Assembly (NCBI RefSeq): GCF_902652985.1
Contig: NC_047016.1
Coordinates: forward strand, 24,738,001-24,802,000
Length of the DNA: 64,000 nt
Reading direction: 5' to 3'
Source: Pecten maximus
Taxonomy: Eukaryota
The position numbers were made by a program, and so were the translations under genes. The notes under the pieces are model-generated. The model saw only the letters and a program-made list of their open reading frames with translations, had not been told where the DNA came from and did no database searches. Of this stretch, positions 1 to 64,000 are shown piece after piece. Positions within the stretch are counted from its first letter, which is position 1. Each line of letters opens with the position of its first letter.

Positions 1-817
1 GTGTATATCTCATTCAGCGAGATGACGTTGACGGGTGAACACGTGTGATAGTTTGGCTGCAATTTTGTTTTCATATATATTCGTAGACATACATTTTGTC
101 ATTTTTTCAATACGATACAATATTCTATAAAGAATGGTAGGAAGATGTTAAGAGCATGTGTGTTCTGGCGGGGAGAGGGATGCTTTCGAGAATTTTAAAT
201 CTTGCTTGATGTTGTAAAGAAATAAAACTAGCACACGGCGTGGTCGAGCCATTGCATTTTATTTGAGATTTTGAGTAATATCTTGTCATGGGTATGTTGA
301 TGGTGAAGGCATGATACAGTGTTATAGGAGAATATAGTGCATGTCTCCCAAAGCAAGGGACAATACATATCTTAAGATTCTTTCATATGTGCGTGTGTAC
401 AATGTAGGCTATGGATATATCTTCTGAGGGTCACAAAATGTGGTGAGCCCCGAGGCTTGAAGTGTCCTCCTATCAGGGAACTTGTGTATTTGCATGTTTT
501 TGTAACAAATGACAAGTGTTCTTCGGGTGCCAAAATTGGCTTCTGAAACATCACTTGTTTTTTTTATACATTAATGTATAATCATCATTTGTTTTAGAAG
601 TGAACACAATCCTTGTTTGGTGATCCGATTTAGATACTGTCCCACTGGTCCGACTGTAACCAGTACATTTAGTACAGTATCGAGACGTGATAGTGTCGCT
701 CAAATAAATAAATTGTCTTATCTAATTGCCGGGAACTTCGGGAAGGCCTATCGACTGAATAATGAATAAATACGATGCATATCAAATACATATCTACTTT
801 TGTTCATATAAATAGTA

Positions 818-1960
818 AATCATGTGATATCTATCCAGATTAAAAATCACTCTTCTGTTGCAATTAAACAGATGAAACATGACCAATTGTTAATATGTAT
901 CATGGCTATCCATGTGTCTTGATTTTGACATTCAATCTGTTAAGCTACATGTACCTGTTAATTTCGGCAAAATAGACATAAAACGCATGTTTCAGGAGAA
1001 CAAATGAAGCTCATGAGGTCAGTCCTATTGCCCAAAATACCCATGCTGTTATGGTCACACGTGTCTATAGCAGGTAGTGCGAGCGCTTGTTTGACCAGGT
1101 AGTGCGAGCGCTTGTTTGACCAGGTAGTGCGAGCGCTTGTTTGACCAGGTAGTGGGAGTGCTTGTTTGACCAAGTAGTGCGAGCGCTTGTTTGACCAGGT
1201 AGTGGGAGCGCTTGTTTGACCAGGTAGTGCGAGCGCTTGTTTGACCAGGTAGTGGGAGCGCTTGTTTGACCAGGTAGTGCGAGCGCTTGTTTGACCAGGT
1301 AGTGCGAGCGCTTGTTTGACCAGGTAGTGGGAGCGCTTGTTTGACCAGGTAGTGGGAGCGCTTGTTTGACCAAGTAGTGCGAGCGCTTGTTTGACCAGGT
1401 AGTGCGAGCGCTTGTTTGACCAGGTAGTGGGAGCGCTTGTTTGACCAGGTAGTGGGAGTGCTTGTTTGACCAAGTAGTGCGAGCGCTTGTTTGACCAGGT
1501 AGTGGGAGCGCTTGTTTGACCAGGTAGTGGGAGCGCTTGTTTGACCAGGTAGTGGGAGCGCTTGTTTGACCAGGTAGTGCGAGCGCTTGTTTGACCAGGT
1601 AGTGGGAGCGCTTGTTTGACCAGGTAGTGGGAGCGCTTGTTTGACCAGATTGTCGATTTTCTTTTGACCTTGAAATGCAAATGGCGGCTGTAAATTATAT
1701 TGCAAAAATATGAAATAAAGGGACGCATCTGGGCACAGTAAGATGAATGTTTTCGAGAAAAATAGTTAAATAGTGGAGTTTGGGCCTTTCTTTTTTTAGA
1801 AATCTGAATATTTCACCTCAAATTTTTAGTTTCATCCTAAATCACATTTTATAAGCTTAATATAGCAAATCGTTCCGGGTACACTTTAACAATTGGTCAA
1901 GTCACTTTTGTTTAATTGCAACAGAATAGTGAATTTTGATCTGGATACATATCACTTGAT
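818..1960. mobile_element. Foldback/MITE-like element with ~75-bp inverted arms enclosing the 25-bp array
   Basis: 818-892 (atcatgtgatatctatccagat...tgaccaattgttaa) is an imperfect reverse complement of 1886-1960. Confidence 0.65.
1071..1648. repeat. 25-bp minisatellite (caggtagtg[c/g]gagcgcttgtttgac), ~23 copies
   Basis: Direct tandem units with very few variant positions. Confidence 0.97.
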
Positions 1961-4783
1961 ATACTATTTGTAAACATGAACCTAAAGTCGAACCTTTTAA
2001 GCCTAACACGACGATATATGGCTATAACAGATATTAGCACAAGCAGACGACGTTGTATGAGTTGTTCCCCTTGAATGCCGATTACTCCCCGCGCGTGAAA
2101 TATTACAGCATGATTTTTCTTTCATATCCAGGCCTATCTTACTTATGGCGAGATATTAGAGGAACAATAATTCGATATTGACTTGTATACATTTTATTCA
2201 TTTTTTTTTACGGCAGCGATTGATATGCATTTTGTGATCATACCAGTCTCTGATACACTGTAGTACAATCTTGTACAGTGTGTAAAGGCTCATTGATGTA
2301 ATATCAGCATGTTATAAGTTATAATCATGGTCCGATGTTTTCAACGCTCATTGGCTATAACATGGTCACGTGGAGATTAGATCTAAAATATTGAGATTTT
2401 TACCCGCTGCTTCTATTATTAGAAATACCAAGTACTTTTTGCGTGTATGATGTTATAATCATTGTGACGTCACAGTTAATGCCCCCGTGTAAATGTTCTA
2501 TTTAACATAAAAGATAACGACCTTTGGTAAAATAATTGATAGATATCGTTACGACAACTCGTTACTTCTATATTGGTCATATTTTTATTCATTTTAAGAT
2601 GGCGGAGTGAAGTAACGAATATGACCGATAGAAGTACGGATTTGTGGTCTTTAATTGGCACTGGAATGTGTCCCTTTAACACATACGATGCGGATATTAG
2701 GAACACGTTTCTGCTGCTCAGGCTGTGTGCGGGGCAGACGATCGATCTGGGAACCTTGTTACGTAATCTAGCTTCCAAATTATTCATATGTCGTGATACA
2801 CAGTTTCCCTCAAGAAAATGGTATGAGTTTGACATACGGCTGGGTCGTCTGCGAGTTTCGACGTGTTCTGGCGGGCGCGCTCACACGATTCGGTACACGA
2901 TTTTTATGTATTTCTACGTAAGTCTTTGTGAAAGGGTCAAAAAGGCATTCACATTCCCTCCAAAATTCGTGGGATCACAAGGTTGTTTCCGGCGATCTTC
3001 TCAATTCGCTTCAACCAAGCTAAAGCCAATAGGTTGTAATGGAATTCATGCCAGCACTATCCTTTCGGCCAGACTTGGGCAGATTGGATGTATACTGCCC
3101 ATATAGCATAAATCACATACATGTATATTTCATGATCGTGAATGTCCAGCCAAATCTAAAAATAGATGCAGGATATATTTTAGTTATATTTTTTTCAACA
3201 GTTTCAATTTAAAGAGTTTCTTTGACAATCATTTTAACAACATGTTTAAGCTTTTGCAAGTTTTTTTATAATAATTTTCATCCTTTTTTTATCTTTACTT
3301 TTACTAGTTACTTCTGTAAACTTTCCACACTAATATAAAATATCCATTCGGCTTGAAATCCATATTTACATTGCATTGCACATGGACATGTAAATTTAAG
3401 AGAAATTGCTGGTACGTCATTTTATTAACATTTGCTGTAAGTCTACTTTGCAAAACTGGACAGCAGTGACGATAATGACAACCTTACGAACATAAAACAA
3501 CACTCGTTACAAACCGACACAGTCCCACGTGGCTCGAACTGATACAGTACAGATGGGCGGTCTCTCTCGGGCAAAAACTTCCTTTTGCAGCACTAATACT
3601 GTTTGGACAATTTTCGAATACCCCACTTCCAAAAAAAAGTATGGTTCTCCTTTTTAACAAAATACAAAGGAAATACAGTTCTACTAGAGACAGCTTTTGC
3701 AATCAGACACAACCTTAGAAGCATTACATTATGAATCTCATCTTAGATTGGACACTTGAAATGTAGCTTTCACAACATTTCTGTGATCCATTTGCCATTC
3801 GTAAGTTACTTAGCAAAGTGCACTGAAATATTATTTGAAAACCACAACTTTTATTGAAGTATTATCTTCCTAAATTGTGAAAATGTTCCATGATTTTATT
3901 CCCTTTACGTTCTACAAACCTAGCAGCCCAGCAACACCACTCTAAATTGTCTAGGTAATTGTCCGTATAAAGGGAGGTAAACCTTACAATCTCATTTTTT
4001 CAATACAACCTCATAAACCTGGATTGTATTCTGTTCATAGGGCTTACGTATCCCTCCCCTTAGCCCTGTTGTAATTCGTGGCGTACGATTTCCTCACCAC
4101 ATATATAAGTACAATAAAGATAGAATCTAGTTTCTGTGTTACAATTGTTATAAGATTGGGGAAAACTTCATATGAAAAATCAATTGTGTGGAATATCGCT
4201 TTCCAGTCAAGATGCGAAAAACAAAATAAAAAACTCGGACGTAAGCAGACATTTTGTTTGCAATTTATGACGTAACGTCATTATCCAAATCATGGCACTA
4301 CAACTGGTTTCTGCGTAGGGAAGACAATGGAAAACGTTCTTTAGTATATAATACTACAGTGACATATACACAAATTTATTATGTAGGCGAATTCACTAGA
4401 TTTGCCTTACAGGGGTATTGTTAGGGTATATTTGTATTCCTAATTAAGACGTAATTTGAAAGCAGGTTATATTTTATCCCACAGGCCCGTCTCTAGTTAC
4501 ACAATTTTCGCGGAATATACAAATATAATGTAAGTTAATTCTGCCAGTTAGAGGTCTGGTGAGCTGAAACGGAGAACGGCATGTCTTTTCCTTTTATAGA
4601 CAAGTTTATAAAACATCTACTAGATGATATATGCATCACTTCTTCAATTGTATTGAAATCACCCCTTACTTCAATCTAAAAACCTACAGAAATGGTGTAG
4701 CCTGTCGTAATTCTACACGTTTGGAATGTCGGTTAATGCAGATCAACCTTGCTGATATGGTAGCATGCCACATTTTCTTTCAG

Positions 4784-4857
4784 ATGTAACCGGATCATCT
4801 CAAGAGATAACAAAGGCTGCATTAGTTGAAAACAGGGGTTGTTAAGAAGAGGCAAGG
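4784..4857 (+). other. Possible 5'UTR exon of the myosin-CHS gene
   Basis: Strong acceptor (ttttctttcag) and donor (G|gtgagt); all three frames contain stops; exon 1 has an AG 3 nt upstream of its ATG. Confidence 0.35.
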
Positions 4858-5116
4858 GTGAGTGAGTAACCATGAAAGGATTTCTGTGTTTTTATTTACA
4901 CATCGTTAAACATACATTATGTATCAAGTCCAAACAGACCGACAGTGCAGATTTGCATCAGGTTCATAGACATGGCGAACACATCTTTTTATTTGCACCT
5001 AGACATTACAGCATGTCGCAAGTGACGTGTGAAAAGACTTCCGGGTAGAGCGTTTTATAGCATCTCCTGTCCGGACTAAGCGCTTTTTCACCTATGACGA
5101 TCTGTAATATTAGAAA

Positions 5117-5212
5117 ATGGCGGATGTTGAAGATATTTCCCAGCTGGAAAATGTTGAAAGTGACAGTATAAGAAAGACAATCAAGGAGAGATATGCCAAA
5201 GACAGAATATAT
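5117..5212 (+). CDS. CHS: Myosin-CHS exon 1 ([32 protein letters not shown])
   Basis: Typical myosin-head start (VEDI..L, RY..D.IY); ATG at 5117, donor gtaagt at 5213. Confidence 0.9.
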
Positions 5213-8200
5213 GTAAGTACATCAAAGACGAGTCAGATTTAGAGAGATATCACATATAAGATATGCTATGTACAGCGGGGACGAAACAGAAAAAGGGAAA
5301 GATATCAAAGATTAGGCTATAGTAAGTGAGCGGGGACGAGTCAGAGCTAGGAGAAATACACTGTACCTTATGGTGAGATATGTTTATTTGGAGAGGTGGA
5401 TAAAAGGACAATTTGATTTGGAGTTATTCTTGAGATAAAGTCTGTATGGAAGTTGATTATGCTCATAATAATACGGTACATTTTAATGTCAACATCGCTC
5501 TATATTGAAAATTAATGTTCATACCATTATCTATTACATCTAATGTACCTGGTTACTTGAATTTTTGAGTTTTTTAGGATATGAAGATGATAAATATTTT
5601 AGAAATACTAGCATGTTGAAATGAATTAAACCTGCCGTATTTCATATAAATTTTTAACTTGAAATTGACTTTTATTTATTAAAGTCCCTTGATTATTTCG
5701 CAAAAAATACAAAGACTAGTCATTATAGGCCTACACGTATTATTGAAATCATATCTGGTGGTTATTTTAATTGTTGAAATAAGGTTCTCCACAAATTATA
5801 AAGAGCAGCATCGCAGGTATATTTGGCTGATTATGTGTATATATTTCATTACACATATGAATTTAAGATAGAGTAGCCTTTTGTTAAGCAGACGAGTCTG
5901 TAGAAATCAATAATTATCAAATCTGTATCAATATTTCTTCAACGGACCATGGTGATATCGCAGAGCTGTTATTGTAGTATCGTCATCAGAGAGCATACAG
6001 TTTCAACAATGATTGCGTCTTCTGTATCCAGTTGTATCTCCCATGTCATCTATTTGATTTAAATTGATTTAAACATATTTTATTTTCATATTGATTAAAT
6101 ACAAAATGGATTGGGCACAAGTTTTCAAACTTATACTAAGCCCGTCCCTTCTACTGACAGAATATTACAGAAACCTTAATATTCCCCTGCCTCTTGTTGG
6201 TGGTCCTGAGCTATATAATTTTAATCCTGACATTCTCTGTTGCCTCTCGAGGCACCCGATTTCCAGTTATTACCCGAACAAAACAAAACAAAACAAAACA
6301 AACGAGTGTGTCATCTTAAACTGTCGAGTAATTGTTATACCTTGAGACATATTGTCTACTTTGTGGCAGTGCAGTAACAGGACATGGGTGGGTATACAAT
6401 GTATGTGTGCTGTAGGTAAATTGCCATTTGGTACAATTCAACGCGATAATTTTGTGGGGGGAAAACAGTTATTTAACACTGTTTGAAAAACGGGAAATGT
6501 ATTAATAACTTGCCAATATCCTAGAAATGGTCTGCTTCATCAGATAGGGATAAGAGTTTTTATATAACAGAAAAGAGAATTTCCAATGTGTTAAAACACA
6601 TATATAATATATAAATGAGTAATAAAAGCTAAATGTTAAAAGCACAACGGTACAAAACACACTGGTAAATGATACAAAACACACTGGTAAATGATACAAA
6701 ACACACTGGTAAATGACACAAAACACACAGGTAAATGACACAAAACACACAGGTAAATGCCACAAAACACACAGGTAAATGACACAAAACACACAGGTAA
6801 ATGATACAAAACACACAGGTAAATGATACAAAACACACAGGTAAATGACACAAAACACACAGGTAAATGATACAAAACACACTGGTAAATGATACAAAAC
6901 ACACAGGTAAATGACACAAAACACACAGGTAAATGACACAAAACACACAGGTAAATGACACAAAACACACAGGTAAATGACACAAAACACACAGGTAAAT
7001 GACACAAAACACACAGGTAAATGACACAAAACACACATGTAAATGATACAAAACACACTGGTAAATGATACAAAACACACAGGTAAATGACACAAAACAC
7101 ACAGGTAAATGACGCAAAACACAGGAAAATGACAAAACACACAGGTTAATGACACAAAACACACAGGTTAATGACAAAAAACACACAGGTAAATGATACA
7201 AAACACACTGGTAAATGATACAAAACACACAGGTAAATGACACAAAACACACAGGTAAATGACGCAAAACACAGGAAAAGGACAAAACACACAGGTTAAT
7301 GACACAAAACACACAGGTAAATGACAAAAAACACAGGAAAATGACAAAACACACAGGTTAATGACACAAAACACACAGGTAAATGATACAAAACACACAG
7401 GTAAATGATACAAACACACCCGTAAATGATACAAAACACACAGGTAAATGAAACAAAACACACAGGTAAATGATACAAAACACACAGGTAAATAATACAA
7501 AACACACTGGTAAATGATACAAAACACAGGTAAATGACGCAAAACACAGGAAAATGACAAAACACACAGGTTAATGACACAAAACACACAGGTTAATGAC
7601 AAAAAACACAGGAAAATGACAAAACACACAGGTAAATGACACAAAACACACAGGTAAATGATACAAAACACACAGATAAATGATACAAAACACACAGGTA
7701 TATAATACAAACAAACAGGTAAATAATACAAACACACAGGTAAATGATACACAACACACCCGTAAATGATACAAAACACACAGGTAAATGATACAAAACA
7801 CACAGGTAAATGACGCAAAACACAGGAAAATGACAAAACACACAGGTAAATGATACCAAACACACCCGTAAATGATACAAAACACACACGTAAATGATAC
7901 AAAACACACACGTAAATGACACAAAACACACAGGTAAATGATACAAAACACACAGGTAAATAATACAAACACACAGGTAAATAATACAAACACACAGGTA
8001 AATGATACAAAACACACACGTAAATGATACAAAACACACAGGTAAATGATGCAAAACACACAGGTAAATGACACAAAACACACACGTAAATGATACAAAA
8101 CACACAGGTAAATGACACAAAACACACAGGTAAATGATACAAAACACACAGGTAAATGCCACAAAACACACAGGTAAATGATACAAAACACACAGGTAAA

Positions 8201-11200
8201 TGATACAAAACACACAGGTAAATGATACAAAACACACCCGTAAATGATACAAAACACACAGGTAAATGCCACAAAACACACAGGTAAATGATACAAAACA
8301 CACAGGTAAATGACACAAAACACACAGGTAAATGACACAAAACACACAGGTAAATGATACAAAACACACAGGTAAATGATACAAAACACAGGTAAATGAC
8401 ACAAAACACACAGGTTAATGACACAAAACACACAGGTAAATGACACAAAACACACAGGTAAATGATACAAAACACACAGGTAAATGCCACAAAACACACA
8501 GGTAAATGATACAAAACACACAGGTTAATGATACAAAACACACAGGTAAATGACACAAAACACACAGGTAAATGACACAAAACACATGTAAATGACACAA
8601 GACACACAGGTAAATGACACAAAACACACAGGAAAATTATACAAACACACAGGTAAATGACACAAAACACACACGTAAATGACACGAAACACACACGTAC
8701 ATGTAAATGATACAAAACACACAGGTAGATGATACAAAACACACACGTAAATGACACAAAACACACAGGTAAATGACACAAAACACCCAGGTAAATGACA
8801 CTAAGCACACAGGTAATTGATACAAAACACACAGGTAAACTGCATTTTTAAAAAAATTAGTAGCACAACCTGCCGTGTTTTGTGTAAGTGCCCCTTATCA
8901 AATAACTAAATTATGCCCGCGGGTACTGTATTTATCTCTATAATCATTGTATTTAGGTAGAGATAGATAATTGTGTGCTCTGTATGTCTGACGTAGATTG
9001 GTAAATCGCATAACAACAGAGACTTCAATTTTCGCTGCATAAACTACACGCCTGTTATTTCATCTGTTTCAGCTATGCATATTTTTATATTTTTTTAAAC
9101 ACCCCATCTGATAAACAGAATTTTGCTTGGATCTGTTGCATAGCATTCCATGCTACCAGGAAGAATAGAGCAGCCTTACTGATATATGAGTAGAGGATGT
9201 ACGTGAATAATGCTGCACAGATACTTTATTATATACATTTTATTTGCAGACCTGAGTGTTGTTTAACGTGACAGGACCAGATTTATTTTTATCTTTTTTA
9301 TTGTGACTCATCTTTTCCGACAGTAATCAGGATATTTTGATTTCGTACTTGCATACTTCAATGCATCACACAACCCTCTGATAATACACGGGTGGTGCCC
9401 CTTCGGAACGTTCTGCGGCCCCTCAGTGAACAGGAATAGCCCTTTGAAATCTGCTGAGTTACATGTACGTCACAATTAAGTATGTGATAAACTTCTTAAA
9501 ATAGAACGTGAACCGTTTCTGCGCGCACCGAGTTACATCCTCGGATGATAAAAAAAAAAGAATGAGTTTGTTAATCACACACCGAGAAGTTTATTGCCAA
9601 GTCATGATGGTTTTTCACGTTTAACCTTTCTTTTGTTTATGTCTAAAAGGCTCACACTATAAGTCCTGGATGATGATGTGATTTTACCCAATCCTTTCTT
9701 TTGCCTCGCGACATGAACCAGTGCCTCTGATCGATTTTACGCTGCTTTAATCCGCTATTCTTCAAAACATACTAGTGTGGGCATTGCTTGTGTGACCTAT
9801 TTTTCGCGGGTCATTTACATATAGAGAGTGGGGCACCACATTAGAAACTGAATCCCCGTAATCAGTGGGTAGTTTCCCAGTTTTTATTGCAATTATGGAA
9901 AACTACGGTATCGATTCTCACATTATATCACCATTTGGGTATATATTCTATTTTTGTAATTTTGTGACTTTTTATACAATAATAATAAAAAACCCATTAT
10001 AGGTGCATAGGAACTTACATGTAATACGCTCCGATCACTGATAGAAAAAAATGGGATGAACTATTCGACATCGGGAACAACAAATGGGAAAAATATGTTA
10101 AATCCTATTTTGTACCACCACCAACATCAAACACCCATGGCTCCAAGTAAGAATTCTCCATCATATTCTGACAACAAATATGTATCTATACGAGGCTGAC
10201 CTCTCAGACTCTCTGATAATGCTTTATGTGTCTTCTACACCAGTGAAACACAAGTGCACAATATTTCTCACAGAGTTTTCAAACATTTTTTAGAAACTTT
10301 AGTTATTCAATTCTATTTTAGTAACGAATCTTCGGAATATTGTTACAACCAGGAATAATTGATTGACTTAATAATGAAATTTTACTTCTGACCTAACTCG
10401 TTATCTATAAAACAAGATGCCTTCAAAATACATTGTCATTAAATATGTAATAAACGAAATGAACTATAGCATATGGTAAAGGGGAAAGCTTTATAGGAAA
10501 ACTTGAAAGAAAATGGAAAAACTCCGTGAAATATTTTTTTTCAAAAACCTCAGTCAATAGCTATTACACAGCTCACCCATAGTCCTTATATAAACATTTT
10601 GAAATTCAAATTTGCTCTTGATCTGTATGATTTTTGTTGTTGTTGTTGTTGTTGTTTTAATGGCAGGTATGCCCCTTTATTAAGTCTGTATCTCCTCATT
10701 TTCAATTTTAATTGCAGTTGAAGTTTATATCTGAGAGTATGATAATTACCCTTCATCTTGACACATGTATATTAGAATCAGGAAGTATTCTTACTTTTGG
10801 GCTGCTATTAATTTTTTCACAAATGTTATATGAAATAATTATTATTCTCTTATAAACAAAGGGTATTTATGTATATGGCACTATTTACTTACAGTTTAAA
10901 GCCGAAAACATTTCACTCACAAAAAAAACAAGCTTGTCGTTCAATTTTACTTTTTTTTAAAAGCAGATTTTTGTTCTATCTAAAGCTGCAGTGCAAAAAC
11001 TAGTCTCTCTCTTTATTATGAGTCGTGTGATGCATGAATGTATTACACGGATTTTATTTAACTATACCATGTATTTAGAAAAATATCTGGATTAAAAAGA
11101 AAATAACAAAAACAAAATTATAATTTAGTTTTGTTTCGAAAACATAGAGAGGCTTTAAACGAGTGTGTAAATAATACGAGGACGATTTGACCTTTGAAGT

Positions 11201-13371
11201 GATGATGTTTTCTGTGACTATGTTAACATTGGCAGTCCGAGACGCCAATAACTACTCTTTACCAAATTTCCGACTTCATTTGACCAATATTTCGTTTTCC
11301 CCGGCTACTATTCGACTTTGGAACCAATTAGATTTAGAAACTAGGCAAAGTAACTCATACTTAGTTTTTAAAAAGTCTATCACTAATATATCAAAAGTAC
11401 CTTATTATTACTCTGTTGGAAATAGAAAATCTAATATATTGCATGCAAGATTAAGAAATAGTTGTAGTACTTTAGATAATGACCTTTTCCGATCTCATCT
11501 GACTGATTATAGTTACTGTCAATGTGGTCATCCTATTGAGGATACATATCATTTCTTCTTCGTCTGTAATAATTATGTTGAACAGAGAATCGAATTGTAC
11601 CGAAATCTGAACAATTTCATACCGCTAGATCTGCAGCTATTACTGTATGGAAGCAGTGATTTATCCATAGAGGATAATGTTACAATATGTAAAAACACTC
11701 AGAAGTATATTCTCGATTCGTATAGATTTTAATTCCCCTTATCTCTCTATATATATCTGTGTAAATTTATGTGTGCTTATCATATCTATTCCGATGCCGA
11801 TGGCAAAAGAGAATCGAATTTCCAGAAGGCATAGGAAGCGAACGGAGAGAGCTAACCATGGCACAGGATGTGATGAACTTTAGAAACAGCAGAGTGTTTT
11901 GAAAAGTGAATAGTGTGAACTTCTGCTATCGGCATCGGAATAGTTTATTGGAATAGTTTACTTGAATTGTTTATTCATTTGATAATCTATAGTCATAATG
12001 ATTTTTTTTAAATTATATCTTCATTATAACTCACTCCCATGTATATAAATCAATTGGCAGTTATGTTTGGTCGTGAACATACCTCGCATACCGCTATCAC
12101 CGGTATTTTATTATTTTATTTTCAGACCAATTGCGGTGACATACTCATAGCAGTAAATCCCTACAAAGATCTTCCCATATTTGGAGAAAAGGTAAATAAA
12201 TTGTGAACGAATGTGACATCTAAGCAATTGTTAGGGAACTTCCTGGTACGACAGTTAAGGCTACCATGATATAAAACACAATTGCTTATTAGAAATAAGA
12301 CACTACATCAGTTACTCGTTCCCGATATTGGCTGTTATAACTGTCATTTCTGCAGATTTCCTGGCAAATCAGTGATGGAGGTTAGCTGTTACTTCTTTCA
12401 GGCACATAGCCTAGCGATTGAGATGAAACACCAGTATACTGTCAGTGGAGATTGCCCATAACCACCAAAGTCATTCTAAGGCTGACGAACTTAATTTCTT
12501 TCGCAAAAAAACATTTTTAGGATACTATGCAAGTCGATAAAAACCCAATTTGAATTAAAGCAAGATTATTCAAGATTTACTTATTCACACCCTCGATACT
12601 ATGATGGAGTATGCCTACGTAGTGCATAAAGTAAACCATTTAGCTTTATATCGTATTGACATTCGTTATACGTAGTATGCATTCTTCATGCAATTAATTC
12701 ATCAATATCAACTTGTTTCAAAGCAACATGAAGAGTATAACTGGAGGACGTTACAACGTACTCCCTCCCCGCATGTGTTTCACGTGGCAGCGCGTGCGTA
12801 TGGTCGAATGCAGGAGACGCACACGAATCAGGTGATCCTTGTAGGAGGAGAATCTGGATCAGGAAAGACAGAGAACACAAAGTTCATTGTCAAGCATCTC
12901 GTATCAATGTGTCGAAGACAACCCGACAATCTCCAAGAACGAATTGTCAAGGTGAGCATTCTCCGTTATTAAGACTTTAATTCCATGATGTATTTTGCTT
13001 TTGTGTTAGTTTTTAATCTTTATTTAGTATCCTTGGTATATTTTGTTTCTATCTATTTTTTTTCTGTGTTTGCTTCATACTTAATATTTTTTCGACTGAT
13101 GCATGTGATATACAATGAATTTGATTAATTTAATATCACATATATATGATAAATATCAACTATTCCTATTCCAATAACATTACTTCATTTTTTAAAAGAT
13201 TAATCCGCTCCTGGAAGCATTTGGTAACGCCAAAACAACGATGAATGACAATTCCAGCAGATTTGCCAAATATTTAGAGGTGATATTTTCTGCTGATGGA
13301 CAGGTCAAGGGAGGTAATACTTGTGTATCTTGTGAAACTGTCATATGTGTTTATAATGTGCACTAACTTCA

Positions 13372-13422
<51 letters not shown>

Positions 13423-16400
13423 ACACAAATCTGGAGATCTAAGATTAAGACATCGCACTACCCCTGTTTTGAAAAGCTGATGCTAATATCATTGACTAAT
13501 TCTGATACTTGAATATCATAACCCAGTTGTTTAATTGGCGCGGTCATTTTCTTTTATCTTTAAATCATTCATCGAAATAATCAATATCAATATAACAACC
13601 GAATTTCGCTCCTACTGTTACATTTAGCATGCTGACTCAAACAAAAGTTTACAGGGGATAGGTGTTAAACAATACACAGCATTGTCAGCAATACATGTCC
13701 TATGCTTATAGCATTGAAAACTGAAATAGAGCATTCATATCTAGTTTGAATAACCCTATCCATTGTTAAAACCAGGTGTAAGATTAAACTACACATACCA
13801 CGTGTAAAGCAGATAATGAATGTTTGTTGAGAAACATTTATTTTCAGCCATTGTGAGGGACTATCTGCTGGAGAAATCACGCGTGGTTGACCAGCTGGGC
13901 AATGAGGGCAATTTTCATATTTTCTACTGCCTTTTGGCCGGAGCTTCTCCTTCCATGCTGAAACGCCTTCGATTAAAGGATGCGAGTACTTACCGGTATG
14001 TTTACCGAATATACATGATAGATAGTATCAAAATGTATGTTTACCGGATAGACATGATAGATAGTATCAAAATGTATGTGTACCGAATATACATGATAGA
14101 TAGTATCAAAATGTATGTGTACCGAATATACCTGATAGATTGTATCAAAATGTATGTGTATACCGAATATACATGTTAGATAGTATCAATATGTATGTTT
14201 ACCGAATATACATGATAGATAGTATCAAAATGTATGTATACCGAATATACATGATAGATAGTATCAAAATGTATGTGTACCGAATATACATGATAGATAG
14301 TATCAAATTGTATGTTTACCGAATATACATGATAGATATTATCAAAATGTATATGTACCGAATACACATGATAGATAGTATCAAAATGTATATGTACCGA
14401 ATATACATGATAGATAGTATCAAATTGCATGTGTACGAATATATATGGTAGATAGTATAAAAATGTATGTTTACCGAATATGCGTGATAGATACTATTAA
14501 AATGTATATGTACCGAATTTAGATAGTATCAAATTGTAGGTATACGAATATACATGATAGATACTATCAAAATGTATGTATACCGAATATACATGATAGA
14601 TAGTATCAAAAGTATGTGTACCGAATATACATGATAGATAGTATCAAAAGTATGTGTACCGAATATACATGATAGATAGTATCAAAATGTATGTTTACCG
14701 AATATACATGATAGATAGTATCAAAATGTATATGTACCGAATATACATGATAGATAGTATCAAATTGCATGTGTACGAATATATATGGTAGATAGTATAA
14801 AAATGTATGTTTACCGAATATGCGTGATAGATACTATTTAAATGTATATGTACCGAATTTAGATAGTATCAAATTGTAGGTATACGAATATACATGATAG
14901 ATACTATCAAAATGTATGTATACCGAATATACATGATAGATAGTATCAAAAGTATGTGTACCGAATATACATAATAGATAGTATCAAAATGTATATTTAC
15001 CGAATATACATGATAGATAGTATCAAAATATATGTGTACCGAATATACATGATAAATTGTATCAAAATTAATGTGTGTTAAATATCAAAATACCCGTTGT
15101 ATACGTTCACTGTATTTCACTAGCTTAAATTGTTTGATAAATTGAAGGATTCAAACAAAACATACATTTGTAGGTACTCATATAGCATATCAAGCTATGA
15201 ATTGGATTGTGTAGGTATAGACAATATACTTTACGATTTTTGCAGGATTCTAAAGCGGAACAAAGACTTAATAAGCAGAAGGGAATTCCACAGTAACATG
15301 TATCTTGAGCAGATGGCGGTTCTCAAGTCCATAGATATGGACCTTCAGGTATTTACCATTGTTCGACTGTAGAAATGAGTGATTTTGATAACCCTGTTGT
15401 GTATCACCGTAAAAAATAACGAGCGATTTATGTTATTAAATGATACGCACGGGTAAATGATTAAACTGCAACCAAGTAGTACCAAAGGATAATCGTGCAG
15501 AGTTGTAAGCTTCAAGCATTACTGGTTTGTGATATGGAATTATACATTATAGTTTTTTTTATGAGATACACCACGAGTTTATTATGCTATCATTAGGACA
15601 TGGACATAATCCACACAGTACTGGCGGCCATACTACATATCACCCAAGTGGACTTTGTGGAACCCGATGATCCTAACGAGCCTCTTCAGATCCGAGATGC
15701 TACACTGCTAGAGAATGGTAAGGATTATATATCCATTGGTGTCGCCCTCTGTTTCATCAGGTTTGCTTTCATTATACTGTGGTATGCATATTTTGTATAA
15801 AGTCCTATTGCTTTGATTGTAAATTGATGAAACTGTTCGAACATAAACATCCAGTAATAAGTTATCATTTAAAGTTGTAATATTTCGTCAATGATTAGGA
15901 CGTTCCGATCAACACGCATCCATCACCCGTATCTAGGGTAATTCAATATGCTTGTACAAACTAATCGCCTTCTCGCTATGTCTTTCTATATCAGTGGCAG
16001 ATTTACTGAGCGTTCCATACGAAGACCTTGGCCATGCCTTAATCGCAACAAAACAGACATATGTGGGTAGGTTTTGCAATACTTAGATCAACCCACTGTA
16101 TAAGAGAAACATCAAAAACAGTACGTTAGTCAAGATAATGGACAATTCGAGGCACCATGTTATTTTCCTTTCTACTATCTCATTTTTACAGGTAGTTCTC
16201 TACCTTTCACTGTAGATTAGTTCATAAGAATCTGTAGATTAGTCGGAACAAATCTACGGCTACAGGTAACTAATATACAGTTACAGGTTAACTAAACTAC
16301 AGCTTAACTAATATACAGTTACAGGTTATCTAAACTACAGGTAACTTATTACTGTAGACAATGGCCAAATAAAGTACTGGCAACGACAAAAGATGACATC

Positions 16401-19400
16401 ACAGCTATGTTTTAACAAGAGAAAAGTCAAGAACATTACATTTGTAAATTATCATGTAAATTTTGTAATTGTAATGTAACCTATTTCGACTGAAAAAGGG
16501 GAAAGAAGATCCACACAGTAGAACACGATGTTTTTAACACATGTCATAAATTGATAATCCAGTCCTATCTTTATAATACACGTAGGACTTACAGTATTTA
16601 CATTGAACAAACTGTGCCAGATTATGAGTTTATGATAATTTATAATACATTAAACATCAGGAGAACACCTCATTGGGGAATACATAACAGAAATCTTTTC
16701 TCAATCATAGGAGAAGTGATCGTGAAAAGAAACTCCATGTCACAAGCTATAGATAGAAGAGACGCACTTGCCAAAGCTCTGTATGAACGCCTGTTTGGTT
16801 GGGTTGTACGGCAGATCAACATAAACCTCCATCCGTCAAAGTTAGTATTTACTTTACAAAGACCTTATATGATAATACTGTTTGGATTAACATATAACGG
16901 CCAAAAAGGAAGTGTCACTATGTGATTATTGTCACATGCTACATCAACACTTCAACTGCACAATGTATATAGAAAATAGGTATGTAATGGTAACATCTTC
17001 TTCCCATGCACGCTTGTCAACTCTAAACAACACTTATTTTAAGTCGTTTGTCCCGATTTTAGCCAATACATGCTATTTCCTCTATAAAATTAAGATATTA
17101 AGATATGAATGAATGAATGAATGAATAAATAAATGCATGAATAAATGAATGAATGAAGAAATGAAGAAACGCATGAATGAACGAACGAACGCACGAATGA
17201 ATGGGTAACCTTTGTTTATCCAGATTCAGCAGTACTATATCATTTCTATTTCTATTTTTTTTTTTTTTATTTCAATCGGTCTTTTCAAATTTATACTTAA
17301 CGACACGATGAAAATGTTTCATAATGAGGATTGGGCAAGATAAGATTTCAATGGGAATTTAAATGATAGACACATAAACAAATCCGGCACATGTAATCTG
17401 GCTCGATTGTCCAAAAAATATCTGTAGAAGAGTTGAATATTTTCAAGCATGGATGAATCAGACTTAAAACCAAAGAAAAGATCTCTCTGTACAGTATTGT
17501 ATATTATCCATAATGTTGATTATAGTTCTTAAGATGAATTACCTTTGTAACAGACTGTTTGTGCTCTAGATTTGGAAAGCATTACCTCTTAGTATAGTTA
17601 ACACCAGACCCTTGGTCAAATATCAAACGACAAGTCACAGTGGTGTAATGTATATGCTATTCAAACTCTTCCTCGTTAATAATACGTTATAATGGATGTA
17701 AGTGAAACATTGCATTTTATGTGAATTACATTTACCTCTTAATACCTTATTAATAACAACTCATAGAAGAAATCTACGGGAAAGGGCTAGCTGGATGAAA
17801 GCCGTTTACATGATCATGTTGATGAATCCTTGAACATGTAGAAAATATAATATAGCTACGTACATGATTGAAAAAATGATTTAGTTGGGTCGTTTTCTTT
17901 CCAGTTTAAGTGTTTCCACGGGGATATGTACTAATATTGGAATCCTTGATATTGCTGGCTTTGAGAATCTGAAATCAAACAGTCTGGAGCAAATTTGTGT
18001 TAATCTCATCAATGAAAGACTGCAGAATTTCACCAGCAAGAAAATTGTAGACTCTGAGATGTCTATTTACAAGGAGGAAGGAATCAAAATACCGGATATT
18101 GATTTTAGGAACAATGACGAAGTGTTGAACATGTTTATGAAGGTAAGTATGTAGCTTACCTACGTAAAGGACACACTTGATTAAAACACCAAACCCGTGA
18201 TATACTTGAAGACATAATTATTTCAATTCTAGTAGCACATAAATGTAAAAAAAAAAAAAAAATCTTAACAGAACGACGCATTGGTGCGGTAAGCGAAAGC
18301 GTAATGAATAGCATTGTGTGAACAGGTCATAAAACACACCTTTATCATAATAAAGTCTCTGTGAAGTTTTCATTGAAGATTGCTTTACAAAGATAATTAT
18401 TGCAACTATGTTATCATAACAAAAGACATGAAATTCTAAAATATTAAACGTTAATAATGTATAAAGCTGATAGTTTATGAATACAGGAGCAGGTTTACGA
18501 CATAGGCTAGGCTATGTTGTGTGTTACGAGGTGTCGCTGTTACAATACCATGTAAACAACATCACATGACAGATATGCTGCAATTCATTGTCAGTGCAAA
18601 CAGATGTAGCTAAATGGGAAAACAATGGAAAAGACACTATTGTTCCTTTAATGGACATTTTAAAGAGTGTAAAAGAGGTTTGTCTTTTCATTGGATGTCT
18701 CTTTATAATTCATTTCGGTTTTGTATTGATATTCATCACACTCTTTGTTAGATCATATCGGCGCTGTTTATGTATATCTATGCTGTATATATAACTGTAA
18801 TATAACATGTATTTCATTTCGGCTTATATATGCGACAGCTCGAACCGTCGAGTATAGTGGCAGTGTTTATGACTCTACATCAATTTCTTCACTACACAGC
18901 ATCCATTGTTTGATTAGCCACACTTTACTTGTAGAAAACCTTCGGCGTGCTGCCGTTACTTGAAGAGGAGTCAAAGCTTGGACATGGTTCGAATAAAAGA
19001 TTCATCAAGAACCTCAAAGACAATTACGATACACACGAATGTTTCACGCCATCTTCCCGTGGTTTAGCGGAGTTTGGCATCAAACATTTTGCTGGCAAGG
19101 TAAACATTCCTGACACCAAAACTATGGCTTTGTTACTTATACAGCATATCGGTGAATCGTATACTATCATGAATTAGATATTTGTTTAATTAAAGATGAA
19201 ATATTTCTTCTTAACACATATAGATTTAATTATCAAACAAACCAAAATTATATGCAAATGTAATTTTCACCACAAAACACGTTCGATGCGAAATTTAACC
19301 GACAAGTTGCTTCATATTATCAATTTTAGATTTTCTATCCCTGTATATTTCAAATAATGAATTATTGTGCCACTAGTTTGTTGAATTAGAAAGCCACTGT

Positions 19401-22400
19401 TCTGTTGAATTAGTGTGCTGCTGTTCTGTTGAATAAGTATGTTGCTATTCTGTTGAATGGGTATGCTACTCTTTAGTTGAATTGGTGTTCTGCTGTTCTG
19501 TTGAATTAGTGTTCTATTGGTCCGCCTTCATGGTTAAGTTGCTAGTCCATTTTTTGATTGGTATACTAGACCTTTCCCATTTTGAGGTAGACCTAGTGCA
19601 GAGCACGGAGATGGAGACCTTTAACGTCCATTACAGCGATCATCTCAAAAATGTTCTGTTAACGCGGTATTGTGTATAGTACCCATACACTTCGGCAGAG
19701 CGACACATATATAACACAGGTAACATACTATCGAGAAACCTATCGGCACACGACATTAAGTCACTCGGAAACGTCTCTGTTTCCCAACCGCAAGTGCCGC
19801 ACTAATGCAGATATATACCACCTTGGATGGCGCCATAAACAGCCAATTTGAATTTGGTCCTTTTTGTCAACATAGCGATTCAAGTATGTAAAAAAATCGA
19901 CAAAGTTCGTTGATTTCAACGAGAGTTTCGCACCACAGACGGGACATAACATTATATTAGTATTTAAAAGCACTAAATCTGTGTATTTGGTTTGGATAAT
20001 TAGCTACTCGTTAGTGACATGCCTATAGCCTACCTAGTTTTTGAATTCGTTGTCAGAACTAGCTCAACACTTGTAGGGAAGATGAAATAAAATATAAAAT
20101 GATTGTTCGGTTTCTCTTCTTAGAGTTAATAAATGTATATACTACCCCTACTATCAAACATGTATAAGTCCCTGTGTTTTGATTTTATTTTTATTTCTAA
20201 GATGTGCAATGACATCAACGTTTCCGATTATCAGTTTTGTATATCATGTCCGAAAATACATAATAGAGAAGATTAAGAGAAAGGTTCATATTGATATGCT
20301 ATAACCACAGGGACTTGATACGAATTCCCAACCCACGGCCCATACACGCATTGTATAATACACATGTAATACATGCGATCAGGAACCGATGGTTTGAGAA
20401 TCGTACCAAGCACCTGTGTAAATAGCAGAGAGGTCATCAGGTGTATAAACGAAAGAAATTTTTGAGACACCTCTTGTTTTACTGGTCTCGGTGTCCGTCT
20501 CCACGCTCCTGGCTAGATCTACCTCAAAATGAGATAATGGATACGATGAGGGGGCATGTCAGCAGAACAGCTTACATATGTTTAAAGCGATTATAATTTA
20601 AAATTCATGAGCAGAAAAAGATATAAACGTGATTCTTGTCAAGAGTATGTTACAAAACTAACACTTTCAATTTATAACTTAAATTAAAACTTACTGCAGC
20701 AATTTTCGGTTGATATCTAAAAAATGGAAAATCACTCGGATCTTCCGTCACTTCTTCTGATAAAAACGTGTTTTCTATTTGACGACAGTAAATGCCCTCG
20801 TTACGTGACTTACCCTATTACCGATTCGGCTTTCTAGTTTACAAGCAACAGTCGAGATGAACAATGTTTCAACCCCGAAAATATGTACAAAAACAGCCAA
20901 TTTGATGATTTAGGTTCTTGTATCGCTTTAATTGAATAAATGATCGATTAATATGTAACTAAAATATCACATTTTAAAACACGTTGACTCAATTAGGCGC
21001 GCAGTTTTTTTTTTTTTTCGATACTGGCGCATTGTGCCTTAATTTAAACATTCCATTAATTAACTACTTGTTTGTCCAAAGTATGCCTCCTACAATGGAA
21101 ACACGTATTAATTTCACAGGTGTGGTATAGCGGATCGATGTTGATTGAGAAGAATCGAGACCTGTTGAGTCCGGATGTAACCACATGTATGAAGCATAGC
21201 AGCAATCCATTCGTGTCGGATCTGTTTACAATCAGGAAAGGACCGACAGGGACAATTTCGGCGTAAATACTCCCTTCTACCTAGATTGTAAATAAAAATC
21301 TGTAAGACATGTTCAGTTGAACATTAAGTTCAGAATTCATGATCAAAGATATAATTGTTATGATCACTTTTATTTACCAAGTATCTTAGGTTTGATTCTG
21401 GCTCCTAATGAACATCCTGTCAGAAGGCTCTATTAAAACCGTTTATTACTATCATGATCATTTTAAATGCATTGGTGAATCGTGGTAAGTACGACTACTA
21501 TATGACTACTATATTGCCGAATAATCTGGGTTTTTTTTGTGATCAATTTTGATATTTCAGTTCCGGCCACAACATCAGGAAATCAACGAAACAAAACTCG
21601 ACTCGCCTTGCAGAGCCCGCAATGCGACAAGGGAAAACACATCTCGTGGACCTGGGAAGATCTCTGAAACAAAGGCGTGTGACACAGACTGGGTTAACCT
21701 CTTCAGCACATGTTCAGTGCAACCAATAGTTGCATTTATCATTGATATGTCTTATATATGAATAAATGGGCAATGTAAATATACTATACTGTAATCATTA
21801 TGGCCGGGTCATTCGTAGCTAGTTTAATATTGAATGCTCTCTCAACACATCTGCAACGATATGTATGGGGTAATTTTCTAAACATAGTTTAACATTATGT
21901 GTTGAAAGATAGATACTAATATCGATTATTGAACAGAATATTACCTCAGCAAACACTAGCATTGTGGTTTAAGGGGACAATTGTAGTTCAACACGAAACT
22001 GGTATCGCTTCAATATAAATAGGGGTGTCAGAGAATGGTTTATTTGATTGACAATAATGTTCTTTTTAAGTTGCAGACAAATAGAAAGGAGTACTACTCT
22101 TGTGTTTAGTCCAAAAGATCAGAAAACTGTGGTATCATACTTCCAGGTAAACACATCTAAATACAACAGAGAATACAGAAATTATAACGAAACCATAATT
22201 CTAACTAAAACAACACAGAGTACCGACATAATAACGAAACCATAATTGTAACTAAAAACAATAGAGAGTACCGACATAATAACGAATTCTAACTAAAAAC
22301 AACAGAGAATACCGACATAATAACGAAACCATAATTCTAACTAAAAACAACACAGAGTACCGACATAATAACGAAACCATAATTTTAACAAAAAACAACA

Positions 22401-25400
22401 GAGAGTACCGACATAATAACGAAACCATAATTCTAACTAAAAACAACAGAGAGTACCGACATAATAACGAAACCATAATTATAACTAAAAACAACAGAGA
22501 GTACCGACATAATAACGAAACCATAATTGTAACTAAAAACAACAGAGAATACCGACATAATAACGAAACCATAATTCTAACTAAAAACAAACCAGAGTAC
22601 CGACATAATAACGAAACCATAATTATAACTAAAAACAACAGAGAGTACCGACATAATAACGAAACCATAATTCTAACTAAAAACAACAGAGAGTACCGAC
22701 ATAATAACGAAGCAATAATTCTAACTAAAAACAACAGAGAGTACCGACATAATAACGAAACCATAATTCTAACTAAAAACAACAGAGAGTACCGACATAA
22801 TAACGAAGCAATAATTCTAACTAAAAACAACAGAGAGTACCGACATAATAACGAAACCATAATTCTAACTAAAAAAGAAACAGAGCGTATCGACATAATA
22901 ACGAAACCGTAATTATAACTAAAAACAACACAGAGTACCGACATAATAACGAAACCATAATTCTAACTAAAAACAACAGAGAGTACCGACATAATAACGA
23001 AACCGTAATTATAACACCCAGTCCTTAAACGCAAAATATGAATATACAAATCTAAGTCACATCGACAACATCTGTCATAAATCTAAGTCACATCGACAAC
23101 ATCTGTCATAAATCTAAGTCACATCGACAACATCTGTCATAAATCTTAGTCACATCGACAACATCTGTCATAAATCTAGTTCACATCGACGACATCCGTC
23201 ATAAATCTAGGTCACATGGACGACATCCGTCATAAATCTAGGTCACATGGACAACATCCGTCATAAATCTAGGTCACATCGACGATATCGTCATACATCT
23301 AGGTCACATCGACGACATCGTCATAAATCTAGGTCACATCGACGACATCCGTCATAAATCGAGGTCACATCGACGACATCTGTCATAAATCTAGGTCAGA
23401 TTCGAATTCACCTTCTCAAAATGAGTAGTAGTTTGGTGTCAACGGACACACTTGTCATGCGAACAATTACTGAACGCTTCGGGAAACAGAATACTGTAGA
23501 CATTAGAAGATAAGTAGGCTTTAACACGATCACAAACCTATATCAAAAATAAAATCAGAACTGGTATTTCAATAAGTAAAGATGAGTAGTATTCATTGTT
23601 TGTCGTATCTCAATCTTAAGATGAATTTAAACTTTGACTTTAGACATTAAATTATCACTAAAACATATATTTTTTTTTCTCGATATCAATACATACCCAT
23701 AAATACAGAAACACATACCAGATTTATAAGTACATGTTATATATTTCAGACCTCCATGGATGAGCTGTTGTCAAAAATGAGACAAGCAGAACAGTATTAC
23801 ATACGGTATGTGCCCTTTGGTAAAACGTATCTTGTCAATAATTTCAGCTTCGTCAATTTTAGTAATTTATACTTGCATGTGCTACAATGGACAAAGACAA
23901 CTTTATCGTGAAAATTATTATTTGTGATCTTTTTTATTTATTTATTTATTTTTTGTTAATTTTAATTTTTGACGATATAACTATCAGATACGTTAGCACA
24001 TGTGATCTTAAATACGCCCATTGTAACATACTTTTTGAAACGCTCCTCATTCAGTAATAAGGCCCGTGCAGCGATTTGAATATATATTGAAAAAAGAGGA
24101 AACATACTAGGTATTAAATGAGGTGTCAACCTCAATTGATTTACTCTTTTACCATTGGTTTTATTGAAAATAAACTGGCATTGTGTCCGCAAATGATAAA
24201 GGGATGCTTTTATTCTCTAAAGAGCATTCATAATAATAGTACATGAGTATCTATAACGGCCAGCGAAATAATATGACATAATCATTTTTTCTTAAGACTA
24301 AAACATTACAGACTGTGTTTTGAGAGTATTTATTAGTCTGTTGAACAAACAAAAAAAGAAACATTTTTATTTATAATGATATCACATATTGGATCTTTAT
24401 CGTAATGGTGTAGCACGAGTGGGATTATCATTTGTTTGTTTTGATTACAAATTAAGGTTTTAAAAAATGTATGTTACAGATAATTCGAACGTGCGATAAA
24501 TTAATCACGTGAATTATTGCATTGTATTAAAAAGACTGCAGTATACGAAACTATATCTGCATATGTATATCAGGAAAGTTAAATCTTCTATCAAGTTCTT
24601 GTCTGAATAAGCATAAAGTTTCCTAGAGTGAGGGTACCTGATTTCGTACACTTTTCACACATATTTGCATTTTTTTTCTTAAATGCATCTAGAAGACGTT
24701 TTTATCTACATCGACCTAAAAGATGTACACAATCTGCGATATTTTTGGTAATGTGACGTCATATGCGCAGGGGATCTTTCCTTTACCATTCTTTACTTCC
24801 GTGTTTAGCGGCAGTTGGGAACGTGATTTCGTACACCCTTCAAATGTGTGGTTCTTAGTAAATATGGCAAATATAAGTATATGCAGATTTAATTCAGCAT
24901 ATTTTAATCAGTTCTGCCGATTTTCAAACGACAGAAATGTTTTTTGAAAGAAATATGAACTTTTTAAAAAAAACGTGTCACTTTTTGCATGCCATCGACC
25001 CATTCTGTGGGAATATAGCACTTACTATATATATATATTATAAGGATTATCTGGCTGGAATTGTAATAAACAATTTTAAAGCTCCATACAGTTTTTAAGA
25101 CCAAAATACAATCAATCATGTCAACCTTTTTCGGAATAATGAAGGCTCCCTACGATATCTGCCCTGTCGATGATTGGGCTTGTTACATCAATATACGGTG
25201 TTATCAAATTATTGGAGCTCATATTAAAACAATTTTGGTGAAAATGGTAAAGAATGATCTTATTTCAATTACCTCTCAAAATTATCATGGTCAGCTGGCT
25301 AGATTATATTTCAAATTATGTTTTTAAGCTACCCTGGTCCCATTCTGCAGACGACAAAATGCAAATTCCAATTTGCGTTTTCAAAACGAGGTTATTCTGA

Positions 25401-28400
25401 AATTCTATATTTAGCATCACCGAAGAGAGACTATGGCGGTGGTTTGCCGTCGAAATGATTTTAAGCCTCCATCGCAGGCGATCGATTGAAACATTGGAAA
25501 AAACAATTTATTGTACGAAATCACGCCCTGTACGAAATCACGTACCCTTACTCTACAGATTTCGAGACAGATCCAATAATAATTATACAACTGTATGTTT
25601 AATCTTCTCGGCAGATGTATTAAACCAAACATGTTTCTCCAGCCGAACAACTTCGATGATGAGAAGGTCTCAGAACAGATACTGTATAACGGGATTGCTG
25701 AGGTAGCCAAAATCAGGAAGCTGGGTCTTCCAGTTCGGAAACGTTATGACGAATTCACAAAGAGGTATGCTGATGTTTATCGTTATGGTCAATTTAAACA
25801 TATACGTTTGTATCAATAAAGAAGGGTTCTTAAACGTGCAAATTACTTGAGCGTTTTATAAGATTACATCGTAGTTTTATTGTCATCAGACGAGAAACTT
25901 ATTTATTTTCAAAGAATATTATGGACAAAGACATTTATGTCAATAGGATTGGACATCAGGCAGTCTATTAAATTCCTATCCAAAACATAACTACATGTTG
26001 GTACAAGACAAAGTACAGTTTACATATAACATATTTAGTCACTGGGTAATTGATAAAGATCACATGTGTAGTGTAAGGCAAGTTTGAATGATAACTTACA
26101 CCGACGCACGTGATATTTGAGAGGGTCTTAATGGTTACTGGGGTTGCCATTCATGCTAATTTATCGAATATAACAACACCACCGTATAAGTTATAAGGCT
26201 TGTGTAGTAATATTTTGAAATTTTCTAGATTCCCATAATATAGTGTTAATAAAGTGTGGTCGTGGTGACATTCTTAAATGCCGGTCATGAGATACTTTCA
26301 GGCTCACTTTAGGTTCAGCTAACATAGTTCTACAACATATAAAAGCCAGATTCTTTGCAAAGTTTGGAAATATTTTAAATTTAAATGTGGTCTGAAGCCA
26401 TATATACCAAAGTGCATCCTTTCAAACCAAATAACAATTTGCCATATATAGCACCAAGTGATTGTGCCGAGAGTATAAAGAGGTATCCAGATCACAAACT
26501 TGACAACTACATTTGTGAGCAAAAAGTATTTATCTGTTTTCCCTTGTAATGTTACAAATCAGTCAGAATGTTACATGTATTGCTTCTAGATACAGACCAC
26601 TCTTCCCGGAATGTCTGACATCACGGTCGCAGATAGAAAGGACTGATCTGCTCCTCAAGAAAATATTACCGGCTCAAATGATGCCAGGAGTCAGATTTGG
26701 CAAAAACAGGGTATGTTTAAGGGAACAACCAACCAATTGAAAAAATAGATTTTTGAAACATCCCCTGTGTATAGAAAGTTGAGCCACGGATAAAACGTCT
26801 GGCAGCCACTGATTGGCCAGTATGTTATGAAGTAACAAAATAGATATGTGGCATGATGTGTAACTGTCCATAAGAAATGTTGACATAAATTTCGTAAGTC
26901 TGATTGAATTTTTCCCCAAAAGTTCAGGTCATAATATCTAACAGGTAAACATTTCAGATTTTTGAGTATTTTTACTGCGAAATTCACCCATTTTCAAAAT
27001 GGCTACTCTGGAAAAATTTTGAGCTGAAGGACCCAACTTTTGTTTTTGATTACGTGTTATATGAGACCCTAAACTTTTGTTATAAACCATAATTGCCATA
27101 TTGAATTCAAGAATTTTAATGACATACTCCAAAACGAAAACGTTAACACTAAAGTCTATGGAAAAACAATTGGTTGGTTGGTCCATATTTATGTCAAAGG
27201 GGACTATGATATCAACTATACCATGGATCGTTCGTCGTTTTTTTTTTTTTAAATCAAAGACTTTGGTAGATACAATAAAAACGCATACTTACGAGCAAAG
27301 AAAAGGTAGAAATGTACAGTCCTCATAGTCCTCAATTCTTCCTATGTTGTATGATTGTTAATATTGACAGGTATAAAGTAAAATTCTGAAATTGGGAACC
27401 ACTCATATGATAAGATATATCTTATCAGGTATAACATGTAAAACAAATATAATATTAACAATCGCACAAAATCAAAATTATAATTGCCACGATTGATGTA
27501 GAAAATAGTATTTGCAATCATAATGCCTGTGAAATAAAGATGAAGTTAAGAAAATATCATAACGGCAGTCCTTCCTTTGAATATATTTAGGTAGCTATAG
27601 GCATATTCACACAATGAATTCAATCAAATGAAATGCGCGAAACGATCGATACATATATGACTGTTAAAATAATAACCCAAAAATTATTAGTGTAAGAGTA
27701 AAATAACATGATTGTTTGTTTTCATAGCTTTTCATGAAGGAGGATGTCAGCATATGGCTAGAGCAATGTCGGAGTGCCAAGGAAAGGAGAGCCGCAAATA
27801 CCATCGCACGGCATTGGCGGGGATTCATTCGAGAACAGAGGCGCAAACAAGACGAAACTGTGTCACATCTAGCCACAAATTTGAGACTGGTATTTTTTTT
27901 TTTTTCATTTGTATATTCATCTAATGTGTTTTGTAATAGGTACATTGAATTGAGACGCTATAATTTATTAACTTAGATATCAATTTGTTTGTTACCACTA
28001 TCATCGCCTTGGTTCTCGGTTTGAGAACACTGATTTGACTTAGATTCAGATGATTTAGAGTGTTTTATGGATATAGCAGGTTACACTATCCTTCAGAACA
28101 CCTCCGTTGGTTTCCCTAATACTTTTTCAATCGTGCCCGTGTAAATTTATATCTTATTTGCACTATGCCCTTATTGAGGGTATTTCAAATCAGAATTATG
28201 ATCACGTTTAAATGTCGGATTTTCCCCCCTGTTTTACAAAAGCGTGGGTAATTAACATCTTATGTTATAGACCTAATATAGATATAAACTGTAAATAAAA
28301 AAAATCATACATACTACACAGTGGTGTTCGAGTAGTACAACAGTAACCTTTTGCGTTTCACCCAGGCGGCCGATGTTTGATTTCCTGATCGGACGTGGGA

Positions 28401-43400: not shown

Positions 43401-44498
43401 GGCAACATTATGATATATATGTGGGAGATTACTCCCTCTTTATGTTGAAAACCTACATAATACTCATTTTAACTTGATACTGACAACAAAACAATTACCA
43501 AAACTTGTATAATTATGTCGTTTAAGCTGGCAACAAAACATTCTTATCATGCAGCGTTATTATTTCAGAGTGATGCTGACGAAGCCGAAGTGAATACTGA
43601 TAACTTCCAGGTGGATGTGCTTGGTTTGATGTTTGTTATGCTATTTTGTTTGATGGTGTTGATCCAGTTCATTGGAATGATTGTACACAGATGGGGAACT
43701 TTCATACATTTGATAGCAATTACGAATGTACCGAATCCGTTTACGAAAAGTGTAAGTGAGACTGATGATGAAATGGAAAGTTCTAAACACGTCGCCGAAA
43801 AGGTACTAGAATTTTGTGAAAGATTAGACGCCGAGACAATTCCAGATTATGCAATGAATAGCGATGAAGAAAAAGAAGAGGAGGAACAGGTGAACCGTGC
43901 AATGGAGGAAGTTATAAATAACATTCAAGAAAAAGGAACGAAAAATATTCCTGGTTCTATGAATCCGCTTGGTAAGAGTATTAGACAATCGGAATTCGGT
44001 ACAACAAGCAGGGGAAGGACGGATAGAAAAAGTGATATGGTAAAATCGATTATCAGGCGTACAACTCGAACGGAAACCAACATCTTGGATTTGACTGAGA
44101 AACAGGAAACAGATAAAAGTACAGCAGCAAAACAAAATGTGTTAAATGATATCAAGCTAAACGTTCCGAAATTACGTTTCGGTGCGGGAGTGCCTCTACA
44201 AAAACATTTCATGATGGAAGTAAGAAACAGAAAGCTACCTAACACTCCTGGGGATTTTATGAAAATGGAACGTTTGAGTAATACTCTCACCAGAGGAGGA
44301 TACGATCATGACACTTTCATCGATCGCGAAGAAGATACTGATCCCATTTACGACACGATCCCAGCATTGTGTGCTATGGACAAAGCATTCTCTAAGAAAT
44401 TCAAGACATTCAGAAATCAGGAGAAACAGGAGAAATGGAAACGGGGATCAAGGCAAACCAATACACTTCGCGAATACAGTGATCATGACCTATACTAG
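5117..44498 (+). CDS. CHS: Myosin motor domain-containing chitin synthase (GT2), spliced gene of ~34 coding exons, ~2,490 aa
   Basis: Manual GT-AG splicing gives phase-consistent exons from [10 protein letters not shown]... to ...SDHDLY*, except across the N-gap in exon 21. Myosin P-loop, switch I, switch II, relay and SH1 motifs are followed in frame by chitin synthase motifs ([62 protein letters not shown]). Confidence 0.96.
6651..8838. repeat. 22-bp minisatellite (acaaaacacacaggtaaatga[t/c]), ~100 copies, in intron 1
   Basis: Direct tandem array; it explains all the Cys/Val/Phe-rich minus-strand ORFs here. Confidence 0.98.
11233..11760 (+). mobile_element. 5'-truncated non-LTR retrotransposon (LINE, CR1/L2-like) ORF2 C-terminus
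   Basis: [13 protein letters not shown] motif, HARLR, and [17 protein letters not shown] zinc knuckle ending at a stop. Confidence 0.8.
11786..11943. mobile_element. 158-bp MITE with 24-bp TIRs
   Basis: ctattccgatgccgatggcaaaag versus the reverse complement of cttctgctatcggcatcggaatag (22/24). Confidence 0.75.
12126..12191 (+). CDS. CHS: Myosin-CHS exon 2 ([22 protein letters not shown])
   Basis: [10 protein letters not shown] myosin motif; ttttcag acceptor, gtaaat donor. Confidence 0.93.
12724..12951 (+). CDS. CHS: Myosin-CHS exon 3, P-loop
   Basis: PHVF..A..AY and GESGSGKTE; aag acceptor, gtgagc donor. Confidence 0.93.
13199..13313 (+). CDS. CHS: Myosin-CHS exon 4, switch I
   Basis: [25 protein letters not shown]. 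Confidence 0.95.
13374..13417. repeat. (CT)n microsatellite
   Basis: Direct reading. Confidence 0.95.
13848..13995 (+). CDS. CHS: Myosin-CHS exon 5
   Basis: [22 protein letters not shown]. Confidence 0.95.
13996..15070. repeat. 39-bp minisatellite (gtatgtttaccgaatatacatgatagatagtatcaaaat), ~27 copies
   Basis: Tandem array beginning at the exon 5 donor GT. Confidence 0.97.
15246..15348 (+). CDS. CHS: Myosin-CHS exon 6
   Basis: tgcag acceptor and gtattt donor; phases match the neighbouring exons. Confidence 0.85.
15597..15717 (+). CDS. CHS: Myosin-CHS exon 7
   Basis: [16 protein letters not shown] myosin motif. Confidence 0.92.
15995..16066 (+). CDS. CHS: Myosin-CHS exon 8
   Basis: [25 protein letters not shown]; phase 1/1. 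Confidence 0.9.
16711..16840 (+). CDS. CHS: Myosin-CHS exon 9
   Basis: [21 protein letters not shown]. Confidence 0.94.
17106..17202. repeat. Degenerate (GAAT)n/(GAAC)n microsatellite
   Basis: Direct reading. Confidence 0.85.
17905..18142 (+). CDS. CHS: Myosin-CHS exon 10, switch II and relay helix
   Basis: [27 protein letters not shown]. Confidence 0.95.
18935..19099 (+). CDS. CHS: Myosin-CHS exon 11
   Basis: [11 protein letters not shown]...FGIKHFAGK. Confidence 0.94.
19375..19515. repeat. Degenerate ~24-bp tandem repeat (tgttctgttgaattagtg...), ~6 copies
   Basis: Recurrent ctgttgaattag core. Confidence 0.7.
20582..20931. mobile_element. Possible Kolobok-type MITE
   Basis: TTAA-AGCGAT ... 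ATCGCT-TTAA termini; short TIR only. Confidence 0.45.
21120..21262 (+). CDS. CHS: Myosin-CHS exon 12
   Basis: [16 protein letters not shown]...[10 protein letters not shown]. Confidence 0.92.
21561..21692 (+). CDS. CHS: Myosin-CHS exon 13 (loop-2 insert; 3' boundary uncertain)
   Basis: tttcag acceptor; open frame [19 protein letters not shown]...; phase-2 donor either GG|gttaac (21692) or AG|gcgtgt (21674). Confidence 0.7.
22077..22146 (+). CDS. CHS: Myosin-CHS exon 14
   Basis: [23 protein letters not shown] (TV...F motif after loop 2); an alternative in-frame acceptor would start the exon at 22071. Confidence 0.85.
22168..23015. repeat. 48-bp minisatellite (acaacagagagtaccgacataataacgaaaccataattctaactaaaa), ~17 copies
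   Basis: Tandem array starting ~20 nt after the exon 14 donor. Confidence 0.97.
23048..23398. repeat. 31-bp minisatellite (aaatcta[a/g]gtcacatcgac[a/g]acatc[t/c]gtcat), ~11 copies
   Basis: Tandem array adjacent to the 48-bp array. Confidence 0.95.
23750..23805 (+). CDS. CHS: Myosin-CHS exon 15
   Basis: [19 protein letters not shown], which joins CIKPN in the next exon. Confidence 0.92.
25615..25764 (+). CDS. CHS: Myosin-CHS exon 16, SH2/SH1 helices
   Basis: RCIKPN...[26 protein letters not shown]. Confidence 0.94.
26590..26710 (+). CDS. CHS: Myosin-CHS exon 17, converter
   Basis: RYRPL...VRFGKNR (equivalent of the G.TKVF motif). Confidence 0.9.
26721..27185. mobile_element. ~465-bp MITE with 18-bp TIRs
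   Basis: ggaacaaccaaccaattg (26722-26739) versus caattggttggttggtcc (27167-27184), 17/18; TTAA on the left side. Confidence 0.75.
27728..27889 (+). CDS. CHS: Myosin-CHS exon 18, neck with IQ-like motif
   Basis: LFMKE...[18 protein letters not shown]. Confidence 0.9.
28322..28500 (+). mobile_element. Degenerate tRNA-derived V-SINE
   Basis: A/B-box-like head followed by gtgggtttcccgcgagtactccattttccgcccac, resembling the V-domain core. Confidence 0.65.
28652..29058 (+). CDS. CHS: Myosin-CHS exon 19, low-complexity linker
   Basis: Open frame between ttgacag and GA|gtttgt; joins in phase to EFWDIF. Confidence 0.87.
29485..30240. repeat. 47-48-bp minisatellite with alternating variants, ~16 copies
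   Basis: Recurring gatctaca.ccatcgtacgtgtgagaac core. Confidence 0.93.
31669..31840 (+). CDS. CHS: Myosin-CHS exon 20, start of chitin synthase N-terminal TM region
   Basis: FWDIF...[24 protein letters not shown]. Confidence 0.92.
31915..32310. repeat. 37-bp minisatellite (ttactatgtctattatttcaccagataccatgt...), ~10 copies with 4-mer higher order
   Basis: caccagata every 37 bp; the variant pattern repeats every 148 bp. Confidence 0.93.
32659..32815. other. Assembly gap (157 N)
   Basis: N run. Confidence 1.
33088..33347 (+). CDS. CHS: Myosin-CHS exon 21 (interrupted by N-gap; 5' boundary uncertain)
   Basis: tctgcag just before the gap; after the gap [27 protein letters not shown]...LII then gtaagt. 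Confidence 0.7.
33091..33228. other. Assembly gap (138 N) inside a coding exon
   Basis: N run. Confidence 1.
33549..34465 (+). CDS. CHS: Myosin-CHS exon 22, multi-TM region
   Basis: 305-codon hydrophobic frame with SFSYWENFV and [15 protein letters not shown] motifs. Confidence 0.95.
35137..35253 (+). CDS. CHS: Myosin-CHS exon 23
   Basis: [22 protein letters not shown]. Confidence 0.93.
35730..35858 (+). CDS. CHS: Myosin-CHS exon 24, start of catalytic domain
   Basis: [22 protein letters not shown]. Confidence 0.93.
36092..36177 (+). CDS. CHS: Myosin-CHS exon 25
   Basis: RMDKDQ...HYYEYE; gtgagt donor. Confidence 0.92.
36426..36575. mobile_element. Degenerate palindromic non-autonomous element
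   Basis: tatttcttgaactcccgttagtt versus aattaacgagagtgaaagaaata inverted arms. Confidence 0.5.
37188..37290 (+). CDS. CHS: Myosin-CHS exon 26
   Basis: PHIFFDDAF. Confidence 0.94.
37735..37888 (+). CDS. CHS: Myosin-CHS exon 27
   Basis: TPYGGQL...[16 protein letters not shown]. Confidence 0.95.
38400..38585 (+). CDS. CHS: Myosin-CHS exon 28
   Basis: [11 protein letters not shown]. Confidence 0.94.
38973..39108 (+). CDS. CHS: Myosin-CHS exon 29, DxD motif
   Basis: [11 protein letters not shown]...[10 protein letters not shown]. Confidence 0.95.
39252..39452 (+). CDS. CHS: Myosin-CHS exon 30
   Basis: [35 protein letters not shown]. Confidence 0.96.
40444..40671 (+). CDS. CHS: Myosin-CHS exon 31, catalytic EDR and QRRRW
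   Basis: [14 protein letters not shown]...[11 protein letters not shown]. Confidence 0.97.
40795..40870. mobile_element. Short palindromic element
   Basis: tttacccgatggtatcatatttc versus aaaagtatgataccaaagggttaa around a cccgagggcttgtccgag centre. Confidence 0.5.
41510..42473 (+). CDS. CHS: Myosin-CHS exon 32, TM helices, WGTRE and coiled coil
   Basis: IHPHEF...[11 protein letters not shown]...[11 protein letters not shown]. Confidence 0.95.
42842..43013 (+). CDS. CHS: Myosin-CHS exon 33 (alternative donor at 43043)
   Basis: YLYPL...[28 protein letters not shown]. Confidence 0.88.
43569..44498 (+). CDS. CHS: Myosin-CHS terminal exon 34, last TM and long cytoplasmic tail
   Basis: QVDVLGLMF...[19 protein letters not shown]; TAG at 44496-44498. 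Confidence 0.94.
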   Translation, partial: SDADEAEVNTDNFQVDVLGLMFVMLFCLMVLIQFIGMIVHRWGTFIHLIAITNVPNPFTKSVSETDDEMESSKHVAEKVLEFCERLDAETIPDYAMNSDEEKEEEEQVNRAMEEVINNIQEKGTKNIPGSMNPLGKSIRQSEFGTTSRGRTDRKSDMVKSIIRRTTRTETNILDLTEKQETDKSTAAKQNVLNDIKLNVPKLRFGAGVPLQKHFMMEVRNRKLPNTPGDFMKMERLSNTLTRGGYDHDTFIDREEDTDPIYDTIPALCAMDKAFSKKFKTFRNQEKQEKWKRGSRQTNTLREYSDHDLY

Positions 44499-47494
44499 AA
44501 GTTAGATAGTATGTGGAAATGGAATATTACAATAATCAACGTGTATATAATGAAACATGGATAAAAACATTGCAAACATAGCAACGATCATGCATTTCTG
44601 TTCACTCGAAAGTGATACATGTATCAATAACTAGTGGTATTGTAGTTAAAAGAATAATATTGCAGTTGGTTATCTAAGCATTGTAGCTGTATGTCGAATT
44701 GTGCAGTTGCAATAATGTTGACGATCGCACGGTCTCTGTCGGTTAAGTATATATGTCCGAGTCAGTCATGCATAGTCCACTTGTTTATAATATTGATAAT
44801 GGGTTGTTTGATGATAAAGGCTCAACATCTTTTATTTAAGACAGTCTATGCACAAGCCGACATGTCAAAAGAAATCAGTGAACGTAACTGCTACCATTCC
44901 ATTCCATTAAAAAAAATATTAGACAAGCAATTATCTATAGAAGGCGTGACAGCGATATTATATCCCCCATTTTCACCACGCATATCAAATTAATAATCTT
45001 ATATAAATGGCATACTTCAATATAAGAACCCCTAACTAATGGCAGTTATGACATTTCTCAATCCCAAATATAGGTGAAAAATTATTTGAAGTATATATTG
45101 ACATTCCTGTATATTTATCATATGCTTAGTCCGTTATCTTATTTCCCTATATTAAGTGGAAGGCTGAATGTGTAACACATGCTCTACACCATAATCTATT
45201 ACTGGTAGTGTATCATGCATTTGGTACATTGTTTGAAAGTGCTTCATTCAGTTTGTTCATTAATATGTAGCTCTGTATAGTTATCAATTATAAATATTCA
45301 TTCCAAACTTAACGCTATGTATTTGTTTCAATTTGATGATGGGATATTATTTATTACGCGATTATAATGTAGTAAAAATAAATATGCAATGTGCATTTAC
45401 TATTAAAAAAAATTCACTAACTTTAAATATTAGCTTTTGAAAAATGTCGATACCAGCATGTATGTATTACGCGGTAGAAAATTCACTGCAAAAAGAACAT
45501 TCGTCACGAGGTTATCACCCCTTACTTGTATAGTGTTAGTAACTTTGGTGGCCATGACGTAAACAATATCCAGAAATAAACGAAAAAATGTTGATTAACA
45601 TTCTATTGTTTACGAAATTTGTGACAGGACACAATGACTTCTAAGCATATTTATCTTGAAATGTACTTAATACTCATATTAAGTATTTGATGCATTTGCT
45701 TTACTTATTGTTTACGTATGATTATATCCGAGCCAGACGTACTACTCTGTGTCGATATAATGTGATTTATAATCTAATCAGCATTGCTTTATATAACTAA
45801 AGCTGATAAATTTTCCGAATGTGTCCGTAGTGGATATTATGATGATTTAATCATTTATGTTAATTGATGTACATGATATAGAGTGAAATAGATAATTATG
45901 TGAACGTAAAAGACACTATAGCAGATTATACACATTTAGATATATTTCAAGCAAAGTACATTGGACGAATCTCCTGCGATGCCCAAATATCTCAATTTGT
46001 GCTGTCAAAATGCAGGAAATTACACCACAGGGCAGTCGATTATCGCATTATTTTATTATTATGTACCTTGTCATACGCATATCATATAGTTATACTTTTA
46101 CATACTCTCCAAAGAAAACAATACTTTTATAGCAGTTAACATAGTGAATACATAGAGTAAGTATACATGACAGGTGCTATACCTGTCATAATGTTATTAA
46201 GAAAAAGGAAATGAGTGTTAGAAATATTTGATTTTTATCGCTTCATAACTGTTATGGCTTATAAAGATATTCACATTTAAAATGTAATCCTCGTTGTTTT
46301 TTTTATTAGACTCAACACCCTTTACCCTTTTCTTGTTCCTGTTTTAGGATATGCGTCCGCTACATTAGGGAAAAAATCGTCACAACAGTTATAGTTAGAG
46401 GAATTATATGATGATATGAACTAATTACAAAGGGGGATAATTTATTAATCAACTGTTCATCTCATATTGTGTTTCCAAAAAATAATTATACTATAACAAA
46501 TCAAATAGATATTAGTAGATTTGGGTTAGGTTACCTGGAGTCATGCGCTCCCAGATGATACATTTTATTGTAAGGGCCGCTGTATTAAGAATTTAAATTT
46601 CGCAATTCAGATGATAGTTAAATACATCTTTACTATAACAATGTATATTTAAAATACAAAAAATAGCCCATTTCCTCCTTGATATCAATAGAAGCCGGAA
46701 AAAAATTGACTTGATATTAGAAACAGGGCTTTTCGGGACAACTTCAATCAAATAGAACGATACTGTCTAATACTACTTATACATGAAATATTTGATAATT
46801 GGGGCATATAGGTACAGATTATCTCACAGAAATTATGTATAAAGATGGAACAATATGTACCGCCTGTGTAAAATAAAACTACCATAATATGAGATATAAT
46901 TTGTTACCTTTTTCAACACTGTACATACTCTTTACTTTTGCCCAAGACTTCTGCGTTTTGCTGCAGACAACAGAACAGAACCAAATAACAAATCGGCTAT
47001 CAAACAGTGAATATACCTCCTCTGAGGATGGACGTATTATAATACTACTAGGTGTTACCTGATTATTGTGTTATGACCATTGGTCATCTGTTTTATACCA
47101 CAATGTGTTATTGCATAATGATTGCATTTGTAAATAAACTAGCCTGAAATTAATGTAAAATATACTCACGACTTAGTTAACATTATCTCAATGATTACTA
47201 CTTGGGGATAAACCTCATTTTTGCATGTCACGATACATGTAGATTTTTAACGATTTCATTATCCAACTACAATGTATGTTTAAGCTGCCACTCTAAATCT
47301 ATAACATATTATGGGTTAATTTTGTATAGCAAAATATATTTCCTTTGTTGTATGTTACAAATAGAACACATTTAAAAAAAATTACGTCAGGATTATAATG
47401 TATTGTTTGTAGCTTGTATGTGACAACCAATTATGCTTATTAGGTATTTGTATTAAGTTGTTTAAGATCAAGACACGGTATAGTTTTCATCAAA

Positions 47495-49241
47495 TCACAA
47501 CCTTTTTGTACTCTGAACATATAACACTTAGTGTACCATGCTAAAACTTATTAAAAGATTGCCAATAAAAAATGTTGTTTTCTTTGATCTAACAACAATT
47601 ACCAAAGAAAGAAATTTTCCCTGGGGTGAACAATTTAGCTGTTCCCGACGATCTTATCAGCAAACAAATGTTCTCCCTGATTGGTATGTTATGGTGATAG
47701 GTTGACATAAGTGTCTGTGAAGCTTGTTCCTATTTCCATTATCGTCTTGTTATTGTATATTAAATATGCTTCAAATGAAAAATAAAAGAAATTTTTAAAC
47801 TATAAAACATACGTTTATTACGGTGGGATAGTGTCACCGGAAGGAAACTTGGCGAGTGGCATTCATTTGTATTTCATTAGTCATTATCGTGATTATCAAT
47901 TAAGATTAAGATCACAATTATTCAGCTGTACCTAAAATAGTTTCGGTAGACCAGTAGGTCGTCCCAAGTATTTTCATAGAGTCTCTTCAATAGGAAAATC
48001 AAAAATGATTCATTCAATGCGGCAAGTTATCCGAATTCATGTAGGAAAAAAAGGTTGCATTTTGAAACGACTTTATTTACTATGTATGTTGTCGGGTCAC
48101 AACCAATCAAAATAAGGTGACGCAATATGCGGCCTTGGGAGTTTTTTTCAGAATACCTGACACTTTCAATAACAATACATACTGGCATCTAAACGTAGCG
48201 ACAACTCTAACTCACAATCGACAAATTTGGGGCTAAATACAAATAAAATGTAGATCTTTACAGAAGACATTTGAGAAGTACAAGAGGAAAGAGACCAAGG
48301 CGTCAAAGGCCAAGCATCTTCTGCCTCATCAACAACACCACGCAAATTCGTCATTTCACTGTATCTATCACGGGGCTGTGTTTATCCTTGAATATTAAAT
48401 CAGCTGGGACATGTAAACGCCGACACTCTTTAACGTTTTCCTTGTGTGTGTGGGCGGGTGGGTGTGCGTGTGTGCGTGTGCGTGTGTGTGCAAGCGTTCG
48501 TGGGCTTGCATGCGGGTGTGCGTGCATTCGTGCTTGAATGCGTAATCGTACGTGCGTGTGTGCACGTGTGCGTGTGTATGTAATTGAACAAGGGTAAATT
48601 TAAATATATGTATACCTCTCACAACCTGTCTGTACTTTGAACATATATCACTTAGTGTACCAGGCTCAATCTTATTAAAAAATTGCCATTAAAACCAGTT
48701 TTGCTGTTGTTTTTTTTTTTTTCTTTCAACAATTACAAAGAAAGAATTTCCCCTGGAGTGAACAATTTAACTGTTCTTAACGATCTTATCAGCATAAAAA
48801 AGTTATCCCTGATTGGTATGTTACGGTGATAGGTTGACATAAGTGTCCGTGACACTTGTTCCTATTTCCATTATCGTCTTGTTTATTGTATGTATATTAG
48901 ATATGTTTGGAATGAAAAATAAAATAAAGTTTAAACTATAAAACATACGGTTATTACGGTGGGATTGTGTCAATAAAAGGAAATTTGGCGAGGACTAGGA
49001 GTGGCATTCATTTGTATTCCATGTAACTCCTGAAGTCATTATCGTGATTATTAATTATCAATATACTAGTTCCCCGTACACGTTGTTATTTTTCATGTTT
49101 TCCCTGCCATGTTAGGAATGGATGATGATATATGCCATTAGCTTTTTGGTGATGTTTATAGTAATGATTTGTACGAGCATTTTATTAGTATTGCTCTTAT
49201 TTTAAGGTGCAAATAAGATCACAATTAGTCAGCTGTACCTA
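47495..49241. repeat. Diverged local direct duplication (47495-47934 and 48619-49241)
   Basis: Colinear similarity; the second copy carries a ~155-bp extra segment; a (GT/GC)n tract at 48443-48580 lies between the copies. Confidence 0.9.
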
Positions 49242-50843
49242 TTCAGGTCAAAAGGTCTTCCCAAAATGATTTTAGTATGGCTGCACTTGTTAACAAATGA
49301 ATTTGTTTCTGTCGAAATCGGCATGCGTAGAGTTGGGGAAAATATCAGAGAATGTTATATATAATGGGGTCGACATATTGCAGAATGAATGAGAAACATT
49401 TGGGTTTTCAGTGTATTTCGAGCATGTTTCTGATTTAACTTTTTGTAGTAGAATTCTTCAGATTAAGGTTCCCATTAATGTGTAATGATTCACCATTCAC
49501 TAAGTAATCGTGTCTTTTTCATGGTCTGATATAAATGATGAAGAGCGACCTTTTCGGCTTGTTTTCGAAAGTTTATTTGCCACAGATTTAAAATATCTAT
49601 TAATTTAAGTGATACAGACAGATTATCTGTTGAGCGTCTCTGTTCTTGCCTAATATCACAACACTATTTTTGACATCCTTTATACAATTTAAAATGATCT
49701 TGCCACTCAAGTATTATTAGAAACCAAATACGTTATAAATATATGATTCCGGAAGACTTTGATACACACGTTTACCCAGAAAACGGCCGGATACGGATAG
49801 TCTTTTTGTACATCAGTCTTTTTTTCTAGGAGGATGAATAATGTTTCTAGTAGGCGTTTCTTAAAAAGCAAATTACTGTTGTTTTATACATTTTGAAAAA
49901 TGACTTATATTTGAAACTCCTTTCTAATCCTTTAAATAAAATACAACGGGTGCATTTATATAAAACATATCTTTGAATGGAGCCCTTTGAAAAAGCACAA
50001 GGCTAATAAGGCCACGTCCCCCTTTAAAGCAAACACGTTTTGCTTTATCGACAACTATACCGCCTTATAGGTCAAATACGGGTTTTAAACACGCATGATT
50101 TCATACCGCAAAATGAAATTTAAAATTTCCAAGTGGGATTCAGATGTTGACCATAGGACCCAAAGTCCTCATCAATCGATATCTTTCGAAACTTCATGCT
50201 GCTTATTCTTGTCAGTAGTAGGCACCTGTCACGGTTATCCTGATAAACAATTCCTAGATAATCGAAGCAGTGATATCACTACCTAGAAATAGAAAGTTAA
50301 CTTCAATCGGAAATTAAATCATCACGCTTATTATAAAGCTCCGTAGTACACTCTCTCTCTGCTAGCTAGATGGTAAGTAAAGATCGAGGAATGCGGTTGA
50401 CATCAAAATGCTATTCTCAAATTCTTTACATGAAGCATGTTTTGTTGTCATAAAACACTATGGCTATTGCATTCAAAATAGGTATACCTTTTAACTTTTG
50501 GCAACTTAAGTTGTTTTTTTTTTCTTCCAAATGCGCTCCTTTTTTCCCCTGGTTAAATACTTACATTGATGAAGAACAATAAGATATCCGACTGACTTGT
50601 TATTTCTTACAAAAGGAAATTCGGAATTTGAAAATATAACATCAATATATGTTTCGATATAATACAAATTTATACGTTCAGAAGTCTTGACTATACACTA
50701 CATTTCACCAGTTTAGTATGTCTCCCCATATTCTGAAGATGTTTTTTTTTTAATTTTAAGTTGTTTTATTTTAAACTACACACAAACATTATGATGCGAA
50801 AGCGTACAGAAAAGCAAAACAAGGTCACATTAACATACTTAGT

Positions 50844-52057
50844 TTACCGTTTAAATATACCTCTGACCAGTTGCCTGTATCTCGTACCTCTTGCAACAAA
50901 CATCACCGAGTTTACAACTGAATTAACCAGTTCCATGTAATACATCAATCCTTTACAAAAATCGATTGATACAAATGAAAGTGTTGTCATTGAGTTGTCG
51001 ATAAATGCGGTGCTGAGAGATTTCCCCGGGATGTAAAAACAGACTGTAGTCAACGCCATCATCAAGAAGGTGACTGTACTCCTGGACTGGTATGCAGAAA
51101 GCCTTCGCTGGTTATTAGGGGTGTGTATTGCAGGACGAATAACTGGTGGATCCTTGCTTGAAGAGCTGGATAAAGTGGATTCCTCTGCATCCAACGGTGC
51201 TCCTTTCGCCATTTTAGTGAATACATCAGGGGTATTTGTAACAAACTGACTTTGGTTATCTGGGCGACCTCCTATGTTTGTGTCAGTAGATGTGCTGACA
51301 TATACCTTATTTTTCTGTTCAGTTTTAACTTTGCACGATAGCCTGTTCCCCTTCTTTATGGCATAAACATGCCCCCGTAACATCACCACAACCACTAAAC
51401 CCAAAGTGCATATAATAAAATCGGGCAGGAATTCGAACGCCATAATGAACAATGTGTGAGCTACATTAGAATATGCATTTTCTAAGAAGATAACGTCCAC
51501 GGCAGTCATTGATGTGTCGTTAGGGTTGATGGAATACGATATATATATTGCCTTCGGTATCCCAATTAGCACTATCAGTCCAAAACTGGATATAATCATA
51601 ATGATCAGGCGTCCTTTCGTCTAAAGATGTCTTAGTTTTGTTGGAAAGCAGATAGCGATAAATCTTTCCATAGACATAATTGCCAGTAACGTTTTAGAAA
51701 AGAAAAGTAGCAAATAATGTACATACCCAATAAAACCCTGGCATCATGATTGGGTAAAGTCCGTCCATTACCTCCCTGTGAACACAAATCTGACGCTGTC
51801 AAGACGAATAATGTGATTGTGGTGGTGTCCCATTTACCAACCATTCTCAGAGCGTGCATTAAAATACCGTTCGCTACAATACTCAATAGTGCCGTTGAAG
51901 GTACTACGCCAAAATACAGAACCTTCCAATAAAAAAGAAAACCCGACGACATACTGACAACGGTTGAAGTTATGATACGCTAAGAGATTGGTAGGCTTTC
52001 CGATAACTCTACTACTTTTTTCAATTCGGATGGGTTATTATAACCCTGTACATTCAT
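50844..52057 (-). pseudogene. Intronless rhodopsin-like (class A) GPCR, disrupted
   Basis: TM1 ANG, TM2 LTASDL, TM3 CQGFIG...AIMSMERFIAICFP, TM6 CFYIP, TM7 NSVVNSVMF and helix-8 RYRQ. In-frame TAG at 51621-51623, frameshift(s) at ~51740-51780, and another TAG at 51980-51982 after an upstream in-frame ATG at 52057. Confidence 0.85.
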
Positions 52058-52730
52058 CAATGCGATATTCCGTCCGAGATAATTCGTAGCATAATGAATA
52101 ATCGGTTAAACAAAGGCTAATGATCTCCTAGGAATCTTATTGTCCATGTTCATGTTCATATTTCCCGAAGTCATTTACTTTACCTCGCTACTTTCGAGCG
52201 ATTCGTAATTGTATTCGTTTATGCAAGCTCGATGCGCGAACGTGTGTACTGTGCCTAATTAATCTTAGGAGAGTACACTACCTTTATCATCTCTCATATG
52301 ATGTTTGATTTTGTATGGCCATATCACAAATGTCCTGGTTGATAATTTTTTTCAAATGACTTGTGCATCATGTATTCTCATTGCCGCTGAAGCAGTGCAT
52401 AATTTACATATAGGCCATATCATTTTCTTTTCCCATTTCTTTTAGACTAAACAATAAATCACATGTTTATGCTCAGATCATCATAAAACTCGGATAAGTC
52501 GAAGTCGACGGAACTGAGTTAAATAATCGACTTATTCGGTGGTTCGACTTAACCCTGTTTCTATGTATCGACATACAATGACATAAATTACCAGTTTCGA
52601 TAGGTCTACCGTATACATGCTCGATACCATGGTAAGATAAGCAATACATTGATACATTAATTATTTTGTACCCTAAAAATAATTTTTGAATAAAATAAAG
52701 ATTGTAGGTTAATTTGCACAGAATAGATAA

Positions 52731-54675
52731 TAACTTTTGAATGTTCAGCAGCTCAACATACGACATACGACATTCAGATTTTGAATGTTCAGCCGCTGAA
52801 CATACGACATACGACATTCAGATTTTGATTTTGAATGTTCAGCGGCTCGACATACGACATACGACATTCAAATTTTGAATGTTCAGTCGCTGAACGGGTG
52901 CATTTATATAAAACATATCTTTGAATGGAGCCCTTTGAAAAAGCACAAGGCTAATAAGGCCACGTCCGCCTTTAAAGCAAACACGTTTTGCTTCATCGAC
53001 AACATACCGCCTTATAGGTCAAATACGGGTTTTAAACACGCATGATTTCATACCGCAAAATAAAATTTAAAATTTCCAAGTGGGATTCAGATGTTGACAA
53101 TAGGACCCAAAGTCTTCATCAATCGGTATCTTTCGAAACTTTATGCTGCTTATTCTTTTGTCAGTAGAAGGCACCTGTCACGGTTATCCTGATAATGTAA
53201 ACAATTCCTAGATAATCGAAGCAGTGATATCACTACCTAGAAATAGAAAGTTAACTTCAATCGGAAATTAAATCATCACGCTTATTATAAAGCTCCGTAG
53301 TACGCTCTCTCTGCTAGCTAGATGGTAAGTTAAGATCGAGGAATGCGGTTGACATCAAAATGCTATTCTCAAATTCTTTACATGAAGCATGTTTTGAATG
53401 TTCAGCCGCTGAACATACGACATTCAAAACTTCATATCTTGTGTTTTTACCAGCCAACGAGGTAACTTTTGAATGTTCAGCAGCTCAACATACGACATTC
53501 AAATTTTGAATGTTCAGCCGCTGAACATACGACATACGACATTCAGATTTTGAATGTTCAGCCGCTGAACATACGACATACGACATTCAAAACTTCATAT
53601 CTTGTGTTTTTACCAGCCAACGAGGTAACTTTTGAATGTTCAGCAGCTCAACATACGACATTCAAATTTTGAATGTTCAGCCGCTGAACATACGACATAC
53701 GACATTCAGATTTTGAATGTTCAGCCGCTGAACATACGACATACGACATTCAAAACTTCATATCTTGTGTTTTTACCAGCCAACGAGGTAACTTTTGAAT
53801 GTTCAGCAGCTCAACATACGACATACGACATTCAGATTTTGAATGTTCAGCCGCTGAACATACGACATACGACATACGACATTCAGATTTTGATTTTGAA
53901 TGTTCAGCGGCTCGACATACGACATACGACATTCAAATTTTGAATGTTCAGCCGCTGAACATACGACATACGACATTCAGATTTTGAATGTTCAGCCGCT
54001 GAACATACGACATACGACATTCAGATTTTGATTTTGAATGTTCAGCGGTTCGACATACGACATACGACATTCAGATTTTGAATGTTCAGCCGCTGAACAT
54101 ACGACATACGACATTCAAAACTTCATATCTTGTGTTTTTACCAGCCAACGAGGTAACTTTTCAATGTTCAGCAGCTCAACATACGACATACGACATTCAG
54201 ATTTTGAATGTTCAGCCGCTCAACATACGACATACGACATTCAGATTTTGATTTTGAATGTTCAGCGGCTCGACATACGACATACGACATTCAAATTTTG
54301 AATGTTCAGCCGCTGAACATACGACATACGACATTCAGATTTTGAATGTTCAGCCGCTGAACATACGACATACGACATTCAAAACTTCATATCTTGTGTT
54401 TTTACCAGCCAACGAGGTAACTTTTCAATGTTCAGCAGCTCAACATACGACATACGACATTCAGATTTTGATTTTGAATGTTCAGCGGCTCGACATACGA
54501 CATACGACATTCAAATTTTGAATGTTCAGCCGCTGAACATACGACATACGACATTCAAAACTTCATATCTTGTGTTTTTACCAGCCAACGAGGTAACTTT
54601 TCAATGTTCAGCGGCTGAACATTCAAAATCTGAATGTCGTATGTCGTATGTTCAGCGGCTGAACATTCAAAATCT
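52731..54675. repeat. Palindrome-rich ~44-bp satellite (ttttgaatgttcagccgctgaacatacgacatacgacattcaga) with higher-order spacer, split by a duplicated block
   Basis: Tandem units at 52731-52895 and 53392-54675; the last ~70 bp are inverted. Confidence 0.95.
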
Positions 54676-57533
54676 AATGATCTCCTAGGAATCTTATGGT
54701 CCATGTTCATGTTCATATTTCCCGAAGTCATTTACTTTACCTCGCTACTTTCGAGCGATTCGTAATTGCATTCGTTTATGCAAGCTCGATGCGCGAACGT
54801 GTGTACTGTGCCTAATTAATCTTAGGAGAGTACACTACCTTTATCATCTCTCATATGATGTTTGATTTTGTATGGCCATATCACAAATGTCCTGGTTGAT
54901 TTTTTTTTTTTTCAAATGACTTTTGCATCATGTATTCTCATTGCCGATGAAGCAATGACATAAATTACCAGTTTCGATATGTCTACCTTATACATGCCCG
55001 ATAACATGGTAAGATAAGCAATACATTGATACATTAATTATTTTGTACCCTAAAAATAATTTTTGAATAAAATAAAGAATGTAGGTTAATTTGCACAGAA
55101 TAGAGAATAATACAGTTAACATGTCAGACCCACGTGTATAGACATGCACACTCGTAGTCATTCACGAAATAAGGACGGTATTGAATTTTCTACTCGTAGT
55201 TATATCCCAAATATTTAAAAGTTTTCTTCAAAAATATGGACTAATATAAGGAATATACAAATCTACGATACAACGAATACACATCGATAGGTTTGGGTAC
55301 CGATACATAAGGTGAAGGCCACAGCAAAGTCACTCAAGTATAACTAGTCACAAAGTTTTAAATAAAAAAAATAGAGACATCCCAAATGTTGTCTCAGGAA
55401 TTGTTTATTTTTCGATCGATAACTAGGTTTTATTTCCCTAAGATATCATGACGCACGGCTGTTGGACTCAAAACAAAAAGGAAAATTTGCATAATTAAGA
55501 AGGAATGGACCACAAATTAGATTCGACACAACCGCAGCATTCGATTAAACAGTGTTCGAAACATCCATGTTTAATTTACTAAGACAAATAAGAAGAAACA
55601 TCGGGACCTAACAAAACATTCAACTCATAGGATGTATTCGATTCAAGAATGCTCGGTACATGAGAGTTTTACGGTATATACATTAATAGTTGTTTCCTTG
55701 ATTACCAAGGGCACTCGCACAAAACATCTTTGAAAGCAATCCTTCAAGTGTTAAAACCAGTTTGTTCATATAACCTTTGATATGAGTCAAGGTCACATGT
55801 TTTTGCAATCATTGTCTCCCGTTGTCCAGAAAATCTACCAGCCAAATATTTTGTTTCTAAACATTTCGGTTTGTTGAAACAAGTCATTTTGGCTAAAAAA
55901 CAATAATTGAATATAGTCAATGGACGTTTTAAGCAAAGTATGTATCGGTAAGATCCCTCCCAGTGTTTGGTTATTGCATTAGCTCACTTGTGCATTTTTA
56001 TAATAGTTTCAGGCTTTGTCGTATTACTTCATTAAATAACCAAATCTACTTAAATGAAACGGGTCAGCTGTTGGTGCAATGAAATACAAAGACAGACTCG
56101 GTGTTTTTCACGGTTTTGTTTCAAAACAAGTCAATCGATATTTGCTTTACCAGTATATAACTTCTAAGGAGTTATCTGACAATTAATCGTTATAGAAAAT
56201 TTAAGTCGTAATACAACTCAAGACTGTAGTTTTAAGACCTTTCAACCAGAACAGTGGGCAAGTCTGTACATAAGCAACATTATTAAGCATGATAACTCAA
56301 ACCAAGGTATAAACTTTTAAAATGCGAAATTAGGTGACGATGCATAGACTTTTTCCCTGTGTTGAGGGTTTGACAGAAAAATCTCAGACCCTCGATGTGA
56401 TATTTTGACAAGGAAACGCAACTTCCATTCCGAAAATGACTGTAATAGTATTAGCTCTGAATACTATTCTACAAGTTCTAAAATATCTAGAATTGATACA
56501 CAATCAGCAGAGTGATTTGAGGCCAAGCCCTGAATAAGTTACAGCGTAATAACTGATTGTTCACCATTCAACTATTTTTTTTAATTAGGAAATCATTTCG
56601 GTATTATCAGTTGCTATGCTTTCCGGACGTTTTGTCTGCAGAAATCTGGAAACCATCTAACAGATGAAAGTTTAAACAACTGATCTTCTAGTTTCGAAGA
56701 TTTTGTCGGCGATCTTTACTTTTGTCGCAAAGCTACATGCATTGTGATTCAATGATAAGTCATCATTTGTTTACGGAACACAATTGGTATCACTTTCTAT
56801 GTCTTTATTTATTCTAAAACATGTAGTGGTACAATGTTTTAAAGAGAGCATCTGTTATTTTCTTTCGTAGGGGATTCGAAACTATGTAACTCGCCCACGA
56901 AATTTAAACTAGCTTCTTAATTAAGAACCAGCTGTATTATTTATACAAAAACTTTCGAATTAGCTCAGAACAGTGACCGATGCGTGAACTATTCCATCTC
57001 GTACGATAACGACTCTTCATGAACTGTTGTTATGCTCACAGAGTGGTACATGTAGGTAGTAAGCATTGGTACCACAAAACGTATTATCAGCTGAAATGAA
57101 TTAGGTGTCTCCTGCCGCTTCCTTTTCTTCAGGTGAAGTCCTATTATCTTCGGTACTGTAATTATATTGATTCTTATTATATCTCCTTTATGATTATTAC
57201 ATTTAAGAACCGCCTTACATGTACTGATTTCAGCTACGTCAATACTTCTATATCACAGCAGATATAGAAAATCTGTGCTCTATGACGTCACGACATATTA
57301 ATGACAACTGTACCCTCTAAAACAAATGAGGCCATTACCCCGTCGTTATGTAGAACTAATAACTCGAGTGTCGGTCACTCCACGAAAATATCTGGGGGAA
57401 AATCAAAGTTCCGAATACAATGAATAAAAGCAAACTGAAACGGATATAATTCAGCGGTTTAAAGATAACATTCTTAATGAGAGGAGTATTAAAGCAGCAC
57501 GTTATATATGTTTTCATAATGAATACGAGAACT

Positions 57534-58071
57534 GCAGAGAGGTTGGCCCTGTCACTGTTGGTAATCTAATATATTGTACAATGTGTGTGGTTCACTAGAG
57601 ACCTGTACTATGTAGAGAGGTTGGACCTGTAACTGTTGGTAACCGAATATATTGTCCAATGCGTGTGGTTCACTAGAGACCTGTACTATGTAGAGAGGTT
57701 GGACCTGTAACTGTTGGTAACCGAACCCATTGTCCAATGCGTGTGGTTCACTAGAGACCTGTACTATGTAGAGAGGTTGGACTTGTAACTGTTGGTAACC
57801 GAACACATTGTCCAATGCGTGTGGTTCACTAGAGACCTGTAATGTGTAGAGAGGTTGGACCTGTAACTGTTGGTAACCGAACCCATTGTCCAATGCGTGT
57901 GGTTCACTAGAGACCTGTACTATGTAGAGAGGTTGGACCTGTAACTGTTGGTAACCGAACACATTGTACAATGCGTTTGGTTCACTAGAGACCTGTACTA
58001 TATAGAGAGGTTGGACCTGTAACTGTTGGTAACCGAACACATTGTACAATGTGTGTGGTTCACTAGAGACC
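57534..58071. repeat. 78-bp minisatellite, ~7 copies
   Basis: Repeated agagaggttggacctgtaactgttggtaaccgaac...gcgtgtggttcactagagacctgtactatgt. Confidence 0.95.
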
Positions 58072-58913
58072 AGGGTAACCAGTTTGAAGAATAAGTTATG
58101 ATCTTGTTCAGTAGGTGTTATCTTATTTCAGAATGAAGACGTGCAGAGTTCCTTAGGTTATCATATGTGTATTAATTTTACTTTGAGATTTGAGAATGTA
58201 AATTGTCCAGGTATGAAAGGCAAAATCCTTTTAAGTAATTGATATACGAAATGATAAATGATTTAGGATACTTTTGTTACATATATCTTGCATTTTACAT
58301 GGTTTAAAGGGGTAATTCAATGAATAACAGACCGAACGTGTGATAAACAGAAATATTTGTAAATGGCGTGAATCATGCTACTAATAAATACAATTATATT
58401 GCTGTCAAATTATAATATGAATAAAATCTATTATCGTACGAATAAAGTGATAACAAATGGTAACATATACGTAATACAAAAGGTACGTATCCCATCTTAA
58501 CATTCACTTTACTTCAATTATGCAATTTAAATTAACTTTGTTATAGACAGATTATTATTTTTATCGTACCCAACAGTTCCTCGATTTTATCATATGCTAT
58601 ATCAATAGGTTTTGGCAATAGTTTGTTTAGTGAATATGTTAGCTACTTCAAACATTTTATTTATTGTATAGATTTGTAGTTATTAACAATAATTGGGCAT
58701 AGTATCAAAATTGTATTCAAGAATGTAAACCCATTCCATGCACTCGCCTACTGATGACTGACGTCAAATTTCTCATTCATTCCAATGTGTTGTTAATCTG
58801 GATTTTTTTAAAATTATATTAACTTTGAATGTGTATCTGCTTTGCAATAATTAAATAATAAATGATATACTAGTGTTAGATAAAGTCTCAATATTGAAAA
58901 CGTGTCCTCGTTA

Positions 58914-59453
58914 TTAGTAATCTGGTAGAGGATGAAAGTGATCATCTTCTGGATTTAGTTGCCGTTTCCGTCTACGAACCGTCTTTGATAAGTGGTAATT
59001 ATATGTTCCTACCTCATATTTTATTGTACGAGGTTTAATGCTATCCTGTCCATGAATGCCTTTGGCCCATTTAAGGATATTTTCGTCTTGTGCCATCTTA
59101 TTGTCGTCTGTTTTCCCTTTTGTCTGGACATCCTCGATAATAGCTTTTAATTTCCCGCGTTTTTCTTTCTTTGCTTTAATGTTATCTTCGGTACTATCAT
59201 TATGACGCAGTAATTTTTCTCCGTAGCTTTCCTTTAACCGAGCTAAGAACTGTTCCTTCTTTTCCTCCAATGTCGTCTGTGACCAAGGCCAGGCCAATTC
59301 GGTGAAGGCTAACAAATGAAGCAGGGTACCCCATCGATGCATCACCATTCCACAGAACTGTATTAGGAGAAGTGCCATGAAGAATATAACAAAGGAAAGT
59401 CCGAGTACATCAACTTGGAGGTAATCGGTGGATCCACCTTCTTCTCCCCATAT
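58914..59453 (-). CDS. CHS: Paralog CHS terminal exon (IWGEEGGSTDYLQVDVLGLSFVIFFMALLLIQFCGMVMHRWGTLLHLLA...PLPDY*)
   Basis: tttctag acceptor; QVDVLG and HRWGT motifs; 540 nt to TAA. Confidence 0.93.
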   Translation of the reverse strand: MWGEEGGSTDYLQVDVLGLSFVIFFMALLLIQFCGMVMHRWGTLLHLLAFTELAWPWSQTTLEEKKEQFLARLKESYGEKLLRHNDSTEDNIKAKKEKRGKLKAIIEDVQTKGKTDDNKMAQDENILKWAKGIHGQDSIKPRTIKYEVGTYNYHLSKTVRRRKRQLNPEDDHFHPLPDY

Positions 59454-62341
59454 CTAGAAACGTTAAGATCGAGCTACAGGGGTTTCTTTAACGACTACAC
59501 ATTAAATTCTATGTTTCAACTTGAATAGTGGCGCAATAAAAACATAATCTCAAACATGTAACGCAATGAATTAATGACATGTTTAATAACATTTGTTAAA
59601 GGTAGTTATGGTAATATACAATGTGCGTGATAATCATCCATTATCTAAAATACACTATACACTTATTATCAATATGTTGAGATTCAGCAATAAGCATTTG
59701 TATACAAGTAACAATCATGAAATGTAAAATAGAACATTATTTAGACACCAATACTTCCGCCCTTCTATAATGGATATTTCGGTAAACCCGAACACTTATA
59801 AAAAAAACCTGTTAGAGTAACAACAGAAAGTTGACCACGAAACAATTTGACCAAAATCGGTTGCTATTGGTAACAATTTTGTATTCTGTCAAATGATCTT
59901 ACGTTCTAAAGAGTATGAATTCTTGCAAATAATGCAGGTAGGGCGTAAGAATTGTACCTGCTACCCCCATTGCATGATCGTAAAAGGCGACTAAATTTGG
60001 GATCTTATCTTTTTTCTTCTTTCTTAACAACTTTCTTCTTCCTAATGTCTCCCTTGTCAATGCCTCACGTTTGGCCTTTAGTTGAGCGTTCGCCGCTGTG
60101 AGGAAGGCTTTGGGCTCTGTCCCCTGGCCGAGACATACCAGAGTCTTTAAAAATGGTAGTTCCTACTCCTGTTTAGCGCTCAGCATATTTGGAGTGGGAC
60201 GACTGGTTCGCCCGTTGTCAGTATAATGTGACCGGGTGGGGTGTGCTGCTGGGTGTCTTCGGCAGTATGCTTCAGTGAGGTAGCACTATAAATCGGCAAA
60301 AGTTCCGGCCTTTCACAAGGAGACGTAACACGAACATACCGCAGCCTCCCAAAACACACATACGCACTCAGCACACGCATGCATGTCGCACGCACGGGAG
60401 GCCGTCCTTAAATAGGACGTTAAACTAAATAAACCAAACCAAACCAATTGCAAATAATGAGCTCAAAGATGTAGGAAAATATAGTCGGCATAGTGATTTT
60501 ATATTCTAGTTCCTTATGTGATATGAAGAAAGATAAGTTTGATGCTTGTTGCTATGCTCCGTGGTTCTGTTGTTACCACATTAGGGATTTTGACTTAATC
60601 CGGATTTGATTGAGAATTTTCATAACAAGTATCGTTGAGAAAGCAGAAAACGCCTACCTTTCTGGCGTTCCTGGTCTTATTTTCCTTGCACTTTTTCACA
60701 AATCTCGGTACAAATCCATAATTTTTGAAATCTATTGATTAAGATTGTCAATTTTGGTTTGATGATTTTGTTGGTATTTGGTAGTCAAAATTTCAGGAAA
60801 ATCGGTGATCGGTTTTAAAAGTGTTGTGCATTATTAACCTACATACGTCAGCTGATAATTTACAGCAAATCATACCCATACGAATATAAGAACAGTTAAC
60901 AGTACACAGCATTGTTTAATAGTTCGGGATAACGTTCTATTGTTTGTACAACAGGTCCTTTATTTGCTCTACGGATTGTTATGGTCAAATGTAAATTGAG
61001 CAAATTTGATTTTTTGAGGGCTGAAATTGGCAAAACTGACGAAGATATGTTCTCTACAATAATATATCAAAATTAATACAAAATATAATGTTATTCATAT
61101 CGTTGGCGACAATACTTAAGTTTTTGGATTCACTCAGATTGTAAGTACATGTAGTTAACTTTTTTTCGGATAACATTTATATTCTGCGCAAACTGTACAT
61201 AGAAATGATGATGAAGAAATGCCATCATTAGTGAATAGCAAACATCGGTATCGAAGACAAAGGTAGCAAAGGTAATATTGTATATTTGTTACCATTTTTA
61301 CTTAACATACATCGCACTCTCGTAACCAAGATTGCCAGTACCCAAACACATTACTATAACTTTATATTGACAGTGATGTATATGCATTTGCGTCACTGGA
61401 TCGTCGCTTGTCTATCTCCATTTATAATCTCCTACCTAATTTCTATCGTCGTTCCCTACATAACTTCGTCCTATAAGAATAGTGCATCCCTGCTATTTAG
61501 ATCGCCTGTATACGTTCCATGATTTGACAAAGGACGATTCAAACATATTGGTAGGCTGATTAGTCCCCTACCAATGATATGGTGGAGTATAAGTTTCCTC
61601 TCCGTCCGTATTTCGTATGTACGTAATGCTTAAGTTTATCAGTACTATAGTGGCTCCATTCCCTGAGGAAGTTTAATCAAAATGAACATAATGAGATTAA
61701 AGGAAATATCTCGGACAAGCCTAATTTTCAGGATTTTTGGGTCAAGGTCCAGGTCACCGGCAAAGTTTTTGAGTGAGAACGGGTAGGGAACATGCTTTTA
61801 GCAATACCCAATCGGCTTTTTATGGTACATTTGGATCAGCCTTGAAAGTATGAATTAAAAAACTGTGTATTGGATTTAAGACGTTTCATTGACTGCATTT
61901 TGTCACCTTCATCACATAAGATTGTTTTATTCTTATATTCATAAACTATGTGTTCAGATGTTTGTAAAGGACTCCACCTATATTTGAAAACGTAGCAATG
62001 TTTTGATTTCAGCTTAAATTGTAAAGAGTTTGTATCAGATATTATTTACTCCTTACTTAGAAATGTATTTTTGTATTAGATCGTCTTAAATCTAATATCT
62101 ACGAAAACAATACGATAACAGTTTCAAAAATAGTATAATTGTGTTTCCAAAAAGAATTATACTCACAGACGGAATGGGAATGGTCACGAGGCCAGGACCG
62201 CGGAGCTGGAACATGAAGTTAACAGCTATCCAGATTACGTTGATGACAGCTATACCGCCGCACACTCCGTTACGTAGTTCAATCAGTCTGTCTTGTGTTT
62301 CCTTCTGTATCTTCACGTTAGCATCTAAAGGCGCCAGGTAC
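58914..62341 (-). CDS. CHS: Second chitin synthase paralog, 3' end only (last two exons; gene continues beyond the window)
   Basis: Exons 62167-62341 and 58914-59453 align with exons 33-34 of the + strand gene and have the same intron phases. Confidence 0.92.
59935..60447 (+). mobile_element. Composite SINE-like retroelement with 12-bp TSD, in the last intron of the paralog
   Basis: TSD ttgcaaataatg (59923-59934 and 60448-60459); degenerate tRNA-like segment, SINE-like body, (AAACC)n tail. Confidence 0.85.
61559..61820 (+). mobile_element. Degenerate Helentron/HINE-like non-autonomous element
   Basis: ttagtcccctacc start, tccgtccgt microsatellite, ggtcaaggtc motif, T-rich end; family assignment from recalled pattern only. 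Confidence 0.45.
62167..62341 (-). CDS. CHS: Paralog CHS penultimate exon (YLAPLDANVKIQKETQDRLIELRNGVCGGIAVINVIWIAVNFMFQLRGPGLVTIPIPS)
   Basis: ccatag acceptor, gtgagt donor; homologous to 42842-43013. Confidence 0.92.
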
Positions 62342-64000
62342 CTATGGAATACACACGAGCAAGTTCATTCCAATAAAGCGAAAATCAAGCCAATATCACC
62401 ATCACGAATATTATCCTAAATTTGTTTAGTATAATTTATCATATTAAACTACTGCAAAAATCGTAATTCTTCAGGTCGAGATTCCCTGTTTCGCCTTAAG
62501 CTCATTTAAATACATGCATACAATGATAACATATCATTCGAAACTAGGTCGATAATGATATGTTACGAAATGATGCTTAATATACCGACTGTTCACGGAT
62601 TCCATTGTATTGTGGCATTTGATTTCATAAGATTGGTACTTTGTTTACCTAAAAAGTATGACCGGCTAAACCAGGTCGTCGTCAGGCTTCGGTTTATAGA
62701 AAAAAAAATTTAATCTACCCAAGCTTTTAAAGAAAACTCCGCTTCATATGATAATACCTGACACTACATCGTGAGCGATATAGGTGTATCGTTCGTTGTG
62801 GTTATGTTATGGTAAACATGCAAAGTTAGTAAATAATTTAAGAATATCAAACACACAAAATGCTACACACCAAAATTAACTGAAACACAGTCACATAAAT
62901 ATGATCCCCAAAGGGCACTAACACGTATGCCTTGTAAAAAAGCATGTGACATGCATGCAAATTAATGAAATTACTACAGATTTAGTACCAAGATTTGACA
63001 AATACACTACATACTTGTTAAACCATTTATTGGTGTTCTATGAGGTAATATAACGCTTTTATGTCTGATCTGTCAGCGGGGTAGCAATTTTTTCGCTAGT
63101 TCTGTTTTCAGTGACCCATTAGTGAATCGCTACCTCTTGTTCGTGAACTTGTCTGCGCATGTTCGTATTGATAGTTGTTTAAGGCGATTGATTTGAGTTT
63201 AAGTGTCGTGTTTCGGTAAATTTTATAACTTTTATTAGTTATTAAAAAAGCGAGATTCCCGCTATCAACGGAAGATCCCTTTAAAATTCAATTATCGTGA
63301 ATTCGTTAGTTTTCTAGGAAACAACCAAACGTAACCTTCCTAATCCTTACGAAATGCCCTGGTAAGAGGCCAGAGAAAATCAAGGTTCGCTTTTTGACCT
63401 ACATCCTAAACACGCTGGTCTACACAACTGCACTAGATCCAACTATATTAGTCCCCATTAGTGCTTTTCACTAAACGGGTGCACGATAATCCAAGCATGT
63501 ACCCAAGCATAATTTGAATAAACATAAACAATGAATCCAAGCACGAAATATCGCCTTACTTGGTTGTCGTAATCAAGGCAGAGGGACCCGATCCTACTCC
63601 GCCGACACTTGAAAAAAACAAACGACAAATCTCTTCAATCTTTTCCCTTTTATATACTGACAGAAAATGGTAACGCAATTGGTTTTTGGTAGTGAATATT
63701 GCATAAGTTATTGTTCGAAAAATTATCAAAAATGATGACTTAAGAGTGTACCCAAACAGTTTAACGGGAATTGCTCGGGACCTGGCCCGGGTTACATTAT
63801 CGTTTCGTTACTAAACATTCAATATCATTACAGAATTACAGGAACATACTTATGGTGGCACCATCTTGTTTGATAAATTCGCTTGCCTGTTTATATCATT
63901 ATCACGACAAGTTGTGTTATTTTCTTGGAACAGGGCGTATTTTGACAAAATTAATGACCACATGAGGAAATGTTTTATTCATATTTAAAATTTTAATTTA

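What the first reader, a model, noticed from the sequence alone, without database searches (positions are those of the whole stretch)
49945..55110. 'Ghost' GPCR duplicate: both flanks are duplicated but a satellite replaces the gene body
Seen: the order is B(49945-50444), GPCR, A(52117-52732), satellite, B'(52893-53396), satellite, A'(54674-55110). A ~2.8-kb unit was tandemly duplicated, and in copy 2 the 1.67 kb holding the receptor ORF is occupied by 1.28 kb of satellite. All four junctions show short microhomologies (taac, aac, ttttg, ct), and A' has a ~183-bp deletion at a 'ca' microhomology. Inference: template switching (FoSTeS/MMBIR) or rolling-circle-element-mediated rearrangement driven by a hairpin-forming satellite, giving a snapshot of receptor birth-and-death.
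Basis: partly seen in the sequence, partly recalled or inferred. Interest (0 to 1): 0.7.

Follow-up and report, generated by a model that had tools for sequence, protein, structure and literature searches.

The report
Foldback transposon scar beside dead receptor
The 'satellite' is a broken piece of a foldback-type jumping gene found all over this genome, the receptor gene next to it is already dead, and the second, receptor-less copy of its flanks was likely pasted in from another version of the chromosome during error-prone DNA repair, which is a clean but ordinary case of a known process.

Summary
The layout is right (B-GPCR-A-repeat-B'-repeat-A'); the reading needs three corrections. (1) The repeat is the internally repeated arm of a foldback-type DNA transposon: fixed terminus (184 exact hits), mirrored arms, 9-bp target duplications (10 exact, 4 near-exact of 15 paired copies), long copies of 15-20 kb. 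The window's pieces lack both termini. It is not a rolling-circle element. (2) The receptor in copy 1 is already a pseudogene (50-bp deletion, +1 insertion, stop). (3) B' shares 11 of its 14 differences from B with a single-copy, receptor-less allele in another animal, so copy 2 likely came from another allele, not from a duplicated receptor. Microhomologies are 3, 3, 5 and 2 bp (P=0.0005). Word depth points to three B copies in two samples, but no contig showed the four repeat junctions, so a misassembly (about 17%) is not excluded. Arm-abutting duplications occur at 4 of 52 other element loci, one of them probably stacked alleles.

The parts
49945..50444 (.). B: unique 3' flank of the receptor pseudogene, copy 1
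   Evidence: a contig identical to 50122-50273 is in X2, X3 and X4
50513..50531 (.). Branch point of a receptor-less allele: contigs leave the window's sequence here into sequence 'Z' that is not in the assembly
   Evidence: X2, X3, X4, X5 loose ends and pieces; Z motif has 0 hits in the window and 0 in G000
50844..51952 (-). Intronless rhodopsin-class GPCR pseudogene: 50-bp deletion near 51785, 1-bp insertion near 51728, TGG>TAG stop at 51621-51623
   Evidence: paralogs carry Pfam 7tm_1 above cut-off; contigs of X2, X3, X4 match the lesion region with 0-1 other letters and no gaps
52117..52733 (.). A: unique 5' flank, copy 1; holds a high-copy dispersed repeat at about 52480-52614
52731..52895 (+). 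s: 165-bp internal piece of a foldback arm bridging A to B'; TAA and AAC microhomologies at its ends
   Evidence: 98.2% to the local array, 98.8% to copies elsewhere
52893..53396 (.). B': second copy of B, carrying the variants of a receptor-less allele
   Evidence: 11 of 14 B/B' differences shared with X5's single-copy allele
53392..54675 (+). S: terminus-less foldback fragment: forward arm of 44-bp hairpin units and 38-41-bp spacer modules, centre of symmetry near 54613, ~70 bp of the mirrored arm; TTTTG and CT microhomologies at its ends
   Evidence: no terminus motif in the window at up to 3 mismatches
54674..55110 (.). A': second copy of A with the 183-bp deletion
   Evidence: deletion joint in X1, X3, X4; three distal variants shown shared with X5

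Best explanation
The stretch holds a dead receptor gene followed by a second copy of its two flanks, joined through two terminus-less fragments of a foldback-type transposon arm, and the second copy was likely taken from a different, receptor-less allele by microhomology-guided template switching. Shown: the repeat's identity, the pseudogene lesions, the microhomologies, a segregating receptor-less allele, and copy 2's variant sharing with it. Inferred order: (1) on one allele lineage a foldback element came to lie between B and A, and error-prone repair of its hairpin-rich arms removed both termini and the DNA between, leaving B'-S-A'; (2) a fork or break at the end of A on a pseudogene-bearing chromosome switched into arm sequence (TAA), copied 165 bp, switched to the start of B' on the homologue (AAC) and ran on, giving x-B-G-A-s-B'-S-A'-y. 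A single four-switch event that used the homologue as template gives the same product and is not told apart here. No second receptor need ever have existed.
For: Element identity: fixed terminus at array heads; 15 of 33 fetched loci have both termini within 10 kb, 10 with exact and 4 with one-mismatch 9-bp TSD; 184 exact termini. No terminus in the window; all four junctions lie inside arm sequence with 2-5 bp microhomology, P=0.0005. Allele origin: X5 has one 2252-bp contig running flank-B-Z at the same depth as the flanks, with 11 of 14 B' differences; likelihood ratio 65 for B and 27-729 for distal A against a same-chromosome duplication (counts read by hand; assumes a clock). In X4 the del183 A' type has a left neighbour that is not the repeat (loose end at 52122), so that allele type exists apart from S. 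Reality of the duplication: B'-type to B-type word depth 1.85, 1.71, 2.07 in X1, X3, X4; X2 and X3, probably the assembled animal, show B leading to the receptor and to Z, so the assembly's B'-S is a third context. Similar arm-abutting duplications at L024, L081/82, L087.
Against: None of the four repeat junctions appeared in the tables of the 5 runs laid (one search's tables were cut). In X3 the B'-type depth is only 1.41 times single-copy contigs, and the tool warns that contig depth is no copy number. The assembly's 50483-50531 matches the receptor-less path rather than the receptor path of the reads, so polishing mixed alleles and may inflate B'-allele sharing. L098 shows that this assembly can stack a filled and an empty allele across an N gap. 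s is no closer to local S (98.2%) than to distant copies (98.8%), so a local donor is not shown. No chromosome carrying B'-S-A' alone was seen. With three sequences, shared states could be ancestral.
Confidence: 0.6

Rival explanations
1. Assembly artefact: two alleles of a heterozygous site were stacked through the repeat.
For: Copy 2 carries another allele's variants; junctions unseen in contigs; polishing cross-talk at 50483-50531; stacking exists elsewhere in this assembly (L098); A and A' types are each single-copy in X1 and X3.
Against: No N gap here; the same-sample runs already use their two alleles for B-receptor and B-Z, leaving B'-S as a third context; B'-type depth about twice B-type in two samples; the joining junctions J1 and J2 each have 3-bp microhomology, each expected in 6% of random joins.
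Confidence: 0.17
2. One reading: the whole 2.8-kb unit with its receptor was duplicated on one chromosome, and the repeat later replaced the second receptor.
For: Geometry fits; B/B' and A/A' divergences are similar, 2.0% and 2.8%.
Against: Differences are lopsided: 11 private to B, 3 to B', 2 to the outside allele; no receptor remnant in copy 2; the receptor was probably dead already, as the lesion region is the same in a second sample.
Confidence: 0.12
3. Transposase-driven alternative transposition or imprecise excision of the foldback element made the rearrangement.
For: The family has moved recently: near-identical long copies and exact TSDs, a filled and an empty site at L098. J4 lies within 5 bp of an unrelated junction in X4, which may mark an old insertion site.
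Against: No junction in the window uses an element terminus and no 9-bp duplication flanks S or s; no transposase found in the long copies.
Confidence: 0.08
4. A rolling-circle (Helitron/Helentron) element captured and re-deposited the flanks.
For: Tandem arrays inside Helentron-derived elements are reported in an oyster (PMC7492417, search listing only).
Against: This family has inverted termini and 9-bp TSDs, which rolling-circle elements lack (recalled); B and A occur nowhere else in G000.
Confidence: 0.02

Closest known systems
Drosophila FB foldback elements (PMC7642927; passages seen)
   Same: Conserved end sequence, blocks of short repeats in mirrored orientation, unequal block numbers in the two arms, 9-bp target duplication, link to rearrangements.
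   Different: Here the units are themselves hairpins of 44 bp, arms reach 6.6 kb and long copies 15-20 kb; the window's rearrangement uses microhomology inside an arm, not ectopic recombination between two intact elements. No sequence comparison with FB was made.
Tm1 Mutator/Foldback family of root-knot nematodes (PMC3169594; passages seen)
   Same: Composite internally repeated TIRs, 9-bp TSD, a truncated copy at a locus whose neighbouring DNA is deleted in one strain.
   Different: Tm1 has transposase-coding members; none was found here. Tm1 elements are far smaller.
Tetris of Drosophila virilis (PMC4079207) and Galileo (PMC3573991); passages seen
   Same: Foldback arms that look like satellite arrays; many rearranged and solo-arm copies.
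   Different: Galileo is P-superfamily; superfamily here is unassigned beyond the 9-bp TSD.
Complex insertions and templated-insertion rearrangements by FoSTeS/MMBIR (PMC5120786, PMC7025897; search listing and abstract start only)
   Same: Several copied segments joined by 2-5 bp microhomologies.
   Different: Germline, invertebrate, kilobase scale, with transposon-arm fragments as bridges and a second allele as likely template.
Hemizygosity and gene presence/absence in molluscs (bioRxiv 10.1101/2020.09.15.298695; passages seen)
   Same: A gene-bearing block present on some chromosomes only, near transposon sequence.
   Different: The block here holds a pseudogene; that paper's passages stress insertions as the source.

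Membership tests
Foldback transposons (the repeat family) | Long terminal inverted repeats built of internal tandem repeats | tested here: met
   Mirrored arrays running inward from both ends
Foldback transposons (the repeat family) | Conserved non-repetitive outer end | tested here: met
   One terminus motif at array heads in 32 of 33 loci; 184 exact 29-nt hits, 0 for the reversed control
Foldback transposons (the repeat family) | 8-10 bp target-site duplication | tested here: met
   10 exact, 4 one-mismatch, 1 none (spans an N gap) of 15 paired loci; of 7 extended loci, 5 had a far end: 3 exact, 1 with two mismatches, 1 none
Foldback transposons (the repeat family) | Arms of unequal length and a variable or absent middle | tested here: met
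   Elements from 0.4 kb without middle to 20.5 kb with a shared ~8.6-kb middle
Foldback transposons (the window's copies as insertions) | Termini and TSD at the ends of S or s | tested here: not met
   0 terminus hits in the window; ends are internal arm positions. They are fragments.
Mutator-like superfamily | 9-bp TSD | tested here: met
Mutator-like superfamily | MULE DDE transposase in an autonomous copy | tested here: inconclusive
   19 short open frames from one middle region gave no Pfam hit at cut-off; none of 82 PF10551 matches in G000 falls inside the five long copies with both ends; a highly spliced gene would be missed
Helitron/Helentron rolling-circle elements | No target-site duplication, no long TIR (recalled) | tested here: not met
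Helitron/Helentron rolling-circle elements | Rep-helicase gene | tested here: inconclusive
   No such Pfam hit among the 19 frames; no dedicated search
FoSTeS/MMBIR-type complex rearrangement | Microhomology at several junctions, above chance | tested here: met
   3, 3, 5, 2 bp; P=0.0005
FoSTeS/MMBIR-type complex rearrangement | All junctions formed in one replication event | not testable with these tools
   Needs population alleles or pedigrees
Rhodopsin-class GPCR gene | 7tm_1 domain | tested here: met
   3 of 3 intact paralogs score 42-53 bits, cut-off 30.5; the window's 258-aa open half alone scores no family
Rhodopsin-class GPCR gene | Intact reading frame in the window | tested here: not met
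   Two frameshifts and a stop

The most novel reading that the evidence does not exclude
This hairpin-unit foldback family is a genome-wide template-switching hub: its arms repeatedly splice pieces of different alleles into tandem arrangements, and so help to make the presence/absence variation of bivalve genes without any transposase cut at the site. The window would be a case in which a gene-bearing and a gene-less allele were fused on one chromosome.
Probability: 0.25. Interest if true: 0.55.

Novelty: new member of a known kind. Interest (0 to 1): 0.32.

Why it matters
The locus itself changes no working gene. Its value is (1) a large, recently mobile foldback family that tandem-repeat tools label as satellite, for which three paper searches found no description in a mollusc, and (2) a base-level example of how such arms may generate the small duplications, deletions and gene presence/absence that are common in bivalves. 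It also warns that a 'duplicate with a missing gene' can be a second allele, in the animal or in the assembly.

Tried and rejected
Window array start as the element's terminus: rejected, the motif is internal in other copies. Local S as the donor of s: not distinguishable. Search for Z and for X4's junction motif: no hits (the X4 motif was searched in the window only). Transposase in the middle region: none found; the 109-aa frame tried as a possible exon turned out to be a nested non-coding repeat; the protein Atlas gave no answer. Homologue search with an intact paralog found nothing at E<=0.001 among 2446 candidates, so the receptor's subfamily is not named. No RNA holder listed for the stretch. 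Lack of contig cover over the receptor in X5 is not used alone; the contig that runs on into Z is the evidence. The four repeat junctions were not seen in contigs; contigs show presence, not absence. No supplementary files, Repbase or Dfam were seen, so the family may be catalogued there.
Full report
Observation. Self-BLAST and alignments give B 49945-50444, A 52117-52733, a 165-bp repeat piece s (52731-52895), B' 52893-53396, a 1.28-kb array S (53392-54675) and A' 54674-55110 with a 183-bp deletion. B/B' differ by 10 substitutions in 497 bases and 4 indels, A/A' by 12 in 433. Random joins between this flank and an intact arm average 0.72 bp, and four joins summing to 13 or more arose in 0.05% of 100,000 draws. 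The region lies between the 3' ends of two convergent genes that look like chitin synthases (one exon has a Pfam chitin synthase hit).

The receptor. The gene (51952-50844, minus strand, no intron) is broken by a 50-bp deletion, a 1-bp insertion and a TGG>TAG stop. Contigs of X2, X3 and X4 cover the lesion region with 0-1 other letters and no gaps, so these are not assembly errors and they are shared by two samples. Its relatives (68-75% over the long matches) sit in tandem clusters on contig C17; of 9 loci fetched, 7 have open frames of 362-401 aa, one is cut at 213 aa and one has none over 200 aa; 3 of 3 tested carry 7tm_1. The window copy is a lone, dead outlier of that family.

The repeat. 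A 401-base piece of S has 412 matches among scored candidates across the genome. In 33 fetched loci the arrays are built of the same two modules, a 44-bp hairpin unit (z=-3.5) and a spacer, and often face each other. Array heads share one terminus. Fifteen of the 33 loci have both termini within 10 kb; 10 have an exact 9-bp target duplication, 4 one mismatch, 1 (across an N gap) none; 17 have one terminus and 1 none. Extending 7 one-ended loci found the far end in 5, giving elements of about 15-20 kb with a shared middle of about 8.6 kb at 96-99% identity; 3 have exact TSDs. The 29-nt terminus occurs 184 times exactly. This meets the description of foldback elements in PMC7642927, PMC3169594 and PMC4079207 (passages seen). 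A 9-bp TSD suggests the Mutator superfamily, but no transposase was found. In the window there is no terminus: s is an internal arm piece, and S is a forward arm plus the centre of symmetry plus about 70 bp of the mirror arm. No junction is a transposase end.

Other alleles. Five DNA runs hold the stretch: X1-X3 from one sample, probably the assembled one and so not independent, and X4, X5 from two other studies. X1, X3, X4, X5 were laid and X2-X5; all are contigs. In X5 one 2252-bp contig runs from the left flank through B to 50519 and then into sequence Z, at the depth of the flanks; X2, X3 and X4 have the same exit at 50531. Z is not in the assembly. So a receptor-less allele segregates. 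Of the 14 differences between B and B', X5's single-copy allele shares 11 with B', lacks 3 and has 2 of its own (the 2-bp deletion and its neighbouring substitution may be one event). In distal A, X5 has 6 other letters and no gap, and the 3 rows shown are A' variants. Under a clock, this favours 'copy 2 is kin to the receptor-less allele' over 'B and B' are sisters' by 65 for B and 27-729 for A. The 183-bp deletion is in X1, X3 and X4, not X5, and in X4 a contig joins A at 52122 to sequence that is not the repeat.

Real or stacked. For real: B'-type words are 1.85, 1.71 and 2.07 times as deep as B-type words in X1, X3, X4; the same-sample runs show B continuing into the receptor and into Z, so B'-S is a third context in one animal; the region has no N gap; and the two joining junctions carry microhomology. 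Against: no table showed J1-J4; X3's ratio to single-copy contigs is only 1.41; the assembly's 50483-50531 follows the Z path, a sign of polishing across alleles; and L098 shows a filled and an empty site stacked across an N gap in this assembly. X4's receptor allele has further breaks at 51152 and 51327 and no contig for the middle of A, so X4 does not simply repeat the assembled haplotype. I put misassembly at about 17%.

Mechanism. Most likely, error-prone repair of a foldback insertion left B'-S-A' on one allele lineage, and a later microhomology switch through 165 bp of arm joined it behind a pseudogene-bearing allele. The junction chemistry is shown; the order, the use of the homologue and the role of hairpin stalling are inferred. 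One four-switch event is equally compatible. s is as close to distant copies (98.8%) as to local S (98.2%), so its donor is open.

Recurrence. Among 52 other element loci (33; 19, picked for doubled or unpaired termini and so biased), direct duplications abut an arm at 4: L024, L081/82, L087 (a cut arm joined by 2 bp to a 524-bp segment repeated 2.4 kb away) and L098 (probably stacked alleles); 3 others have direct duplications away from the arm. No random-locus control was run.

Novelty. Foldback elements that pass for satellites, their link to rearrangements, templated complex insertions and mollusc hemizygosity are all described. Searches for foldback with bivalve, scallop or mollusc terms and passages of PMC5139131 and PMC10294476 showed no description of this family; repeat databases and supplements were not seen. 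The scan's notes hold no look-alike and one analogous but separate case with a LINE fragment. Verdict: a new member of known kinds, interest 0.32.

Noticed in passing
L031+L070+L071, L073+L072+L043, L053+L074 (G000 C16, C5, C3685): Long foldback copies of 20.5, 18.9 and 14.8 kb with exact 9-bp TSDs and a shared ~8.6-kb middle; no transposase found.
   Followed up: partly
L098:1681-9595: Filled and empty versions of one insertion site lie in tandem across an N gap: likely stacked alleles, and a sign that the element is polymorphic.
   Followed up: partly
L024:5251-8643; L081/82:1056-7750; L087:3304-6485: Local direct duplications with a breakpoint in or at a foldback arm.
   Followed up: partly
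window 52117-52122: X4 has a different junction 5 bp from J4, with a short inverted copy of the adjacent flank that looks like a templated repair insert. Unexplained coincidence.
   Followed up: partly
window 51152 and 51327: X4's receptor allele leaves the window's sequence at two more places.
   Followed up: no
window 47495-47902 and 48619-49057: An older 81% direct duplication just left of B.
   Followed up: no
window 33543-44498 (+) and 58914-59453 (-): Two convergent chitin synthase-like genes flank the locus.
   Followed up: no
L057-L065 (G000 C17): Tandem cluster of intronless receptor paralogs with near-identical pairs (L061/L062, L059/L060) and at least one truncated member.
   Followed up: partly
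window 52480-52614: High-copy dispersed repeat inside A, partly removed by the 183-bp deletion.
   Followed up: no
L043, L053 arms: The 126-bp higher-order arm unit gives long open frames of 337-536 aa, probably by chance of periodicity.
   Followed up: no
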